Shown here: piece after piece, positions 1 to 64,000 of the stretch | Layout: every line of letters starts with the position of its first letter | How positions within the stretch are numbered: the stretch's first letter is position 1 | Source of the DNA: Gammaproteobacteria bacterium | GTDB taxonomy: Bacteria; Pseudomonadota; Gammaproteobacteria; Steroidobacterales; GCA-2729495 | Reading direction: 5' to 3' | DNA: 64,000 bases | Assembly: GCA_024277915.1 (NCBI GenBank) | Contig: JAJRUG010000044.1 | Coordinates: 79,490 to 143,489, forward strand | Made by a program: the position numbers and the translations under genes | Notes under the pieces: model-generated | Database searches by the model: none | What the model was told of the DNA's origin: nothing | Seen by the model: the letters and a program-made list of their open reading frames with translations, nothing else

Positions 1-1
1 G

Positions 2-484
2 TTACAATGCCTCGAATTGGCCGAGCTTTCTGTTCTTTTTGCAGTTGAGCGGGTCGAATATTTTTCCGTTCATGGCGATGTAAACACCATTGCCAAGCGT
101 TGATACAGCGCCGACTGCCACGCCTATATTGAACACGGCATCACTGGATTGAAAGCTTGCCGGTTCCATCGCGCCTGTGAGAACAACACATTTATCCGGT
201 ATTTCCTGCAGGCATCGGGCAGTATCGATCATGGTGTCAGTGCCGTGTGTGATGAGGATGCGACTGCAGGGTTCTTTTTTCAGGCATTCAAGAATTTTTT
301 GCCTGTCCTGATCATCCAGATCAAGACTATCCTTTTGCAGTATTGACTCGATTTTGTAGTCGAAAGCGGTAGGCAGCCCGTCCAGAATGTTACGAACACT
401 GGGCGAGCCTACCTGGTATTCGCTGAGTTGATCGAAATAGAGCTTATCTATCGTTCCGCCGACCGAGAATATCTTGATGTCCAT
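2..484 (-). CDS. short asparaginase/glutaminase-family protein (single domain)
   Basis: ORF 2..535. Best start is the ATG at 484 (MDIKIFSVGGTIDK). It has GGTID and HGTDTM motifs typical of the asparaginase N-terminal domain, in a protein of only ~160 aa. Confidence 0.7.
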   Translation of the reverse strand: MDIKIFSVGGTIDKLYFDQLSEYQVGSPSVRNILDGLPTAFDYKIESILQKDSLDLDDQDRQKILECLKKEPCSRILITHGTDTMIDTARCLQEIPDKCVVLTGAMEPASFQSSDAVFNIGVAVGAVSTLGNGVYIAMNGKIFDPLNCKKNRKLGQFEAL

Positions 485-700
485 TGGTAGTTGCCGTGAC
501 TGGTGAGAACGCTGCATTCCAGCGGGAGAATACACTATTAGCGAGATTTCTCCTGGCGCTGGAACCGCTGACTCCCTTGTGATTCTTCATGGTTAGCTCG
601 ATCAGTCCACGAGGCGGACACAGGAATTGATAATTTTCACGGATTTTGGCATCTTTAGCAGCTCAGGACATATTGTGTCGCACTTCAGCAATATTATTCT

Positions 701-1159
701 ATGGATGAGAAAGATCGAAAAATTCTGCAGTTGCTGCAAAATAATGCAATGTACACCGCAAGCGAGATCGCAGAGCAGGTCGGGCTGACGACGACACCTT
801 GTTGGCGACGTATTCAGCGGCTCGACCGTGACGGGTTTATTCGCTCCAGGGTTGCCTTGCTGGATCGGGACAAAATGAATGTTGGCGTGTCGGTTTTTGT
901 ATCGGTGCGCACCAACCGGCATTCGAAGGAATGGCTCGAGAACTTCCGTCTGGCGATTGCCAAGATACCTGAAATTGTAGAGGCGCATCGACTCAGCGGC
1001 AGTATTGATTACCTGCTTCGTGTCGTTGTGCCGAGCATCGAGGGTTTCGACTCCGTATACAAACGGATGATCGAAGTGGTCGAATTTTCGGATATCAGTT
1101 CCAGTTTCTCGATGGAGGAGCTGAAGTTCACGACAGCGATACCGGTAGAGCATGCCTGA
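701..1159 (+). CDS. Lrp/AsnC-family transcriptional regulator
   Basis: 152 aa with an N-terminal HTH (DRKILQLLQNNAMYTASEIAEQVGLTTTPCWRRIQRL) and a C-terminal AsnC-type ligand domain. It is divergent from the asparaginase-like gene. Confidence 0.9.
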   Translation: MDEKDRKILQLLQNNAMYTASEIAEQVGLTTTPCWRRIQRLDRDGFIRSRVALLDRDKMNVGVSVFVSVRTNRHSKEWLENFRLAIAKIPEIVEAHRLSGSIDYLLRVVVPSIEGFDSVYKRMIEVVEFSDISSSFSMEELKFTTAIPVEHA

Positions 1160-1197
1160 GCATTGGCTCGCCCGAAATTACGGCGGTAAGTTGAATC

Positions 1198-1467
1198 ATG
1201 GATAAAGAGCAGCTGCAGAAGACGCTCGAAGAGCTTCACGAAGAGCTCAGCACGATCGACTCCATCGATGGCAGTTCCCGTGCACTGCTGGACCAGCTCA
1301 TGGTTGATATTCAGAGCGTGATCAGCAAGAACAAACCGGAAGCAGAAGAGCAGGCATACGCAACCGCCCAGCTGGAAGCGGCGGCGGTTAAATTCAAATC
1401 AGAACATCCCAAGCTGGCGATGACGCTGAGTGAGGTGGTAGATACACTCGGCAAGCTGGGGATATAG
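1198..1467 (+). CDS. small helical protein, DUF4404-like
   Basis: 89 aa. The pattern LEELHEEL...LLDQLMVDIQ...FKSEHPKLAMTLSEVVDTLGKLGI matches my recollection of the DUF4404 family layout. Confidence 0.6.
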   Translation: MDKEQLQKTLEELHEELSTIDSIDGSSRALLDQLMVDIQSVISKNKPEAEEQAYATAQLEAAAVKFKSEHPKLAMTLSEVVDTLGKLGI

Positions 1468-1480
1468 GGAACCTCTGGTT

Positions 1481-2392
1481 TTAGCTATCGTCGGCGAAGC
1501 GCACTATATGCCGGGCAATTTCGACCGGCTGATCTTCGATAACATAGAATGAAGCATGTTCCAGCAAGCTGTGTGCCTGATGCTGTGCCCCAGGCAAATG
1601 CTTCTGAAGGAGTTCCGGGCCCATCGCCGACCCGGCGAAGCTCTTGGTAAACAGGGTTAGTACCGGTTTTTTCCAGTTCGCGAGTTTTTTCCACGCAGCC
1701 TGATTGGCTTGCGCTGCGGGGCTGTCCGGGCCGAAGGGCAGAATCATGGGGAAACGCCGTGGCGCGGCTTTGAAGGATTCATCCGGGTATGGTGCATCGA
1801 ACGCAGCGATGATGTCAGGCGCCAGTTTGTTCATCACACCTTCATTCACCATTTCACCCTGCGGAAACCTGGGCAGTGCCAACTGTTGCTCCCGCCATTT
1901 GATAAACCATTCAGCACCGTCAGAGTCACCTTTGGGCAATTGGGTATTGGTCAGCACGATACGACCAAAAAAATCCGGGTGCTCAGCTGCGATTCGCAAT
2001 CCGAAATAGCCGCCCCAGTCGAACATGTAGGCGATGACACCCTGGATCTTCATGCTGCTCAGAAATGCCACCAGCCAGTCGATATGGTTCTGGAAAGAGT
2101 AGTCATCAGTATTCGGGAGTTTATCGGAACGCCCGAAACCGATGTAGTCGGGTGCAATCACCCGGTAGCCGGCAGTGACCAGCTCGGGGATCATGTTGCG
2201 GAAAATATATGACCAGCACCCCTGACCATGCAGTAACAGAATGATTTTCCCCTCCGGGTTCCCCTCATCCAGATAGTGCATGCGAAGTTTTTTGAATCGC
2301 AGGTCCGGAATGTCAATGTAATGAGGTTGAAAATCGTACTCTGGCAGATCCCGGAAACACTCGTCTGGAGTGCGTTTAATATTCATCGTCAT
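1481..2392 (-). CDS. haloalkane dehalogenase-like alpha/beta hydrolase (HLD-I type)
   Basis: ORF 1481..2530. Probable start is MTMNIKRTPDECF at 2392, because the upstream 46 codons overlap the preceding ORF. It has the HGQGCWSYIFRNMIP motif and a nucleophile elbow FDWGGYFG. Confidence 0.8.
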   Translation of the reverse strand: MTMNIKRTPDECFRDLPEYDFQPHYIDIPDLRFKKLRMHYLDEGNPEGKIILLLHGQGCWSYIFRNMIPELVTAGYRVIAPDYIGFGRSDKLPNTDDYSFQNHIDWLVAFLSSMKIQGVIAYMFDWGGYFGLRIAAEHPDFFGRIVLTNTQLPKGDSDGAEWFIKWREQQLALPRFPQGEMVNEGVMNKLAPDIIAAFDAPYPDESFKAAPRRFPMILPFGPDSPAAQANQAAWKKLANWKKPVLTLFTKSFAGSAMGPELLQKHLPGAQHQAHSLLEHASFYVIEDQPVEIARHIVRFADDS

Positions 2393-2936
2393 TGCCTGGG
2401 TCGGCTGCTTTGCCTTGCTGTCCGGGAGTCGAAGTGGTGCAACTCCAGTCGCTGGCATCGCAAATGATTGTCGATCTGACGGGCTGCCGTTGGCCGGAGG
2501 GTCGCAGGGTGACATTCCATACTGACCCATCGTGGCCGGTCGTTTTCACCGGTTTTCCCTTGATGACTTTCCCCTTGTTAATGGAGATTATGCCCCGGTA
2601 CTCTTTATCCCCGCAGCTGGAATCAAGATCATATGTCCAGCCGCCGATGTTCATCGCGGAAATATTTCTGCTTCCGTCGTTGCACTCTTCGATTGTTGCA
2701 ACCACATCCATTGCATAGGCATCTTCGGGAAAATCATAATCAGTTCCGAGACGATCAAAAAGTCTGTATAGCCGCAGATTCAGGCTTGATTCCGAAGCAG
2801 GTTCGGGCTTATCACTCCGGGGATTGAGTTCGGGGTCGGAGGTTGGCGCCTCCGGGTTTGCTGACAGGCGCATGCAAAGGAGCAGTGCCGGTACAAAGAT
2901 CAGCAATATTCGGGGTTTGATCATGCCAGGCAGCAT
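2376..2936 (-). CDS. secreted hypothetical protein
   Basis: 186 aa with an N-terminal signal peptide (MIKPRILLIFVPALLLCMRLSA). I recognised no family. Its stop overlaps the dehalogenase start by ~17 nt, which suggests an operon. Confidence 0.5.
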   Translation of the reverse strand: MLPGMIKPRILLIFVPALLLCMRLSANPEAPTSDPELNPRSDKPEPASESSLNLRLYRLFDRLGTDYDFPEDAYAMDVVATIEECNDGSRNISAMNIGGWTYDLDSSCGDKEYRGIISINKGKVIKGKPVKTTGHDGSVWNVTLRPSGQRQPVRSTIICDASDWSCTTSTPGQQGKAADPGNDDEY

Positions 2937-2954
2937 AGCATGCTGCCTTGGTGC

Positions 2955-3704
2955 CTACCGGGTGTAAGGGTTCATGCACATCGCGACTTCAGCTAACCCC
3001 TTGGTATCCAGAATAATGATGTTCTTTCTGTCGGCATCCAGCAGCCCGTTGTTCTCGAATCGAGCTAATACACGGCTCACGGTTTCTGTAGCCATTCGCA
3101 TATAGTTGGCGATATCTTGCCGGGACATGGCGAGATGCAGTGTGGCAGCTGACTGTCCATGGGTGCGCAATCTGCCTGACACCATAACCAGGAATGCTGC
3201 CATGCGTTCTTCGGCAGAGAAGTCCCCGGCAATGGTTGTTACATAGAACACTTCGCGGCTGAACAAACGTAATAACTGATAGTGAAGTTCCGGCATTTCG
3301 AATGAAAGTTCCATGATCGATTGATACGGTAGCTGACAAACGGAACTGTTTTCCAATGCGGTGGTATTTGCTGAATGCGCCTCCTGATAAACAGCATCAA
3401 CGCCAATCAACTCACCGGGAAAATGAAAATTAAGGACATGCTCACGACCTTCCTGATCGATTGTGTAGCTCTTGAAGCATCCGCTGTGTATAGCGTAGAG
3501 CGAATGAAAGGCATCCCCTGTTCGGAACAAGTGTTCGCCCAGCTCGAGAGGTTTTGATCGCGTGACTTTGTTTTCGAACTCCAGCGTCTGGTTTTCGGTC
3601 AGCTCGGCTGGAAGGCATCGTCTTCCCAGCACGCAACAACTACAGCGACGCTTCGCTCTGGTAACGCTATTGCTGGCGCCGTTGTTGGTTTTACTGTCGC
3701 GCAA
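2955..3704 (-). CDS. fnr: FNR/ANR-type oxygen-sensing Crp-family regulator
   Basis: 249 aa with a TTG start in the track. The N-terminal Cys cluster RRCSCCVLGRRC (C-x2-C-x5-C spacing) plus a central Cys (SSVCQLPY) match the FNR 4Fe-4S ligands. A cNMP-like domain and a C-terminal HTH (RQDIANYMRMATETVSRVL) are present. Confidence 0.85.
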   Translation of the reverse strand: MRDSKTNNGASNSVTRAKRRCSCCVLGRRCLPAELTENQTLEFENKVTRSKPLELGEHLFRTGDAFHSLYAIHSGCFKSYTIDQEGREHVLNFHFPGELIGVDAVYQEAHSANTTALENSSVCQLPYQSIMELSFEMPELHYQLLRLFSREVFYVTTIAGDFSAEERMAAFLVMVSGRLRTHGQSAATLHLAMSRQDIANYMRMATETVSRVLARFENNGLLDADRKNIIILDTKGLAEVAMCMNPYTR

Positions 3705-3828
3705 AGGTGTGTCTGATCGGGATCCGTGACTGTGCTAGTCTCTTGAGGAAGTATAGCCAATATCGGAGGCTTGCAACATAGGTGAATGCCCCTATCGTAC
3801 GGACCAAATGCTGCTGCCGGATTTATTT

Positions 3829-4773
3829 TCAGGATTCATGGTCTTGCAAAAACACCAGTGCATCCTGTGCAGTGTCATCCGGCGCTTCCTGGAGCACAAG
3901 TTTGCCAATTTCAGGGTAAATGATCAGGCCAACATTCGTTTCTTCCTGGAATAACTCAACGAAACTGCTTGCTGTATCAATAGATTCAACGGTTTTTTTT
4001 CCGCCCCAGATAACAAGTGTCGGAGTGGTGATCCGGGCAATGGCTTTTGCAGTTTCAGATGTGTCATGTTGCCGCAGCAGCTCGCTCATCGCAGCGCGCT
4101 GCCCATCTCTCAGCCACAGGTCATGCCACCGGCTGATTAGCGCCGGGGAGACGTTTTCGGGGTTGCCAAAACCAAGTCGCAGGACGTATTCAGTCAGTCT
4201 TCGCGGTGTGATCAGGCGGAGCAATCTCGATGCCCATATAAATGCAACTGTATCCTGGTTGTGGCTTTTAGCCGGCAGCTCGGGGTTCACGAGGATTAAT
4301 TTTATAATGCGATCAGGGTGTTTGGCAGCGTAGTGAATAGCAATGGTGGCGCCCATTGATGTGGCCGCAATAGAGAATTTTTCAAGTTGCTGAGCATCAG
4401 CAAATCTCTCCAGCAGATCTACCGAGCGTTCGACACTGTAATCACCGGTCGCATCGGGGCCGGTCAACCCGTGCCCGGTCATGTCAAATCGAAGTAATCG
4501 GTACGAATCCTGCAGCTGTTGAACCCACGAATTCCACGCAAACAGACTGGCGAATTCTCCGTGTATCAAGACCACAGGCTCCCCATCGCCCTGATCCTGA
4601 AAATGCATTCGCACCCGGTCGACGTTGATAAACAAGGAGGCGGGAGCGGCATATCTGGCTTCCAGCACCTCGGCAGGAATATCGCGGTAGACCCATGCAG
4701 CGATCAAGAAAGCTGCAGCGATCAGGCCGGCCAGACCGACAGTGACATATATGGCCTGGCGTAACCGGGGCAC
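3829..4773 (-). CDS. membrane-anchored alpha/beta-fold hydrolase
   Basis: 314 aa with an N-terminal TM helix (VTVGLAGLIAAAFLIAAWV), an HG oxyanion motif (VLIHGEFAS) and a nucleophile elbow ATSMGA. Confidence 0.8.
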   Translation of the reverse strand: MPRLRQAIYVTVGLAGLIAAAFLIAAWVYRDIPAEVLEARYAAPASLFINVDRVRMHFQDQGDGEPVVLIHGEFASLFAWNSWVQQLQDSYRLLRFDMTGHGLTGPDATGDYSVERSVDLLERFADAQQLEKFSIAATSMGATIAIHYAAKHPDRIIKLILVNPELPAKSHNQDTVAFIWASRLLRLITPRRLTEYVLRLGFGNPENVSPALISRWHDLWLRDGQRAAMSELLRQHDTSETAKAIARITTPTLVIWGGKKTVESIDTASSFVELFQEETNVGLIIYPEIGKLVLQEAPDDTAQDALVFLQDHES

Positions 4774-4883
4774 TAGTTTTTGTGCGCTCGTGCAGCAATT
4801 AATGGGCTGATTGACATACGAGTCAATGATAAGCTATCGCAATGGGGATAAGCTATGCCAATGGGATTCAGGAGGTCTGAATT

Positions 4884-6059
4884 ATGAATACCGATATCAT
4901 TATTATTGGGGCTGGTCCAGCCGGTTTGAGCTTTGCGCGCTCCCTGGCAGGTACCGGGTTGAAGGCAGTTGTAGTTGAAAAATTTTCTGCGGAAGTGTTG
5001 GCGAATCCACCGATAGACGGCCGTGATATCGCCCTGACACATCTCTCCAAGGGAATTATGGAGCGACTTGGCGTTTGGAGCCGGATTCCGGAAGAAGAAA
5101 TATCATTGATCAGGGAAGCGAAAGTCCTGAACGGTGATTCCCCCTATGCGCTTCACTTCGATCATCAGAAAGTCAGTGATGATGCTTTGGGATACCTGAT
5201 CCCAAACTATCTTATCCGCAAGGCTGTATATGAAGAGGTGGTCACCCTGCCTGATGTTGATCTGATCACGGAAGTAACGGCAGATACGGTGCGCACAGAT
5301 GCAGGAATGGCAACGGTGACGCTGTCGGATGGGCAGACGATTACATCGAAATTGCTGGTAGCAGCCGATAGCCGGTTTTCCCAGAGTCGCAGGGCGATGG
5401 GAATATCAGCTTCAATGCTCGATTTCGGGCGAGTCGTGATTGTTTGTCGAATGGAGCATGAGCGTGATCACAACGGAATTGCTCATGAATGTTTCAACTA
5501 TGGTGAAACACTGGCTGTTTTACCGTTGTCCGGCAACTGCTCTTCAATTGTCATTACTTTGCCGACGAGCCATTCAGACGAGATTCTGAACATGGATCCG
5601 GAATGTTTCAATGCGCGGGTTCAAAGTAATTTCGGTAATCGACTGGGGCAGATGAAGCTGGTTGGAGAACGATACCCCTATCCATTGGTAGCGGTGCATG
5701 CGAACAAGTTTGTAGCCACACGATTCGCCCTGATTGGCGATGCGGCTGTTGGTATGCATCCAGTGACTGCTCATGGCTTTAATCTCGGGCTCCGCGGGCA
5801 AGATACGCTGACGACTGAAATCCGCACAGCGCTGGCACGCGGGCGAGATATTGGATCCAGCAGTTTGCTGGAGCGCTACCAGGTGAAACATCGCAGGGTT
5901 ACACGACCTTTGTATGCGGGTACCAACGCGTTGGTTCGGTTGTATACAGATGACCGGCCGCTGCACAAAGTCATCAGAAAAGCAGTGTTGCGATTTGGCG
6001 GCGCTCTTCCGCCGGTCAAACGGGCAATCGTGAATCAGCTGACAGAGATTCAGAACTAG
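4884..6059 (+). CDS. FAD-dependent ubiquinone-biosynthesis hydroxylase (UbiH/UbiF/UbiM/COQ6 family)
   Basis: 391 aa with an N-terminal GxGxxG (IIIIGAGPAGLS) and a conserved LIGDAAVGMHPVTAHGFNLG motif. Confidence 0.85.
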   Translation: MNTDIIIIGAGPAGLSFARSLAGTGLKAVVVEKFSAEVLANPPIDGRDIALTHLSKGIMERLGVWSRIPEEEISLIREAKVLNGDSPYALHFDHQKVSDDALGYLIPNYLIRKAVYEEVVTLPDVDLITEVTADTVRTDAGMATVTLSDGQTITSKLLVAADSRFSQSRRAMGISASMLDFGRVVIVCRMEHERDHNGIAHECFNYGETLAVLPLSGNCSSIVITLPTSHSDEILNMDPECFNARVQSNFGNRLGQMKLVGERYPYPLVAVHANKFVATRFALIGDAAVGMHPVTAHGFNLGLRGQDTLTTEIRTALARGRDIGSSSLLERYQVKHRRVTRPLYAGTNALVRLYTDDRPLHKVIRKAVLRFGGALPPVKRAIVNQLTEIQN

Positions 6060-6083
6060 CAGACCTTGCCGCGGGCATAGAAG

Positions 6084-6113
6084 TTGCCGGTGCAGGTTTT
6101 GCCGGTGCAGGTT
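6084..6113. repeat. perfect 15-bp tandem duplication (ttgccggtgcaggtt x2)
   Basis: Read directly at 6084-6098 and 6099-6113, in the intergenic region upstream of htpX. Confidence 0.9.
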
Positions 6114-6184
6114 CTGTTCAGAGCAGACAACCGCGCGCAAGTTGTGCATATACAGTCATTTGTTCACTGAGAGAGTTTTTCAGA

Positions 6185-7078
6185 ATGAGAATTTTGCTTT
6201 TTGTTGCGACGAATGCCGCAATACTGGTAGTCATCAGTATTGTATTTCGGGTGTTCGGATTTGACGGTATCCTGGCCGAGAACGGCGTCGACCTGAACTT
6301 GCAGGCCTTGCTCCTGATGTCGGCAGTGATCGGTTTCGGTGGTTCCTTTATTTCTCTGGCGATTTCCAAGTGGTCCGTCAAACGATCAATGGGCGTCAAG
6401 CTTATTACCGAGCCGGGCAATGATACCGAACGATGGCTTTTGTCTGTGGTGACCAGGCAGGCACAGGCGGCGGGTATCGGCATGCCGGAGGTCGGAATAT
6501 TTGATTCTCCGCAGCCCAACGCGTTTGCTACCGGAATGAACAAGAATAATGCACTGGTTGCAGTGAGTACCGGGCTGCTCAATGGCATGAGCCGTGATGA
6601 GGTGGAAGCCGTGCTGGGGCATGAGGTCTCTCATGTAGCGAATGGCGACATGGTTACCATGGGCTTGCTCCAGGGTGTGGTGAATACTTTTGTTATTTTC
6701 CTGTCTCGGATTATTGGTTTTGTCGTGGACAGAGTAGTGTTCAAAACGCAGCGAGGAACAGGGCCTGCATATTTTATCGTATCTATAGTTGCCCAGATAT
6801 TCCTGTCCATTATCGCCAGTATGATTGTCGCCTGGTTTTCGCGGCGCAGGGAATTCAGAGCAGATGCCGGCGCTGCCGGTCTGGCAGGCAGGGGAAAAAT
6901 GATTTCCGCACTCAGGCGCCTGAATGCAGATCAGACACCTTCTGCCTTGCCCAGGCAGATCGCTGCATTCGGTATTTCAGGAGGGAAATCGCAGGGGCTG
7001 CGCAGCCTGTTCATGAGCCATCCGCCTATTGAGGATCGGATAGCTGCACTTGAGGCCGCGCCGTTTAATACGGGTTGA
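6185..7078 (+). CDS. htpX: membrane zinc protease HtpX (M48B)
   Basis: 297 aa, colinear with E. coli HtpX along its whole length, including HEVSHVANGDMVTM and REFRADAG. Confidence 0.92.
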   Translation: MRILLFVATNAAILVVISIVFRVFGFDGILAENGVDLNLQALLLMSAVIGFGGSFISLAISKWSVKRSMGVKLITEPGNDTERWLLSVVTRQAQAAGIGMPEVGIFDSPQPNAFATGMNKNNALVAVSTGLLNGMSRDEVEAVLGHEVSHVANGDMVTMGLLQGVVNTFVIFLSRIIGFVVDRVVFKTQRGTGPAYFIVSIVAQIFLSIIASMIVAWFSRRREFRADAGAAGLAGRGKMISALRRLNADQTPSALPRQIAAFGISGGKSQGLRSLFMSHPPIEDRIAALEAAPFNTG

Positions 7079-9133
7079 TTACCAGATTTCTGTACGCTGC
7101 TCGGGCGGTATGTACATGCTGTCACCTTCTTTAACATTAAACGCTTCATAGAAGGTGTCCAGATTGAGCAGCACTCCGGTCACCCGATACTCGGACGGGG
7201 AATGAGAGTCGGTTAGCAGAATTTCCCGGAGACTCGCATCCCGGTATTTTCCGCGCCATCCCTGCGCATAGCCGATAAAAAATCTCTGGTCTCCGGTAAA
7301 GCCATCGATAACAGGCGGCTCTTTACCTTGCAATGAAAGATGATAAGCCCGATATGCCATCTCCAGCCCGGCAAGATCCCCGATATTCTCACCCAGCGTA
7401 AGCTCGCCGTTGATCGCCATATCATCCAGTGGTCTGAATGCGGCGTACTGTTTTATCAACCCCGCTGCCCGCGCCTCGTACTCCCTGCTGTCTTCTTTGG
7501 TCCACCAGTTGTTCAGCCGACCGTCACCGTCAAATTTTCGGCCTTGATCATCAAATCCGTGGCTGAATTCATGCCCGATAACCCCGCCAATAGCGCCATA
7601 GTTCACCGCATCATCAGCCTCGGCATTGAAAAACGGGGGTTGCAGTATTCCGGCGGGAAATACGATTTCATTGAATGTCGGTCGGTAGTAAGCATTGACT
7701 GTCTGTGGCGTCATGCCCCACTCGGAGCGATCAACGGGTACGGTGAGTTTTTCGACTTCACGGGAGTGTTCAAACTGTCGTGACCGGCGCACATTGCCGA
7801 ATAACTCATCTACCCGAACAGTCAGTGCACTGTAGTCTATCCAGTCGTCCGGGTAGCCAATTTTGTAGGAGAACTTTGAGAGCTTGTTCCGGGCTGCCTG
7901 TTTGGTTTCGGAGCTCATCCATTCCAGTCCGTCAATGGCCTGGCCAAATGCTTTTCGCAGCCACGACACCATCTCATCCATGCGCTTTTTTGATTGCTCG
8001 GGAAAATATTTCCTTACATACTCTTTCCCTACAAGCTCGCCTGCGGCGCCATTGACCAGGCGTACGGCATTCTTCCACCGGGGGCGCATTGCCTGCTGGC
8101 CTGTGAGTATTCTGCCCTGGAAGTTAAAATCTTCTTTCACAATCGCGTCATTCAGGTAGCGGGCGTAGCTTTTCAATGCCTTGAAACGAAAGTAGGTACG
8201 CCATTGTTCCAGCGGTACCTTGTGCAGGATGTCTCCCAGCCCTGCAAAGTAGTCTGTCTGGGCGATGATGAATTGATCGGAAACTTCAAAACCTCCGGCG
8301 TCAAGAAAACTTTGCCAATCGAACCCCGGAGAGAGTTCATTGGCAGCAGGGATATCGAATTTGTTGCTGTAGATGGTTTCGCGATCCCTGTTCTGAACCT
8401 GGGTCCAATGCCGCTCAGCAATGCTGTGTTCCAGCGCCACAATATCTTCGGCAGCTTTTGCACCATCGCTCCATCCGGCCAGGTCGAACATATTTTCTAT
8501 ATGAAGCAGATATTCTTCGCGAATCTTTGCCAGCTTCTCGTTGTCATCGAGGTAGTAGTCGCGGTTGGGGAGACCCAGGCCATCCTGCCAGATATAGGCC
8601 AGATTTCGGGTCGGATCCTTTGCATCGGCATCAATGTAGAAGTTGACCGGAGACTGAATGCCAACTGCCAGCGCATATCCGGCGTATTGCACCAGTGATT
8701 CATAGCTGTCAATTGCATCGATCTTTGCGATCTCTTCGTTTAGTGGTGAAATCCCGCGCTCATTGACAAGGCCTTCATTCATAAAACTTTTGTAGAGATC
8801 GCCGATTTTCTGCTGGTCACCGGCAGCATCACCTGATGCATTAGCCGCTTCTTCAATCAACGCTCTGATCCTGATTTCGTTCTGCTCGAAAACCATATGA
8901 GCGACACCATACCGGGACCACTCGGGTGGAATCTCCGTGTTGTCCAGCCAGTTTCCATTGACGTACCGGTAGAAGTCATCCTGTGGTCTGATCTCGGAAG
9001 ATAGTTCACCGGGGTCAAAGCCGAGGCTCGGACCGGTGGTTGTTTGTGACGGTGATGGGATGTTGCTGCACGCGCCTGTCATGATGACAGCGAGGCAGAC
9101 AAACGATCTTGACAAGTAGCTGATAGATTTCAC
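7079..9133 (-). CDS. M13-family zinc metallopeptidase lipoprotein (PepO / endothelin-converting-enzyme-like)
   Basis: ORF 7079..9193 with HEFSHGFDD and NAYY motifs. The likely start is the GTG at 9133, preceded by GGAGG, which gives VKSISYLSRSFVCLAVIMTGAC (lipobox). Its stop codon directly abuts the htpX stop. Confidence 0.85.
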   Translation of the reverse strand: MKSISYLSRSFVCLAVIMTGACSNIPSPSQTTTGPSLGFDPGELSSEIRPQDDFYRYVNGNWLDNTEIPPEWSRYGVAHMVFEQNEIRIRALIEEAANASGDAAGDQQKIGDLYKSFMNEGLVNERGISPLNEEIAKIDAIDSYESLVQYAGYALAVGIQSPVNFYIDADAKDPTRNLAYIWQDGLGLPNRDYYLDDNEKLAKIREEYLLHIENMFDLAGWSDGAKAAEDIVALEHSIAERHWTQVQNRDRETIYSNKFDIPAANELSPGFDWQSFLDAGGFEVSDQFIIAQTDYFAGLGDILHKVPLEQWRTYFRFKALKSYARYLNDAIVKEDFNFQGRILTGQQAMRPRWKNAVRLVNGAAGELVGKEYVRKYFPEQSKKRMDEMVSWLRKAFGQAIDGLEWMSSETKQAARNKLSKFSYKIGYPDDWIDYSALTVRVDELFGNVRRSRQFEHSREVEKLTVPVDRSEWGMTPQTVNAYYRPTFNEIVFPAGILQPPFFNAEADDAVNYGAIGGVIGHEFSHGFDDQGRKFDGDGRLNNWWTKEDSREYEARAAGLIKQYAAFRPLDDMAINGELTLGENIGDLAGLEMAYRAYHLSLQGKEPPVIDGFTGDQRFFIGYAQGWRGKYRDASLREILLTDSHSPSEYRVTGVLLNLDTFYEAFNVKEGDSMYIPPEQRTEIW

Positions 9134-9403
9134 GATGCCTCCGGGGCAGGGCAATAGATCAAGACGAGATATAGTACCTTCGATATGAGGCATGTACTAC
9201 TTTGTGGAACGCCGGCCTTGCCTGCTTGTCAAAGCTGTTAATGAGTACGGATCGAAGTGTCTCGTTCCGAAGCTGCTGCTCTATCGGATTGATACTGGAT
9301 ACCGCTCCCTGACTATTGCATAGACAGCGGGCATCCCATTTCTTGCGTCAACCTGCCGGGCAGGGCATGATTTCGCATTCGACGAGGATCAAATAATTAT
9401 AAA

Positions 9404-9982
9404 ATGATAGATTCACGAAAAGAGATTGCCAGAGAGCGCCGCCGGCAGATCCAGATTCGCAAGGCATTTGAAGCAGCACTTGAGCTTAATGACGAACAAC
9501 GCACCGGGCTGACAGCATTTTTTATCGGCTGCGGCGAGTATCTTGTCTACTCCATGGACAGACTGCATGCTCAGGATCAAATCATTCATGATCTTCTGGC
9601 AGCATCCGTTCCGGTAGAGGATACAGAGGCTCATGAAGGTCTGGCAGCGTTAAATGCCAGGCAGGATGCGAGCCGGATTGTGGTGGATGCTTTTCGCAGA
9701 GCCGTTGAGGAGTTGAAAATATCCGGTGCTGATGGCCGGGCCGCGTTTGAACAGGCTGCCAGAGAGTTTGCGGATGCGTTTAATAGCATGATGGCGCCAC
9801 GCCGGAACCCTTTTTACAAATACACCGATAGCCTGTTTGTTGATGAAGATTGGGTGCGGATAGCAGATGTATCAAAGGAGTACCACTCGACCGAAGGCCG
9901 GTTGTTTTTGGGTGTGAAGGAGACCGCGCCGGACGGAATTGACCCGGAGCAGTATGTAGTTGAGCACCCTCCCGGGGGATGA
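9404..9982 (+). CDS. hypothetical protein
   Basis: 192-aa ORF with an ATG start in an AT-rich leader. It looks helical and soluble. I recognised no family. Confidence 0.5.
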   Translation: MIDSRKEIARERRRQIQIRKAFEAALELNDEQRTGLTAFFIGCGEYLVYSMDRLHAQDQIIHDLLAASVPVEDTEAHEGLAALNARQDASRIVVDAFRRAVEELKISGADGRAAFEQAAREFADAFNSMMAPRRNPFYKYTDSLFVDEDWVRIADVSKEYHSTEGRLFLGVKETAPDGIDPEQYVVEHPPGG

Positions 9983-10080
9983 TGGTCATATGACCGGAGC
10001 ATTCCTTGATGGCAAAGATAGTTTTAAAGAGTATTTTTTTCGACAGTATTCCTGAATATGAACGTAGTGAGGATAGATTG

Positions 10081-11184
10081 ATGTTAAAACCAAGAATAGA
10101 CAGCACCGGTAAGAGCTGGCGGATGCTTTTGATGGCTGTAATCGCTGTTGCGGGAATTTTTTCGGTAGCCCAGGCTGAGGAAGAACATGACCATGCGGCA
10201 ATGATGGCCGGCATGGCCAAAGCGCCAATGGATGAGCTTGGCCGCAGGCTGCATGGCCACAAGCATGTGATCGAGGGCGAGGTCGGAGATCAGCTCCGGT
10301 CCAGGATTGTCACGCTGAAAGACGTTTCCAATGCACAGCTCACGATGATGATGCAGATGATGGGTGCTAACTACGAGTGGTACATCAGCAGCCCGGATCT
10401 GAAAGCAGACGTCGGTGTTCTCATTCTGGCGCATGGTTTTCGTGACAGAGGAGACAAGGTTTTCAAGGAAACCGTTCAGGCGGTCGGTGGCGCGTTCCCA
10501 ACAGCCATCGCATTTGGCATGAGTATGGCGATGTCACAGCATATCCAGCTCGCGGTTGACGACCTGGTCGCTGCGGGCGCCAAGGAAATTGTGGTGGTTC
10601 CTGCGGTCTCCTCATCAATCAACGACATGATGCGGCAATGGCAGTACATTTTCGGATTGCGTGAAACTGCTGAGTATGGGGATGTCCCGCAGGTGGTAAC
10701 AGATGCGGAAGTCCATTTCCTGTCGGCACCGGATGATGACCCGCTGATTGCCGAGATATTGCTGGATTATGCAGATGATATGAGCACTGACCCTTCCAAT
10801 ACTCTGGCTGTGATCGTTGCGCACGGTCCGACGATGGACGAAGACAATGTGCATGAGCTCAAGACACTTGGCAATCTGGCCGCATTGATTAAAGAGGATG
10901 GCGGATACTCTGATGTGATTGGCATCACTTTGCAGGACGATGCAGCCCCAGAGGTTCGTGCTGCGAATGTAGCAAATCTTCGGAAGAAGATCGAAGCAGC
11001 AACTGCCAAGGGCAAGGAAGTTGTCATTGTGACAACACTGCTTTCTACACGGGGAATTCAGGCAAAACTGAGAAAAGATCTGAAGGGCCTGGATTATAAA
11101 TTTGCGAGAGAGTCTCTGACCCAGCATGACAACTTCATTGTATGGGTCATGTCGAGCATTGATGACCAGCTGATGGGTCGCTGA
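10081..11184 (+). CDS. secreted tandem CbiX/SirB-like (class II chelatase fold) protein with a His/Met-rich N-terminal region
   Basis: ORF 10006..11184. ATG at 10081 sits 8 nt after GAGGA. Signal peptide is MLLMAVIAVAGIFSVAQA. Then comes EEEHDHAAMMAGM...HGHKH...MMMQMMG, followed by two CbiX-like halves (VLILAHGF..., AVIVAHGP...). Confidence 0.65.
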   Translation: MLKPRIDSTGKSWRMLLMAVIAVAGIFSVAQAEEEHDHAAMMAGMAKAPMDELGRRLHGHKHVIEGEVGDQLRSRIVTLKDVSNAQLTMMMQMMGANYEWYISSPDLKADVGVLILAHGFRDRGDKVFKETVQAVGGAFPTAIAFGMSMAMSQHIQLAVDDLVAAGAKEIVVVPAVSSSINDMMRQWQYIFGLRETAEYGDVPQVVTDAEVHFLSAPDDDPLIAEILLDYADDMSTDPSNTLAVIVAHGPTMDEDNVHELKTLGNLAALIKEDGGYSDVIGITLQDDAAPEVRAANVANLRKKIEAATAKGKEVVIVTTLLSTRGIQAKLRKDLKGLDYKFARESLTQHDNFIVWVMSSIDDQLMGR

Positions 11185-11203
11185 CAGACTGGTATGTGAT
11201 GAG

Positions 11204-11236
11204 ATACGGGAGCCGGCACGGGGTCGGCTCCCGTAT
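11204..11236. terminator. hairpin between convergent genes (putative bidirectional terminator)
   Basis: 12-bp perfect stem atacgggagccg / cggctcccgtat with a 9-nt loop, followed by tattatt. Confidence 0.55.
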
Positions 11237-11251
11237 TATTATCTGGTAACG

Positions 11252-13306
11252 TTACGTCTTGCCGAGTACGGCACAGAAATTTGTGAGTTCAGTAACGGGT
11301 GTATCACAGGTGTGACCACGACAGATATATGCAACTGTCGTTGCAGCCGGCTGCCGACTGGCCAGAGCGCCAGGCAGATTTTTCTGTGATGAGGGGATCG
11401 CAAATACCAGGCGCCGTGGCGCAAAAATTGCATTCGCTGCTATTTTCCACTCTCTGAGTGTTTTTTTGCTCCCCCTGATGACGACGATTTCCGGTGGGTC
11501 GAGGTATTCATCCAGCGCAGTCAGCAGAGATGCATGACCGCGTGGAAATTCCACCATAGTGCTCCAGCCGGCACGTAAAACAGATTCGGCAGCGTTCAGA
11601 TATTGAGGGTTTCCCAGCAGGTATCCGGGCCGCCCCAGTGCCAGTGCGGCGATTGCATTTCCGGAAGGTGTTGCATCGTCAGACATGGGCTTGTTTCGAT
11701 GCACAAGCTGCTCGTGGGCCGACGAGGTGAACCAGAATCCGCCGCCTGAAGTGTCGTGAAAATTTTCCAGCAGGCGATCAGCGATCCAGCAGGCGAATTC
11801 AAGCTGCTCGTTGTTCCAGTGTGTCTGCAGCAATTCCAGAATGGCATCGAGCAGAAATGCATAGTCATCGAGATAGGCTTCAAGCCGGGCCTGCCCGCCG
11901 GCATGGCAGGCCATCAGGCGCCCCGGCTCTGCCATCTGCTCCCGGACAAAAACCAGACACTGTGTTGCGGCTGCAGCAAGATCTTCTCGATCCAGCGTCC
12001 GGGCTGCAATTGCCAGGCCTCTGATCATCAGGGCATTCCAGCTTGTGAGTACTTTATCGTCGCGGCCCGGACGAACACGTTTGTCCCGGGCTATCAGCAA
12101 TGTCTGGCGTGCCCTGTCCAGGCGCTCCGCTGCGGCAGACTCATCGACCTGTGGCGAATCGCCGGCCGCTTCTGGCGCCCCGGTCAAGACCAGATGCCAG
12201 CGTCCTTCAAAATTTGCCTCCCTGTCCAATCCGTAGCGAGCCACGATGAGCTGGTATTCTTCATCAGGTAACAGGTTCCTGATTTCATCCGGCATCCAGC
12301 TGTAAAACTTTCCTTCTTCACCTTCTGAATCTGCATCCAGAGCTGCCCGAAAGCCGCCCGCCGGCTCACGCATTTCCCGTAATACCCAATTTGCTGTTTC
12401 ATTGGCGACAGTGCGATAACACTCATCGGCACTGATTTGCCACATTTGGGCATAGAGCGCCAGCAGCGAACCGTTGTCATACAGCATTTTCTCGAAATGC
12501 GGGATCTGCCATTGCCGGTCGACAGAATAGCGGCTGAAGCCACCGCCGAGGTGATCGTATATACCTCCCTCGTACATCCGCTGGAGAGTAAGCGCACAAA
12601 CAAGCAGGGCTTCCGTATCCGGTGTGCCGGTATGAGCCGTAGCGCGCCAGTGTCTGAGCAGACGCTCAATGACCGGGGTTTGCGGAAATTTCGGTGCGCC
12701 GCCGAAACCGCCGTATTCCGCGTCAAATTCCTTGCCGGCAGCTGCACGGAATGCTGCCAGAGGCTCGTTGTGGAGCGATTCGGCATCGGCCGGGTCTCCG
12801 GGTTCCATGCTTTTCAGGACTGATACCAACTGCCGGCCACTTTGCCGGACGTCGCTCTGATTGTCGTGATAGTACTGTGCCACCCGGTCAAGTATTTCTG
12901 TAAATGCGGGTAGGCCGTAACCCGTAGTGCCAGGAAAGTAGGTGCCGCCAAAAAAAGGAAACTGGTCTTCCGGAGTCAGGAACATTGTCAGCGGCCAGCC
13001 TCCGGGACGCTGGACAATTAACTGATGGGCTGTCTGATAGATACGATCAAGATCCGGACGTTCCTCACGATCGACTTTGATATTGACGAACAGGCGGTTC
13101 ATCAGATCGGCAGTCTCCGGATTCTCGAAAGACTCATGAGCCATGACGTGGCACCAATGGCAGGCGGAATACCCGATGGACAACAGGATTGGCCGATTCT
13201 CTATGCGCGCCCTGTTTAATGCCTCAGCACCCCATGGGTACCAATCGACGGGATTGTCCGCATGTTGCAGCAGATAAGGGCTGGTTTCTTTGGAAAGTCT
13301 GTTCAC
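11252..13306 (-). CDS. thioredoxin-domain protein, DUF255/YyaL family (N-acylglucosamine-epimerase-like C-domain)
   Basis: ORF 11252..13318. The N-terminus [25 protein letters not shown] and the CHWCHVM motif are typical of the family. The GTG at 13306 (MNRL...) is a more typical start than the TTG at 13318. Confidence 0.85.
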
Positions 13307-13333
13307 GAGTGTTCCCAATGATAAACTAGCTTC

Positions 13334-14128
13334 ATGTTCCAGTATCCAGATATCGACCCGGTTTTTCTGCAGTTAGGCCCTGTGGCCATTCATTGGTACG
13401 GTTTGACCTATCTCGCAGGTTTCGCCGGGGCATGGATTCTGTTCAGGAAAAGAGCCCGGCAGCCGGATACCGCTTTTTCTTCTGAACAGGTGGATGATCT
13501 GATTTTCTATGGAGCGCTTGGGGTGATTATCGGTGGACGGGTCGGTTCCATGCTGTTCTATAACTTCGACCAGCTTTTGGAGAACCCGCTAAGGCTTTTC
13601 CAGATCTGGAAGGGGGGAATGTCGTTCCATGGCGGGTTGCTTGGTGTGCTCGTGGCGATGTATGTCTATGCCCGAAAGCTGGGAAAGACCTTTTTTCAGG
13701 CCACAGATTTTATCGCACCGATGGTGCCGATAGGCCTGGGTTTTGGCAGGCTTGGCAATTTCATTAACAACGAGCTTTGGGGCAAACCCACCGATGTGCC
13801 CTGGGCAGTTATTGTCAATGGCGAGTCCAGGCATGCTTCTCAGCTGTATGAGGCATTGCTTGAAGGCTTGGCCCTGTTCGCGATTTTGTGGCTGTTTTCA
13901 TCGAAACCCAGACCGACAATGGCAGTTTCCGGGCTATTCTTGCTGGGCTACGGCATATTCCGGTTTTCAGTGGAGTTTGTGCGCATACCTGATGCAGGGT
14001 TCGGTTACCTCGCGCTTGGCTGGGTGACGATGGGGCAGGTGCTGAGCTTTCCGATGATCATAGCCGGTGTCGTATTGATCTGGATGGCCTATTCACGTCA
14101 GGCTCAGGCAGCAGCGACACGGAGATAA
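13334..14128 (+). CDS. lgt: prolipoprotein diacylglyceryl transferase
   Basis: 264 aa. [24 protein letters not shown] and the rest are colinear with E. coli Lgt. Confidence 0.92.
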
Positions 14129-14131
14129 CGA

Positions 14132-14926
14132 GTGCGCCAGTACCTTGACTTAATGCGGCATGTTCAGGAATGCGGATTCCGGAAAAATGACCGGACTGGA
14201 ACCGGCACGCTCAGCGTATTTGGCTACCAGGCAAGGTTTGATCTTGCTGAGGGGTTCCCGCTGGTCACCACCAAGAAACTGCATATCCGATCAATTATCC
14301 ACGAATTACTGTGGTTTCTTCAGGGCGATACCAACACGGCCTATTTGACTGAAAATGGCGTCCGGATCTGGGACGAATGGGCCGATGAGCAGGGTAACCT
14401 TGGGCCGGTCTATGGTGCTCAGTGGCGTAACTGGCCGACGGCCGACGGAAGGCATGTTGACCAGATCCTGGGTGTGATCGAAACGCTGCGCAGCAATCCG
14501 GATTGCAGACGCATGATCGTGAGCTCATGGAATGTGGGTGAGCTCGAAAATATGGCACTGGCTCCCTGTCATGCCTTATTCCAGTTCTATGTTGCGGATG
14601 GCAAACTTTCCTGCCAGCTTTATCAGCGCAGTGCGGATATTTTTCTTGGCGTACCGTTCAATATCGCCTCCTACGCACTGCTGACACATATGGTAGCGCA
14701 GCAGGTAGATCTGGCGCCCGGGGAATTTATCTGGACGGGCGGTGATTGTCATCTGTACCTGAATCACACAGAGCAGGTTGCCGAACAGCTGGGCCGCGAC
14801 CCGTTACCCCTGCCGAAGTTGACGATCAAACGAAAACCGGAATCAATACTGGATTACGAATTCGACGATTTCGAAATCCGGGGTTATGAGCCGTACCCCC
14901 ACATCAAAGCAGCAGTAGCGGTCTGA
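14132..14926 (+). CDS. thyA: thymidylate synthase
   Basis: 264 aa with a GTG start. [10 protein letters not shown]...[13 protein letters not shown] and the active-site [12 protein letters not shown] are present. Confidence 0.95.
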
Positions 14927-14939
14927 CTCCATTTATTCT

Positions 14940-15746
14940 TCAGCCCGGTACGCTGAAGATTCTCGTTGGTCCGTCAAGGCGCGCTGCAGTCAGGGTTCCT
15001 CCCCAGACACAACCGGTATCCAGCCCCAGAAGATGGCTTTGCTGGTACAGGCCCAGCGTGGACCAGTGCCCGAACACGATTCGTACGCTCCCGGTCTGGC
15101 GGTCCGGCATGTCGAACCATGGGATCAGGCCATGCGGTTGGCCGCCAGGGGATTCTTTGTGTTGCAGCTCCAGGCTGCTGTTTGGCCGGCAGTAGCGGCT
15201 GCGTGTCAGGCAGTTGGTGATGAACCTTAGCCGATCGAACCCCTGCAGATGCGAGGCCCAGCGGGCGGGGCCGTCTCCATACATTGCAGCCAGGAATTCA
15301 CCGGATGAAGGCCCGCGCAGAACAGACTCCACCTCTCTTGCAAGCTTTATGATTTGCAGCGGATTCCATTCCGGAATAACGCCTGCGTGCACCATCAGGG
15401 TATTCAGGTTGGGGCTGTAGTGGGCGAGTGGTCGATGGCGTAGCCAGTTGATCAACGTAGCACCGTCAGGGGCTGCGAGTATGGGTTCCAGTTCCTTATT
15501 GCCACCCGGCTTGTTGTCTCCTGCTGCCAGTGCCAGCAGGTGCAGATCATGGTTCCCAAGAACAACGGTCGCTGTGTCTCCCATCGACCGAACGAGCCTG
15601 AGCACTTCCAGTGAGGCCGGACCACGGCTGACCAGATCGCCGACGAACCAGACACTGTCTGTCGCCGGATCGATATTGATCAGGTCAAGGAGTTGTACGA
15701 GCTGCTCGTAACAGCCCTGAACATCACCGATTGCGTAAGTAGCCAT
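14940..15746 (-). CDS. apaH: bis(5'-nucleosyl)-tetraphosphatase, symmetrical
   Basis: 268 aa with metallophosphatase motifs GDVQGC, GDLVSRGP and GNHD. Confidence 0.9.
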   Translation of the reverse strand: MATYAIGDVQGCYEQLVQLLDLINIDPATDSVWFVGDLVSRGPASLEVLRLVRSMGDTATVVLGNHDLHLLALAAGDNKPGGNKELEPILAAPDGATLINWLRHRPLAHYSPNLNTLMVHAGVIPEWNPLQIIKLAREVESVLRGPSSGEFLAAMYGDGPARWASHLQGFDRLRFITNCLTRSRYCRPNSSLELQHKESPGGQPHGLIPWFDMPDRQTGSVRIVFGHWSTLGLYQQSHLLGLDTGCVWGGTLTAARLDGPTRIFSVPG

Positions 15747-15778
15747 GGGCAGTTAAGTACCGGGTTTGAGGCAGAACT

Positions 15779-16585
15779 CTATTCTACTCTTTTGTCATTC
15801 GCGGTATTCGTTGTAAATTTGTTGGCCAGCCGAATGAAGGCATCTACATCGAGAGTTTCAGCCCGAACGTCAGGGTTGGTGTCTGTCGATCGGATTTCCG
15901 CTGCCGACAACATTCCCTTCAGGCAGTTGCTCAGTTTCTTGCGCCGCATGGAGAAAGCCTGCATGACCATCATGTCGAAATCAGATTCGCAGTGGATCGT
16001 TGCCATAATCGATGCATCCGGAACCAGCCGGATAAAGGCTGAATCCACCTTGGGCGGGGGAAGGAAGCTGCCAGGCTTGATACTGAACAATTCGGTGGCC
16101 TGGCAACGAGCCTGGATTGCCACCGATAGTCGCCCGTAGGTACGTGAACCGGGATCAGCAACCATTCGCTGTATGACTTCTTTCTGCAGCATGACATGTA
16201 TATCCCGAAATATCGTCGCCTGAGACAGAACGTGGAACAGCAATGGCGTGGAAATATTGTAGGGCAGGTTCCCAACCAGCCTGAGGCTCGCGGGGACTGA
16301 GGAAATCTGTCTGAAGTTGAATTTCAGCGCATTCGCCTGATGTACTGTCAGTGCGGGCTGCTCAGGGAGCTGAGCAAGGGATTTCGCCAGATCCCGGTCC
16401 AGTTCGATGACGTCCAGATGATCAACGAATTGCAGGAGCGGCAATGTCAAAGCACCACGGCCGGGCCCTATTTCCACAATATAGTCATCGCGTTGCGGTC
16501 GAATAGCGGCCACGATCTTTTCGATGATATTCCGGTCATGCAGGAAGTGCTGTCCCAGGTTTTTTCTGGGCGCGTTGAATGTCAC
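15779..16585 (-). CDS. rsmA: 16S rRNA (adenine1518/1519-N6)-dimethyltransferase
   Basis: 268 aa with a GTG start overlapping the pdxA stop (GTGA). LGQHFL and [10 protein letters not shown] motifs are present. Confidence 0.9.
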
Positions 16586-17604
16586 GATGTTCCGGCCAGC
16601 TCGATGGCGAGCTGAATTGCAGCCATCAGGCTGCCAGTATCCGCATTGCCGGTTGCAGCGAGGTCAAGTGCGGTGCCGTGGTCGACCGATGTTCTGATTA
16701 CCGGCAGACCAAGGGTGACATTCACCGCGTTGCCGAACCCTTTGGCTTTTAGTACCGGCAGACCCTGATCGTGATACATCGCCAGATAAGCATCAGATTC
16801 GCCGCCGGCATGGCGAGTAAATGCAGTATCTGCCGGGAGGGGGCCTGTTATTCGAATGCCATCTGCTCTCAGCTTGTCGAGCGCTGGAATAATGATCTCG
16901 ATTTCCTCAGTGCCCAGATGCCCGCCTTCACCTGCATGAGGATTAAGCCCGAGAACTGCAATAGAGGGTGATTCGATATGGAATAGTTTTGAAAGGCCAT
17001 CGTTGAGAATTCGAATAGTGGTATCGATACGAGTTGCTGTGATGTTTTCAGGTACGGCGGAGAGAGGCAGGTGCGTGGTGAGCAAGGCAACGCGCAGCGT
17101 ATCGGCAACCAGTATCATGACCGGAAGAGGGCTATCGGTCATTTCAGCCAGAAACTCGGTATGTCCCGTAAAAGGAATGCCTGCATCATTGATGATGCCT
17201 TTGTGCACAGGTGCTGTGACCATCGCATCGAACTCTCCCGCAACGCAGCCGCTGCAAGCTTTTTCAAGCATCTGAATCACGCTTCCCGCATTCCCGGCGT
17301 TTAACTTGCCTGCAACACAATCTGATTCCAGTGCAATTTCTGCAACTTACAGAATACCTGCTGTGCTACCGGCTCGCGGCACTTCGCGGGAATAGGGTCG
17401 AATACTGGCTGTAATACCCAAAGCTCTGGCGCGCCTTGCCAGCATGTCCGGGTCACCGATAGCGACCAGCTGCACCGGCCAGTCTTTTTTGCTTAGCAAT
17501 AAAACAAGATCAGGGCCGATACCGGCAGGCTCGCCGGTCGTAATCGCAATACGTGGAATTTTGTTGGGCGTGGTCGTGGGTGTTGCTCGCGCTGGATAGG
17601 GCAC
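16582..17604 (-). pseudogene. pdxA: 4-hydroxythreonine-4-phosphate dehydrogenase interrupted by one in-frame TAA (17347-17349)
   Basis: ORFs 17347..17604 (ITTGEPAGIGPDL...TAGIL*) and 16582..17280 (...[21 protein letters not shown]...) are in the same frame. The 66 nt between them translate as [22 protein letters not shown], which is colinear with E. coli PdxA. Only the TAA breaks the frame. Confidence 0.7.
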
Positions 17605-18917
17605 TACATCCTGTACTCGACGAATGCCCGATCACGCAACTCGCGCATCCACATTTCTGTCTCTTCGCCCAGCTTGCTGTTGCGGATGGCCATGATGGCG
17701 TTCTCCCGCTCGACTTCTTCGGTAGTGTCATGGATGCGGCGATCCAGGATTTCGACGATATGCCATCCGTACCTGGTCTGGAATGGTTGACTCAACTCAC
17801 CTATCTCCAGCGCATCACAAACTTCCTGAAATTCCGGCACAAATGTTCCCGGGCCGATCCATCCGAGATGGCCGCCATCGATAGCTGTTGAAGGATCTTC
17901 CGAAACAACCTTGGCGACAGCTTCAAAATCATCACCCTGGACGATTTGATCATGAATTTCCGAGAGTTTTTGCTCTGCCGCTGCGTTATCCAGGATTTCA
18001 TCTGTTTCGATGAGAATGTGCCGCAACAATGTTTGCTTTTCCATGATGGGGTCAGATCCGCGTGCCTCATCCAGTTTGACAATATGAAATCCGCTCCCGC
18101 TGCGAATCGGGCGGGATACCTCGCCTGGCTCAAGTTCAGGGACGATATCCGCAAACAGTGTTGGCAGCTCCCGCCCTTTTTTCCATCCAAGGCTGCCACC
18201 TTCCAACGCACTCTGGCCGTCAGAAAAAGTGATCACAAGTTCTGCAAAATCTGTGCCTTCATCCAGAAGCTGGTAAATTTTCTCCATCTTTTCTTCAGCG
18301 GCACTGATTGCGTCAGCCGGTGCCGGCGATGGTAGTGAAATCAGGATATGTGAAACCTTATAGTCATGATTCATCATCGTCTCACCATCCTGTCGCGCCT
18401 GGTATTCCTCGAGTTCGAGTGGCGTCACACCGATGCGGCCGATGACATCGCGGCGCTTCAGGAGATCAAGCGCAAGTTGATCCCTGATAGTTTCCCGGTA
18501 AATGGAGTAATCAATATTTTCCTTGGCCAGCAGCAGGGGCAGGTCAGCCAGCGTGCCACCATTTTGCACGGCTATCCGCCCAAGCGCGTCGTTCAGGGTT
18601 TCATCAGAAATACTGATTCCGACACGCTCTGCGCGTTGCAGCTGAATTCTCTGGTTGATCAGTCGCTCCAGAACCTGTTTTTCGAGTGCTCTTCTGGGTG
18701 GCATTTGGGTTCCCTGCTCCTGAAGACCAGTGACAATTCTGTCCATCTCGATCTGCAGCTCGCTTTTCAAAACTACGCCATCGTTGACAATAGCGGCGAT
18801 GCCCTCAAGCATCTCACCGGTGCTGCTGAGTTCCAGTGTTTGGGCGCTTAGCGCCAACGGATTGAAGAAGCTGAATACCACCAGCGGCAGGATCAATCTA
18901 TGCATTATTTTTGACAT
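17604..18917 (-). CDS. surA: periplasmic chaperone / peptidyl-prolyl isomerase SurA
   Basis: ORF 17604..19109. The realistic start is the ATG at 18917 (MSKIMHRLILPLVVFSFFNPLALSA signal peptide), immediately after the lptD stop. It has two parvulin-like domains. Confidence 0.9.
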   Translation of the reverse strand: MSKIMHRLILPLVVFSFFNPLALSAQTLELSSTGEMLEGIAAIVNDGVVLKSELQIEMDRIVTGLQEQGTQMPPRRALEKQVLERLINQRIQLQRAERVGISISDETLNDALGRIAVQNGGTLADLPLLLAKENIDYSIYRETIRDQLALDLLKRRDVIGRIGVTPLELEEYQARQDGETMMNHDYKVSHILISLPSPAPADAISAAEEKMEKIYQLLDEGTDFAELVITFSDGQSALEGGSLGWKKGRELPTLFADIVPELEPGEVSRPIRSGSGFHIVKLDEARGSDPIMEKQTLLRHILIETDEILDNAAAEQKLSEIHDQIVQGDDFEAVAKVVSEDPSTAIDGGHLGWIGPGTFVPEFQEVCDALEIGELSQPFQTRYGWHIVEILDRRIHDTTEEVERENAIMAIRNSKLGEETEMWMRELRDRAFVEYRM

Positions 18918-18921
18918 CTCT

Positions 18922-21165
18922 TTAGTCGCGATCATAGCCGAGAATACCACGTTCCAGCAGTCGGTCGGCTGAATCCCCGACGTTGGCGAGACCCTTGAAT
19001 ATGAGCTGAAAGGCAATGGCAGTATCAGTTTCTCCAGTGCGGTTGGCCAGGTATTTACGCACCACAAATCGAACACCCCAGCAGCAGGTCTCATACTCCA
19101 GACCCGCAAAGCGTTCCAGCGGCTCTTTATCGAGCAAGGAATACTGGTATCGCCCCACCAGATTCCAGGTTTTGCTCAACGGCCAGAGAAAGGAGCCGTC
19201 TACTTCTTCCAGGGTGTCCCTGCGCAGCCGGTAGGAGAGGTTGAGGACTTTGGACTTGTCAGGGCGATACTGCAGCCGCGCTTCGGCGCGCTGCGTTACG
19301 TTTTGGTCAGAGTCCCACTGGTAGCCAAGATCGATGCTCCAGTTATCGTAGAGTTTCATCTGCAGTTCGGCCAGATAGTCCGAGGAGCTGTTGAGGCTTG
19401 CTGCTTCGCCGGGCAATGTGACCCTCCGGTCGCTAAAGTACAGCGTTTGTCCGATTGTAGCGGTGAGTCTTTGCGAACCACTTGCGGCATCGATCAACCG
19501 GGTGGTAATACCCATACTCAACTGCCGCGTATCACCAATCCGATCACTACCGGCAAACCTGTTTTTGCGAAATAGCTGAACAAGATTCAGGTCGGGCTCA
19601 ATGGTATCGAAAACAGGCAGATCTCCCTGTTCATTGAAGGGAATATGAACGAACAGGACGCGAGGTTCGAGAGTTTGCAGCCAACGGCCGGTTTTTCCTG
19701 TCCTCCGCTCCAGCATCGTACCCATATCGATACTGTAGACCGGCGTGGTTACGGCGGGCGAGTCGTCTGTTCCCGCCGGCACGTCGTTCAGTTTGTAGCG
19801 AACATGTTCAACCGCCACCGCAGGTTCAAGATTGAATTTTCGTCGCTCAATGGGCCATGAAAGTTTTGGTCGCAGGCGTGATCTCAGGCCGGTGATACCA
19901 GTGTCACGATCGAAATAGGTGACTTCACCACTGATCCCATACTCGATTCCAAGCGGCCCGTTGGCCCATTCCCCCCAGGCGGATAGCCTGGGTGCCTGCG
20001 TATAGGGATGATCGTCATCAATAATCAGGTCGTAGAGTGTTTGATAGTTTTGCAGGCGAAGCTGTGCTCCCCAGTTGGTCTTCAGAAGATCAAAGTCAAT
20101 TTTTCTGGTGAGGTGTGTCTGGCTGGTTGCGCTCAGGCTGCCGTACAGATCCTCAAAGTAGCTGGAGTCAGACACACTGGTAGCATCTACCAGACCACGC
20201 CAGCCATAGCCCAGCTGCGACTCATGTTGTACTGATACAAATGATCTGCGCGTTCCGGACGTATTATCATTTGGCAGTATCTCCCCGCTCAGTTGTCCGC
20301 GATGTGATTTGGTCAGATACCGGAACTCGGTTTGCAGTTGGGCTCCACGCTGCGACATATAGCGAGGGGTAATCGTGGCGTCATAGTTTGGTGCAATATT
20401 CCAGTAGTAGGGTATTGAAAGATCAACACCGCGCTGATCCGAACGTCCGATCGAAGGCAGCAATAGTCCCGATTTTCTTTTATCCGAAATCGGATAAGAA
20501 ATATAAGGTGTGTACAGAATAGGTACACCTTTGAACTTCAGCATTGCGTTTCGTGCGGTCGCAGTGCCGTTGCTTCGGTCGATTTTTATTTTTTTCGCAG
20601 ACAACAGCCAGTCGGTATTGCCAGGAGCGCAGGAAGTGTAGGTTACCTGCTTCAGGCGCAGCATTTGTGTGCCGGAAACAGAAATATTACCTGCTGTCCC
20701 GCGTGCAGGAGTTTCCGGGAATTCAAATTCTGCTGCTTCGAATTCAACCTGCTCTGCAGTGGCGTTGAACATTGCACGATCGCCCAGAATTCGCGTCTTC
20801 GGGTCGAGATACTCCACACTACCGCCGACCTCGAATATGCCGGTTTCATTGCTGTAGTTTCCCTGGTTCGCTGACAGAATTTTCTGCCCGCTGCGTATCG
20901 TGATCGAGTTAGCGAAGCTTGCATCGCCGTTAAGTTGTGCCTCGATTTTACCGGTCGTAATCTGCACGGGACCGATGTCAGCGCCTGCCAGGCCGGGGCT
21001 GATGAATGTAGAGCCCACTGGTTGCGATAGCAGTTCTTCGGGAAGTGCGACAGGTACCACAGTACAGGCGGATGAAGGGGATGCCGGTTTATCCTGAGCC
21101 TGGGCAAGAGCGACTGCCCAGATGACTGACAGACAGCAAAAAATTGTCAAAATGATACTACGCAA
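18922..21165 (-). CDS. lptD: LPS-assembly outer-membrane protein LptD
   Basis: 747 aa with a signal peptide, an OstA-like N-domain and a large beta-barrel C-domain. Position is the canonical one upstream of surA. Confidence 0.9.
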   Translation of the reverse strand: MRSIILTIFCCLSVIWAVALAQAQDKPASPSSACTVVPVALPEELLSQPVGSTFISPGLAGADIGPVQITTGKIEAQLNGDASFANSITIRSGQKILSANQGNYSNETGIFEVGGSVEYLDPKTRILGDRAMFNATAEQVEFEAAEFEFPETPARGTAGNISVSGTQMLRLKQVTYTSCAPGNTDWLLSAKKIKIDRSNGTATARNAMLKFKGVPILYTPYISYPISDKRKSGLLLPSIGRSDQRGVDLSIPYYWNIAPNYDATITPRYMSQRGAQLQTEFRYLTKSHRGQLSGEILPNDNTSGTRRSFVSVQHESQLGYGWRGLVDATSVSDSSYFEDLYGSLSATSQTHLTRKIDFDLLKTNWGAQLRLQNYQTLYDLIIDDDHPYTQAPRLSAWGEWANGPLGIEYGISGEVTYFDRDTGITGLRSRLRPKLSWPIERRKFNLEPAVAVEHVRYKLNDVPAGTDDSPAVTTPVYSIDMGTMLERRTGKTGRWLQTLEPRVLFVHIPFNEQGDLPVFDTIEPDLNLVQLFRKNRFAGSDRIGDTRQLSMGITTRLIDAASGSQRLTATIGQTLYFSDRRVTLPGEAASLNSSSDYLAELQMKLYDNWSIDLGYQWDSDQNVTQRAEARLQYRPDKSKVLNLSYRLRRDTLEEVDGSFLWPLSKTWNLVGRYQYSLLDKEPLERFAGLEYETCCWGVRFVVRKYLANRTGETDTAIAFQLIFKGLANVGDSADRLLERGILGYDRD

Positions 21166-21310
21166 AAAACTTCCAATGCTTCAGGATATTAACGCGACGA
21201 ATTATAGTCGAATGTACGATAATGGGCTTCCGTCACGGAGTGAATTGTAACTGTTTGAGTACAGGTTGGAACCAATGCGTGCAAGCCGGCACGCCAGGGG
21301 AGGACAGGGA

Positions 21311-21961
21311 TTGAAGGCCATGATTCTTGCAGCAGGCCGCGGTGAACGCATGCGACCGTTAACTGATTCGGTTCCCAAGCCTTTGTTACAGGTAAATGGC
21401 AAGCATTTAATCGAGTACCACCTTGAGGCGCTGGCCGGCGCAGGCGTATCGGAGGTCGTGATCAACCTGTGCTGGCTGGGGGAGCAAATCATGGATTTTG
21501 TCGGCGATGGGGCCAGATGGGGAATGCGGGTGCAATACAGTCCCGAAGGGCCTCAAGCCCTTGAGACAGGTGGCGGAATCTTCAGGGCACTTGAGCTACT
21601 GGGCGACAAGCCGTTCTGGCTGGTTAACGGTGATATCTATTGTGAGTATGGCTTTCCCGCGATTGAACTGGAGGGCGACGATCTGGCGCATCTGCTGCTG
21701 GTGGCTAACCCTCCGCACAATGCAGACGGAGATTTCGTATTGTCCGATGGACGGTTGCATGCCCATGGAAATTCCCGTCTGACGTATTCAGGTATCGCGG
21801 TATTGCACCCCGAACTGTTCCAGGGCTGTTCAGACCTCCGGTTTCCACTCGCTCCGTTGCTGGTTTCAGCGATTCAGGCAGCGAGAGTGGCAGGCAGCGA
21901 ATTTACCGGAATCTGGACCGACGTCGGGACTCCACAGCGACTTGAAGAATTGTCCCGCTAA
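21311..21961 (+). CDS. murU: N-acetylmuramate alpha-1-phosphate uridylyltransferase-like nucleotidyltransferase
   Basis: ORF 21266..21961. The TTG at 21311, 8 nt after GGAGGA, gives MKAMILAAGRGERMRPLTDSVPKPLL, the usual MurU N-terminus. It is divergent from lptD, as in Pseudomonas. Confidence 0.75.
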   Translation: MKAMILAAGRGERMRPLTDSVPKPLLQVNGKHLIEYHLEALAGAGVSEVVINLCWLGEQIMDFVGDGARWGMRVQYSPEGPQALETGGGIFRALELLGDKPFWLVNGDIYCEYGFPAIELEGDDLAHLLLVANPPHNADGDFVLSDGRLHAHGNSRLTYSGIAVLHPELFQGCSDLRFPLAPLLVSAIQAARVAGSEFTGIWTDVGTPQRLEELSR

Positions 21962-22035
21962 ATTATTTCCAATTGGAATAGTCGCGACATAATCTTGCAA
22001 TCAGTACCCGATCCTGAAACCCTGCGACAAACCAA

Positions 22036-22122
22036 GGCATTGCCTGTCCGATCTCTTTTTGAAGGAAATAAAGCGGACCGCAGGGAGCCATTCCGTCAAA
22101 AAGAGATCGGACAGGCAATGCC
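22036..22122. repeat. 27-bp perfect inverted repeat with a 33-nt spacer
   Basis: Arms are ggcattgcctgtccgatctctttttga (22036-22062) and tcaaaaagagatcggacaggcaatgcc (22096-22122). It lies between the convergent murU and lipB. Confidence 0.9.
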
Positions 22123-22137
22123 GGGCCATTGGCACCA

Positions 22138-22761
22138 TTAATATTGAAAAAGAGTCTCCATCAGTTCCGGGCAAAGATCATCCGCAACCCGCATCGGGTT
22201 GTCAGGCCCCCCCAGATCCGAAACCTGGGTGACAGCAAGGTCTGCAAACCCGCAGGGGTTGATTCGTGAAAACGGCTCGAGATCCATGCCAACATTAATT
22301 GCCAGCCCGTGATAGCTGCATTTTTTGCGGATGCGCAATCCGAGACTGGCAATTTTTGCTTCCCCAACATAAACACCAGGAGCATCACGCCGCCCGTGGG
22401 CAAGAATTCCGTAGTTGGCCAGCGTATGGATGATCGCTGTTTCCAGCGCCTCTACCAGTTTCCTGATACCCAGGTTATTTCGACCCAGGTCCATCAATGT
22501 GTAAACCACCAGCTGTCCTGGTCCGTGGTAAGTGACATGCCCTCCGCGGTCTGCTTCGATGACGGGAATATCACCGGCTGCCAGCAAATGACTGCGATCA
22601 GCATTCATACCCAGTGTAAATACACCGGGATGTTCCAGAAACCATATTTCATCAGCAGAGTTTTCCGAACGCTGTTCAGTAAACTCGCGCATGTCTTTGA
22701 GTGTCCGGGCATAGTCAATCAGGCCCGGTCGACGAATAACGGTTTCAGGTGATGTTTTCAC
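22138..22761 (-). CDS. lipB: octanoyltransferase
   Basis: 207 aa with HPGVFTLG and RGGHVTYHGPGQLV motifs. Confidence 0.9.
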   Translation of the reverse strand: MKTSPETVIRRPGLIDYARTLKDMREFTEQRSENSADEIWFLEHPGVFTLGMNADRSHLLAAGDIPVIEADRGGHVTYHGPGQLVVYTLMDLGRNNLGIRKLVEALETAIIHTLANYGILAHGRRDAPGVYVGEAKIASLGLRIRKKCSYHGLAINVGMDLEPFSRINPCGFADLAVTQVSDLGGPDNPMRVADDLCPELMETLFQY

Positions 22762-23021
22762 TATAAGACAAAGCGAACAGATTCCAGCGCGGTGAGTTCC
22801 TGGTATATCGCATCGAGTTGAGTCTGACTTTTCGCCGTTATCACTACACTGACCGACAGGTATTTCCCGTTGCTGCTGGGATTTACTGTAATAGCGTCTT
22901 CAGGTAATTCGCCGGCATGAGCACTGATAATGCGCGTGACTGTGGACTGAAAATCGCCATGGTCGAGGCCAATTGCCTTGATCGGGAACTGGCAGGGAAA
23001 CTCAAGAAGCGAGTCTTCCAT
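22761..23021 (-). CDS. ybeD: YbeD/DUF493-family protein
   Basis: 86 aa. LEFPCQFPIKAIG is typical of the family, and the position upstream of lipB is conserved. Confidence 0.8.
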   Translation of the reverse strand: MEDSLLEFPCQFPIKAIGLDHGDFQSTVTRIISAHAGELPEDAITVNPSSNGKYLSVSVVITAKSQTQLDAIYQELTALESVRFVL

Positions 23022-23884
23022 TAGCTGCCATTCCTGTTTCCCGGTTTTCGAGCAGCAAACAGTCCGGCAAGTTGTTGCCAGACAGGCCCGGGTGAGCCAT
23101 CACCTACCGGTTGTCCATCGATCATTGTGACTGGTGCGATATTTTTCGTTGCACTGGTGAGCCAGACTTCATCTGCTCGCCGTAGTCGCTGTTCGGAAAT
23201 GGCTTCCTCCCGGCAGGGTATGCCAACCTCACCAGCCAGTTGCAAAACCAGTTCGCTCGTTGTGCCGGGGAGGATATCAGGCCCGTTAGGTCGTCGAATC
23301 AGCACACCCTGTTCTACAATCATCACAGAGCTGGTGCCACCCTCGGTAACGAAACCGTCTCGAAGCAGTATCGCATCGCTTGCACCGGCTGTTTTTGCCT
23401 GCTGGCGAATCAGAACATTGGCGATCATTGATGTAGATTTGATATCGCACCGGCCCCAGCGATTATCCGGCATCGTGATAGCCTTTATTGCTGTTGGCAG
23501 TTGACCCGGATCCTGAATTACCGTGACCATGCCGAACACGGTGGGCTTGATCGCAGCGGGGAAAACGTGATCCCTGCCGCTATCAGCGCCGCGACTGGTT
23601 TGAAGATATACAGCGATATCACCGCCGCCGTTTTTATCAATCAGTCCGGTAACAATATTTTCCCACTCGTCATCAGTATGCGGATTCGCGATCTGTAGCG
23701 CGGCAAGGCTTTTTCCAATCCGTCGGAGATGAGCATCGAGCAACATCGGCTTGCTCCCGTACACCGGGATAACCTCATATACTGCATCACCAAACAGGAA
23801 ACCGCGATCCAGCGGTGAAATCTGGGCTGATTCAATCGGGACGAAAGAACCGTTCAGATAGGCAACAGGCAATGCTTGTGCCAC
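23021..23884 (-). CDS. class IV (D-amino-acid / branched-chain) aminotransferase
   Basis: 287 aa with YLNGSFVPIESAQISPLDRGFLFGDAVYEVIPVY and CDIKSTSM (PLP lysine region). Confidence 0.8.
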   Translation of the reverse strand: MAQALPVAYLNGSFVPIESAQISPLDRGFLFGDAVYEVIPVYGSKPMLLDAHLRRIGKSLAALQIANPHTDDEWENIVTGLIDKNGGGDIAVYLQTSRGADSGRDHVFPAAIKPTVFGMVTVIQDPGQLPTAIKAITMPDNRWGRCDIKSTSMIANVLIRQQAKTAGASDAILLRDGFVTEGGTSSVMIVEQGVLIRRPNGPDILPGTTSELVLQLAGEVGIPCREEAISEQRLRRADEVWLTSATKNIAPVTMIDGQPVGDGSPGPVWQQLAGLFAARKPGNRNGS

Positions 23885-23890
23885 GAATCT

Positions 23891-25033
23891 CTACTCAAGC
23901 CAGAGGAGAACGGAGTCTTTGGACCGCTGCCAGAGCGTCCCTCGCCCAACCGTTGATAGTGCAAATAGCTGCGCCTTTGCCAGGGTCTCATCTGCCAGAT
24001 TGACCGTCAGAGTGCCAAGCTGTGATTCCGGGTTGATGGGAGCGGTAATCTCGGCCATCAGGTCAAGTTTTGCTTCGAGCAAATCGTAGCTGCCGCGAGG
24101 GATGGTGACGTACAGATCTTCTCTCACGCTGAGCCCTGTGCTGTCAGTTGTCCCCTTCCAGACCCTGGTCTCTGCAACAGTATCGCCGGCCGGGTATACC
24201 AGCCGCGTTTCGAAAAAGCGAAATCCGTAATTGAGCAGGGTCTGGGAATCATTTGCCCGGGCACGTGAGCTTTTGGTTCCAAGAACAACCGAGATCAATC
24301 GCATATCCTCTCGTTTGGCCGAAGAAACCAGGCAATAACCCGCATTTTCCGTGTAACCGGTTTTCATGCCGTCTACGCTTGCATCACGCCACAGCAACGC
24401 ATTGCGGTTTTTTTGCTCGATACCGTTGTAGGCAAACATTTTTTGCGAATACCAGTTGTAGTATTCGGGGAACTCACGAATGATAGCACTCGCCAGAATC
24501 GCAATATCGGTTGCGGAGGTGTAATGGTTTTCGTCTGTCAGCCCCGTGCTGTTCATATAGTGTGTGTTGGTCATGCCGAGTTCAAAGGCATACTGGTTCA
24601 TAAGTTCCGAAAACATTTCAACTGAACCGGCAACATGTTCTGCCAGCGCGACACTGGCATCGTTGCCGGATTGAACAATCATGCCCTGCAGCAGATCCTC
24701 TATGCTGACTTTCGTATTGACTTCGATAAACATTCTCGATCCGCCGGTGCGCCAGGCTTTCTCGCTGATCGTCGCCTGGTCCTGCAATGTGATTTGCCGG
24801 TTTTTTATTGAGCGAAATACAACATAAGCAGTCATCAGCTTGGTAATACTAGCCGGATCCAGTCGCTCGCCAGGATTTTTTGAGGCAAGTATGCGACCAC
24901 TGTTATGGTCGATCAGTAAATATCCTGCTGCATTCAGCGCAGGTGGTGACGGGGTTGCTACCTGCGCTACTGTGACCAACGGGGCAACGAAACAAACAAC
25001 AGTTGTCAGGAAGGAAACAATTACTCTGCTCAT
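23891..25033 (-). CDS. D-alanyl-D-alanine carboxypeptidase (PBP5/6 class)
   Basis: 380 aa with a signal peptide and the SxxK (SITK), SGN and KTG motifs. Confidence 0.9.
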   Translation of the reverse strand: MSRVIVSFLTTVVCFVAPLVTVAQVATPSPPALNAAGYLLIDHNSGRILASKNPGERLDPASITKLMTAYVVFRSIKNRQITLQDQATISEKAWRTGGSRMFIEVNTKVSIEDLLQGMIVQSGNDASVALAEHVAGSVEMFSELMNQYAFELGMTNTHYMNSTGLTDENHYTSATDIAILASAIIREFPEYYNWYSQKMFAYNGIEQKNRNALLWRDASVDGMKTGYTENAGYCLVSSAKREDMRLISVVLGTKSSRARANDSQTLLNYGFRFFETRLVYPAGDTVAETRVWKGTTDSTGLSVREDLYVTIPRGSYDLLEAKLDLMAEITAPINPESQLGTLTVNLADETLAKAQLFALSTVGRGTLWQRSKDSVLLWLE

Positions 25034-25104
25034 GCTTACTACTATTCCATGCGAAAGATGTGCGGGAGGCGAACCTGGTCAAAAGGAACCGGGTTTGTGG
25101 TGTG

Positions 25105-25938
25105 CTAACTACCCGCTATTGGAGAAAGACTATTGTGTTCACTTTCAGGTTCCACAACCAGGTGTGGATCATGTATTGACAGCGTAGCCACGTGCCTGAC
25201 AAGAGCATCATACTCTGCAATATCGGCAAGCGGGCCTATCCTGACCCGGTAGACCGGCAGGCTATCGCTTTGATCGCTATGAATTACCACTCTGGTGATG
25301 CCGATTGTTTCGAGTTGCTGGCGCAGTCGTTGGGCATTCTGACCATCAGAGAAAGCGCCGACCTGCAAAAAGAGTATTCCGGAAACCTGATCACCAATCA
25401 TCACTGGTGTCCCGTCGGCCTTCGATACGGCACTTTTGCGGCCGGGATCAGTCAAGGCGACAACTTCCACCATAGCTGTCCCGGCATTGATCATGTCAAG
25501 TTTGCTCGCTGCAGCGAATGACAGGTCAATAATTCGATCGCCAACGAACGGGCCACGGTCGTTGACGCGCACAATGACTTCCTTGCCATTGCGCAGGTTG
25601 GTAACGCTGACCATTGTTGGCAGCGGCAGGGTTTTGTGGGCTGCCGTCATGGCGTGCATGTCGTAGATCTCACCACTGGAGGTGGGATTGCCGTGAAATT
25701 TTTTACCATACCATGATGCCACACCGCGTTCGGTGTGCCCGGCCGAGCTGGCCAGCACATAGTAGCGATTTCCGAATACCTCGTAGAAAGGCGGGTTTCC
25801 ACGTGAGCTGCGTTCAGTCTGGCTACCGGTTTGGCGGGGCGTCGGGTCTTTCCACTGGACAGGTGCGCAAGCGCTGGCCAATACGCCGAGTAGCAGCAAT
25901 GCTGAAGTCATTCGCCAACTGGTAAGTCTAGCTTGCAT
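25105..25938 (-). CDS. rlpA: septal-ring lytic transglycosylase RlpA (DPBB + SPOR)
   Basis: 277 aa with lipobox LASAC, a DPBB core GVASWYGKKFHGNPTSSGE and a C-terminal SPOR-like domain FLQVGAFSDGQNAQRL. Confidence 0.85.
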   Translation of the reverse strand: MQARLTSWRMTSALLLLGVLASACAPVQWKDPTPRQTGSQTERSSRGNPPFYEVFGNRYYVLASSAGHTERGVASWYGKKFHGNPTSSGEIYDMHAMTAAHKTLPLPTMVSVTNLRNGKEVIVRVNDRGPFVGDRIIDLSFAAASKLDMINAGTAMVEVVALTDPGRKSAVSKADGTPVMIGDQVSGILFLQVGAFSDGQNAQRLRQQLETIGITRVVIHSDQSDSLPVYRVRIGPLADIAEYDALVRHVATLSIHDPHLVVEPESEHNSLSPIAGS

Positions 25939-26965
25939 TGGGGGGTTCCATATCAGAGCGTTCCAGAGCCGCGGCGAGAATCGACTCGCTCAGCTGGAAT
26001 ACAGAAAGAGCATACATGGTGCTGCGGTTATAGCGGGTGATGACGTAAAAATTATGGAACCCTACCCAGTATTCAATCCCGTTTTCTCCATCGAGCTGGA
26101 TGAGCTGTGCTGGCGCCGATGGGCTCAGGCTTGCCTCGAACCGAATGCCACGTTTCGTCAGCGAAGCAATCGTATCTTTCATTTTCAGCTTGTTTTTTGC
26201 TGCCGGAGGGGTGCTGTCACCGGTAGTACCTGTAACAACAACAGGCTCACCCGGCTTCCATTTATGCGCAGTAAAATAATTGGCGACGCTGGCCAGAACA
26301 TCATCCCAGTTCGAAAACAGGTCCCGGCGGCCATCACCATTGCCATCTACCGCATAATGACGATAGCTGCTGGGCATGAACTGTGGTGCACCAATCGCTC
26401 CGGCATAGGAACCGGTCAGTTCAAGAAGCTCCAGTTTCTCCTCGCGAGCGATCAGGAAGAACTGTTCAAGTTCAGAACGAAAAAACTTGCTGCGTGGCGG
26501 ATAGTCAAATCCAAGCGTCACCAGCGCATCGATAACCCGGAAATTGCCGGTGATTCTTCCGTAGGAGGTTTCAACACCCACGATCGCCACAATGATTTCA
26601 ACAGGTACGCCGGTTTGTTCAGAGATTCTTTCTAGTAAATCCTGATGCTTGCGCATGAAATCCACACCCGCGCTGATACGTTTGGGCGTGACAAAAATGG
26701 ACCGGTACTCATGCCACGGTTTGGTTCGTTCTGCCGGCCGGCTGATGGCATCAAGAATACGCGGCTGGGAAACGCTCTGTTGCAGTACAGCGCGAATGGT
26801 TTCCTCATCGAAATCGTGTTTCGATACCATTTCAGCAATGAATGCCTGAACATCGGCGCGATCAGTGTCAATTGCCGAGGAAAGCGAGGGGGCGAATACA
26901 GCAAGAATGCCACCCAGAAGAGCGACATGGATATTCTGGAGCAGGTTTCTGATAATCCGTTTCAT
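25928..26965 (-). CDS. mltB: lytic murein transglycosylase B
   Basis: 345 aa with the GVETSYG catalytic region and APQFMPSSY. Confidence 0.85.
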   Translation of the reverse strand: MKRIIRNLLQNIHVALLGGILAVFAPSLSSAIDTDRADVQAFIAEMVSKHDFDEETIRAVLQQSVSQPRILDAISRPAERTKPWHEYRSIFVTPKRISAGVDFMRKHQDLLERISEQTGVPVEIIVAIVGVETSYGRITGNFRVIDALVTLGFDYPPRSKFFRSELEQFFLIAREEKLELLELTGSYAGAIGAPQFMPSSYRHYAVDGNGDGRRDLFSNWDDVLASVANYFTAHKWKPGEPVVVTGTTGDSTPPAAKNKLKMKDTIASLTKRGIRFEASLSPSAPAQLIQLDGENGIEYWVGFHNFYVITRYNRSTMYALSVFQLSESILAAALERSDMEPPNAS

Positions 26966-28056
26966 CGTGCAAGTAGCTTCCGGTGCGTTTTGATAGACAT
27001 GAGAATACCGAAACCCGCCATCAGGGTCACCATGGATGTTCCGCCCGCGCTGACCAGCGGGAGGGGGACACCAACCACGGGTAACAATCCGGTGACCATT
27101 GCGGAATTGACGAACACGTAGAAAAAGAAGGTAATGCTGATGGTGCCGGCCAGAATGCGGGAAAATGTATCCTGAGCCATCGCAGCAATAAACAAACCCC
27201 GCCCTACGATGAAAAGATAGATGAGCAAAATTGCTGTACCGCCCATCAACCCGAATTCTTCTCCGATGACGGCAAAAATAAAGTCGGTGGAGCGCTCCGG
27301 AAGAAATTCCAGCTGACCCTGGCTACCATTCAGCCAGCCCTTGCCAAATATCCCTCCTGAACCGATGGCGATTTTCGACTGGATAATGTGATAGCCGGTA
27401 CCCAGAGGGTCGCGGTCAGGATCGAGCAGGGTTAATACACGCTGTTTTTGATAGTCACGCATGAAATACCAAAGTACCGGCATCGATCCCAGAGCGAGCG
27501 CGGTCGCTGAAAGAATGTAGCCGATCCCAATGCCGGCCAGAAAAATGACTGCGGCTCCGCTGAGTCCGATCATAATCGCGGTGCCGAGATCCGGCTGCAG
27601 CCCTATCATGCCCGCCGTGATGAGTACCAATATCATGGTGACCAATATGGTGCCCGCAGACGGAGGTAACGGGCGTTCATGCAGGTACCAGGCCATCACC
27701 ATGGGCAGGGCCAGCTTTAGTATCTCGGAGGGCTGGAATCTGACACCGATATCAAGCCATCGTTGAGCACCCTTGCCCACATCACCTCCGACCAGAACCA
27801 GTGCGAGCAATACCAGCCCTGCCAGGTAAACCCATGGTGCGGCACGCCGCAACAGGCCGGGCTCTACCTGCGCCATTATCAGCAAGGCTGCAATCGCAGC
27901 AAGAATACGCATCCCCTGGGATGTCAGCATCGCCCCGTTCTGGCCGACGGCGCTATACAGCGCCAGGAGCCCGACACCCAGAATGGCAAAAATACCCAGC
28001 AGCAGGGGGCCGTCAAGGTGCAGGTGATAGAGCAGCCGATTACCGCGAGGGGGCAT
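26962..28056 (-). CDS. rodA: peptidoglycan glycosyltransferase RodA (SEDS family)
   Basis: 364-aa polytopic FtsW/RodA/SpoVE-like protein, immediately downstream of mrdA. Confidence 0.9.
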   Translation of the reverse strand: MPPRGNRLLYHLHLDGPLLLGIFAILGVGLLALYSAVGQNGAMLTSQGMRILAAIAALLIMAQVEPGLLRRAAPWVYLAGLVLLALVLVGGDVGKGAQRWLDIGVRFQPSEILKLALPMVMAWYLHERPLPPSAGTILVTMILVLITAGMIGLQPDLGTAIMIGLSGAAVIFLAGIGIGYILSATALALGSMPVLWYFMRDYQKQRVLTLLDPDRDPLGTGYHIIQSKIAIGSGGIFGKGWLNGSQGQLEFLPERSTDFIFAVIGEEFGLMGGTAILLIYLFIVGRGLFIAAMAQDTFSRILAGTISITFFFYVFVNSAMVTGLLPVVGVPLPLVSAGGTSMVTLMAGFGILMSIKTHRKLLAR

Positions 28057-28080
28057 GTCTTTTCGCTGTACTGGATATCA

Positions 28081-29937
28081 CTAAAGGTTCCTCAGGTAGG
28101 CTTCCATCACTTGCCGGGCCACAGGGGCGGCTACTCCGCTGCCGCTTTCTCCATTTTCAACAATCACTGCTACGGCAATTTGCGGATCTTCGATCGGAGC
28201 GAATGCAACGAACAAAGCATGATCGCGCATGCGCTCGGTAATTGCCTCGGAATCATATTCCGCATCCTGTGCAACCGAAAATACCTGCGCGGTGCCGCTT
28301 TTTCCGGCCATCAGGAATGGTGCACCTTTGGCGACTGCTCTTGCAGTGCCGCGGGGTTCCGACATCACTCCCAGCATTCCCGCAATAATGCGATTCCAGT
28401 GCTCCGTATTGGTATCAGGTACCGGATCCATTTCCTGATGCGATATTGCCCGGGTCGCGCCAGTGGCGGGATTGTGAATAGCACGCAGCAGGTGAGGACG
28501 AAACCGCCGCCCCTGTTTGCTGATTGTGGCCACGGCCTGTGCCAGTTGCAGAGGGGTGGTCAGAAGATACCCCTGACCGATGCCGGTGATGACAGTCTCA
28601 CCGGGAAACCATACCCGGTCGCCCGGATCGGAAAATGCCCTGCGCTTCCAGGCTCTCGAAGGCACCAGTCCGCTTTTCTCTCCACTCACATCGATACCGG
28701 TTGCGGAGCCCAGGCCGAACTGCTCCAGTATCATCTGCATTCGGTCAATGCCCATGTCTACTGCAAGCGAATAGAAATAGGTATCACAAGACTCGGCAAT
28801 AGCATCCTGCATGTTCACCATGCCATGTCCCTGGCGTTTCCAGTCCCGGTATCGATGGCTCTTGCCGGGTAGTGTGAAGTATCCCCGGCACATGATACGT
28901 CGCTCAGGGTCGAAGTTTGTGTCCTGGATAGCTGCCAGCGCGAGGATCGGCTTGATGGTTGAACCCGGCGGATAGCTGCCGCGCAGTGCTCTGTTGAACA
29001 GTGGCTGATCGGGATTGCCCTGCAGTGCCCTGAATTGACTGCGGCTTAAACCAACACTGATAGTATTCGGATCGAATGTAGGGGTGCTGACGAATACCAG
29101 TACCTCACCGGTTGAGGGTTCAATGGCTACGACTGCGCCGCGCCAATCTTCCATTGCCGCTATTGCTGCAAGCTGTGCGTCGATATCGAGAGTGAGGAAC
29201 AGGTCTTGCCCGGGTGTCGATGGTTCGCCGTCGAGTACCTGCATGATACGTCCACGAGCGTTGACCAGCACTTCCTGCGTACCGACTGCGCCATGTAACT
29301 CGGCCTCATAGGCCCGTTCAATTGATATTTTTCCAATGTGCGATGTGCCAGCGTAGTTGGCCCGGTTCAGGGATTCCTTGTCGGCGGCGTTGATGCCGCC
29401 CATGTAGCCAAGAGCATGCGCTACAGCACCTCCATGGGGATAGTTTCTGATGAGCCGCGCACGAATTTCAATGCCCGGGAAGTTCAGTCTTTTTACTGCA
29501 AACCGGGCGACCTCCTCGTCGCTCAACCTGAGCCGAACCGGTACAGATTCGAAGCGCCGGCTGCTTTTGATCCGTTCGTTGAGGGCATCAATATTTGCTG
29601 GATCGATCAGTTCGAGCGCCACCAGCGCTGCCAAAGCGTCATCGACACCCGGAACCTGCTCAGGTATCAGTTCCAGCTGATAGGTGGGCAGGTTCTCCGC
29701 AAGAACTTTTCCGTTGCGGTCGAAAACCAGTCCACGTGTTGGCGGCACAGGCTGAAGCCGAATCCTGTTGCCTTGAGACTGTGCCGAGAAGTACTCATAT
29801 TCGAAAATCTGTAACTGGGTCAGTCGCCCGGCAACTACGCTGGTCAGGATGACGACGAATAACCCGGACCAGATAATGCGCCGAAAAAACAACTGCTGTT
29901 CGGCCCAGTGATTCTTTATGCTCAGTGTGTACGACAT
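28081..29937 (-). CDS. mrdA: penicillin-binding protein 2
   Basis: 618 aa with an N-terminal TM helix and transpeptidase motifs STIKP and KSGTA. Confidence 0.92.
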   Translation of the reverse strand: MSYTLSIKNHWAEQQLFFRRIIWSGLFVVILTSVVAGRLTQLQIFEYEYFSAQSQGNRIRLQPVPPTRGLVFDRNGKVLAENLPTYQLELIPEQVPGVDDALAALVALELIDPANIDALNERIKSSRRFESVPVRLRLSDEEVARFAVKRLNFPGIEIRARLIRNYPHGGAVAHALGYMGGINAADKESLNRANYAGTSHIGKISIERAYEAELHGAVGTQEVLVNARGRIMQVLDGEPSTPGQDLFLTLDIDAQLAAIAAMEDWRGAVVAIEPSTGEVLVFVSTPTFDPNTISVGLSRSQFRALQGNPDQPLFNRALRGSYPPGSTIKPILALAAIQDTNFDPERRIMCRGYFTLPGKSHRYRDWKRQGHGMVNMQDAIAESCDTYFYSLAVDMGIDRMQMILEQFGLGSATGIDVSGEKSGLVPSRAWKRRAFSDPGDRVWFPGETVITGIGQGYLLTTPLQLAQAVATISKQGRRFRPHLLRAIHNPATGATRAISHQEMDPVPDTNTEHWNRIIAGMLGVMSEPRGTARAVAKGAPFLMAGKSGTAQVFSVAQDAEYDSEAITERMRDHALFVAFAPIEDPQIAVAVIVENGESGSGVAAPVARQVMEAYLRNL

Positions 29938-30438
29938 TTACAGGATAGTCCGATCCTGGGATTTCAGGCTCTCTCGCAGCCTGTCCATAAGTCCCATCAC
30001 CAACGGCCAGAGAATTGCGCCGGTGAGCACCTGGCTCCAGCGTGCCAGGCCGCCAAGCGGGTTGCCCGCATAACCATCGATTAATAGCAGGATCAGCGAA
30101 TTGATCGCGAGCAGGGAAAATACTGTGACCGTGAGCTGCCAAAGCGGAAAAATCCGGATTTGCAGGTGAAACTTGAGGGTCAGATAGGCTACCGCAGCGA
30201 GTGCGATGGCGTGTTGTCCAAGCAGCGCGCCCTGCAATATATCCAGAAACAAGCCTACGAACCATGCGCTCCCCAGGCCAAAGCGCTGTGGCCACATCAT
30301 CGACCAGTAGATGACAGCCATGGCCGCCAGCGGTGGCCGCACCGGTTGCAACCAGTCCGGCAAGGGCAGTGCTGCGAATGTAACGGTTGCCATGAGAACG
30401 AGCCATACCGGCCACATTCTTCGGTTATTTCGGCTCAT
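29938..30438 (-). CDS. mreD: rod shape-determining protein MreD
   Basis: 166-aa polytopic membrane protein located between mreC and mrdA. Confidence 0.85.
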   Translation of the reverse strand: MSRNNRRMWPVWLVLMATVTFAALPLPDWLQPVRPPLAAMAVIYWSMMWPQRFGLGSAWFVGLFLDILQGALLGQHAIALAAVAYLTLKFHLQIRIFPLWQLTVTVFSLLAINSLILLLIDGYAGNPLGGLARWSQVLTGAILWPLVMGLMDRLRESLKSQDRTIL

Positions 30439-31346
30439 GGCTGATCACCGTCTGCCATTTCGTTCTCAGCCTGATCGGTGTTGGTAGCGATTTCTGGTGG
30501 CGCTTCGTCGCCCGGCCAAAGCAACAGAACTTCGCGAACCCGATTCAGGGCGGCGGTAGGCGTTGCAGTCACCGTCAGAAATGGCTCGCCACTGATATCC
30601 AGAACTTCATCGACCATCGCCACCGGATACCCGGCAGGGAATGTCCCCCCCAGACCGGAAGTTACCAGCAGGTCACCGCGGCGCACATCACCGTTTCGTG
30701 GCAGGAATGGCAGCGACAAGTGATCCCTGTCACCGGTACCCATGGCGATGGTGCGTAATTGGTTGCGGACAATCTCGACCGGCACTGCGTGGTCGGCATC
30801 GGTAATCAGTATTGCTTCCGATTTGACGATCTGGTCGCGGGTAATCTGCCCGACAACCCCCTGTGCATCGATCAGTGCCTGTCCTTCAAATGCCCCGTCT
30901 TTGCTTCCCTTGTTGACGATGATCTGATGCCTGAACGGGTTCATGTCGACTGACATGATTTCAGCAATCAGCACTCGCTCTCCTACCTTGGCTGTTGATT
31001 CGAGCAGCGCCCGCAACCGGACATTTTCTGCTTCCAGTGCTGCCATTCGCTGCAGGTGGCCACTTTGTATCAGAATCTTGTGGCGCATGGTCTCATTGTC
31101 TTCTATAAGATCGGCACGGGTGCTCAGTGATTCAGAAGCCCAGCGTCCCAGTGCTGCCGGCGCATTAACCGCGACCTGCAGGGGGTAAACCGACCACTCC
31201 AGAAATCGGCGAACGTTTTTCAGGTGCTGGTTCTGATAGTCGAACACCATCAGGGTCAGAGAAAGAATAATAAACAGAATAAGTCGCAGGCCGGGGCTTG
31301 TGCCGCGAAAGGCACTTGGGTCGCTGTCGGGTGTATTCAGCGCCAT
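30435..31346 (-). CDS. mreC: rod shape-determining protein MreC
   Basis: 303 aa with an N-terminal TM helix, a coiled coil (LEAENVRLRALLE) and beta-rich C-domains. Confidence 0.9.
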   Translation of the reverse strand: MALNTPDSDPSAFRGTSPGLRLILFIILSLTLMVFDYQNQHLKNVRRFLEWSVYPLQVAVNAPAALGRWASESLSTRADLIEDNETMRHKILIQSGHLQRMAALEAENVRLRALLESTAKVGERVLIAEIMSVDMNPFRHQIIVNKGSKDGAFEGQALIDAQGVVGQITRDQIVKSEAILITDADHAVPVEIVRNQLRTIAMGTGDRDHLSLPFLPRNGDVRRGDLLVTSGLGGTFPAGYPVAMVDEVLDISGEPFLTVTATPTAALNRVREVLLLWPGDEAPPEIATNTDQAENEMADGDQP

Positions 31347-31455
31347 GTTTTCAGCAGGACTCTCGTTGCTTCAACTCGTCGGTGTAACAGGTTGATTCAT
31401 TCGTTGGGCCGATTTTGCAGACCGGTGTAACGGGCCGGTTGTACACCAGCGCTGA

Positions 31456-32583
<1,128 letters not shown>

Positions 32584-32618
32584 TCATTATGCGCTTCCGG
32601 ATATCAGGCTCGATCATC

Positions 32619-32906
32619 ATGGCGCTCTCCAAAAAGGATATTCAGCAAATTGCCCACCTGGCTCGTATCGAAGTGAGCGATGATGAGATTGCTGACTATG
32701 TCGACAAGTTGTCACAGATCATCGGACTGGTGGATCAACTTCAACAGGTGAACACCACCGATGTGGTGCCAATGGCCCATCCATCTGATATGTATCAACG
32801 GCTGCGGGATGATGAGGTTTCCGAGGTCAATCAGCGGGAGCTGTTCCAGCGCAATGCCAGTGCCGTGACCGATGGGCTGTACAGAGTTCCCAAGGTCCTT
32901 GATTGA
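32619..32906 (+). CDS. gatC: Asp/Glu-tRNA amidotransferase subunit C
   Basis: ORF 32565..32906. Start is the ATG at 32619 (MALSKKDIQQIAHLARIEV). Confidence 0.9.
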   Translation: MALSKKDIQQIAHLARIEVSDDEIADYVDKLSQIIGLVDQLQQVNTTDVVPMAHPSDMYQRLRDDEVSEVNQRELFQRNASAVTDGLYRVPKVLD

Positions 32907-32963
32907 CGGGCTCCGCAGTCTTTTCCAGACTACTACCAGACCATTTTTCAGAGCACTCAGGAC

Positions 32964-34438
32964 ATGCAACGATCAACCATCGCAGAACTTTCCCGGCAGT
33001 TACGGGGTGGGTCGGTAACAAGCCGCGCACTTGTTGAGCGATACCTTGCCGCCATTGAAGCGCTCGATGGATCGATTAATGCCTTTATTACGGTCTGTGG
33101 TGAGCAGGCGCTGGCTGCTGCTGATGCCGCGGATGAACTTCTGCAAAGCGGTCAGGCCGGCCCTTTGACAGGCGTGCCGCTGGCACACAAGGACATATTT
33201 TGCACCACTGATGCACCGACAACCTGTGGTTCGCGCATGCTGGAGGGCTATGTTTCACCATTCGATGCAACAGCCGTCGAGCGGTTGCGTGCTGCCGGCG
33301 CTGTGCTGGTCGGCAAGACCAATATGGATGAGTTCGCCATGGGGTCGTCAACCGAAACCAGTTATTTCGGTCCCACCGGTAACCCCTGGGATCTTAATCG
33401 CTCTCCGGGCGGCTCTTCGGGCGGTTCTGCGGCAGCCGTTGCAGCAGGCATGATTCCCGCAGGGACCGGCACAGATACCGGCGGTTCGATACGCCAACCG
33501 GCAGCATTGGCCGGGGTGACAGGGTTCAAGCCCACCTATGGCCGGGTCTCCCGTTACGGGATGGTGGCCTTTGCATCCAGCCTGGATCAGGCGGGCACAT
33601 TGACGCTGACAGCGGAAGACGCCGCTATATTGATGGAGGCGATGGCCGGGTTTGATCCACGAGATTCCACCTGTGCTGATTTACCGGTGCCTGCTTATAC
33701 TGATGCGCTGAATACATCACTGGCGGGCAAACGTATCGGTGTACCCAAAGAGTTTTTTGATGCCGGGCTGGATTCGGACAATGAGCAATGCGTCCGTGAA
33801 GCAATTGCCGTGTTCGAAGAACAGGGCGCGACAGTCGTTGAAGTGTCCCTGCCCAATCTTCACTTGTCCGTTCCTGCTTATTATATTGTGGCGCCCGCAG
33901 AGTGTTCATCGAATCTCTCCCGGTTTGATGGCGTACGTTTCGGGCACCGGCATGAGGAGGTCACTGATCTTGAGTCCTTTTACAAGCTGACCCGCAAGGA
34001 AGGATTTGGGCCTGAGGTGAAGCGACGTATTATCACCGGAGCCTATGTGCTATCGGCCGGCTACTACGATGCTTATTACCTCAAGGCACAGCAGGTCAGG
34101 CAATTGATCAGTGAAGATTTCAAACGGTGTTTCGCTGAAGTAGATCTTCTTGCGGGGCCGACCACGCCCACGCCGGCATTTTTGCTCGGTGAGAAGATGG
34201 ATGATCCGGTGCAGATGTACCTGAACGATATCTATACCATCGGCGTCAATCTGGCCGGGCTGCCCGGGATTTCCGTGCCCTGCGGGTTGGTGCGGGGCTT
34301 GCCGGTGGGTCTGCAGTTGATCGGGCCGCAGTTCGGCGAATCAGCAGTGCTGAATTGTGCACATATATATCAGCAGCAGACGCAATGGCATGATCTCGTG
34401 CCTGCCATATCGGCCAGTGGCAGCGATGGGGATTCGCG

Positions 34439-34442
<4 letters not shown>
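32964..34442 (+). CDS. gatA: Asp/Glu-tRNA amidotransferase subunit A
   Basis: 492 aa with the amidase signature [14 protein letters not shown]. Confidence 0.95.
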
Positions 34443-35858
<1,416 letters not shown>

Positions 35859-35869
<11 letters not shown>

Positions 35870-38231
35870 ATTCCGGTTCGCCCCCCCTGTACCTCATCCA
35901 GCCGAGTAAACCAAGCGCCGATCCGAACAGCCACACGGCAGCGGGTACCGGCACGGCCGAAGGCATGAGAAAACCGCTGCCGTTCAGTGCGAAGGTCTGG
36001 CCACCGAGGTAGCCATTGCCTGCCAGCAACGGGTTGTAGTAGATGTTGTAGTCACTGAAGATATAGTCGATCGTCAGCGTGGTCATATTAACGCCATCGG
36101 CCAGGCTCACCAGGCCGGCGTAAAAAGCAGCATTCCCGTCGTTGTTGCTGTCCCATATATTCAGGCGGATGCCGGATCCCAGCGATAACCCGCCCCAGGC
36201 GAAGTTATTGCTATAGCCACTGCCCCCGGTGCCCAGGTCGATACCGGCAAAATAAAGGTTCTGTACCCCGGCACCTTTGAAGATCAGGCTTGCAGCCCCG
36301 GTATTCCACAGGGTGTTTTGCAGGCTGTTGTTGGTGAAGTCACCGTTGACAAACCAGTTGGCACTCGCACCGCTGACCAGATAGCCGGTTCCGCCGATGA
36401 TGAGATTGGTGAAGTAGTTGTCGGCCGATCCGCTGAGGTAGGCGCCGTTGTTGGTGAAGGTACCTGCCCATATAGCCCTGGCGCTCTTGGCTTTTACCGT
36501 GCCCGTGGCTGTATTGGTGACATTACCGTTGACCGTGAGGCTGCCCGTGCCCGAGAGGTTGAAGTTCACATAGTTGATGATGATATCCGCGCTGAGTGAG
36601 CCGCCCGTGTAGTCGAGGGTATCGTTGTTGATAATCCTCCCGGCCCTAAGCGTGCCGCCGGAGAGGTTATAGGTGCCTGAACCTGTACTTGCGCCGATGC
36701 CCAAGTTGTTTGTCACTATATTCGTCCCGCCGGTCTGGGTGAAGGTGCCTGTGCCGTGGGTGCCGATGGCTTCATCATAGGTCGTGATCGTGTCCGTGCC
36801 GCTCAATGTATGGCTGCCGCTGGCACCGGAAGCAGAGCCGAGAATGAGTGTGCCAACGTCAATATCACCGCCGGCAACATTCAGCGTGCCGCCATCAATG
36901 ATCAACGCGCTCGAGCCACTACCGTTGAGAATGTCTCCGCCCACATCCATGGTTCCGCCGTCAATGATCAACGTGCTCGAGCCACTACCGTTGAGAATGT
37001 CTCCGCCCACATCCATGACTCCGCCCGAAAGGGTGTACGTTCCGCTGTTCATCCCGTTGCCGAGAGTGAGGTTGTTCGTCACCGTATGGGTACCGCCGGA
37101 CTGGGTGAAGACCCCGAAACCGGTTCGGCCGATGGCTTCAGAGCCGGCCGAGAGGGTGCCTCCATAGAGGTTGTAGCGGCCGTTGCCTGTCGTGCCCCAG
37201 CCGAGAACGAGATCGTTCGTCACCGTATTCGTGCTGCCGATTTGCGCATAGTTGCCTCTGCCGGCGTAGCCGATATATTCATTATCCGCGTACAGTGGGT
37301 GGGTGGGGTGCTGTGTCAGTGTCACGCCGGCGCCGCCGGTGCCGCTGATGGAGTCGATGGTGAGAGAACTCAGTCTGTCAGTCGGAGCCGTGTAGAGTGT
37401 GTTGTAGTAGTCGACATTTACGCGGTTGGCAAAGTTGAACTGCAGATTGACGATATCACCCGGCGCCGGTTGGGCACCGCTGTCCCAGTTGCTCCCTATG
37501 TCCCATTGACCGCTGTTGGCTATCCAGTTGACCGTTGCTGCCTGCGCTGACAGCGGCATGGTTGTTATTACCAATACCAGGGCTGCTGCCAGCCCCTGCC
37601 CGAGTTGCTTATGCAGAGGTCGCTTTTTCTTTATCCAGCCGAGTAAACCGAGTGCCGAGCCGAACAGCCAGACTGCTGCGGGCACTGGTACCGCCGTTAG
37701 CGAAGTCAGGTTAAATGCACTGTTTGGGTTCGTAGTCGCTGGAATATTGAGTCGAACTTGGTTAGCTTGCCTGTCGAATGCGTCGAGTGGCGGTGGTGTC
37801 AACGGCAACGAGACATCGGAAAAAACCAGGCCGCTGGCATCAACAAGCACAATCTGAAAATCGGTGTCGCTCTGAGCCGGACCCTCAGACCCATAGACCA
37901 TATACTCGTCGGTGATACCGTTGCCTCCGATCTGGTTGCTCACCCTGATCGTGAATGGGTTGATCTGAAAGCTCGATGAACCGATGGTTGCGCTGATACC
38001 GACTCCGGAACCGGAGAAATTGTAAATTCCGCCCGAACCGACAACAGAATCGTCGAACGTGAATGATCCGGAGAAAGTGTCGCCGATCGATGTGCCCCCG
38101 TAGCTATTGACCTGTCCGATCTGCGTGACAACGCCCGTGAAATTGAATGTGACCAGCGCAGCCTGCGCTCCGGACACCATTAACATGACAAAAGTGCACA
38201 CAGCACCTGATAGCAGATTGGATTTTTTCAT
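35859..38231 (-). CDS. large surface protein with two tandem in-frame (signal peptide - passenger - PEP-CTERM) modules
   Basis: ORF 35859..38306. ATG at 38231 follows AGGAG ([24 protein letters not shown]). Module 1 ends in [24 protein letters not shown] (nt ~37633-37692). It continues without a stop into [27 protein letters not shown], then a Gly/Thr/Asn-rich beta-helix-like repeat passenger, and ends in [23 protein letters not shown] (nt ~35897-35955). Confidence 0.7.
36888..37013. repeat. 63-bp tandem duplication inside the PEP-CTERM gene
   Basis: It encodes [13 protein letters not shown](T/A)LIIDGGT twice. The two DNA units are nearly identical. Confidence 0.85.
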
Positions 38232-38253
38232 CGTATTTCTCCTGTTCAATTGA

Positions 38254-38514
38254 TTACTGCGCCTGCCGTGCTGGAGAACGGGATTTTGCATAAACCACCC
38301 GGCCATCTGCGAGTGTGTGACGCTCGATCAGCTGTGCGGTTTCAAGTTCTTCCACCGCCTGCTGTACACGGCCGAGCGAGTATTTCGCCATTCGTTGCAA
38401 CAGCCACCACTGGCGAATGCCTTCGATCGAGTCGGCTGCATTGGGTTGCTCGTCGAGGTAGCCGAGCACTTCAGACTGGATTTCCGAGCGGGTGACATGG
38501 TGTGAACATTTCAT
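38254..38514 (-). CDS. 86-aa hypothetical protein (possible winged-helix-like fold)
   Basis: ORF 38254..38652. The ATG at 38514 sits 6 nt after GAGGA (MKCSHHVTRSEIQ...LIERHTLADGRVVYAKS). An alternative ATG is at 38547. It stops 22 nt upstream of the PEP-CTERM gene start. Confidence 0.5.
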   Translation of the reverse strand: MKCSHHVTRSEIQSEVLGYLDEQPNAADSIEGIRQWWLLQRMAKYSLGRVQQAVEELETAQLIERHTLADGRVVYAKSRSPARQAQ

Positions 38515-38551
38515 ACAGGTTCCTCGTTGCTGGTTGATCGTGATCATCGCG

Positions 38552-38613
38552 CCTCGAAAAACCCCCGCCGGACGGTCGGCGCGAAGGAAGAACAGTCCAC
38601 CCGGCGGGGTTTT
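38552..38613 (-). terminator. strong terminator-like hairpin in the leader downstream of the sigma54 promoter
   Basis: Minus-strand RNA is GAAAACCCCGCCGGGUGGAC-(21 nt)-GUCCGGCGGGGGUUUUU. The stem is ~17 bp, GC-rich, and followed by U5. An A-tract on the 5' side makes it symmetric (bidirectional type). Confidence 0.5.
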
Positions 38614-38635
38614 CGCAAAGACGCAATGAGTCTGT

Positions 38636-38651
38636 TGCAATCGCCGTGCCA
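38636..38651 (-). promoter_or_regulatory. sigma54 (-24/-12) promoter
   Basis: The minus strand reads TGGCAC-GGCGA-TTGCA, a full match to the TGGCAC-N5-TTGCW core. It lies 122 nt upstream of the 86-aa ORF and downstream of a sigma54 activator gene. An IHF-like TTTCAAtgagTTA is at 38670-38682. Confidence 0.7.
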
Positions 38652-38777
38652 ATGCTGCGATTAACAGGTTTTCAATGAGTTAGGAGGATCGGAATCAGAC
38701 CGGCCGGGTCAAAACGGATCCACCTGATAGCACCCACAATGCACCGGGGAAGGTGGTGCTCGACCGCTGGTCTTGGT

Positions 38778-38813
38778 GGGTCATATTTGACCCGGATGGG
38801 TTACGGGTGACCC
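38778..38813. promoter_or_regulatory. two adjacent 16-bp palindromes (candidate enhancer/UAS for the adjacent activator)
   Basis: GGGTCA-tatt-TGACCC (38778-38793) and GGGTTA-cggg-TGACCC (38798-38813). Centres are 20 bp apart, roughly -150 to -190 relative to the sigma54 promoter. Confidence 0.5.
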
Positions 38814-38818
38814 ATCAT

Positions 38819-38861
38819 GAATTCCGGACGAATTCCGGACGAATTCCGGACGAATTCCGGA
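38819..38861. repeat. 11-bp tandem repeat gaattccggac x3.9
   Basis: Read directly. Each unit carries GAATTC and TCCGGA palindromes, and the period is about one helical turn. It starts 18 nt after the activator stop codon. Confidence 0.9.
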
Positions 38862-38878
38862 ATTTTCAAATGCGCGAG

Positions 38879-39901
38879 CTAGCGCTGAAAGCTGTGTACC
38901 TCGATCCGGTGTTTCTTCAGCAGTTTGCCGAAGGCACGCCTTTCCTTCTGTGCAAAGGCTGCGGCATTGGTTACATTGCCGGCGGATCGTTCGAGCGTGC
39001 GGCGCAGATAGTCGCGCTCGAACGATTCGATCACACGCACCTTGGCTTCGGCAAATGGCAGCGCATACAGATTATCGGCAGCTTCCGTCGCATCACTATC
39101 GAGTCTGTCCGGAAGCAGGTGACACGGCAAAACTTCATCATCCTGGGCGAGCAGCAGGCCGCGCTGAATGCAGTTCTCAAGCTCACGGACATTGCCGGGC
39201 CATTCGTGTTCTGTAAGCCAATCGAGTGTTGCCTGGCTCAGGAACTTGCTCTCCAGTGCATATTGCGCCGCAAACTGAACCAGGAAATGCCTGGCCAGTA
39301 ATGCGATATCTGATTGATGTTCGCGTAAAGACGGCAGTCGAATCGGCAGGACGTCCAGGCGATAGAAAAGGTCATTGCGAAATTGCCCTGGCGTTTTACG
39401 TAGTTTGTCGAGGTCAATATTAGTTGCGACGATAATACGCACGTCTGCGGTTCGGAGCCTGGTGCCGCCGACCCGCCGAAAGCTCATATCCTGCAGGAAG
39501 CGCAATAAGGTGACCTGGGCTTTCGGCGTCAGGGCTTCGATCTCGTCAAGGAACAACGTGCCACCTGCGGCCTGTTCGACGAGGCCGGTATGACTCTCGC
39601 GTGCATCGGTGAAAGCGCCGCGCCGGTGGCCGAATAGTTCGCTCTCGACGAGCGCGTCGGGTAACGAGCCGCAATTGACCGGGATGAATGGCCCGGATGC
39701 ACGTGTGCTGAGATAGTGCAGCGACCTGGCGACCAGTTCCTTGCCGGTGCCGGTCTCACCGTAGATCGAAACAACGACGTCGTAGTTGGCGACGCGACGG
39801 ACGGTGTCGATGATCGTGCGCAAGACGGGGGCATTACCGATCAGGTTGGTCGGCAGTAACTCGGCAGACACAGCATCTGCACGAGATGAGCACGGTTGCA
39901 T
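38879..39901 (-). CDS. sigma54-dependent transcriptional activator lacking an N-terminal sensory/receiver domain
   Basis: 340 aa. The AAA+ core begins ~20 residues from the N-terminus. It has Walker A GETGTGKE, GAFTDA (a GAFTGA variant), Walker B LFLDEI, GNVRELEN, and a C-terminal Fis-type HTH GNVTNAAAFAQKERRAFGKLLKKH. Confidence 0.85.
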   Translation of the reverse strand: MQPCSSRADAVSAELLPTNLIGNAPVLRTIIDTVRRVANYDVVVSIYGETGTGKELVARSLHYLSTRASGPFIPVNCGSLPDALVESELFGHRRGAFTDARESHTGLVEQAAGGTLFLDEIEALTPKAQVTLLRFLQDMSFRRVGGTRLRTADVRIIVATNIDLDKLRKTPGQFRNDLFYRLDVLPIRLPSLREHQSDIALLARHFLVQFAAQYALESKFLSQATLDWLTEHEWPGNVRELENCIQRGLLLAQDDEVLPCHLLPDRLDSDATEAADNLYALPFAEAKVRVIESFERDYLRRTLERSAGNVTNAAAFAQKERRAFGKLLKKHRIEVHSFQR

Positions 39902-40039
39902 GGCTCAACTTCCCCGACCTCCAGCCATACCAGCCGGTGGTCCATTTGCAGCTAATACTTCCCCAAGTATTTTCTAAAGCTTTATGGCTCGATATGCATT
40001 GACCCAGGTCAAACCTGAAGGGAACTGCCCTCTGGATTA

Positions 40040-40059
40040 AATATAAAGAATTCTTTATA

Positions 40060-40061
<2 letters not shown>
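40040..40061. promoter_or_regulatory. perfect 22-bp palindrome, candidate ArsR/SahR-type operator
   Basis: AATATAAAGAA|TTCTTTATATT was read directly. It lies immediately upstream of, and overlaps, the regulator start codon region. Confidence 0.6.
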
Positions 40062-45705
<5,644 letters not shown>

Positions 45706-45706
<1 letters not shown>

Positions 45707-46062
45707 TGGCGGAAGAGCACGGTATTTTCTGGCTTGGCAAGCAATCAAAAACCGGAGTGGCCGAACAATATCTGGCAGACAACGATAAATTTGTCGCCGG
45801 AATCCGCGAGGCATGCGAGGCGTGCGGTTGTCAGGTGCAAGGGTTTGTTTCCGCGCAGGGCGTTTACGGTACATGGCTGGTGGAGTTCAGTCGGAACGAT
45901 GTTGAGGAGCGAGTGCTCTGGAACGGCAAGGATAAACAACTGGTACTTCAGGTCAGGATGAAACAGGGTCTTTGGGAGGAGCCGGCGACTACGGCGGTAT
46001 CCAGTCAGGATCTCAACGGCTTCACAGCAGGGATACAGTCCCTGTTGTCGGGGAAGGTTTGA
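45706..46062 (+). CDS. hypothetical protein
   Basis: 118 aa. The start overlaps the metH stop (TAATG). I recognised no family. Confidence 0.5.
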
Positions 46063-46116
46063 CGGATGGTCGAGCGGCCTGCGGGAGAGATGTAAAGAAC
46101 CTCACTGCTTTGATGA

Positions 46117-46146
46117 CGCAAAAAGAAACCCCGCCGAAGCGGGGTT
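46117..46146 (-). terminator. rho-independent terminator of the 151-aa secreted-protein gene
   Basis: The minus strand reads AACCCCGC-uucg-GCGGGGUU followed by UCUUUUU. Confidence 0.65.
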
Positions 46147-46171
46147 CCTGAGACGTACCAGTGACAAACTG

Positions 46172-46627
46172 TCAGTCGTCATCAGCTTTTTTTGGCTTTC
46201 CGGAAATTCTCCTCATCTGATAGGTCCAGAGGCTCAAATGATCCTGTGACATGCCCAGGATCTCGCTCCGGTTCACAACGACGATGCTATCTATACGTTC
46301 TGTTCCGATGCCTGTTATGAAAGTCAAGGTACCTCTGCAGTCGCGATTCACGGTCACTGAACCGGCGTATAAGATTTCCGGAACAAAGAAGGTGTTCTGA
46401 ACGGTGACGTCGAATGTACCGCTCAAGCTACCGTCTTTGGCAATATTCATCGTTCCTATAGCAGTGATATCTTGCGGGACTGGTACCTCCGAATGCCCCA
46501 CGCCGGTAGCGAACACCCAGTGTCCGGCTATGGCCTTAATAGAACATGGGCCACCATCTGCCAGTGCTTGAGTCGTTGGAAACATGCCAATTACTATCAG
46601 CAACATCATCATTTTCATGGTTTTCAT
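46172..46627 (-). CDS. small secreted protein of unknown function
   Basis: ORF 46172..46777. ATG at 46627 follows GGGAGA (MKTMKMMMLLIVIGMFPTTQALA signal peptide). The mature part has two Cys and looks beta-rich. Confidence 0.6.
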   Translation of the reverse strand: MKTMKMMMLLIVIGMFPTTQALADGGPCSIKAIAGHWVFATGVGHSEVPVPQDITAIGTMNIAKDGSLSGTFDVTVQNTFFVPEILYAGSVTVNRDCRGTLTFITGIGTERIDSIVVVNRSEILGMSQDHLSLWTYQMRRISGKPKKADDD

Positions 46628-46706
46628 TTCGGTTCTCCCATAATTGAAGAGCATATCGAATCTGTTAAGCGTAGATGATTCAGCCAGATTCGTTCGTCGC
46701 GCTCGG

Positions 46707-46816
46707 CAGCCCGGCGATCTTGGGGTCCTTCGGGGAGCCTTCCCAGGCTTCTCGGAGGAAGCGAGGACCCGTGGCATTGCGTCCCTGACTTTGGTCAGGT
46801 TTGCCTTTGTCAGCTG
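46707..46816 (-). ncRNA. c-di-GMP-I (GEMM-I)-like riboswitch aptamer in the 5' leader
   Basis: Minus-strand RNA is ACAAAGGCAAACCUGACCAAAGUCAGGGACGCAAUGCCACGGGUCC...GGACCCCAAGAUCGCCGGGCUG. It has GGCAAACC, a 6-bp hairpin with an xAAA tetraloop, GGGACGCAA(U)GCC, and a long second helix. It is colinear with the V. cholerae Vc2 core CAGGGCAAACCAUUCGAAAGAGUGGGACGCAAAGCC, which I recalled from the literature. Confidence 0.6.
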
Positions 46817-46824
46817 TAGGACTG

Positions 46825-46853
46825 CTTATGCGCCAATCAGGAAACGGCGTCAA
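46825..46853 (-). promoter_or_regulatory. sigma70-like promoter feeding the riboswitch leader
   Basis: The minus strand reads TTGACG-17 nt-CATAAG. The predicted transcription start (~46816-46819) coincides with the 5' end of the aptamer. Confidence 0.4.
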
Positions 46854-46885
46854 TCAGGGGTTGTACTTAAAAGGCAACAGCCTGT

Positions 46886-47641
46886 TCATGGAACCCTCGA
46901 GTTCTGGCAGACAGGGCAGCCTTTTCTCGGTGATACTGAAATAGTCTGGCTGGTGCCTGCCAAACCGTCATATATCCAGACCCTCTTTTCAAGGTCGGAG
47001 CCTAGTCCGACAAGCACCTTCAGTGCTTCTGTTGCCATCATGCATCCGATGGTGCCGGCAACAGGCGCGAGAATTCCCTGTCCTGCACAGCTTTCGAGAT
47101 TGTCGTCGTCATCTGTGTACAGGCAGTTATAGCAAGGCATATTGTCCATGTCGTGGCGAAAGACCGATACCTGTCCTTCGAAACGGATCGCCGCGCCACT
47201 GACCAAAGGGATACGCTGTACATGGCAGGCGCGGTTGATGAGCATTCGGGAGGGGAAATTATCCGTACAATCGAGAACAACCTGAACGCCATCGAGAGCC
47301 TTTCGCAGATCATTTTCAGCCAGTCGTTCATTCAGCACCGAAATCACAAGTTCAGGATTTACTGCTTGAAGTGCAGCTTCGGTTGCTTCTGTTTTGTAAC
47401 GCCCGATATCTTCACGGCGAAATAATATTTGTCGGGGCAGGTTGGTTGTATCGACACGATCAAAATCATTGATGGTCAGGCGACCCGCACCCGATCCGGC
47501 AAGATAAAGACCAGCTGCTGCACCCAGCCCGCCCAGGCCGATGATCATGACGTGCCCTGATGTAATTTTCTCCTGGCCATCAATGCCGAGTTGCGGTAAC
47601 CCGGTGTGGCGGGCGAATTGATTCGGGTCTTGCTGGTTCAT
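46886..47641 (-). CDS. moeB: molybdopterin-synthase adenylyltransferase (HesA/MoeB/ThiF family)
   Basis: 251 aa with GLGGLGAAAGLYLAGSGAG and two CxxC pairs (CYNC, CPVC). Confidence 0.8.
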   Translation of the reverse strand: MNQQDPNQFARHTGLPQLGIDGQEKITSGHVMIIGLGGLGAAAGLYLAGSGAGRLTINDFDRVDTTNLPRQILFRREDIGRYKTEATEAALQAVNPELVISVLNERLAENDLRKALDGVQVVLDCTDNFPSRMLINRACHVQRIPLVSGAAIRFEGQVSVFRHDMDNMPCYNCLYTDDDDNLESCAGQGILAPVAGTIGCMMATEALKVLVGLGSDLEKRVWIYDGLAGTSQTISVSPRKGCPVCQNSRVP

Positions 47642-47650
47642 AGTGTGCTG

Positions 47651-48544
47651 CTAGTGCCTGTTGACCGGATTTTCCAGAGAACCCTCGGTCACTCTGGGGT
47701 GTCCCGCCAGATCGTTATGCGTGGCTACATTGTTGAATCCTGCCCGTTCAAACAGTTTTCTCACCTCAGGCCCCTGTCTGAATCCATGTTCAATCAACAG
47801 CCATCCGCCGGGTTCCATGCTGGATGGCGCACCGGCTACGATGACCCGAATCGCATCCAGTCCATCAGCCCCTGATCTCAATGCGAGCTCCGGTTCGTAG
47901 CCGAGTTCCGGGTCTGTTTCTTCCCATTCATCATCTGCCACATAGGGAGGATTCGACAGGATGATACTGAATAATTGTTCTCCGGTTGCAGACAACCAGT
48001 CTCCTTCGATAAATTTTATGCGACCGATACCAAGTGTGGCAGCATTCCGGCTGGCAGTGGTCAACGCAGCCTGGCTGATGTCTGTTGCAGTGATCCGCAG
48101 CTGTGGTCTTTCCGTAGCCAGTGCGAGCGCAATCGCGCCGGTGCCGGTGCCGAGATCGAGTGCCCTGGCGGTGGTATCCGTCGTGAGATATTCCAGCGCT
48201 CGCTCCACCAGTAATTCTGTTTCGGGTCTGGGGACCAATGTATCGTCAGTGACCGTCAGAGTCAGGGACCAGAATTCCCGATGGCCAACCAGCTGAGCCA
48301 CGGGTTTGTGTTCAGATCTTTGCCGAATCAAACAGTGAAATCGCTCACTGTCATCACTGGAAACGGGTGTCCCGGAGCCACTGATCAGTCCGACGCGTGT
48401 CATGCCGAGTATATGCCCCAGCAGTATTTCGGCATCCAGTCGTGCCGAGCTGCTCGTTGGGGTGAGTATTTCGGCGCCCTCTCGGAGCAATTCTGCGATG
48501 GTCATCAGCCCCGGTATTTCTGCCAGCTTCGTCATACCGTACAT
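47651..48544 (-). CDS. prmC: release-factor glutamine N5-methyltransferase
   Basis: 297 aa with DLGTGTGAIALA and NPPY motifs. The start is uncertain (48544, or the ATG at 48505). Confidence 0.85.
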   Translation of the reverse strand: MYGMTKLAEIPGLMTIAELLREGAEILTPTSSSARLDAEILLGHILGMTRVGLISGSGTPVSSDDSERFHCLIRQRSEHKPVAQLVGHREFWSLTLTVTDDTLVPRPETELLVERALEYLTTDTTARALDLGTGTGAIALALATERPQLRITATDISQAALTTASRNAATLGIGRIKFIEGDWLSATGEQLFSIILSNPPYVADDEWEETDPELGYEPELALRSGADGLDAIRVIVAGAPSSMEPGGWLLIEHGFRQGPEVRKLFERAGFNNVATHNDLAGHPRVTEGSLENPVNRH

Positions 48545-48677
48545 GGTACCCGCAGTGTATCGCCGCGTCAGTTCCCTGCTGCGAAACAGACCCTCTTTGT
48601 CGCCTGTTTACTGGTAAGATTTTCACCCAACAGCCCCCCGTTTCGTTATATCGCCTCTGAGCCAGAAGCAGAACATC

Positions 48678-49850
48678 ATGAGCAACAAGACAGGTACACA
48701 AAGCTTTGCCACCCGATGCATTCATGCAGGCAATACGACTGACTCTGCCACCGGTGCTGTCATGCCGCCCATCGTGACGTCTTCAACCTATGTCCACCCG
48801 GCGTTTGGAGAAGCTCCCGAATATATATACTCACGTACTGCCAACCCGACCTGCGAGGCACTGGAGCGGTGCGTTGCCGAACTGGAGTCAGGAGTAAAGG
48901 CATTGGCTTATTCATCCGGAATGGCAGCTACCGCTGCAGTCCTGGAGTTGCTGGATTCGTGCTCCCACGTGATTGCACCAGCTGGAATGTATGGTGGAAC
49001 TTTACGATTGTTCAGTGAGGTTCGAAGCCGCAGCGCCGGGCATGAGTTTTCGTTCGTGGATTTCAGTGATCCGGAAAACGTTGCCGCGGCAACGCGCCCG
49101 GACACACGATTGATCTGGGTCGAAACGCCCACCAACCCCTTGTTGCAGATTATTGATCTTGAGGCAGTCGTCAGCCTGGCCAAAAGCTCTGGCGGTGACA
49201 AAAACATTCTGGTGGCAGTGGATAACACCTTTGCGTCGCCGTGCCTGCAACGACCGCTCGAACTTGGCTGCGATATCGTGATGCACTCAACCACCAAATA
49301 CCTCGGTGGACACTGCGATGTAATCGGTGGCATGAATATCGTGGCCGACCATGAACTGGCAGCCAGGATGCAGTCGCTGCGCACTGCTACCGGCGGTATT
49401 GCGAGCCCGTTTGATGCATACCTTGTGCTGCGTGGTGTAAAGACTCTGGCATTGCGAATGGAACGTCAGGTGGCCAATGCGGGTGCTATTGCCGCCTGGC
49501 TGCAGAACCATGCCGGTACCAGTGTCGTGCATTACCCCGGTCTTGAGAGTCATGCCCAGCACGATCTGGCCGTGCGCCAGATGGACGGGTTTGGTGCAGT
49601 TGTATCATTCGTTCTGGTTGGTGATGTCGCACGATTCATGAATCAACTGAGTGTGTTTTCCGTGGCCGAGAGTCTCGGCGGTGTTGAAAGCCTGGCAGGG
49701 CATCCGGCCACGATGAGTCATTCCGGCCTCACGCCGGAGCAGCGAAGCGCGATCGGGATAGAAGACAATCTGATCCGGTTATCAATCGGTATTGAAGATG
49801 CTGATGATTTGATCGCTGACCTTGAGCAGGCCCTGGCTGAAAACTGTTAG
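48678..49850 (+). CDS. PLP-dependent trans-sulfuration enzyme (cystathionine gamma-synthase / gamma-lyase / beta-lyase family)
   Basis: 390 aa with the SGMAA and HSTTKYLGGH (PLP lysine) motifs. Confidence 0.85.
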   Translation: MSNKTGTQSFATRCIHAGNTTDSATGAVMPPIVTSSTYVHPAFGEAPEYIYSRTANPTCEALERCVAELESGVKALAYSSGMAATAAVLELLDSCSHVIAPAGMYGGTLRLFSEVRSRSAGHEFSFVDFSDPENVAAATRPDTRLIWVETPTNPLLQIIDLEAVVSLAKSSGGDKNILVAVDNTFASPCLQRPLELGCDIVMHSTTKYLGGHCDVIGGMNIVADHELAARMQSLRTATGGIASPFDAYLVLRGVKTLALRMERQVANAGAIAAWLQNHAGTSVVHYPGLESHAQHDLAVRQMDGFGAVVSFVLVGDVARFMNQLSVFSVAESLGGVESLAGHPATMSHSGLTPEQRSAIGIEDNLIRLSIGIEDADDLIADLEQALAENC

Positions 49851-50212
49851 CTCGTTACAGGGTTTCGATACCGTACAGAATGTCATCACATCAGGGTCTG
49901 CATCGACATCCGCAATGGAAGGCAGCACCGAAGAAGAACAGTTCCAGGCGCAGTCCAAAACAGGCTGTTTTGCCATCTGAACTACAGTGACAGTTACCGT
50001 ATCGGTCTCGCCTGTCTGGTGCCCCCCCTGATTTGCATCAATTACGCCGGTACAGCGGTTTGCTACGTTGATTTCATCAACATTGGACTAACGGAGTATT
50101 GATGGGATTGGTTCGCAAGTAGCAAGCTAAAGACTGATTGGCGCTTTGTATACAGCGCACGCAATCGAACTGGCTGCGGTGTACCTGCAAAAAAAACAGT
50201 GAGGAGTCTGGT

Positions 50213-51256
50213 ATGAAAACCGTTAAGGTGCTGGTTGTTTTTTTCCTTGTTTCGATCGAAAGAATCCTGATATCTGCAAAAAGGACTCTGGGCCTGGGGC
50301 TCATGTGTCTTTCATTTTTTTCAGCAGCCAGCGCGGCATCCGATGGTAGCTGGGAGTGGATTCCCAATCAGCAGATCAGCGATAGCCTGACTGGTAGTGA
50401 CTACCAGGCCATCGCTGCGGGCAACCAGCACAGCCTGGTTCTGGCATCTGATGGATCCATTGTCAGCTGGGGGCAGGACTCCAATCATATAATCACCAAC
50501 ACTCCCACCGGTAGCGGCTATCAGGCCATTGCCGGGGGTTACTATCACAGCCTTGCCCTCACGATCGAAGGGTTCATTGTTGCCTGGGGTTATGATGCCT
50601 GGGGCCAGGTCAGCAACGTACCCGCCGGTAGCGGCTATCAGGCTATTGCGGCAGGTAACCAGCACAGCCTGGCTCTGACTGCAGATGGATCCATCGTTGC
50701 CTGGGGCAATGATGCATGGGGTCAGGTCAGCGACGTGCCGGCTGGCAGCGGATACCAGGCGATTGCGGTGGGCTGGAACCAGAGCCTGGCTCTGACCGCT
50801 GACGGATCCATCGTTGCCTGGGGGTACGATGCCTGGAATCAGGTTTCCAATATTCCCACCGGCAGCGGATACCAGGCGATCGCTGCAGGTTACTATCATA
50901 ACCTGGCCCTTGCAGCTGATGGGATCATCATTAGCTGGGGGCTGGAGTCCAATCGTGTGGTCGCCAACACTCCCGCCGGTAATGGTTACCTGGCTATTAC
51001 GGGGGGCAGCGACCATGCTTTGGCTTTGACTGCCGATGGATCCATCGTGGGTTGGGGGTATGACGCATGGAACCAGGTCACCAACGTACCTGTCGGCAGC
51101 GGCTACCAGGCGATTGCAGTGGGCTGGAACCACAGCCTGGCTCTCGCATCTGACGGATCTATTGTGAGCTGGGGAAAAGACAACAGTCAAAAGGTCAGCA
51201 ACACAGATCGTGGCTTGCAGGCCATTGCAGAAAACAGCCGGGTCAAATCACGGTAA
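50213..51256 (+). CDS. RCC1-like / BLIP-II-like seven-bladed beta-propeller repeat protein
   Basis: ORF 50138..51256. ATG at 50213 follows GAGGAG. The N-terminus is hydrophobic. There are seven 39-aa repeats GSGYQAIAAGxxHSLALTADGSIVAWGxDAWGQVSNVPx plus a partial eighth (GLQAIA). Confidence 0.75.
   Translation: MKTVKVLVVFFLVSIERILISAKRTLGLGLMCLSFFSAASAASDGSWEWIPNQQISDSLTGSDYQAIAAGNQHSLVLASDGSIVSWGQDSNHIITNTPTGSGYQAIAGGYYHSLALTIEGFIVAWGYDAWGQVSNVPAGSGYQAIAAGNQHSLALTADGSIVAWGNDAWGQVSDVPAGSGYQAIAVGWNQSLALTADGSIVAWGYDAWNQVSNIPTGSGYQAIAAGYYHNLALAADGIIISWGLESNRVVANTPAGNGYLAITGGSDHALALTADGSIVGWGYDAWNQVTNVPVGSGYQAIAVGWNHSLALASDGSIVSWGKDNSQKVSNTDRGLQAIAENSRVKSR
50393..51211 (+). repeat. 7 x 117-bp in-frame tandem repeats
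   Basis: The repeat boundaries come from the protein repeats. The DNA units share long identical stretches (for example ggtagcggctatcaggc and gatggatccatcgttgcctgggg). Confidence 0.85.
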
Positions 51257-51577
51257 ACGAACCTCCAATGCTGCGAGCAGGTAGCTACAGGGTGAAGGCT
51301 CATAGTTCACTCGCTTGGACTATGAACGATTATTCACTAATATGGTGTGCTGATGAGTTTTCTCGTAAGCAGCATATGCAGTTTGCGCCTGCGGCGCCGG
51401 ATCGGCTTACTGCCGGGTATTCAAGTGATAAGAAAGATAAGTACGATATGTCTTTGTCAGAAGATATGGACCTGCCTGACATCGATGGCATGGTCAGGGG
51501 ACATCAAGAGTCCAGGTAGAATGAATTCGTTTTTATAGTTTGAAGCTCAATCTGGACTCAAGTCCTGGGGTAAGACC

Positions 51578-51976
51578 ATGATGCTCTTATATATAGTTCT
51601 TGGATTTCTTGTGCCGGTCATTATGGTGTTTGTTTACTCTATTTGGCTTAATCGCAAGCGGCGGAGTTCTAATACCACTGAACTTCGCGGTGACTCAGAA
51701 AATAAAACCTTTTCGGCTTTGGTTCAAAAGTGCTCAGACCTCAGGGATTCTGTAATTAAAGACAATGCTATTAATATTGAAGAGGAGATCGATTCTGTAC
51801 TGGCGATAGCGCGTTCGTTCCGGGATCAAAATCTGAAAGATCAATCGTTGGCCCAGGTTATGGCTGTTTACGTAGCAATCGGGCGTGATGAAGAGGCGCG
51901 CACATTGCTATCAGAGGTGAAGGGTGAAACCAATCGTGCACACATTCTTAAGGAAGTGTTACGCACTGTCACCTGA
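51578..51976 (+). CDS. hypothetical membrane-anchored protein
   Basis: 132 aa with one N-terminal TM helix (MMLLYIVLGFLVPVIMVFVYSIW). The region is AT-rich. I recognised no family. Confidence 0.4.
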   Translation: MMLLYIVLGFLVPVIMVFVYSIWLNRKRRSSNTTELRGDSENKTFSALVQKCSDLRDSVIKDNAINIEEEIDSVLAIARSFRDQNLKDQSLAQVMAVYVAIGRDEEARTLLSEVKGETNRAHILKEVLRTVT

Positions 51977-52104
51977 CAAGCCCCTGCTACCCGTTGCAGA
52001 TTTCTGCGACTTTGGCTTCGATCCATGTTTTTACTTCTAAGGAAAGGCACCCTGCCGCCAAGTAAAATTAACGAAGAGAAAATAAGGCTGGTACGTTTAC
52101 AGTG

Positions 52105-52923
52105 TTACGCTTCGGCAGGGAATATCCCTCGCATCGTTCGAACTCCCCAGGCATCTTTGATACCTAGCCGGCTCAGTTGGGCTTTATTGAACTGACGGCG
52201 CCGGTACTGGCTAACACCCTTTAAAATCAGCGTACTAACCCGAGAAGCCAGATTTCTTCTCATCCGTTGCCTTGCCCCGATCGTTGAGTCTGCGGCAAGA
52301 TCTGACGTTGAGAAAATGGAATCCGACAGAGAAAACACTGGTGTTAAGTGTACCCAGGTCTGTTGCAGGTATTTGTCCACCGGCACACTGAGGGTACTGC
52401 TGCCTTTGAGAAGGGCTGCGGCGGCTACAGGACTAATACCATAGGCCAGAAGACAAAGCGGGACACGGGCCAGATATCGAACACGGCCATCTTGCCCATC
52501 AGGCAGCGGATAAGCACGCCGAATTTTATTGAATGGAAAAATCTTTTTTCGGGGAGTCTTGTTTTCCTGAAGACGAATGAACCCGAAGGAATTGATCAGT
52601 GCCTCCATATCAGCGAGCATTTCCGCAAAGTTATCCTTCAGAAAAAAGTCATCCTCAAGGATGATGATCGACTTGTTTAGATCAACACAGGTTTGCCACA
52701 ATGCCTTGTGGCTTGCGTAGCACCCGATCTCGCCCGGCAGCGGCATATGACCAGTATTGAGTTTGTACCGCCACAGATCGAGTCCATCGAAGCGCTTGAG
52801 GGCGTCAGGTACATCCTGTATCGCATCGAAAAACTCAAAGTCGAGAGGGATCTGTTGGAGCTGTCTGGCCACTTCGGCGCGTCTCTCGGTTGCGCTCGTG
52901 AGACTTATAACGAATATGTGCAT
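52105..52923 (-). CDS. glycosyltransferase family 25 (LOS/LPS beta-1,4-galactosyltransferase-like)
   Basis: 272 aa. MHIFVISLTSATERRAEVARQL...FEFFDAI and CYASHKALW are typical of GT25 (LgtB/Lic2A-like). Confidence 0.8.
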   Translation of the reverse strand: MHIFVISLTSATERRAEVARQLQQIPLDFEFFDAIQDVPDALKRFDGLDLWRYKLNTGHMPLPGEIGCYASHKALWQTCVDLNKSIIILEDDFFLKDNFAEMLADMEALINSFGFIRLQENKTPRKKIFPFNKIRRAYPLPDGQDGRVRYLARVPLCLLAYGISPVAAAALLKGSSTLSVPVDKYLQQTWVHLTPVFSLSDSIFSTSDLAADSTIGARQRMRRNLASRVSTLILKGVSQYRRRQFNKAQLSRLGIKDAWGVRTMRGIFPAEA

Positions 52924-53272
52924 AGCAGCTCCAAATCAGTCTAGAAATAATTAGACGTATGAGAGCGAAATATCCGTCTCTGTTGTTCACTGTCCTTCGG
53001 GATTGCTGCGAGACGCTAACACGCAATGGGTAGCTGTACGGCTCTGATCACAACGAAAAAAATGATCGAATACCGTGCTCGATCATTCTCTGAACAATCT
53101 TTCCTGAGCCCTCCCCCGTTCCCGGGTTCATGCGCACCATCCTGTCTGAAAAATTCTAGCTACTGTTGACAGATTTCTGCTTCCAGTACGTCTAATACCA
53201 GTCTGAGATACTCATCGGAGCATTTGTTTCTCCATAACAGCTATCTGTCTGTTTGGTGCATTCGATCAGAAA

Positions 53273-54052
53273 ATGAAAATTTTTGTAATCAGTCTTCCCA
53301 CCTCCCACGCGAGGAGGGCTAGCGCTGCTTCTCAGCTGCATAAGTTTGGTCTTGATTTTGAGTTTTTCCAGGGTGTATTCGGTAGCCATGTACTTGATCG
53401 CTACTTCGACGGGTACGATGAGGAGCAGTTTCTCAGAAATACCGGCCGAATGATGTGTGACGGGGAAATTGGTTGTTATGCCAGTCACCTGGCACTGTGG
53501 AAAAAATGTGTAGAGCTCGATGAGCCTATTGTAATTATGGAGGATGATTTCCTTCTTCTCGATGCATTTCCGGAATCCATTCGGCAACTTGACAGAAATG
53601 TACACCAGTACGGGTATATACGTTTACAAGAAGAAGGGCGAGCCCGGAAACTCAAAGAAAAGGAATGTGGCAATTTCGTGCTTTGGCGTTTTACCAAAGC
53701 GCCACATGGTGCAATGTGCTACGGAATTTCACCATCTGTCGCCGCAGTATTTATTGAGCAAAGCAACATACTGACCGCTCCGATTGATGTGTACGTCAAG
53801 AAATTCTGGAGTCACAATCAGCCGATATATGGATTATCACCCTACATGGTAATCGACAGTAATCTTTGCCGGGACACCAACATCAAGGGCAGGAAAAAAC
53901 ACAAAAAGTCATTGAGGGTGCAGTTCTTGCGAATAGTTACAAAATGCGACTGGTTTTTCAGCAGGCTGTACTTCAATTTCACTCAATACTGTTTGAACCA
54001 CCGTCGCTTACATCGGAAACGAAATGTAAACGAGAGTGCGCGACTTGGGTAG
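53273..54052 (+). CDS. glycosyltransferase family 25 (paralog)
   Basis: 259 aa with MKIFVISLPTSHARRASAASQL...FEFFQGV and CYASHLALW. It is divergent from the other GT25 gene. Confidence 0.8.
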   Translation: MKIFVISLPTSHARRASAASQLHKFGLDFEFFQGVFGSHVLDRYFDGYDEEQFLRNTGRMMCDGEIGCYASHLALWKKCVELDEPIVIMEDDFLLLDAFPESIRQLDRNVHQYGYIRLQEEGRARKLKEKECGNFVLWRFTKAPHGAMCYGISPSVAAVFIEQSNILTAPIDVYVKKFWSHNQPIYGLSPYMVIDSNLCRDTNIKGRKKHKKSLRVQFLRIVTKCDWFFSRLYFNFTQYCLNHRRLHRKRNVNESARLG

Positions 54053-54317
54053 CGGCAATTCAAGCGGGCCATATGCGTTGCACACGTTAATCTATTGAAG
54101 GATTTTCGGGGTGGTGAAAGGCAGGCAATTGCTTTGAGATTGCGACGATAGTGTCGATTTGTACTGAAATTTGATCCAATTCCGGTACTTGTTTGCATCG
54201 ACGATTGACCCATCTGGTTGCTACCTGATGGTAACAAGCGCTGAGTTTCTAACTATTCTGCCGGATCAGTTTTCAGTGCAATACTGGGTCAGATTTCGGT
54301 GCAAATCAACAAGCTTA

Positions 54318-54725
54318 TTACAAGGTTTCGATACCGGCTGTTTTACAGGCGGCAATCAGCTTTCTGTCCAGTGTTGCCAGTGGCAGGTTCCGACGCAGCG
54401 CGAGCTCAATGTAAGCAGCATCATATAGCGATAGATCGAATTTTGTTGCATATCCCAAGCCTGATGAAAATGCGTGTTCATGAGTTCTGCGATCTGTTTC
54501 TATGGGCAGGTTACACAGATCAGAAATAATCCTTTCCTGCTCATGTTGGGTAATGCGGTTTCGTCTTGTTGCTACGAGTAGCGCGTTACACACTTCAAGT
54601 GACCACAGTTCTGGTACCACCGCTGAATCATGTGCCAGTCTGTCCAGTACTGTTTTTACCTGATCATCAGCTTCATCCGGCATGACCCAGGCCAGGGCCG
54701 TGGAGCAGTCAAGCACGAAAGGCAT
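54318..54725 (-). CDS. vapC: PIN-domain toxin VapC
   Basis: 135 aa with acidic PIN residues in FVLDCS, PELWSLEV, LYDAAY and LATLD. Confidence 0.85.
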   Translation of the reverse strand: MPFVLDCSTALAWVMPDEADDQVKTVLDRLAHDSAVVPELWSLEVCNALLVATRRNRITQHEQERIISDLCNLPIETDRRTHEHAFSSGLGYATKFDLSLYDAAYIELALRRNLPLATLDRKLIAACKTAGIETL

Positions 54726-54997
54726 TAGCGACGATGGCCGCTGTGGGCGAGATCGCGCAAGCTTTCGTCAGCCTCAAGCAAATCACTGGTTCGAACTCCT
54801 CGTTGCCTGAGTGCTTCTTTCGTTGCGTGCAGACTGGCTATGGCGTCTCTTGCAAGATCCACATCACTATCTCCTACGGGTACAAGCTCGGCGACGGGTT
54901 TTCCGTGCTTGGTAATGACAAACCGCTCACCCTGCTGAACGCGTACCAGCAACTGGGGCAGATGGGTTTTCGCTTCGTATGCGCCTAGCTTCTGCAT
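54725..54997 (-). CDS. Phd/YefM-type antitoxin
   Basis: 90 aa with AKTHLPQLLVRVQQGERFVITKHGKPVAELVP. It overlaps the vapC start by 1 nt. Confidence 0.85.
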   Translation of the reverse strand: MQKLGAYEAKTHLPQLLVRVQQGERFVITKHGKPVAELVPVGDSDVDLARDAIASLHATKEALRQRGVRTSDLLEADESLRDLAHSGHRR

Positions 54998-55015
54998 ATA
55001 ACACTGGGACCATAA

Positions 55016-55035
55016 TAGACTAGTCGTAGACTAGT
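55016..55035 (-). promoter_or_regulatory. direct repeats tagactagt x2, candidate antitoxin operator/promoter
   Basis: Copies are at 55016-55024 and 55027-55035 (11-bp period), 19-38 nt upstream of the antitoxin ATG. They overlap a TATTAT -10-like element on the minus strand and are followed by the TTGATATTGATCAA palindrome region. Confidence 0.4.
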
Positions 55036-55139
55036 TGATATTGATCAACAATGCAATACAGCAGATCCCGGTGAGACTTATTAGACGCTGCCTGATTCAG
55101 TGGATCAACGGCAGTAACTGCATGATTCGCAGAGAAAAG

Positions 55140-56222
55140 TCAGCTATCCAGCTCCGCAAGCTGATCGGCCTGGTGCTCACTGATCAGCGGATCGATGAGT
55201 TGGTCGACATTTCCCGCCAGGATGTCATCGAGCTTGTATAGCGTCAGGTTAATCCGGTGGTCGGTCACCCTTCCCTGGGGAAAGTTGTAGGTACGGATTC
55301 GTTGCGACCGGTCGCCGCTGCCGACCAGGTTGCGCCGCTGCTCGGCCTGCTCGTTGTCGATCTTTTGCTGCTCAATATCCAGTATGCGGGCTTGCAAAAG
55401 TGATAGCGCCTTGGCTTTGTTTTTGTGCTGTGAGCGGCCATCCTGACACTCCACAACGATACCACTGGGAATATGGGTCAGGCGCACTGCGGAATCTGTT
55501 TTGTTGACATGCTGACCACCGGCACCGGAAGCGCGAAAAGTATCAACACGCAAATCTGCAGGGTTGATATCAACTGTCTCGGCATTTTCTATTTCCGGCA
55601 GTATCGCGACAGTGCACGCAGAGGTATGCACCCGACCCTGGGATTCCGTTTCGGGGACCCGCTGCACCCGGTGGGCGCCAGATTCAAACTTCAGCCGGGA
55701 GTAAGCGCCACGCCCCAGTATGCGGCAAATAATCTCCTTGAATCCGCCATGATCGCCTTCGCTTTCGCTGAGAATTTCCAGCGTCCATTTCTGCGCCTCT
55801 ACATAGCGCAGGTACATTCGAAAAAGATCACCCGCAAATAGCGCGGCTTCGTCGCCACCGGTGCCGGCACGGATTTCGAGATAGATATTATTGTCGTCAT
55901 GCGGATCTTTCGGCACAAGATAGGCCTGCACCTGAAGTTCGATCTCTGCCAGCCGCTGTTCGGCGGTGTCTACTTCTTCCCGCCCAAGCGCTTTCAGCTC
56001 TTCATCATCTCCCTCGACCATTTCTTTGGCAGCCAGCAAATCTGTCTGTGCCCGCTCGGTCTCCCTGAGCAGCACGACCACTGGCTCCAGCTGCGAGAAC
56101 TCACGGGCGAGATCGCGGAACCGGTTCTGGTCCGAGATCACCTCCGGATCTGACAGCAATCCTTCCAGTTCCCCTGACCGGGAGACCAGATGCTGCAATT
56201 TTTCGACAATCGCCTGTTTCAT
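55140..56222 (-). CDS. prfA: peptide chain release factor 1
   Basis: ORF 55140..56363. Start is the ATG at 56222 ([12 protein letters not shown]). The PET tripeptide context ([14 protein letters not shown]) and GGQHVNKT are present. Confidence 0.95.
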
Positions 56223-56273
56223 GTGGGTTATTATTACCCAAAGCACGCTCGAATATTGTACGAGGAGGCAAAA

Positions 56274-56594
56274 ATGCTGGTCACTAATATCGAAACCGTT
56301 CCAGGTCGACAGGTCATCAAGCACCTGGGGCTGGTTCAGGGCAGTACCGTCCGCGCCAAGCACATCGGTCGTGACATACTGGCCAGCCTCAAGAATGTCT
56401 TTGGTGGTGAGCTCAAGGCCTATACGGAATTGCTGCAGGAATCACGTGACGAAGCATTGGACCGGCTCCAGCAGCAGGCACGGGCTATTGGCGCAAACGC
56501 GGTATTGAATGTACGTTTTTCAACTTCATCCGTCGCCCAGGGTGCGGCAGAGCTGTTTGCCTATGGCACGGCAGTGGTGCTGGACGAGGAATGA
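56274..56594 (+). CDS. YbjQ/UPF0145-family protein
   Basis: ORF 56190..56594. ATG at 56274 follows GAGGAGG, and [14 protein letters not shown]...[11 protein letters not shown] is present. Confidence 0.8.
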
Positions 56595-57109
56595 TTGAGT
56601 TCGTCACATTCCTGGTCCTGATGGCGCTTGGCTATGGTTTCGGCCAATATGCGGAACGCAAGCACTATCGATCAATCCTGGAACGTGAAAAACGTTTTCG
56701 CAGTGAAGTGCTGGTATTTCAGACCGGGGTTCCGCCAGAACAAGGGCAGGGGCAAGACCAGGATGTACGGCTGGTCATGGGCAGCGTCGTTATTTCCGTG
56801 GACTACTTCAAGCGATTTCTGGCGGGCCTGCGAGCATTATTCGGCGGCCGGGTGAAATCCTATGAAAGTCTGCTCGATCGCGCCCGTCGCGAAGCTGTGC
56901 TGCGCATGCAGCAGGAGGCCAGCAAGCTCGGCGCCGGCATGGTAATCAATCTGAGAATGGAAACTGCGTCTATTTCCAAAGGTGAGGAGAAAACTGTCGG
57001 CTCGGTCGAGGTTTTGGCATACGGCACTGCGATCATTACCCGCGATGCCCGGTCCCGCTTTGAGCCAACACGGTTTGGACGTGCAACGGAGTTATTCGAG
57101 CGGGCTTAA
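56591..57109 (+). CDS. membrane-anchored YbjQ/UPF0145-family paralog
   Basis: 172 aa with an ATGA overlap with the preceding gene. It has an N-terminal TM helix and a YbjQ-like core ending VEVLAYGTAI. Confidence 0.7.
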   Translation: MIEFVTFLVLMALGYGFGQYAERKHYRSILEREKRFRSEVLVFQTGVPPEQGQGQDQDVRLVMGSVVISVDYFKRFLAGLRALFGGRVKSYESLLDRARREAVLRMQQEASKLGAGMVINLRMETASISKGEEKTVGSVEVLAYGTAIITRDARSRFEPTRFGRATELFERA

Positions 57110-57123
57110 GACCACCGGTTGCC

Positions 57124-57966
57124 GTGCAGTACGAAAATCCCGAAATCCCGGAAGGCATCAACACCAGCAACGAGCACCCGCTGAAGGAGCTGGTGTGGTT
57201 GCTGGGCGGTGTGGTACTCGTCTCGGTCATCGTTGGCCTTTTTCTGGTATTTGCCACCAATCTGTCTATCGCCCTGGTGCCATTTTCATACGAACAAGAG
57301 ATCGCTGCGCCATTCGTTGCTGAGCTGGAGCATGAGGAAGGAGAGATCAGCGCATACTTGCAGGCGCTGGCAGAAGACATGTCCACCTGGCTGGATCTGC
57401 CCTCCGATATGTCGCTTCAGATGCACTATATCGATGAAGAAACAGTCAATGCATTCGCAACGCTGGGTGGACATATCTTTATATACCGCGGACTGGTTCA
57501 GGCGATGCCCAGTGAAAATGCGCTGGCGATGGTTGTGGCGCACGAAATTGCTCACATCAAACAGCGTGATCCAATCGCCTCTTTGGGCAGAGGGGTTGTG
57601 TTCATGATTGCGTGGTCGTTGGTGACCGGTGCCAGCGGCAGCGATATTGGCGGGCAGGCTTTAGGTCAGGGCGGCCTGCTCACGTTGTTGAGCTTCAGCC
57701 GTGATCAGGAACGCGCGGCTGATCAGGAAGCAATAAAGGCAGTAGAGCAACGTTATGGGCACATCGCAGGTGCCAGTGCATTGTTTGAGCAGCTGGAAAA
57801 AGCACAACAGGGTAGTGCTGATGCAGTGCCACAGTTTTTCAGCTCACACCCGCTCAACGAGGATCGCAGTGTTGATATCGAACAGCTGGCAGATGCTCAT
57901 GCATGGCAGACAGCAGGCGAGCTGACACCATTGCCCGGATTTGTTTCGAGGCGTGTGGCAGAATAA
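57124..57966 (+). CDS. M48-family zinc metallopeptidase
   Basis: 280 aa with a GTG start, one TM helix, the HEIAHIKQRD motif and a downstream ERAADQEA. Confidence 0.8.
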   Translation: MQYENPEIPEGINTSNEHPLKELVWLLGGVVLVSVIVGLFLVFATNLSIALVPFSYEQEIAAPFVAELEHEEGEISAYLQALAEDMSTWLDLPSDMSLQMHYIDEETVNAFATLGGHIFIYRGLVQAMPSENALAMVVAHEIAHIKQRDPIASLGRGVVFMIAWSLVTGASGSDIGGQALGQGGLLTLLSFSRDQERAADQEAIKAVEQRYGHIAGASALFEQLEKAQQGSADAVPQFFSSHPLNEDRSVDIEQLADAHAWQTAGELTPLPGFVSRRVAE

Positions 57967-58030
57967 TCAGGGAATCAGAAACATACAGGGTGAGAAGAAT
58001 GATCGATAGCAAGAGCCTGGGTCTTTCAGT

Positions 58031-60346
58031 ATGACGAGATCAGTCAGATCAGTAGCCTTACTCGGAAATTTTCTGCCAAGACAATGTGGCATCGCCACTT
58101 TCACTGCCGACCTGGCCGCTGCGATTGTCGAAAATGATCCGGGCATCGATTGTTTCACCGTGGCGATGAATGATCGGCCGGAGGGCTATGAATACCCTTC
58201 GACGGTACGATTCCAGATTCAGCAGGGCAAATTGAATGATTACAGTGTTGCAGCGGATTATCTGAACACGAGTGGTGTGGATGCCGTCAGCCTGCAACAT
58301 GAGTACGGCATATTCGGCGGCCAGCGGGGCAGCTTTATCATCGAACTCGCACGAAGCCTGAAAATGCCTCTGATCACGACGCTGCATACAATATTACGTG
58401 ATCCGTCGCCGCTGGAGCACTGGATCATCACTGAGCTTGCCCATTTATCCGAGTTTCTGGTGGTGATGAGCGAGCGCGGCAAGAGGTTTCTGCGGGAAAC
58501 CTATCGAGTGCCGGAGGCGAAGATCAGGCTGATCCATCACGGCATTCCCGATATCCCTTTTCTCAATCAGGATCCCTGCAGGAGCAAATTTGTCGCAGAC
58601 GACAAAATCATGATCCTGACTTTCGGTCTGCTCTCACCGGGCAAGGGCATCGAGTTTATGGTAGATGCTCTGCCCGATATCATTCGCACCCACCCCCAGG
58701 TATTGTATTTCGTGGTCGGCGCGACCCATCCGCATCTCAGGGCCGAGAGCGGTGAGGATTACCGCCTGAGCCTGCATCATCGGGCAGAACATCTGGGCGT
58801 CGCCGAGCACATTGTCTTCTATGATCGGTTCCTTGATCGTGCCGATCTGCTGGAAATAATTCGGGCGGCGGATCTCTATGTCACCCCCTATCTCAATGAG
58901 GCTCAGATCGTTTCGGGTACTCTCGCCTACGCGCTGGGTGCGGGAAAAGCAGTGGTCTCCACACCCTACTGGCACGCACTGGAGATGCTGGCTGATAATC
59001 GGGGCCGGTTGGTTCCCTTCAGGGATCCTCAGGCGCTGGCTACAACAATTAATGAACTTCTGGAGCGTCCCGAGGAGTGTCATGCCATGCGTGCTGACGC
59101 CTATGAATATTGCCGACCCATGGTAATGGCGGAAATGGGCCGCCATTACCTGGAGGTTATCGCTGCAGCAAGGGACCAGCACGTGCAGGTGCCCAGGGAA
59201 CAGCCGGCTCTCGAAACGCTTAGCGGGCGTGAGCCACGATTACCACAGATTAATTTGGAACATGTCCGGCTGATGACGGATGGCACAGGCATGCTGCAGC
59301 ATGCCAAGTTTACTGTTCCGGATCGGGCGCATGGGTACTGTGTCGACGATAACGCACGTGCGTTGATTGCCGTGATCAGGGCGCACAGCCTGAATAAAAC
59401 GGATGATTCACTAACCGAGCTGTCTACCGTGTACCTCAGCTTCCTGGATGATGCATTCAATCGTGAGACCGGAAGATTCCGGAATTTCATGTCCTTTAAC
59501 CGGCAGTGGCTTGAAGAGACCGGTTCGGAGGACGCCCATGGCCGGGCAGTCTGGGCCCTGGGCGTGGTGGCCGGGCATGGGCTCAATCAGGGCCAGGTTG
59601 CGGTTGCCACCGGGCTCTTTTGGGATGCATTGCCGGCATTGGATAGCTTTTCGGATTCTCGCGCCATTGCCTTCCCCATTCTCGGGATACAGGCTTACCT
59701 GCATCGAAACGGAGATGATCACCGGGCCTTGGGCATCCTCAAAGCGCTGGGCAACAGGCTTCAGGAGCGCTTCCGGAAATATGCCACGGACAACTGGCTT
59801 TGGCACGAAGAAATGCTGGCCTATGACAACGCGCGTTTACCCCAGGCGCTCATGGCCTGCGGTCATGCGACCAATGATGATGAAATGGTGTCGCTTGGCC
59901 TCAGGGTTCTCCAGTGGTTGCGAGACATCCAGATCGACCCCTCCGGGGGCTGGTTTTCACCGGTCGGCAATCAGGGCTGGTACTCAAGATCGGGCAGCAA
60001 GGCTCAATACGATCAGCAGCCCCTGGAAGCAGCAGCCATGATCGCCGCCTGTACGGAAGCACATGCATGTACGGGAGATGACGAATGGGTTCAGCTCGCT
60101 TCCACCTGCTTCAGCTGGTATCTGGGGAACAATGATCAAAGAATCAAGCTTTACGACCACACCGGCGGGGGATGCCGTGACGGACTCCACGCTGCCGGCG
60201 TTAATGAAAACCGGGGCGCGGAATCAACGCTCTCTTACGTTCTTTCGCTGCTCGCCATTTATAATCTTCGCGGCTTGACAACGGGTCCAAACGGCGCCGG
60301 GGAGCAGGCCTTCGCAAACGATCTGCCGGAGCCTCAGGAATTCTGA
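58031..60346 (+). CDS. GT4 glycosyltransferase with a ~390-aa C-terminal extension of unknown function
   Basis: 771 aa with an N-terminal GT-B/GT4-like half (VALLGNFLPRQCGIATFT...). The C-terminal half is helical and Trp/Gly-rich, and could be an alpha/alpha-toroid-like fold (not verified). Confidence 0.7.
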   Translation: MTRSVRSVALLGNFLPRQCGIATFTADLAAAIVENDPGIDCFTVAMNDRPEGYEYPSTVRFQIQQGKLNDYSVAADYLNTSGVDAVSLQHEYGIFGGQRGSFIIELARSLKMPLITTLHTILRDPSPLEHWIITELAHLSEFLVVMSERGKRFLRETYRVPEAKIRLIHHGIPDIPFLNQDPCRSKFVADDKIMILTFGLLSPGKGIEFMVDALPDIIRTHPQVLYFVVGATHPHLRAESGEDYRLSLHHRAEHLGVAEHIVFYDRFLDRADLLEIIRAADLYVTPYLNEAQIVSGTLAYALGAGKAVVSTPYWHALEMLADNRGRLVPFRDPQALATTINELLERPEECHAMRADAYEYCRPMVMAEMGRHYLEVIAAARDQHVQVPREQPALETLSGREPRLPQINLEHVRLMTDGTGMLQHAKFTVPDRAHGYCVDDNARALIAVIRAHSLNKTDDSLTELSTVYLSFLDDAFNRETGRFRNFMSFNRQWLEETGSEDAHGRAVWALGVVAGHGLNQGQVAVATGLFWDALPALDSFSDSRAIAFPILGIQAYLHRNGDDHRALGILKALGNRLQERFRKYATDNWLWHEEMLAYDNARLPQALMACGHATNDDEMVSLGLRVLQWLRDIQIDPSGGWFSPVGNQGWYSRSGSKAQYDQQPLEAAAMIAACTEAHACTGDDEWVQLASTCFSWYLGNNDQRIKLYDHTGGGCRDGLHAAGVNENRGAESTLSYVLSLLAIYNLRGLTTGPNGAGEQAFANDLPEPQEF

Positions 60347-61828
60347 TCAGCTTAGCCGATGCGCCTTGAACCGGGACAGGAGCTCGGGAATCGAGATGGT
60401 GGCGATTCTGCACCTTTGATCGGCAATGCCATAGGGGACAATCAGCGTGTCCTCATGCACCATGCTGCCGCAGGTATAAACCACGTTGGGCACGTACCCT
60501 TCCCGCTCCTGCTCGTCAGGGGACAGTATCGGCTCAGGGAGCCTGCCGATGACCCTGGTCGGATCGTCAAGGTCCAGAAGCTCGGCCCAGATACTGTATT
60601 TGCGCATCGGTCCGACCCCATGGAACAGCGCAATCCACCCCTCGGATGTCTCCACCGGCGAACCACAGTTACCGACCTGAACAAATTCCAGCGGATGAAC
60701 AGGTTCCTGCAGCAGTTGCGCATCATTCCAGAAGCGGAGGCTGTCCGAGAACATGATGTAATTATTGACCCCATCCTGGCGTGACAACATCACGTATTGG
60801 CCATTGATTTTCCTGGGGAACAATGCCATGCCCTTGTTCTTTACGGCATTACCGCTGAGCGTATGAATCTTGAAGGTCAGAAAATCAGTTGTCTCGAGAA
60901 TCTGCGACAGAATCACAAACCCATTGTAGGCTGTGTACGTTGCATAGTAGTTGACCGACCCGTCATCATCGACGAAGCGTACGAAACGCGCATCCTCGAT
61001 ACCACCTGCTTCATTTTCCGTTACCGGGAAAATCACCCGCTCTGAGATTTGCTGATCCGGGCTGAAGATCACTTCATAGTTTGACCGGGTCAGCCATAAC
61101 GCCATATCAATCGCGTGCTGCTTGTCCTTTCGTGTAAATCGGGTTGATCGGAGGCTCTTGATCCGGGTTTTCAGCTGATCAATGGTGAAGGTTTCTTCCA
61201 GCCCCCCCAGAAGATGAGCCACGACCCGGTCTCGGGCGCCGACCTCTTCGAGCTTTTGCTGAAAGTGGAGGCGGTGATAAAGCGGGTCTGTGTGAATTTC
61301 CGGTGTGGCGACATACTGACTGACGGCATCGAGAAAGATATCGCTGTTTTTGTCAATGATTCCGCAGCGGAATTCAATCGAAGAGATATGACCTTCACCC
61401 GTTGCCCGGAAACTCATGATGAATCGCCGGGATCCTTCTTCCAGGTCTTCCTGATCGGGGTGAGAGACGATGGAAGGGTTGAATAGTGCTGCGGATTCTA
61501 CCGAGTATTCGCAGGTCATATAGGCGCCAAGCAGGAGACGTTTCTCAGGCGACAGACAACATCGTTTTGGTACATGCTGTGCAATCCGCTCGAAGTTTCT
61601 TTCCAGAGCTTCCCGGAAATTCCGGTGCCGGGCGGAGAACTCCTGGAGTACCGTCTCCAGCAGATGGAGCACGTCATCGTCACTCAGCCCGGCGACGCGA
61701 TTGATCAGGCCCTTGATCCGGGCTTTGTCGCCGGGAATGTGTGGCCGCGTGATGACACGCGAACTCTCGGCATTCAGCAATGTTGGCTGTCGTTTGACCA
61801 GTTGCCGGCGCTGTTCTCTGACTCTCAT
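60347..61828 (-). CDS. GH130-like (beta-mannoside phosphorylase/hydrolase family) protein with a ~180-aa N-terminal extension
   Basis: 493 aa. The C-terminal two thirds parallel the 314-aa GH130 gene (GIEDARFVRF...YYATYTAYNG...GWIALFHGVG...VPNVVYTCG). Its stop abuts the stop of the 771-aa gene (TGATCA). Confidence 0.65.
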   Translation of the reverse strand: MRVREQRRQLVKRQPTLLNAESSRVITRPHIPGDKARIKGLINRVAGLSDDDVLHLLETVLQEFSARHRNFREALERNFERIAQHVPKRCCLSPEKRLLLGAYMTCEYSVESAALFNPSIVSHPDQEDLEEGSRRFIMSFRATGEGHISSIEFRCGIIDKNSDIFLDAVSQYVATPEIHTDPLYHRLHFQQKLEEVGARDRVVAHLLGGLEETFTIDQLKTRIKSLRSTRFTRKDKQHAIDMALWLTRSNYEVIFSPDQQISERVIFPVTENEAGGIEDARFVRFVDDDGSVNYYATYTAYNGFVILSQILETTDFLTFKIHTLSGNAVKNKGMALFPRKINGQYVMLSRQDGVNNYIMFSDSLRFWNDAQLLQEPVHPLEFVQVGNCGSPVETSEGWIALFHGVGPMRKYSIWAELLDLDDPTRVIGRLPEPILSPDEQEREGYVPNVVYTCGSMVHEDTLIVPYGIADQRCRIATISIPELLSRFKAHRLS

Positions 61829-61976
61829 TTTAACGATTGCGTATCAACAGGATCTGGCTAACAATGATTCCCGGTAGCTGGCCCGGGCCGCGAGGGCACG
61901 GAGTATAGCCCCAAGGTTCACCAGAAGCATATATTACGAATCACAGTTTCAATAATTGCCGGTTTCGAGTATTACC

Positions 61977-63005
61977 ATGCGTATCGCCGTCCTCAGTCCC
62001 GTTTCGTGGCGCACACCGCCACGCCACTACGGCCCATGGGAATCCGTGGTCAGCCTGCTCACGGAAGAGCTGGTGCGACTTGGTCTGGATGTCACCCTGT
62101 TTGCCAGCGGCGATTCGCTCACCAGCGGCAAGCTGGTTTCGGTTTGTCCGCTTCCTTACTCGGAGGATTCCCGGGTCGATCCCAAGGTTGCAGAGTGCCT
62201 GCATATTTCCGAGGTATTCGAGCGTGCTGCTGAATTCGACCTTATTCACAATCACTTCGACTTTCTGCCACTGACCTATTCCGGTCTGGTTGATACCCCG
62301 GTCGTCACCACCATTCATGGCTTTTCTTCACCATCGATCATGCCCGTGTACAAAAAATACAATGCTCGTTGTCATTACGTCGCGATCAGCGCAGCGGACC
62401 GGTCGCCGGATCTCGACTATCTCGCGACCATTCATCATGGTATAGACATTGCGCAATTCCCCTTTTCCGGGGCCGAGGGGCAGTATCTTTTATTCTTTGG
62501 CCGGATTCATCCGGACAAAGGCGTACACGAAGCGATCCGGGTGGCGAAGCGGGCCGGCATCAAACTGGTGATTGCCGGCATCGTGCAGGATCAGCACTAC
62601 TTTCAGACCCAAGTCGAGCCGTATCTGGACGACACAACGGTAGAATATCTGGGCTCCGTCGGGCCTGACCGGCGCGGCGAGTTACTTGGCCGGGCGATCG
62701 CATTGCTGCACCTGATCAACTTTAACGAGCCATTTGGTTTGAGTCTCGTGGAATCCATGGCCTGCGGCACGCCGGTGATTGCATTTGGCCGTGGGGCGAT
62801 TCCGGAAATTATCAGGCACGGAGAAACCGGTTTCATCGTTGCAGATATCGACGAGGCAGCCGAAGCAGTAATGGAGATCCCTGCCATCACCCGATCAGCC
62901 TGCCGGAACGATGTCGAGCAACGATTTTCACATACGCGTATGGCACAGGATTACATCACGGCATATCGAAAAATTCTTGAAGCGGAAACAACTGATGAGC
63001 ACTAA
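61977..63005 (+). CDS. GT4 glycosyltransferase
   Basis: ORF 61956..63005. The ATG is at 61977 (MRIAVLSPVSW...). An EX7E motif FNEPFGLSLVESMACGTPV is present. Confidence 0.8.
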   Translation: MRIAVLSPVSWRTPPRHYGPWESVVSLLTEELVRLGLDVTLFASGDSLTSGKLVSVCPLPYSEDSRVDPKVAECLHISEVFERAAEFDLIHNHFDFLPLTYSGLVDTPVVTTIHGFSSPSIMPVYKKYNARCHYVAISAADRSPDLDYLATIHHGIDIAQFPFSGAEGQYLLFFGRIHPDKGVHEAIRVAKRAGIKLVIAGIVQDQHYFQTQVEPYLDDTTVEYLGSVGPDRRGELLGRAIALLHLINFNEPFGLSLVESMACGTPVIAFGRGAIPEIIRHGETGFIVADIDEAAEAVMEIPAITRSACRNDVEQRFSHTRMAQDYITAYRKILEAETTDEH

Positions 63006-63939
63006 ACTGATTGTCGAGCGTTATGCAGGAAATCCCATCCTGACAAAAGATGATGTGCCCTATGCTGTGGAGACGGTTCACAATGCGGGTGCAACCCGGT
63101 ACGGGGAGCGCTATGTATTGCTGTTTCGTTCCCACTTGAGGAATGGAAGGTCTATTATCGGGATTGCCTGGAGCGACGATGGCTACCGGTTCCAGGTGGA
63201 ATCCGAACCCTTCATGGTGCCATCCACGGAAGGAGCTTTCTCGGCATACGAAGAGTACGGTGTCGAGGATCCGAGAATCTGCTTCATCAATGATCAGTAT
63301 TACATTACCTATAGTGCCTATTCCAGATTCGGTGTCCGTATTGGCCTGGCGAAAACCTGTGAGTTCAAAACTGTCGAGAGGGTGTCACTGATCAGCCAGG
63401 CGGATATGCGCAATGTGGTGCTTTTCCCGGAAACCTTCAATGGTCGTTACGCACGGCTGGACAGGCCTCACTCGGAAATCAATCCCTGGTGCATCTGGTT
63501 ATCCTGGTCTACGGACCTGGTGCACTGGGGCGATTCTGTACCCGTGATTCAGCCTGTAACCTATCATTGGGACGAGATGAAAATCGGCCCGGGTGCAACA
63601 CCGATTAAAACCCCGGAAGGCTGGCTCAATATCTACCACGGCGTATTCCCCACTATGGATGGCGCGGTGTATCGTCTGGGTGTGGCACTGCATGATCTGG
63701 CTAACCCCGCCAGGGTCATCGGTGTAGCCGATGACTGGATTCTGTCGCCGGAAGATTCCTGGGAATTGACAGGTTATGTGCATAACGTCGTTTTTTCTTG
63801 TGGTGCCATCGCGGAGCAGGACGGTACGGTCAAAATTTACTGGGGTGGTGCCGATAGTGTCATGTGCGTCGGCACGGCAAAGATTAGTGATCTGGTTGAG
63901 CTCTGTTGCAAGAATGCCAGGCCGGCTTTGGCCATCTAG
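62995..63939 (+). CDS. GH130-family glycosidase/phosphorylase
   Basis: ORF 62911..63939. The ATG at 62995 overlaps the GT4 stop. YGVEDPRICFINDQYYITYSAYS, GWLNIYHGV and VHNVVFSCG are typical of GH130 (former DUF377). Confidence 0.8.
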   Translation: MSTKLIVERYAGNPILTKDDVPYAVETVHNAGATRYGERYVLLFRSHLRNGRSIIGIAWSDDGYRFQVESEPFMVPSTEGAFSAYEEYGVEDPRICFINDQYYITYSAYSRFGVRIGLAKTCEFKTVERVSLISQADMRNVVLFPETFNGRYARLDRPHSEINPWCIWLSWSTDLVHWGDSVPVIQPVTYHWDEMKIGPGATPIKTPEGWLNIYHGVFPTMDGAVYRLGVALHDLANPARVIGVADDWILSPEDSWELTGYVHNVVFSCGAIAEQDGTVKIYWGGADSVMCVGTAKISDLVELCCKNARPALAI

Positions 63940-64000
63940 CGATACTGCCAAAAACTACCGGGCCGGGAACCAGGCTCAAGTCTACCCATGCCAGTAGCGG

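Follow-up and report, generated by a model that had tools for sequence, protein, structure and literature searches.

A 790-aa open reading frame joining two exosortase-type cargo modules: a probable in-frame gene fusion

Cargo proteins of the PEP-CTERM/exosortase (EpsH) system consist of a signal peptide, a Thr/Ser/Asn/Gly-rich passenger free of Cys, a Pro motif, a helix and a basic cluster (PMC1569441). In the published set, fewer than 10 further residues follow the domain in 87% of proteins (PMC1569441), and the genes are already known to be under sigma-54 control (PMC1569441, PMC9850573). There has so far been little biochemistry on exosortase sorting, and a literature search on VPLPA-CTERM yielded one incidental mention only. 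A bacterial membrane polyprotein precursor that is split at an internal signal peptide is FbcH (cytochrome b-c1) of Bradyrhizobium japonicum; a search of the literature on bacterial internal-signal-peptide polyproteins produced nothing usable.

The open reading frame (ORF) described here lies on the minus strand (38231..35859) of the window, i.e., the whole 64-kb stretch of DNA that was analysed. It runs from an ATG at 38231 to a stop at 35861-35859 and encodes 790 aa; the frame is open upstream to an ATG at 38306, which corresponds to 815 aa. A Shine-Dalgarno sequence, AGGAGA, is read at 38238..38243. The ORF encodes, in order, a signal peptide and a 156-aa passenger with a sorting tail, then a segment resembling a signal peptide and a 528-aa passenger with an identical tail. 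Signal peptide 1 (aa 1-24; 38160..38231) has a predicted AQA/A cut site that is kept in the orthologue P0121 (ASGAQA/A). It is followed by the module 1 passenger (aa 25-180; 37692..38159) and by the ORF-internal core of tail 1, 19 residues in length (aa 181-199; 37635..37691). A junction of 10 residues (37605..37634) leads into the hydrophobic core and cleavage region of signal peptide 2 (aa 210-231; 37539..37604), which match the N-terminal signal peptides of the module 2 homologues P0084 and P0059. The module 2 passenger (aa 232-759; 35955..37538) precedes the tail 2 core (aa 760-778; 35898..35954), which has the same 19 residues as tail 1. After its Trp come 12 residues, compared with a class mode of 6, and the stop (35859..35897); this end contains a G7 run and overlaps the 3′ end of the convergent gatB (34439-35869, plus strand) by 11 nt. 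All these features are on the minus strand except gatB. The layout of two complete signal peptide/passenger/tail modules in one ORF and the overlap with gatB thus agree with the original prediction, as does the composition of the second passenger (Gly 18%, Thr 11.7%, Asn 10.4%, no Cys). Together with its 119 homologues, this composition points to a beta-helix-type repeat. Within module 2 there is also a 66-nt tandem duplication (36889..37025, minus strand; 2.1 copies, 94% identical) that encodes, twice, a 14-residue unit followed by (T/A)LIIDGGT. Both modules are intact over 2.4 kb, with no stops and no frameshifts, and no other sorting tails of the tail 1/2 type are found in the window.

We consider it probable, with ample room for doubt, that two formerly independent exosortase-type cargo genes are genuinely fused in frame in this ORF, in a lineage-specific event, and that the product is processed into two cargos. 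Taken by itself, the claim that the genome truly contains the fusion is very likely to be correct. We infer processing by an internal cut after AQA and by exosortase at each tail. Sec would export passenger 1 until the tail 1 helix stops transfer (N-out, C-in), so that KKKRPLHKQ would remain cytoplasmic. The former signal peptide 2 would then re-insert (N-in, C-out) and translocation would restart. A cut by signal peptidase I after AQA231 would release passenger 2 as a normal tail-anchored cargo, and passenger 1 would remain anchored by a hairpin of two helices, the first of which still shows VPVP at the periplasmic face. An exosortase encoded outside the window could process both cargos, in a 1:1 ratio. 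Two hydrophobic segments, tail 1 and the signal peptide 2 core, separate signal peptide 1 from the terminal tail, whereas each module alone has none; the self-consistent membrane topology that had been proposed is supported.

The 57-nt tail cores differ at 9 positions, all of them synonymous third-codon positions (pS 0.55, dS about 1.0). The cores had correctly been described as identical in protein, with only synonymous third-position differences in their DNA, but the count of 10 was one too high: the tenth difference (ATA vs ATG) lies in tail codon 20, outside the 19-codon core, and changes Ile to Met. It had also been argued that 19/19 identity combined with saturated synonymous sites indicates selection keeping both signals. 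This argument is not supported, since the core is the class consensus, and the same 19 residues are present in 100 of the 238 tail-bearing proteins fetched, with unrelated passengers. The core is thus the apparent invariant consensus of a VPLPA/PEP-CTERM-like sorting signal. The same pattern would therefore be expected for any pair of cargo genes from one genome, and tail identity is uninformative on the age of the fusion or on the function of the internal tail.

As judged from motif and profile comparisons, the signal appears to be a Glu-less VPLPA-type variant rather than a canonical PEP-CTERM. The near-invariant Pro-Glu-Pro motif is missing from both tails, which read VPVPAA; IPEPS is found in the module 1 homologue P0122. 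The whole protein scores 20.1 bits with TIGR02595, above the cutoff of 16 (each module alone, 12-13 bits), 19.4 bits with PF07589, below the cutoff of 20.7, and 24.6 bits with TIGR03370 (VPLPA-CTERM; cutoff 25.35). Three proteins that NCBI names VPLPA-CTERM sorting domain-containing (P0145, P0148 and P0154) are each one position off the same core. A helix and a basic cluster are present in both tails, the same helix being followed by IKKKR in tail 1 and by MRYR in tail 2. Tail 2, with 12 residues after the Trp, is roughly at the extreme C-terminus; tail 1, with 591 residues following, is not. Against the reading of tail 1 as a working signal, Haft et al. judged tails far from the C-terminus likely to be non-functional (PMC1569441). 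As originally predicted, no exosortase-like gene is present in the 64-kb window, by a hydrophobic-segment scan and by profile searches. At least 4 hydrophobic segments were otherwise counted in the window only for HtpX and for a RodA-like ORF of the mreBCD-mrdA cluster; some 30 more ORFs were scanned and proved to be housekeeping genes or to lack a family match.

Comparison with relatives, which had been suggested as a check, shows that the ancestral state is two separate genes and that the fusion is derived. The best module 1 homologue, P0121 (72% identity, 206 aa), ends in GLLGWMRRKAA with its own stop, after which there is an intrinsic terminator and then an unrelated sulfatase gene; a sigma-54 activator gene lies upstream of P0121, as it does for the fused gene. 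DNA identity between the window and the module 1 orthologue locus (L083) is 78% over 559 nt and ends at 37633, i.e., at the junction. The module 1 homologues P0121-P0125 are stand-alone proteins of 206-241 aa, and all five end 4-11 aa past the basic cluster. None of the 119 module 2 homologues (30-59% identity over parts of the length) has a second module, and those with an intact N-terminus have their own signal peptide. They have a PEP-CTERM tail or else the beta-barrel of autotransporters (PF03797); P0055, P0074 and P0113 bear the JGI name T5SS/PEP-CTERM-associated repeat, and others carry PF12951. The module 2 segment itself matched no Pfam or NCBIfam model at E ≤ 1. A module 1 gene was looked for upstream of P0084 and P0067, and none was found. 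The AlphaFold model of module 1 is all-beta (pLDDT 68.7), and a fold search against the PDB gave nothing better than E = 0.16 and no functional lead.

Exact look-ups of the 790-aa protein gave no encoding contig and only a singleton cluster, and it is likewise a singleton in NCBI. The junction DNA, with either A5 or A6 allowed, is absent from JGI metagenome contigs, and the putative unfused products (gene 1 ending KKKATSA; gene 2 starting from CTG, TTG or ATG) are absent from a collection of 15 billion proteins. A gatB search of 185,579 species genomes gave a best identity of 73% among the matches listed, and among these matches no gatB orthologous locus shows synteny with the fused-gene locus; only one of them (L007) carries a similar tail, at a distance of 9 kb. 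A junction-spanning protein search returned single-tail proteins only, each covering at most 23% of the query. The singleton status and the distance of the best listed gatB relative count against the fusion reading.

At the junction, an A5 run lies at 37628-37624, a CTG at 37616-37614 and a TAA in the minus-1 frame at 37611-37609. An A-run had been noted here at about 37622-37631, a location now refined to the A5. One added A would indeed give WIKKKATSA-stop, with that TAA, as foreseen. Between Trp199 and the AQA site the frame has only a CTG, one TTG, an ATA and one late ATG, with no GTG and no Shine-Dalgarno sequence. The prediction that module 2 lacks an ATG or GTG ahead of its signal peptide is thus correct and extends to the ribosome-binding site, which is present for gene 1 (AGGAGA), P0084 (GGGAG) and P0121 (AGGGG). 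Lacking both start codon and ribosome-binding site, module 2 would be made solely as part of the fusion. The junction appears to serve doubly, as the basic cluster of tail 1 and as the n-region of signal peptide 2. From 37631 on, a gapless alignment to the 5′ end of P0084 (AAG AAA AAG CGA CCT CTG CAT AAG) has 44 of 54 nt identical.

Two mutational origins may be proposed from these sequences. A serious candidate is that the Lys codons of tail 1 once contained an A6 run and lost one A, since the shifted reading WIKKKATSA-stop fits the tail consensus and resembles the orthologue end WMRRKAA-stop. Also fitting would be a single deletion that joined the AAAAAG (Lys-Lys) stretch of tail 1 to an in-register one with which gene 2 began; it is backed by the gapless match to P0084. 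The frameshift that was first raised as an alternative to fusion thus holds up as a good candidate for the mutational origin, with the deletion as its rival. Only the loss of an A could be a homopolymer sequencing error, which the deletion origin would make impossible. A degenerate DNA search for the 10-residue signal peptide sequence found only P0084's own gene and one out-of-frame match, a result that favours neither model. An overlapping-gene ancestor, in which the shifted tail end and the P0084-like n-region are both ancestral, was rejected because an ATG at that place makes the tail 1 basic cluster INEK. Assembly chimerism at the repeated tails was also rejected: the two tails have no identical stretch longer than 17 nt in common, and what follows the join is a signal peptide n-region, not a tail.

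When tail 1 was compared by phmmer with 1.84 billion representatives, double-tail proteins ranked first (P0246, P0247, P0249, P0252 and P0253). They make up about 5 of 1749 tail matches, and there are at least five such proteins besides the fused ORF. All five have a tail, a basic loop, a hydrophobic segment, a small-x-small site (AxA or HxA), a second module and a tail. P0247, whose first tail lacks the VPxP motif, is identical on 7 contigs from 6 samples, which shows that double-tail fusions, though rare, do exist. P0246 occurs on 4 contigs, and P0253 and P0363, one residue apart, are both fused. Like the fused ORF, P0252 has one basic cluster common to tail and signal peptide, with no Met, and P0253 has an A-run junction. 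Unlike the fused ORF, P0249 and P0253 have kept the second Met. The passengers of P0247, P0253/P0363, P0249, P0252 and P0246 are unrelated to those of the fused ORF, and the organisms are different. Nothing shows a special function for the fusion described here.

Two points count against the fusion reading, namely the position of the junction at a homopolymer and the textbook tail end that results in the shifted frame. One alternative is a sequencing or assembly artefact. The true sequence would then be A6 at 37628-37624, gene 1 would end WIKKKATSA-TAA in keeping with the consensus W-[MIVL]-[RK]3-[A/T/S]-x-stop and with the WMRRKAA end, and a separate gene 2 would be translated by coupling from the CTG at 37616-37614, overlapping the gene 1 stop by 8 nt (ATGCATAA); P0059 has MHKQL at the matching signal peptide position. 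A stop 2-6 codons into the shifted frame is expected by chance at 21% of positions in window genes, a figure that is lowered by the Ala/Thr at positions 5 and 6 of the shifted end. CTG starts are very rare in bacteria, however, and restoring A6 would still leave gene 2 only this CTG, with no Shine-Dalgarno sequence. Moreover, about 59 kb of coding sequence showed no other indel-type break despite 193 homopolymer runs of at least 5 nt, and full-length matches to their models were obtained for GatA, SurA, LptD, MetF, MetH (1242 aa), PrfA, HtpX and others. The Lys-Lys-Arg-Pro codons align without gaps to the P0084 n-region in the present frame, which, if it reflects homology, would mean that the frame never shifted. 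In P0253, a comparable A-run junction occurs in the fused form in two independent samples. For these reasons the sequence is probably correct and an artefact is unlikely. Far less credible still is programmed minus-1 frameshifting of the dnaX type, whereby slippage on G_AAA_AAG (37629-37623) would yield a stand-alone module 1 (WIKKKATSA-stop) and the zero frame the fused precursor. The notion that one gene would so make both forms in a set ratio is equally remote. In its favour, A_AAG is a sequence prone to slippage in E. coli, the zero frame reads AAA-AAG, a canonical tail end is reached in the minus-1 frame, and P0253 has the same layout, with A-run Lys codons and a minus-1 frame ending KRHENTL-stop. 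The heptamer, however, falls short of X_XXY_YYZ in that a G precedes it, and upstream there is no stimulator resembling a Shine-Dalgarno sequence. Shuffled sequence folds just as well as the downstream RNA (z = -0.39), and 4 of 6 double-tail junctions have no such frame relation. A mutational hot spot in poly-A Lys codons is a simpler explanation for both cases.

The fusion may instead be real but a recent, neutral or mildly harmful lesion of the pseudogene type, with the internal tail misprocessed and without a function of its own; this we regard as a possibility of some weight, though doubtful. Module 1 would then be stuck in the inner membrane, or the fusion degraded. The singleton status of the protein agrees with a lesion. 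More than 10 aa follow the Trp in 5 of 119 module 2 homologues and in 7 of 100 consensus-core proteins, and such sporadic read-through extensions suggest that stop loss or frameshift at tails is a common accident, with which the rate of double tails is also compatible. The loss of VPxP from the first tail of P0247 suggests decay of an internal signal. In the same window pdxA carries an in-frame TAA, so the genome or its assembly has at least one other gene-disrupting lesion, a point that also weighs against the fusion reading. Against a lesion, the two modules are unbroken, both tail cores are perfect consensus, and the internal AQA/A site and hydrophobic core are intact. The fused P0247 and P0253, moreover, persist across independent samples. 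At the other extreme, it is very improbable that tandem cargos fused through a common basic cluster represent a recurrent functional polyprotein design, in which signal peptidase I would cut the internal signal peptide and a single gene would supply two surface proteins at a fixed ratio, with a dnaX-like minus-1 slip on the Lys-codon A-run of the window ORF and of P0253 also producing the first cargo alone, with a canonical tail.

Returning to the fusion reading, the fused gene is probably transcribed from a putative sigma-54 promoter, TGGCACGGCGATTGCA, identified as a motif match at 38636..38651 (minus strand). TGGCAC-N5-TTGCW with zero mismatches has a single match in the 64 kb, at 38651-38636, and between it and the fused gene the only terminator-like site is a weak one (38581-38566). 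A small ORF in between (38254..38652, minus strand) is likely to encode 86-97 aa from an ATG at 38514 or 38547; it is weakly winged-helix/MarR-like (Pfam MarR_2 17.9 bits, below the cutoff of 27) and has no NCBIfam match. Upstream of the operon (38879..39901, minus strand) is a predicted PspF/NifA-like sigma-54 enhancer-binding protein with AAA+ and HTH domains and no receiver domain. Its NCBIfam matches are all below equivalog cutoffs, e.g., PEP_resp_reg (TIGR02915) with 285 bits vs 502.

If the precursor is processed as proposed, it would be a test case for whether exosortase needs a free, short C-terminal tail or only an oriented motif and helix, and for whether cleavage of internal signal peptides by bacterial signal peptidase I is routine in precursors of this kind. 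The fusion also suggests an evolutionary route, in that the run of Lys/Arg codons of a tail and the Lys/Arg-rich start of the next signal peptide may together be a hot spot at which genes of tandem cargo arrays fuse. If the fusion is a mere accident, it serves as a warning for annotation: a PEP-CTERM-type match at a distance from the C-terminus can be the sign of neighbouring genes that are fused or frameshifted.

Among known systems, each module is built like a cargo of the PEP-CTERM/exosortase system (PMC1569441), and the fused gene resembles the PEP-CTERM cargo genes in its putative sigma-54 promoter and the enhancer-binding protein upstream. The family is described without a segment between signal peptide and tail, whereas the fused ORF has two. 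It also differs in that one tail is internal, that two cargos share a polypeptide, and that no exosortase is encoded within 64 kb. Passengers with T5SS/PEP-CTERM-associated repeats or PF12951 share the partial 30-59% identity with module 2, but module 2 differs from these proteins in matching no repeat-family model and in having no start codon of its own. Compared with FbcH, the fused ORF is a singleton, its halves are not known partners and its cleavage is predicted only. It is nevertheless like FbcH in being one ORF in which a membrane-embedded first part is followed by an internal signal-peptide-like segment and a small-x-small site, with two products predicted in a 1:1 ratio.

The minus-strand ORF that holds both modules encodes 790 aa, from an ATG at 38231 to a stop at 35861-35859, and is preceded by a good match to a Shine-Dalgarno sequence, AGGAGA, at 38243-38238; its reading frame is open upstream as far as an ATG at 38306. 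NCBI lists an identical 790-aa protein, a singleton, from a 147-kb contig. The translation agrees with the module order of the original prediction, i.e., two signal-peptide/passenger/tail units in one ORF. Signal peptide 1 (aa 1-24, ending SGAQA/A) is followed by a 156-aa passenger, the 19-residue core of the exosortase-type sorting tail 1 (aa 181-199), a 10-residue junction, a second signal-peptide-like core (aa 210-231, with a cleavage site before A), a 528-aa passenger with 18% Gly, 11.7% Thr, 10.4% Asn and no Cys, and the core of tail 2 (aa 760-778), which has the same 19 residues as tail 1 and precedes 12 more residues and the stop. At the end of tail 2 (35859-35897, minus strand) the basic cluster is an atypical MRYR; this stretch of 12 residues also contains a G7 run and reaches into the convergent gatB, the predicted overlap of 11 nt being confirmed; reading the G7 run as G6 or G8 yields no more canonical end. 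A 66-nt tandem duplication inside module 2 (36889-37025; 2.1 copies, 94% identical, repeating a 22-aa unit) looks like a recent repeat expansion.

Judged from homologous sequences, the fused ORF is derived and arose when two separate cargo genes were joined. A search with module 1 alone retrieved five stand-alone proteins of 206-241 aa. The closest, P0121 (72% identity, contig L083), is encoded, like the fused protein, on the downstream side of a gene for a sigma-54 activator, and has the C-terminus GLLGWMRRKAA-TAA; 3′ of its gene are a clean intrinsic terminator and then an unrelated sulfatase gene. Window and L083 DNA are 78% identical across 559 nt, and the homology ends at 37633, exactly at the junction. 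The 119 homologues from the whole-protein search match module 2 only (query coverage <=72%), and those with an intact N-terminus each carry their own signal peptide. No module-1 gene lies upstream of the module-2 homologues P0084 and P0067 at either locus. The comparison of orthologous loci that had been proposed thus gives two separate genes as the ancestral state, with P0121 standing alone and a second module in 0/119 of the module-2 homologues. For gatB, the best relative among the matches listed is 73% identical and not syntenic. In a gammaproteobacterial MAG with a 72% identical gatB, a tail 83% identical to that of the window lies ~9 kb downstream of gatB (L007, 12848-12931, minus strand). 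The C-terminal half of module 1 (aa 100-205; 37608-37930) aligns with the last ~120 residues of the module-2-type proteins P0101, P0059, P0068, P0091 and P0025 (27-30% identity, E 7e-8 to 9e-4), and the two passenger families may share a pre-tail domain.

With NCBIfam models the whole protein scores 20.1 bits for PEP_CTERM, TIGR02595 (cutoff 16), and 24.6 bits for VPLPA-CTERM, TIGR03370 (cutoff 25.35); with Pfam PF07589 it falls slightly under the cutoff. The tail motif is without Glu, and NCBI gives the name “VPLPA-CTERM sorting domain-containing protein” to members whose tail is the same but for one substitution. When the junction, or tail 1 by itself, was used as query, the exact core proved to be the consensus sequence of small gammaproteobacterial proteins that make up a very large class; 100 of the 238 proteins fetched share it without change and have unrelated passengers. 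The usual ending of the class is W-[MIVL]-[RK]-[RK]-[RK]-[A/T/S]-x-stop, and 93 of the 100 end no more than 10 residues past the Trp. The 57-nt cores of tails 1 and 2 had been said to differ at 10 positions, all third-position and synonymous. This holds for 9 (pS 0.55, dS ~1); the tenth lies in the next codon past the core, ATA vs ATG, and changes Ile to Met. The argument that identity with diverged third positions reflects selection on both signals fails, since the core is the class consensus: 19/19 identity of this kind is expected whenever two cargo genes from the same genome are compared and has no bearing on the fusion.

Double-tail proteins are found elsewhere. A phmmer search with the 34-aa tail 1, in a full scan of 1.84 billion representatives, gave 1749 hits, and two-tail proteins (P0246, P0247, P0249, P0252 and P0253) rank highest because scores sum over matched stretches. 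Their passengers are unrelated to those of the fused protein, and each has the order passenger, tail, basic loop, hydrophobic segment with a small-x-small site at its end, second passenger, tail. The sequences are real: the same P0247 (L090-L095) occurs on 7 contigs from 6 samples, P0246 (L097-L100) occurs on 4 contigs, and P0253 is one residue apart from P0363. In P0252 (contig L088) a single RRR cluster, without a Met, is common to tail and signal peptide; cargo genes are in tandem there, with a third directly upstream. P0249 (L089) has an in-frame read-through, HRRRYA/MRG. In the basic cluster at the P0253 junction (L096, 3592-3804) is an A-run, AGAAAAGG. The minus-1 frame leads to KRHENTL-TAA, and the ATG of the second module is inside this stretch; the window shows the same relation between frames. 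The double-tail rate of ~5/1749, taken with the reading through of tails in 7/100 consensus-core proteins and in 5/119 module-2 homologues (P0002, P0029, P0096, P0119 and P0120, by 35-60 residues past an otherwise normal tail), would fit sporadic accidents as well. Stop loss at these tails seems to be a common accident. The first tail of P0247 has lost VPxP.

Two single-step origins of the join fit about equally well. In one, an A6 run lost one A. As predicted, one extra A in the present A5 run (37628-37624) gives WIKKKATSA and then a TAA at 37611-37609. The shifted reading IKKKATSA-stop conforms to the tail consensus and resembles the MRRKAA-stop of P0121, even in DNA (GAAAAGC); by chance, 21% of positions in the window's genes have a stop 2-6 codons into the shifted frame, and Ala/Thr at positions 5 and 6 make the chance smaller. 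Gene 2 would then have started at the present CTG (MHKQLGQG, compare MHKQLLSL in P0059), overlapping the gene 1 stop by 8 nt. In the other, a single deletion joined an AAAAAG (Lys-Lys) stretch in tail 1 to a second, in-register one at the gene 2 start. The 5′ end of the P0084 gene (ATG AAA AAG CAA CCA CAA CAT AAG TCA TTC GGG CAG GGT CTG GCA GCC GCC CTG) aligns gaplessly with the window junction (AAG AAA AAG CGA CCT CTG CAT AAG CAA CTC GGG CAG GGG CTG GCA GCA GCC CTG) at 44/54 nt, BLASTP pairs 16 residues here with KKQPQHKSFGQGLAAA, and a second mutation is unnecessary. An ancestor with both the shifted tail end and the P0084-like start is impossible, as an ATG there ruins the tail 1 basic cluster; thus one of the two resemblances is chance.

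The fusion is probably present in the genome, and a sequencing artefact is unlikely. A homopolymer error could not cause the deletion, so that error is possible only with the lost A. In that case, too, gene 2 would have only a CTG as start codon, neither ATG nor GTG lying ahead of signal peptide 2, as predicted, and it would lack a Shine-Dalgarno sequence, a feature seen for each of gene 1, P0084 and P0121. Coding sequence makes up 93% of the window, which contains 193 homopolymers of at least 5 nt, yet GatA, GatB, SurA, LptD, MetF, MetH, PrfA, PrmC, HtpX and others match their models over the full length. The original caveat of a frameshift is narrowed but not closed. In pdxA (16585-17604, minus strand), within the conserved lptD-surA-pdxA-rsmA-apaH operon, an in-frame TAA (17349-17347) interrupts the gene and reflects either a genuine nonsense mutation or an erroneous base; model TIGR00557 matches before the stop (positions 1-55) and after it (positions 72-320) without a change of frame. 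This lesion is a substitution, not an indel, and argues for some real mutations or base errors, not for homopolymer problems.

It is plausible that the fused protein works as a double cargo. By the positive-inside and -3/-1 rules, passenger 1 would be exported by Sec, tail 1 would halt transfer, KKKRPLHKQ would be a cytoplasmic loop and the former signal peptide 2 would re-insert into the membrane; signal peptidase would cut after AQA231, and exosortase would act on both VPVP motifs. Tails distant from the C-terminus are probably non-functional according to Haft et al. (PMC1569441). A minus-1 slip of the dnaX type on G_AAA_AAG would give a stand-alone module 1, but the heptamer is imperfect and a stimulatory structure is absent (z = -0.39). 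As predicted, the 64-kb window has no exosortase-like ORF. A cluster of GT4 glycosyltransferase-like and beta-1,2-mannobiose-phosphorylase-like genes (57124-63939) shows weak, sub-cutoff matches to PEP-CTERM/XrtA-system glycosyltransferase models, and no exosortase is among its genes.

Only one sigma-54 promoter in the window is perfect: TGGCACGGCGATTGCA, at 38651-38636 on the minus strand, a short distance downstream of the gene for a receiver-less enhancer-binding protein (39901-38879, minus). A small, weakly MarR-like ORF (38254-38652, minus) is between this promoter and the fused gene, with no convincing terminator in the interval, and the arrangement resembles a small sigma-54 operon. Regulation of PEP-CTERM genes by sigma-54 is established (PMC1569441; PMC9850573). 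At L083, the module-1 orthologue locus, where no sigma-54 consensus was found with up to 2 mismatches, the upstream activator differs from that of the window in being NtrX-like and of the response-regulator type.

Follow-up and report, generated by a model that had tools for sequence, protein, structure and literature searches.

A putative σ54 enhancer-promoter with three dyads between a sensor-less activator gene and a PEP-CTERM gene unit, and an adjacent, likely neutral 11-bp tandem array

Genes and features of the locus

The window, the whole 64-kb stretch of DNA analyzed here, carries on its minus strand a gene for a σ54 enhancer-binding protein, an intergenic region, a small gene and a long ORF with PEP-CTERM sorting signals. 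The following features were identified, given in the order in which they are met on the minus strand.

38879..39901, minus strand: gene for a sensor-less σ54 enhancer-binding protein of 340 amino acids (TAG at 38881-38879)
38819-38861: 11-bp tandem array with 3.9 perfect copies, reading GAATTCCGGAC on the plus strand and TCCGGAATTCG on the minus strand (TRF, 100% matches)
38798-38813, no strand: distal dyad 2, GGGTTAcgggTGACCC, 5/6 symmetric; centre at about -180 (154.5 bp 5′ of the TGGCAC T)
38778-38793, no strand: distal dyad 1, GGGTCAtattTGACCC, perfect; centre at about -160 (134.5 bp 5′ of the TGGCAC T)
38706-38721: proximal dyad, GGATCCgtttTGACCC in the minus-strand reading, 4/6 symmetric; centre at about -88 (62.5 bp 5′ of the TGGCAC T)
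38670-38682, plus strand: IHF-like element, TTTCAAtgagTTA, differing from WATCAANNNNTTR at one position; centre at about -51
38651..38636, minus strand: putative σ54 -24/-12 core, TGGCACggcgaTTGCA, an exact TGGCAC-N5-TTGCA match conserved across loci
38559..38613, minus strand: leader stem-loop, made up of a G+C-rich stem of 13 bp and a C/U-rich loop of 29 nt, then a U5 run
38254..38514, minus strand: first gene of the predicted σ54 unit, encoding an 86-amino-acid winged-helix-like protein (GAGGA at 38525-38521, ATG at 38514-38512)
35859..38231, minus strand: ORF encoding two VPLPA/PEP-CTERM modules in the same frame (translation, TIGR02595)

The original prediction for this locus had placed a complete σ54 enhancer-promoter architecture between the activator gene and a PEP-CTERM operon. 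All of the elements that it listed were recovered, namely the activator stop codon at 38879 (ORF 39901..38879 on the minus strand), the gaattccggac repeat (3.9 copies at an 11-bp period), two 16-bp palindromes with a 20-bp centre spacing, an IHF-like site and a full -24/-12 core match, but the third dyad at 38706-38721 had been overlooked. It had also staked itself on conservation of the motifs at orthologous loci, and the layout proved to be conserved in about ten related loci. These loci formed the comparison set, and the order of activator, intergenic region, small gene and secreted-protein genes was kept across them. Nine (the window, L002, L087, L167, L168, L169, L170, L171, and L005) were included in alignment A1, while alignment A2, covering the array region, set the window against L002, L001, L167, and L168. 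The closest relative, L174, is on a contig that begins within the repeat units, and the contig of L002, a 73%-identical relative, ends inside the region homologous to the leader hairpin. Genes for rpoN and ihf were not identified among the annotated window ORFs, the annotation covering part of the ORFs.

The activator and the downstream genes

The activator consists of an AAA+ Sigma54_activat domain from residue 20 and a C-terminal Fis-type helix-turn-helix (HTH). Pfam searches matched PF00158 at 206.6 bits over residues 20 to 187 and AAA_lid_14 at 77.7 and, with the AAA+ domain beginning at residue 20 of 340, identified no N-terminal sensory or receiver domain; related activators are 316 to 356 amino acids long. 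The Walker A sequence GETGTGK starts at residue 48. Residues 95 to 100 read GAFTDA, a variant of the GAFTGA σ54 contact loop that is conserved in most of the family and is among the substitutions expected to keep activation (PMC4641369). The protein scored under every NCBIfam equivalog cut-off, including those for PrsR (TIGR02915, 285.5 versus 502.6, the match being confined to profile positions 139 to 444) and PspF (TIGR02974, 250.5 versus 443.55). No conserved partner gene was found upstream of the activator, where the ORFs are unrelated among loci; the 239-amino-acid ORF at this place in the window is the antisense shadow of an ArsR-methyltransferase gene.

In at least 15 loci, the first gene downstream of the predicted promoter is conserved as the next gene after the activator. 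Its 86-amino-acid product gave a weak match to Pfam MarR_2 (17.9 bits, below the cut-off), and its AlphaFold model (pLDDT 80) has an H-H-H-beta-beta topology whose best structural matches were Fur-type DNA-binding domains with E values of 0.1 or worse. In the ORF at 35859..38231, the first sorting signal reads without a stop codon into a signal-peptide-like segment and a second protein ending in the same terminal sorting signal. This ORF scored above the cut-off for TIGR02595 PEP_CTERM (19.9 versus 16) and below that for TIGR03370 (24.6 versus 25.35), a cut-off passed by the downstream proteins of L087 (33.8), L005 (30.1), and L167 (31.6). The expected PEP-CTERM operon was thus roughly right, except that its first gene encodes the winged-helix-like protein rather than a PEP-CTERM protein.

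Putative promoter core and IHF-like element

The sequence TGGCACggcgaTTGCA is the sole exact -24/-12 match in the 64-kb window, where 0.17 would be expected, and 16 of 100 shuffled windows contained at least one. Its GG and GC doublets lie ten bases apart, one helical turn, within TGGCAC-N5-TTGCW. A lone exact match is only modestly improbable by itself; it is conservation at related loci that lifts it above chance. TGGC and TGCA are invariant columns across the nine loci of A1, the L174 sequence is identical to that of the window, and eight more distant loci also carry -24/-12 matches. With C(-12) at 38637, transcription would be predicted to start at about 38625, and the promoter is putatively σ54 dependent.

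An IHF-like site had been claimed between the palindromes and the promoter. Its position, about -51, stood up, although the match to WATCAANNNNTTR taken alone occurs at chance frequency, with 50 matches of one mismatch or fewer in the window against 40 expected, a chance level for a single site. Conservation at related loci nonetheless suggests that the IHF-like element is more than chance, TAACnCATTGAAAA keeping its position in A1 columns 50 to 65 and in L174.

Dyads at fixed distances from the putative promoter

Both distal dyads are 16 bp in length and start 20 bp apart. With the start taken as 38625, their centres fall at -160.5 and -180.5, within the range of about -150 to -190 given for them in advance. 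By chance, 0.00 exact matches to GGGTYA-N4-TGACCC were expected (100 shuffles). The proximal dyad was found as a 2-mismatch match and corresponds to an ungapped column block in all nine loci of A1. Its centre lies 61.5 to 62.5 bp from the promoter in eight of the nine loci (the window, L002, L087, L167, L168, L169, L170, and L005); the site is ambiguous in L171, where the nearest 5/6 dyad has a 3-bp spacer and a centre at 64.0. The closest relative, L174, carries GGGTCCgtcgTGACCC at this position. As far as the alignment goes, the proximal dyad is the most position-conserved site of the family.

A dyad of the cognate type was also found at the distance of distal dyad 1 (131.5 to 134.5 bp) in L002, L168, and L169, and a dyad at that of distal dyad 2 (151.5 to 154.5 bp) in L002, L167, L169, L171, and L005. 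Overall, dyad-to-promoter spacing is constant within about 1 to 3 bp, whereas the first dyad follows the stop codon at a variable distance. The separations of 72 and 20 bp between dyads would be compatible with one helical face.

The window's own copy of the proximal dyad is degenerate (4/6), which counts against the promoter model. Autoregulatory dyads 5′ of the activator gene were also considered; TTGACCTGGGTCAA lies at 40012-39999 in the window, and the cognate half-site was not recurrent upstream in other loci.

The dyad half-site co-varies with the recognition helix of the activator

The HTH_8 match of the activator was 19.8 bits, under the cut-off of 22; nevertheless, its recognition helix co-varies with the dyad half-site. 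The half-site GGGTCA pairs with the helix G/QKERRAFGKL, AGGACA with KKNRRAFWQL, TGCGTCA with NMGRRTLGRL, GGCGC with TERSTL or TDRSTL, and GTGTCA with KERSSLSRL. In sequence terms, therefore, the half-site changes together with the recognition helix of the activator encoded beside it.

The 11-bp tandem array

TRF reported one array, of period 11. It occupies the spacer, itself not conserved, that separates the activator stop codon from the enhancer, distal to all three dyads, and no second copy of its unit was found anywhere in the 64-kb window. In A2 it is an insertion relative to L002, L001, L167, and L168. L002 has one degenerate unit, a 9/11 match that no more than 1.4% of shuffled spacers equal, and at least two degenerate units are present in L174, while the alignments show no conservation of the array in L001, L167, L168, L169, or L005. 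Scans of genomes and metagenomes returned relatives at ≤55% identity and no identical or near-identical strains for a copy number comparison. The comparison of repeat copy number that had been proposed could thus be made among diverged relatives, in which it appears to differ (1, at least 2, and 3.9). Judged from these alignments, the array arose recently, by slipped-strand tandem expansion from a sequence that relatives have as a single copy. Since its copies are perfectly identical, a recent expansion is indicated rather than long-term selection on binding sites.

Three roles had been offered for the array, as a second binding array, a DNA-bending element or a slippage-prone tract altering enhancer distance or phase, and none of them gained support. 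Copy number cannot change the enhancer-promoter distance or phase because the array lies outside that interval, so that tuning by slippage is ruled out by geometry. Predicted curvature, from the Bolshoy-Trifonov wedge model, was ordinary, at the 71st percentile of the window, and 60% of shuffled 11-mers are more curved than the unit; a curved-DNA element is therefore unsupported. Nothing was found in favor of a second binding array, and the sequence is not conserved in relatives. An EcoRI-linker artefact was rejected: the period is 11 and not 12, the unit differs from the CCGGAATTCCGG linker, and relatives have a homologous unit in the corresponding position. The array is most likely neutral for promoter function and of little importance beyond possible use as a strain marker.

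The leader hairpin

The leader stem-loop sits between the predicted start and the ribosome-binding site. Comparable hairpins were identified at the same place in L174, L168, L169, L170, and L171; in L175 such a hairpin is found 5′ of the small gene, in an operon where no promoter precedes that gene, and the leaders of L087 and L009 are short and unstructured. No Rfam match was obtained in 38200-39000 with E values up to 5. Covariation within the hairpin is weak, with compensatory changes in 2 of 9 pairs among six sequences. An anti-Shine-Dalgarno function of the loop was also considered and was not supported. The loop-to-Shine-Dalgarno duplex beat shuffled sequences only in the window and L168 (0.03 to 0.04), and its energies were not above shuffles in L174, L169, L170, L171, L167, or L175.

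Proposed model and alternative explanations

It is probable, on our reading of these sequences, that 38636-38813 is the enhancer-promoter of a self-contained σ54 cassette, with the 11-bp array as a likely neutral young expansion next to it. The activator encoded just upstream would bind as dimers to three GGGTCA-N4-TGACCC-type dyads at -88, -160, and -180, a bend at the IHF-like element (-51) would bring the assembled activator to the RNA polymerase-σ54 at TGGCAC-N5-TTGCA, and ATP hydrolysis would open the promoter near 38625. The transcript would comprise the structured leader, the 86-amino-acid winged-helix gene and the VPLPA/PEP-CTERM surface-protein genes. The motifs, their conserved positions and the co-variation of dyad and recognition helix can be read from the compared loci; activator binding and DNA looping are predicted. 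Of the original proposal of activation by looping from upstream dyads, the layout and spacing stand, being conserved in related loci, but it missed one dyad and the array forms no part of the architecture. The system thus appears to be a well-supported case of the textbook σ54 promoter type with its cognate activator adjacent.

Situated 3′ of a stop codon and predicted to fold into RNA hairpins, the dyads could instead be terminator or REP-like hairpins ending the activator gene, with a fortuitous -24/-12 match of the sort seen in 16 of the 100 shuffles. This is extremely unlikely, as the dyad positions are fixed to the promoter and not to the stop codon, there are three copies, one of them 160 bp from the stop, and U-runs are absent at the dyads; a hairpin origin also sits poorly with a half-site that co-varies with the recognition helix and a core invariant in nine loci. 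A different reading accepts the promoter but has it mainly make a short leader RNA, about 70 nt long, with its 3′ end at the hairpin and U5 run (38613-38555), either a σ54-dependent small RNA or an attenuator gating read-through. Were the hairpin and U5 to act as a terminator, expression of the operon from this promoter would need antitermination. The stem is terminator-like and followed by GGGGTTTTTC, L174 retains both the stem and a U-rich tail, and Desulfovibrio is listed with σ54-dependent non-coding RNAs beside activator genes. The homologous hairpins of L168, L169, L170, and L171 are, however, without a U-run, and the L175 hairpin, in a promoterless operon, indicates that the structure travels with the small gene. 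Together with the short, unstructured leaders of L087 and L009, the lack of an Rfam family and loop-to-Shine-Dalgarno complementarity that is no better than shuffles in most loci, this makes the leader RNA improbable.

For the array, too, functional readings were weighed against a neutral expansion. It could be a cis element, either a binding array for another regulator (the 86-amino-acid winged-helix product, or an OmpR/PhoB-type protein reading 11-bp direct repeats) or an extension of the activator assembly platform. Its four units are perfectly phased, with two 6-bp palindromes in each; the GAATTC-N5-GAATTC dyads are in approximate helical phase with distal dyad 2, their centres being 21.5, 32.5, and 43.5 bp away from it; and the repeat is kept, in degenerate form, in the closest relative. 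Such a role is quite unlikely in view of the lack of conservation in five loci and the single degenerate unit of L002, the lack of any other copy of the unit in 64 kb, its dissimilarity to the GGGTCA half-site and the identity of the copies, which points to recent expansion. The array might otherwise be a 3′ stem-loop, a stabilizer or weak terminator, of the activator mRNA. It is self-complementary and forms a long imperfect hairpin within the fold of 38770-38885 (116 nt, the array and both distal dyads; -49.3 kcal/mol, z -5.25), and palindromes follow directly on the stop codon in L167 (CCCCGTcccgaACGGGG), L005 (CTGTCTttaaaAGGCAG), and L169 (ACGCGTccgcgaACGCGT). A self-complementary unit folds well by construction, however, no U-run follows the array and a terminator scan did not flag it, and a comparable hairpin is absent from L002, L001, and L168, leaving an mRNA stem-loop unlikely. 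A neutral expansion beside the enhancer-promoter is the reading retained here.

Proposed cargo and wider significance

In the clade of the window, the proposed cargo consists of VPLPA/PEP-CTERM surface proteins; in distant relatives (Chromatiales, Halieaceae, Acidobacteria, and Phycisphaerales genomes) it consists of extracellular contractile injection systems (eCIS; Pvc16, sheath, tube). Tentatively, and with some doubt, the activator gene, three-dyad enhancer, promoter and winged-helix gene may form a portable cassette placed before varied secreted cargo, with the small protein as the missing signal input or feedback partner, in the manner of PspA or HrpV. The eCIS literature searched names GerE, BTAD, and RfaH regulators, and a σ54 activator was not among them. 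As the activator/small-protein pair precedes contractile injection loci in other phyla, it could explain how some such loci are switched on. For PEP-CTERM genes outside the described PrsK/PrsR system, the locus offers a testable wiring of three sites, fixed spacing and a cognate activator, and the co-variation likely defines a DNA recognition code for an uncharacterized, widespread subfamily of sensor-less σ54 activators.

Comparison with known systems

Control of PEP-CTERM genes by σ54 has precedent. In the PrsK/PrsR "PEP-CTERM box" regulon (Haft et al. 2006), the spacer between motif and σ54 site is 62.8 ± 10.6 nt (PMC1569441), and experimental support for this regulon comes from the RpoN-dependent pepA of Aquincola tertiaricarbonis (PMC9850573). 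Both systems have PEP-CTERM genes behind long intergenic regions and an activator motif tens of bases upstream of the -24/-12 core, with about 54 nt here from the end of the proximal dyad. Unlike PrsR, the window activator has no receiver domain and scores far below the TIGR02915 cut-off. The PrsR motif (17-nt motif 1) ends in TTTACA, while the window sites are GGGTCA-N4-TGACCC dyads. Judged by that end, the PrsR motif is missing here, with TTTACA/TGTAAA absent from 38515-38878 and not even a 5/6 match where the motif would be expected. The annotated window ORFs include no prsK, prsT, or exosortase gene, and the first gene of the unit, unlike in PrsK/PrsR, encodes a small winged-helix protein.

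Contingency loci have a repeat inside a reading frame or between promoter elements, where slippage switches expression. The array resembles VNTRs in its perfect short tandem units and in a copy number that appears to differ between relatives. Unlike the repeats of contingency loci, it is 3′ of the stop codon and distal to all three dyads, where its copy number affects no reading frame or promoter spacing.

At promoters of the NtrC/NifA/XylR type (glnAp2, nifH, Pu), dyad sites about two helical turns apart occupy the region from -100 to -200, and IHF bends the DNA between them and the core. The distal dyads of the window are likewise about two turns apart, and an IHF-like element precedes the -24/-12 core. 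The extra proximal dyad at -88 with its fixed spacing sets the window apart, as does an activator that has no sensing domain and carries GAFTDA for GAFTGA.

The nearest parallels in organization are PspF with the psp operon of E. coli and HrpR/S-HrpV of Pseudomonas syringae, in which activators consisting of AAA+ and HTH only are encoded beside a single target operon with upstream dyads and an IHF site, and are controlled in trans by the target-operon proteins PspA and HrpV. The window activator similarly has no N-terminal regulatory domain and is encoded beside its predicted target unit. It differs from PspF in falling below the TIGR02974 cut-off and in a gene order that is tandem rather than divergent, and the first-gene product is a winged-helix protein rather than a PspA/IM30 coiled coil. 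By analogy with these systems, the conserved first gene is a candidate for PspA/HrpV-like control of the activator.

Architecture of the enhancer-promoter region

The original prediction placed the activator stop codon, an 11-bp repeat array, two dyads, an IHF-like element, and a −24/−12 core in that order on the minus strand, and reading of the window confirmed this order exactly. The two distal dyads it had proposed as enhancer sites were present, but the set was incomplete, as a third, proximal dyad had been overlooked. The features are as follows.

38881 to 38879, minus strand: TAG stop codon of the activator open reading frame (ORF)
38798 to 38813: distal dyad 2, GGGTTAcgggTGACCC, 20 bp from distal dyad 1
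38778 to 38793: distal dyad 1, GGGTCAtattTGACCC
38706 to 38721, minus-strand reading: proximal dyad, GGATCCgtttTGACCC, centre at about −88
38670 to 38682: IHF-like element, TTTCAAtgagTTA
38651 to 38636: −24/−12 core, TGGCACggcgaTTGCA
38514 to 38254, minus strand: first gene, an 86-aa ORF with GAGGA preceding its ATG at 38514
38231 (ATG) to 35859, minus strand: PEP-CTERM ORF with two VPLPA/PEP-CTERM sorting signals in a single frame

A single exact match to the −24/−12 pattern was found in the 64 kb (0.17 expected; at least one match in 16 of 100 shuffles), and not one of 100 shuffles contained the exact distal-dyad pattern. IHF-like matches with at most one mismatch numbered 50 in the window against 40 expected, which is chance frequency for a single match. 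Counting from C(−12) at 38637, transcription is predicted to start near 38625, which would centre the distal dyads on −160.5 and −180.5, with the IHF-like element at −51.

Unusually high intrinsic curvature (99th percentile of the window) was predicted by the wedge model at 38700 to 38725, over the proximal dyad and its T4 tract rather than the 11-bp array. A sequence holding the GGGTCA half-site in everted arrangement, TTGACCTGGGTCAA, was also seen at 39999 to 40012 in the divergent intergenic region, ∼100 bp 5′ of the activator start codon; no counterpart was found in the other loci.

Conservation of dyad geometry

No genome identical or near-identical to the window is on record. Related loci from other genomes and metagenomes (L-numbers) were recovered through activator identity (L001, 75%; L002 to L004, 73%; L005, L006, and L167 to L173, 56 to 61%; L087, 55%) or through the small protein encoded by the first gene (L174, 86% identity; L175 and L176). 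The intergenic DNA of L174 was 79% identical to that of the window. Every locus with a long enough contig had the same gene order: the activator, an intergenic region of ∼300 to 400 bp, the small gene, and genes for secreted proteins with sorting signals.

Nine loci aligned nearly without gaps from −105 to +1, with three conserved blocks: a dyad (columns 12 to 30), TAACnCATTGAAAA (columns 50 to 65), and TTGGCAC-N5-TTGCA, in which TGGC and TGCA were invariant. Lack of motif conservation at orthologous loci was one of the outcomes that would have counted against the original prediction, and the enhancer-promoter proved to be conserved. Distances were taken from the dyad centre to the T of TGGCAC by dyad scan, or by direct reading for the proximal dyad of the window. 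The proximal dyad lay at 61.5 bp in L087, L167, L168, L169, L170, and L005 and at 62.5 bp in L002 and the window; the nearest 5/6 dyad of L171, with a 3-bp spacer and its centre 64.0 bp away, was not a clear equivalent. Distal dyads were found at 131.5 to 134.5 bp (window, L002, L168, and L169) and at 151.5 to 154.5 bp (window, L002, L167, L169, L171, and L005). The proximal dyad is the most position-conserved of the three, and no feature of the family is more constant than its 61.5- to 62.5-bp distance.

Dyads at the end of the activator gene could also be read as terminator or REP elements. A second alignment, covering the spacer between the activator stop codon and the first dyad, showed wide variation in that distance, and since the distance to the promoter is fixed, the dyads are placed relative to the promoter and not the gene end, which argues against this explanation.

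Half-sites and predicted recognition helices differed together between loci, in a small sample with the pairing judged by eye.

Half-sites and predicted recognition helices of the adjacent activators
GGGTCA or GGGTCG; (G/Q)KERR(A/S)(F/L)G(K/R)L; window, L001, L002, L087, L167, L168, L009, L117
AGGACA-N4/5-TGTCCT; KKNRRAFWQL; L008, L093, L098
TGCGTCA; NMGRRTLGRL; L169
GGCGC; TERSTL or TDRSTL; L170, L171
GTGTCA; KERSSLSRL or TERSSLSRL; L005, L172

Such co-variation is the expectation for a cognate protein-site pair and suggests that the dyads are the sites of the activator encoded next to them. A further sequence, CCGATGACGCAA, was observed 5′ of the activator start codon in L001 (∼175 to 190 nt), L002 (∼170 to 185 nt), and L169 (∼60 to 75 nt); two of these three loci use GGGTCA-type enhancer dyads.

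The best-supported model is the classical enhancer mechanism. Activator dimers would sit on all three dyads (−88, −160, and −180), whose intervals of 72 and 20 bp appear compatible with one helical face, and the DNA would bend over the conserved IHF-like element (−51). Contact between the activator and the closed RNA polymerase-σ54 complex could then follow, with ATP hydrolysis driving promoter opening. In this model, binding, looping, σ54 dependence, and the position of the start are inferences. The core of the original prediction, a σ54 enhancer-promoter, is supported, with a geometry that is fixed in relatives; the element looks ordinary and well built, beside a tandem repeat of young age. 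The prediction lacked the proximal dyad, and its suggestion that slippage could change enhancer distance or phase did not hold.

The 11-bp array

Tandem Repeats Finder identified a single array at 38819 to 38861 (period 11, 3.9 copies, 100% matches, unit GAATTCCGGAC), and the 11-mer was confined to it within the 64 kb. In the spacer alignment, the array was an insertion relative to L002, L001, L167, and L168. L002 carried one unit at the homologous place (TCCCGAATACG, 9/11 positions, equalled by only 1.4% of shuffled spacers), and the L174 contig starts inside the repeat and reads GGAATTCG TGCGAAATTCG immediately adjoining the distal dyad, which makes at least two units, of which one is degenerate. 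The array is therefore a tandem expansion restricted to one lineage, and the perfect identity of its four copies suggests that the slippage was recent.

Slippage had been suggested to alter enhancer distance or phase. However, the array lies outside the enhancer-promoter interval, distal to all three dyads, its own centres 176 to 202 bp from the promoter, so its copy number cannot shift either. Nor was the DNA-bending element also suggested supported: predicted curvature was ordinary (71st percentile; wedge model, approximate parameters), and the 11-bp unit was less curved than 60% of its own shuffles in the same approximate model. A second protein-binding array, as proposed, is unlikely: the internal dyads of the array keep approximate helical phase with those of the enhancer, but nothing supports such a role. 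The array does fold into a long imperfect hairpin (z of −5.25 for the 116 nt at 38770 to 38885, which include both distal dyads) and might serve the activator mRNA as a 3′ stem-loop; L167, L005, and L169 carry simple palindromes at the same place after the stop codon, although no U-run follows the array.

Leader hairpin

The leader from the predicted start to the first gene spans ∼111 nt. A hairpin with a U5 tail (38613 to 38555, minus strand) separates that start from the ribosome-binding site; its G+C-rich stem is 13 bp long and its C/U-rich loop 29 nt. Comparable hairpins follow a conserved UGCGUCAUCG(A/G)AA-like start in L174, L168, L169, L170, and L171; L002 has this leader start, but the end of its contig cuts the hairpin region short. 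In L175, a comparable hairpin precedes the small gene although that gene is internal to an operon and lacks a promoter before it, and thus the hairpin travels with the small gene. As most copies have no U-run, a conserved intrinsic terminator is unlikely, and attenuation is possible in the window and L174. Covariation was weak, and no Rfam match was found. A role for the loop as an anti-Shine-Dalgarno sequence was not supported, having failed a shuffle control.

The activator, the small protein, and their neighbourhood

The 340-aa activator contains a full AAA+ Sigma54_activat domain from residue 20, together with a lid domain and a weakly matching Fis-type HTH; the domain search found neither a sensor nor a receiver domain at its N terminus. 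The σ54 contact loop is GAFTDA, as in most relatives, a substitution expected to keep activity in a survey of Desulfovibrio activators (PMC4641369).

The small gene was always directly 3′ of activators of this subfamily (at least 15 loci). Its product, which has no family assignment, was modelled as a winged helix (three helices, two strands, pLDDT 80), with only weak matches to MarR_2 and Fur-type DNA-binding domains and no solved structure found to be related by sequence. With no sensor domain, the activator would have to be controlled either through its own expression or through a trans-acting partner, and by analogy with PspA-PspF or HrpV-HrpS, the small protein is a candidate for that partner.

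In the PEP-CTERM ORF, two PEP-CTERM proteins are joined in one frame at 37590 to 37650 (minus strand): the first sorting signal, ending GWIKKKR, meets no stop codon and continues into a signal-peptide-like segment. The junction holds an A-rich run, ataaagaaaaagcg, with a TAA in the +1 frame 20 nt later; the joining is either genuine or the product of a homopolymer frameshift.

Housekeeping genes flank the cassette: gatA and gatB converge on one side, with mreB farther out, and on the other side metF, metH, and an ArsR-methyltransferase gene diverge. Third-position G+C was 0.65 to 0.69 in the cassette (35859 to 39901), against mostly 0.5 to 0.6 in the other ORFs of the window. This contrast and the position between gatB and the ArsR-methyltransferase/metF/metH block suggest a small acquired island. 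A 239-aa ORF upstream of the activator (40009 to 40728, minus strand) that overlaps the ArsR-SAM-methyltransferase gene (40060 to 41112, plus strand) is probably spurious, given its odd composition and absence of family matches.

Comparison with known systems

In distant relatives (activator 44 to 51% identical), the genes downstream of the activator and the small protein belong to contractile injection systems (Pvc16_N, tail sheath, and tube TIGR02241/CIS1) and do not encode PEP-CTERM proteins. These loci (L008, L009, L011, L013, L016, L096, and L117) come from Acidobacteria, Halieaceae, Chromatiales, and Phycisphaerales genomes. Most had a −24/−12 match and dyads, without conserved dyad spacing; no −24/−12 match was found in L016. 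Two surveys of extracellular contractile injection systems name GerE, BTAD, RfaH, and TetR-type regulators and do not mention σ54. Synteny alone suggests that the activator and small protein, with their promoter, may form a portable regulatory cassette.

Haft et al. (2006, PMC1569441) described σ54 motifs upstream of proteobacterial PEP-CTERM genes, with a 17-nt motif in front that ends in TTTACA, and attributed them to PrsR, a response regulator that works with PrsK and PrsT; an RpoN-dependent PEP-CTERM gene was later shown experimentally in Aquincola (PMC9850573). The window locus resembles the PrsR system in its predicted mode of working but is not a member: its activator has no receiver domain and falls under every named NCBIfam equivalog cut-off, including PrsR (285.5 against 502.6), its sites are different dyads, the TTTACA motif is absent from the intergenic region, and no exosortase, prsK, prsR, or prsT gene was among the annotated ORFs of the window. 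With PspF-type systems it shares a sensor-less activator beside a single target operon, although the activator also fails the PspF model (250.5 against 443.55) and the locus has no PspA. The locus is thus best read as an enhancer-dependent σ54 promoter, a well-known class, under the predicted control of a new, uncharacterised activator subfamily.

Follow-up and report, generated by a model that had tools for sequence, protein, structure and literature searches.

The window, that is, the whole 64,000-nt stretch of DNA that was analysed, carries on its minus strand a gene for a 151-aa protein whose 5' leader contains a c-di-GMP-I (GEMM-I) aptamer (Table 1). Taken together, the promoter-like element, the aptamer, a ~70-nt expression platform, the gene, and the intrinsic terminator behind it appear to form a self-contained monocistronic cassette. 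Its neighbours in the window, namely a ThiF-family gene, prmC, and metH, were absent from all 102 loci of the synteny check. An ORF of 118 aa without a Pfam family (45706-46062, plus strand), the ATG of which overlaps the metH stop codon, converges on the riboswitch-linked gene, and the terminator lies between the two. Elsewhere, a 372-aa protein encoded at 50138-51256 (+) has a hydrophobic segment at its N-terminus, contains repeats of the form SGYQAIAAG…HSLAL, and matches the RCC1 repeat and RCC1-like domain families, and an 815-aa ORF at 35859-38306 (-) gave no Pfam match at E <= 1e-5.

The element ahead of the aptamer had been described in the initial annotation as a TTGACG-17-CATAAG promoter. 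Its letters and spacing are present, although the element is only consensus-like, and the -10 hexamer, which has no T at position 6, fails the promoter scanner's rule. Transcription is predicted to start close to 46818-46817, some 3 nt ahead of the aptamer. The region homologous to L101, a related locus from the Logan assemblies, sets in at the promoter segment; TTGACG and the 17-nt spacing are kept there, with TACAAG as the -10 hexamer. A promoter at this position is plausible, though a weak one. A second promoter-like site, TTAACA-17-AATTAT at 46668-46640, was rejected, as its -10 hexamer is unconserved and its start would fall inside the Shine-Dalgarno sequence.

Table 1. Elements of the aptamer-gene cassette, in window positions and in minus-strand order.
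Feature	Position	Strand	Basis or detail
Putative sigma-70-like promoter	46825..46853	-	-35 TTGACG 46853-46848, 17-nt spacer, -10 CATAAG 46830-46825
c-di-GMP-I (GEMM-I) aptamer	46701..46814	-	RF03167 full-length match, ligand-contact spacing, covariation
P1 5' strand	46814-46811	-	
G20 equivalent	46805	-	Unpaired G ahead of G-C and C-G pairs
First hairpin	46804-46779	-	2-bp stem, 3-nt internal loop, 6-bp stem, CAAA loop
GGCAAACC	46804-46797	-	Read from sequence
Hairpin UGAC-CAAA-GUCA	46797-46786, loop 46793-46790	-	Read from sequence
GGGACGCAAUGCC	46785-46773	-	Read from sequence; followed by ACGGGUCC, which opens the long helix
C44 equivalent	46781	-	Vc2/Vc1 spacing
A47 equivalent	46778	-	Vc2/Vc1 spacing
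Linker A47-A48-U49	46778-46776	-	
P3	46776-46708	-	
Distal P3 insertion, ~46 nt	46720..46765	-	Insertion in cmscan alignment
G83 equivalent	46715	-	In 2-nt bulge of P3 3' strand
GGACCCCAAGAUCGCCGGGCUG, far strand of long helix	ends 46707	-	Read from sequence
C92 equivalent	46706	-	
P1 3' strand	46705-46701	-	
Hairpin CGAAUCUG (46692-46685) / CAGAUUCG (46664-46657)	46657..46692	-	RNAfold; 8 bp, 20-nt loop
GCUCUU box	46647..46652	-	Complementarity read from sequence; candidate relay element
Shine-Dalgarno GGGAG (46639-46635) and ATG (46627-46625)	46625..46639	-	GGAGAACC invariant in the six closest leaders
Putatively regulated gene, 151 aa	46172..46627	-	ORF listing
Intrinsic terminator after gene	46115..46149	-	11-bp GC-rich stem, then T-run; terminator scan

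A cmscan search of the whole 64-kb window against 4227 Rfam families revealed a match of the minus strand, from 46814 to 46701, to the c-di-GMP-I clan CL00126 (E = 6.9e-12). The best model was RF03167, named "c-di-GMP-I-GGC", which scored 60.8 bits against a gathering score of 59 and was aligned over its full length (1-80). Such a score and E-value, obtained over the whole window and all 4227 families, place the match far above chance, and both a local scan and a permissive full-window scan gave it again. Besides RF03167, two CL00126 models matched at E <= 0.05, one of which also reached its own threshold; since the output reports the best clan member only, these further models appear without names and the RF01051 bits are not displayed, the threshold-reaching companion being most probably RF01051 and the two at E <= 0.05 presumably RF01051 and RF03168. 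Outside the GEMM-I aptamer, positions 1-64000 of the window gave no Rfam match at E <= 0.05, and the permissive scan at the same cutoff returned neither a tRNA in the 64 kb nor a cobalamin or SAM element by the metF/metH/cystathionine-synthase-like genes (~40.9-49.9 kb). All the leader elements listed in the initial annotation were found on the minus strand where it had placed them, and its assignment of the leader to the GEMM-I class was borne out by the covariance-model score, the architecture, and the covariation among homologues. The limit that it proposed, position 46707, falls inside the aptamer and is too short, with C92 and the 3' strand of P1 lying beyond it.

The first hairpin consists of the pairs G14-C39 and C15-G38, an AAA/GAC internal loop, six base pairs (CCUGAC/GUCAGG), and a 4-nt loop, as obtained from the sequence and the cmscan alignment. 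It fits the GEMM architecture as first described, with stems of 2 and 6 bp, an internal loop of 3 nt, and a loop of 4 nt (PMC1950547), and P1 is only 2-4 bp long. Two deviations from the consensus had been reported for this leader, a CAAA loop instead of GNRA and an A-to-U change in the linker (AAU), and both are genuine. The same pair of changes is present in L101 (protein 87% identical), and because L101 is an independent assembly, they are not sequencing errors. [quoted passage not shown] The AAU linker of the window departs from this near-invariant, not absolute, AAA; according to the alignment, it is shared with L101, and the seven other homologues have AAA. At the loop, the clade as a whole shows C/A/G/U-AAA, with CAAA in the window and GAAA in two homologues, and no 11-nt tetraloop receptor was recognisable in the window aptamer. 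The Rfam model pairs linker position three with the final U of P3. In the window this gives a U.U mismatch, flagged in the NC line of cmscan, which sits at the base of P3 beside the binding pocket and accounts for one of the two cells left unpaired at this base pair in the covariation table.

The distal insertion of P3 is almost invariant in its 5' part, and hardly any of columns 43-72 in alignment A2 vary. Within the insertion lies a CUUC/GAAG hairpin whose loop, CUCCGA, is similar to an anti-Shine-Dalgarno sequence. The segment GGGUC (G48-C52) can pair either in GEMM-I style, with C104, C105, and G99-U101, or with the GGACC that the insertion contains; the sequences all accommodate either register, and no covariation separates the two. 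In single-sequence folding with RNAfold, the minimum free energy (MFE) structure did not contain the GEMM fold (z = -0.8).

Concerning the distribution of the system, 48 homologue clusters of the 151-aa product were found in a large protein collection, with genome matches mainly in Woeseiaceae MAGs and also in Acidobacteriota, Acidimicrobiia, and further groups, and 80 more loci were obtained from metagenomes. A homologous leader was located only ahead of the closest homologues (L001, L021/L022, L023, L024, L025, L027, L079, and L101; n = 9), which come from Woeseiaceae-type marine-sediment MAGs and metagenome contigs. More distant gene homologues had no aptamer: Rfam at the gathering score matched only L001 among 20 genome loci, and a purpose-built covariance model (R1), run over the window and 99 loci, recovered nothing beyond the nine known leaders. 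A 24-bit R1 match in L027 corresponded to a terminator hairpin and was ruled out as an aptamer. All nine homologue aptamers scored best on RF03167 (44-76 bits), six of them above the threshold of 59.

Among the nine homologues, four first-hairpin pairs showed compensatory changes, of which three belong to the 6-bp stem and one to the 2-bp stem. For example, G21-C46 is replaced by C-G in L023 and L079, and UGAC/GUCA of the 6-bp stem by UAGC/GCUA in L024 and L025 and by CGCC/GGCG in L079. Of the cells, 94.4% were paired, compared to 22-47% when the partners were slid, and changes on both sides affected 9 cells against 2.4 expected from shuffles, none of the 500 shuffles reaching as high. The fold is thus supported by first-hairpin covariation; P3 and the distal hairpin are almost invariant and for that reason uninformative on this point. 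When the window was compared to L101, identity amounted to 98.4% in the aptamer (122 nt with 2 differences, one converting a G.U pair of P1 to G-C), 92.3% in the coding sequence, and 89.7% in the expression platform, with 80.6% in the promoter segment, 53-65% in the flanks, and 53% further upstream. The aptamer is the most constrained segment of the cassette. The coding sequences (window 46172-46627, minus strand; L101 496-951) differ at 35 nt, distributed 11/11/13 over the codon positions, with 87% amino-acid identity; relaxed or diversifying selection on the secreted protein, next to an aptamer that is nearly unchanged, is suggested. The aptamers of L021 (1290-1410), L022 (122-242), and L027 (695-815) reached only 44 bits. 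A 1-nt deletion in GACG-AAAGCC and first-hairpin mismatches are present in L021/L022, and G45C breaks a pair in L027; these three may be decaying riboswitch copies.

In V. cholerae Vc2, the ligand is contacted by G20, A47, and C92, and a universally conserved Watson-Crick pair between helices is formed by C44-G83 (PMC4744006, PMC6140456); the Vc1 equivalents are G12, A39, C104, and C36-G90 (PMC4744006). Vc2 numbering was carried onto the window by the published spacings (A47 = G20 + 27 nt; C44 = A47 - 3). G20, A47, and C92 are invariant over all 9 aligned sequences, the distance of 27 nt between G20 and A47 being the same as in Vc2 and Vc1, and C44 and G83 are both present and invariant in the alignment, in agreement with the inter-helix pair. 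The signature of the window is G-A-C, corresponding to the canonical binding site. The question of c-di-GMP versus 3'3'-cGAMP, which the initial annotation had not decided, can be narrowed toward c-di-GMP by G20, where GEMM-Ib has A, and by A47, where the GGC variant has G. Since G20/A47/C92 are canonical, C44-G83 is present, and position 20 is not A, c-di-GMP is most likely the ligand. A Geobacter-style GEMM-Ib riboswitch sensing 3'3'-cGAMP would share the common fold, yet we consider it very improbable at this locus: such riboswitches need and carry A at position 20 (A14 in Gs1761), whereas the window and all homologues have G, and wild-type Vc2, with its G20, binds cGAMP only at about 10 uM and c-di-GMP at pM (PMC6140456).

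The database label requires separate consideration. The consensus of RF03167 reads GACGC-G-AA, and the window reads GACGC-A-AU. We take "GGC" to denote positions 20/47/92, as this consensus suggests; the c-di-GMP-I-GGC variant was reportedly defined by Weinberg et al. 2017 (PNAS) without its ligand being established. Position 47 is A in all ten sequences (window and homologues), and the window RNA, having no A47G, which defines the variant, should not be filed there. The clade is canonical by its binding site though its overall sequence lies nearest to that model; that such models overlap in the RNAs they recognise has been noted by others (PMC9943018).

That the RNA nevertheless belongs to the orphan GGC variant or behaves like it, or that its rare changes have shifted specificity to another signalling nucleotide, seems unlikely. 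RF03167 is the best model for the window as for its relatives, the overall sequence is nearer the variant consensus than that of a generic GEMM-I would be, and U49, fixed in two independent sequences, adjoins the pocket. The nucleotide following GACGC is, however, A and not G throughout, G20 and C92 are canonical, and the AAA linker in seven of the nine homologues together with the GAAA loop in two marks the changes of the window as substitutions of a single lineage. A decaying relic that no longer binds a ligand, leaving the gene constitutive or controlled by its promoter only, appears somewhat less probable still. Two deviations at near-invariant positions, the U.U mismatch, the degenerate appearance of the 44-bit homologues (L021/L022 and L027), and the distant gene homologues without any aptamer would agree with decay, but the aptamer is the best-conserved segment of the cassette in the comparison with L101, and every nucleotide of the ligand and tertiary contacts is intact. 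Also unlikely is a scenario in which the Woeseiaceae-type clade is a canonical (A47) sister of the GGC variant, the loop of the P3 insertion mimics an anti-Shine-Dalgarno sequence, and AAU and CAAA have retuned affinity or specificity. Were it true, the cassette would represent a natural intermediate in the drift of c-di-GMP-I toward new ligands or, alternatively, a GEMM-I RNA that sequesters the ribosome-binding site via a long-range pseudoknot between loop and Shine-Dalgarno sequence.

Compared to these alternatives, we favour a functional c-di-GMP-I (GEMM-I) aptamer at 46814-46701 that most likely binds c-di-GMP, with a probability of approximately 0.75. On every count that can be judged from sequence, the RNA is a c-di-GMP-I riboswitch, agreeing with the class in its ligand contacts, its architecture, and the tertiary pair, and departing from it in the GNRA loop and the AAA linker. 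The leader is thus best described as a true member of the class and an ordinary find, except for two rare deviations and a misleading database label.

That this RNA regulates at all we infer, as we do its ligand, the level of control, and the direction. In the proposed mechanism, the ligand would stabilise a three-helix junction composed of P1, the first hairpin (2+6 bp), and P3, including the C44-G83 pair. Its two guanines would be recognised by G20 and C92, with A47 stacked in between, and the short P1 would become locked on binding. The GCUCUU box could serve as the relay, being complementary either to the GAGC of the P1 3' strand (46704-46701) or to the Shine-Dalgarno GGGAG. In the window and L101, GAGC(G) of the P1 3' strand finds its complement in (Y)GCUC at 46653-46649, and the MFE fold of L101 contains a GAGCG/CGCUC helix. 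With ligand, P1 would form and GCUCUU would be freed to pair with the Shine-Dalgarno sequence, turning translation OFF; without ligand, GCUC would be held by the P1 strand and translation would be ON. The terminator scan predicted no minus-strand intrinsic terminator in the leader, the only strong one lying after the gene at 46149-46124, and as the leader has none, control of translation initiation is favoured over attenuation. We give control at translation roughly even odds and, within it, slightly favour the OFF response, which overall remains a tentative proposal; mRNA stability or Rho access is a possible level of control.

Regarding the elements between the aptamer and the start codon, the GAAUCUG...CAGAUUC hairpin reported there is present, and its long form occurs only in the window and L101. 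In other homologues the position is taken by a shorter hairpin (CGAAU/AUUCG and variants), three pairs of which have changed in both strands. The long stem is AU-rich, and because no U-tract follows, the hairpin is not an intrinsic terminator. In constraint folding of the window leader (RNAfold), the Shine-Dalgarno sequence was ~0.95 unpaired irrespective of whether the aptamer was enforced or free, and the homologues showed no consistent shift in Shine-Dalgarno accessibility between the two states. The anti-Shine-Dalgarno helix has only 5 bp, two of them G.U, the relay pairing is not kept in detail in L001, L024, L025, L027, and the L023 group, and the full-leader MFE folds vary among homologues. 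An alternative from RNAalifold pairs GGGC of the P3 3' strand with GCUC and has one compensatory change, in L024, where both copies of the duplicated UAYGCUC box are changed along with C109. In every homologue, the CUCC loop of the P3 insertion is a complement of the Shine-Dalgarno sequence, but such a pairing is not compelling: when all 14-mers of a leader are ranked by their pairing to the ribosome-binding site, the loop comes only 7th to 39th. A block with the consensus YUYAACAAAYUCRRUACGYUC, located 20-45 nt before the start codon, is common to both leader subgroups (window 46628-46680, minus strand; L001, L023-L027, L079, L101, and L102), the platforms differing otherwise, and the UAYGCUC box is duplicated in the window group.

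The product had been described as secreted and without a recognisable family, and this description stands: the N-terminus is a Sec-type signal peptide ending in …TQALA|DG without a lipobox, and searches of Pfam and NCBIfam returned no family. A PDB sequence search with the family profile likewise returned no relative. The start codon aligns with the N-termini of the homologues, in which two cysteines (C28 and C97) are invariant. An in-frame ATG located 27 nt upstream (AUGCUCUUC…, window 46654-46628, minus strand) gives a 160-aa call, P0001; the segment so added overlaps both the GCUCUU box and the Shine-Dalgarno sequence, and the ATG is ACG in L101. Position 46627 is therefore the conserved start, and the 160-aa call is probably an annotation artefact. 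An AlphaFold2 model built with 26 homologues (pLDDT 85) exhibited an N-terminal helix followed by an up-and-down beta-barrel, for which Foldseek returned only designed small beta-barrels, nitrobindin, and retinol-binding protein (TM 0.4-0.55). The product is thus predicted to be an eight-stranded, calycin-like beta-barrel without an assignable function. An exhaustive profile search collected 365 clusters at 50% identity, of which 35 had E <= 1e-30. Distant relatives of 250-720 aa (e.g., P0127, P0139, and P0162) hold 2-4 tandem copies of the domain, some also bearing PKD or TIG/IPT domains, fusions which suggest that the domain is used at the cell surface or extracellularly. Together with the signal peptide, they fit the bias of GEMM-regulated genes toward extracellular and membrane functions (PMC1950547).

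If the favoured reading holds, an uncharacterised family of small secreted beta-barrels, with about 365 clusters at 50% identity and no Pfam model, would come under c-di-GMP control in Woeseiaceae-type bacteria, which are abundant in marine sediment and of which few have been cultured. The Rfam model of the GGC variant can catch RNAs with a canonical site, so that automatic annotation may imply an orphan ligand where c-di-GMP is likely. The AAU linker and the CAAA loop provide natural test cases for tolerance at two near-invariant GEMM-I positions, and the current understanding of the riboswitch class is unchanged.

When compared to known systems, the RNA shares with c-di-GMP-I (RF01051; V. 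cholerae Vc2, PDB 3IRW/3MXH) the three-helix junction, a first hairpin composed of 2 bp, an AAA/GAC internal loop, 6 bp, and a 4-nt loop, the contacts G20/A47/C92 with 27 nt between G20 and A47, the C44-G83 pair, and the position in the 5'-UTR before a gene for an extracellular protein. It differs from the class in having AAU instead of AAA, with U.U at the base of P3, CAAA instead of GNRA, no recognisable 11-nt receptor, a conserved insertion of ~46 nt in distal P3, a very short P1, and no terminator. With c-di-GMP-I-GGC (RF03167), its best covariance model, it has the lineage sequence GCCACGGGUC and GCCGGGCUGCC in common, whereas A at 46778 makes its signature G-A-C and not G-G-C. The GEMM-Ib 3'3'-cGAMP riboswitch (Geobacter Gs1761, PDB 4YAZ) has the same fold and belongs to the same clan, in contrast with the window in bearing A20 where 46805 is G. 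Finally, V. cholerae Vc1 in the gbpA leader (PMC4744006) is, like the window RNA, a gammaproteobacterial GEMM-I located before the gene for a secreted protein; both have conserved key residues and no classical terminator, while the expression platform and the gene of the window are unrelated to those of Vc1, which is of the translational ON type.
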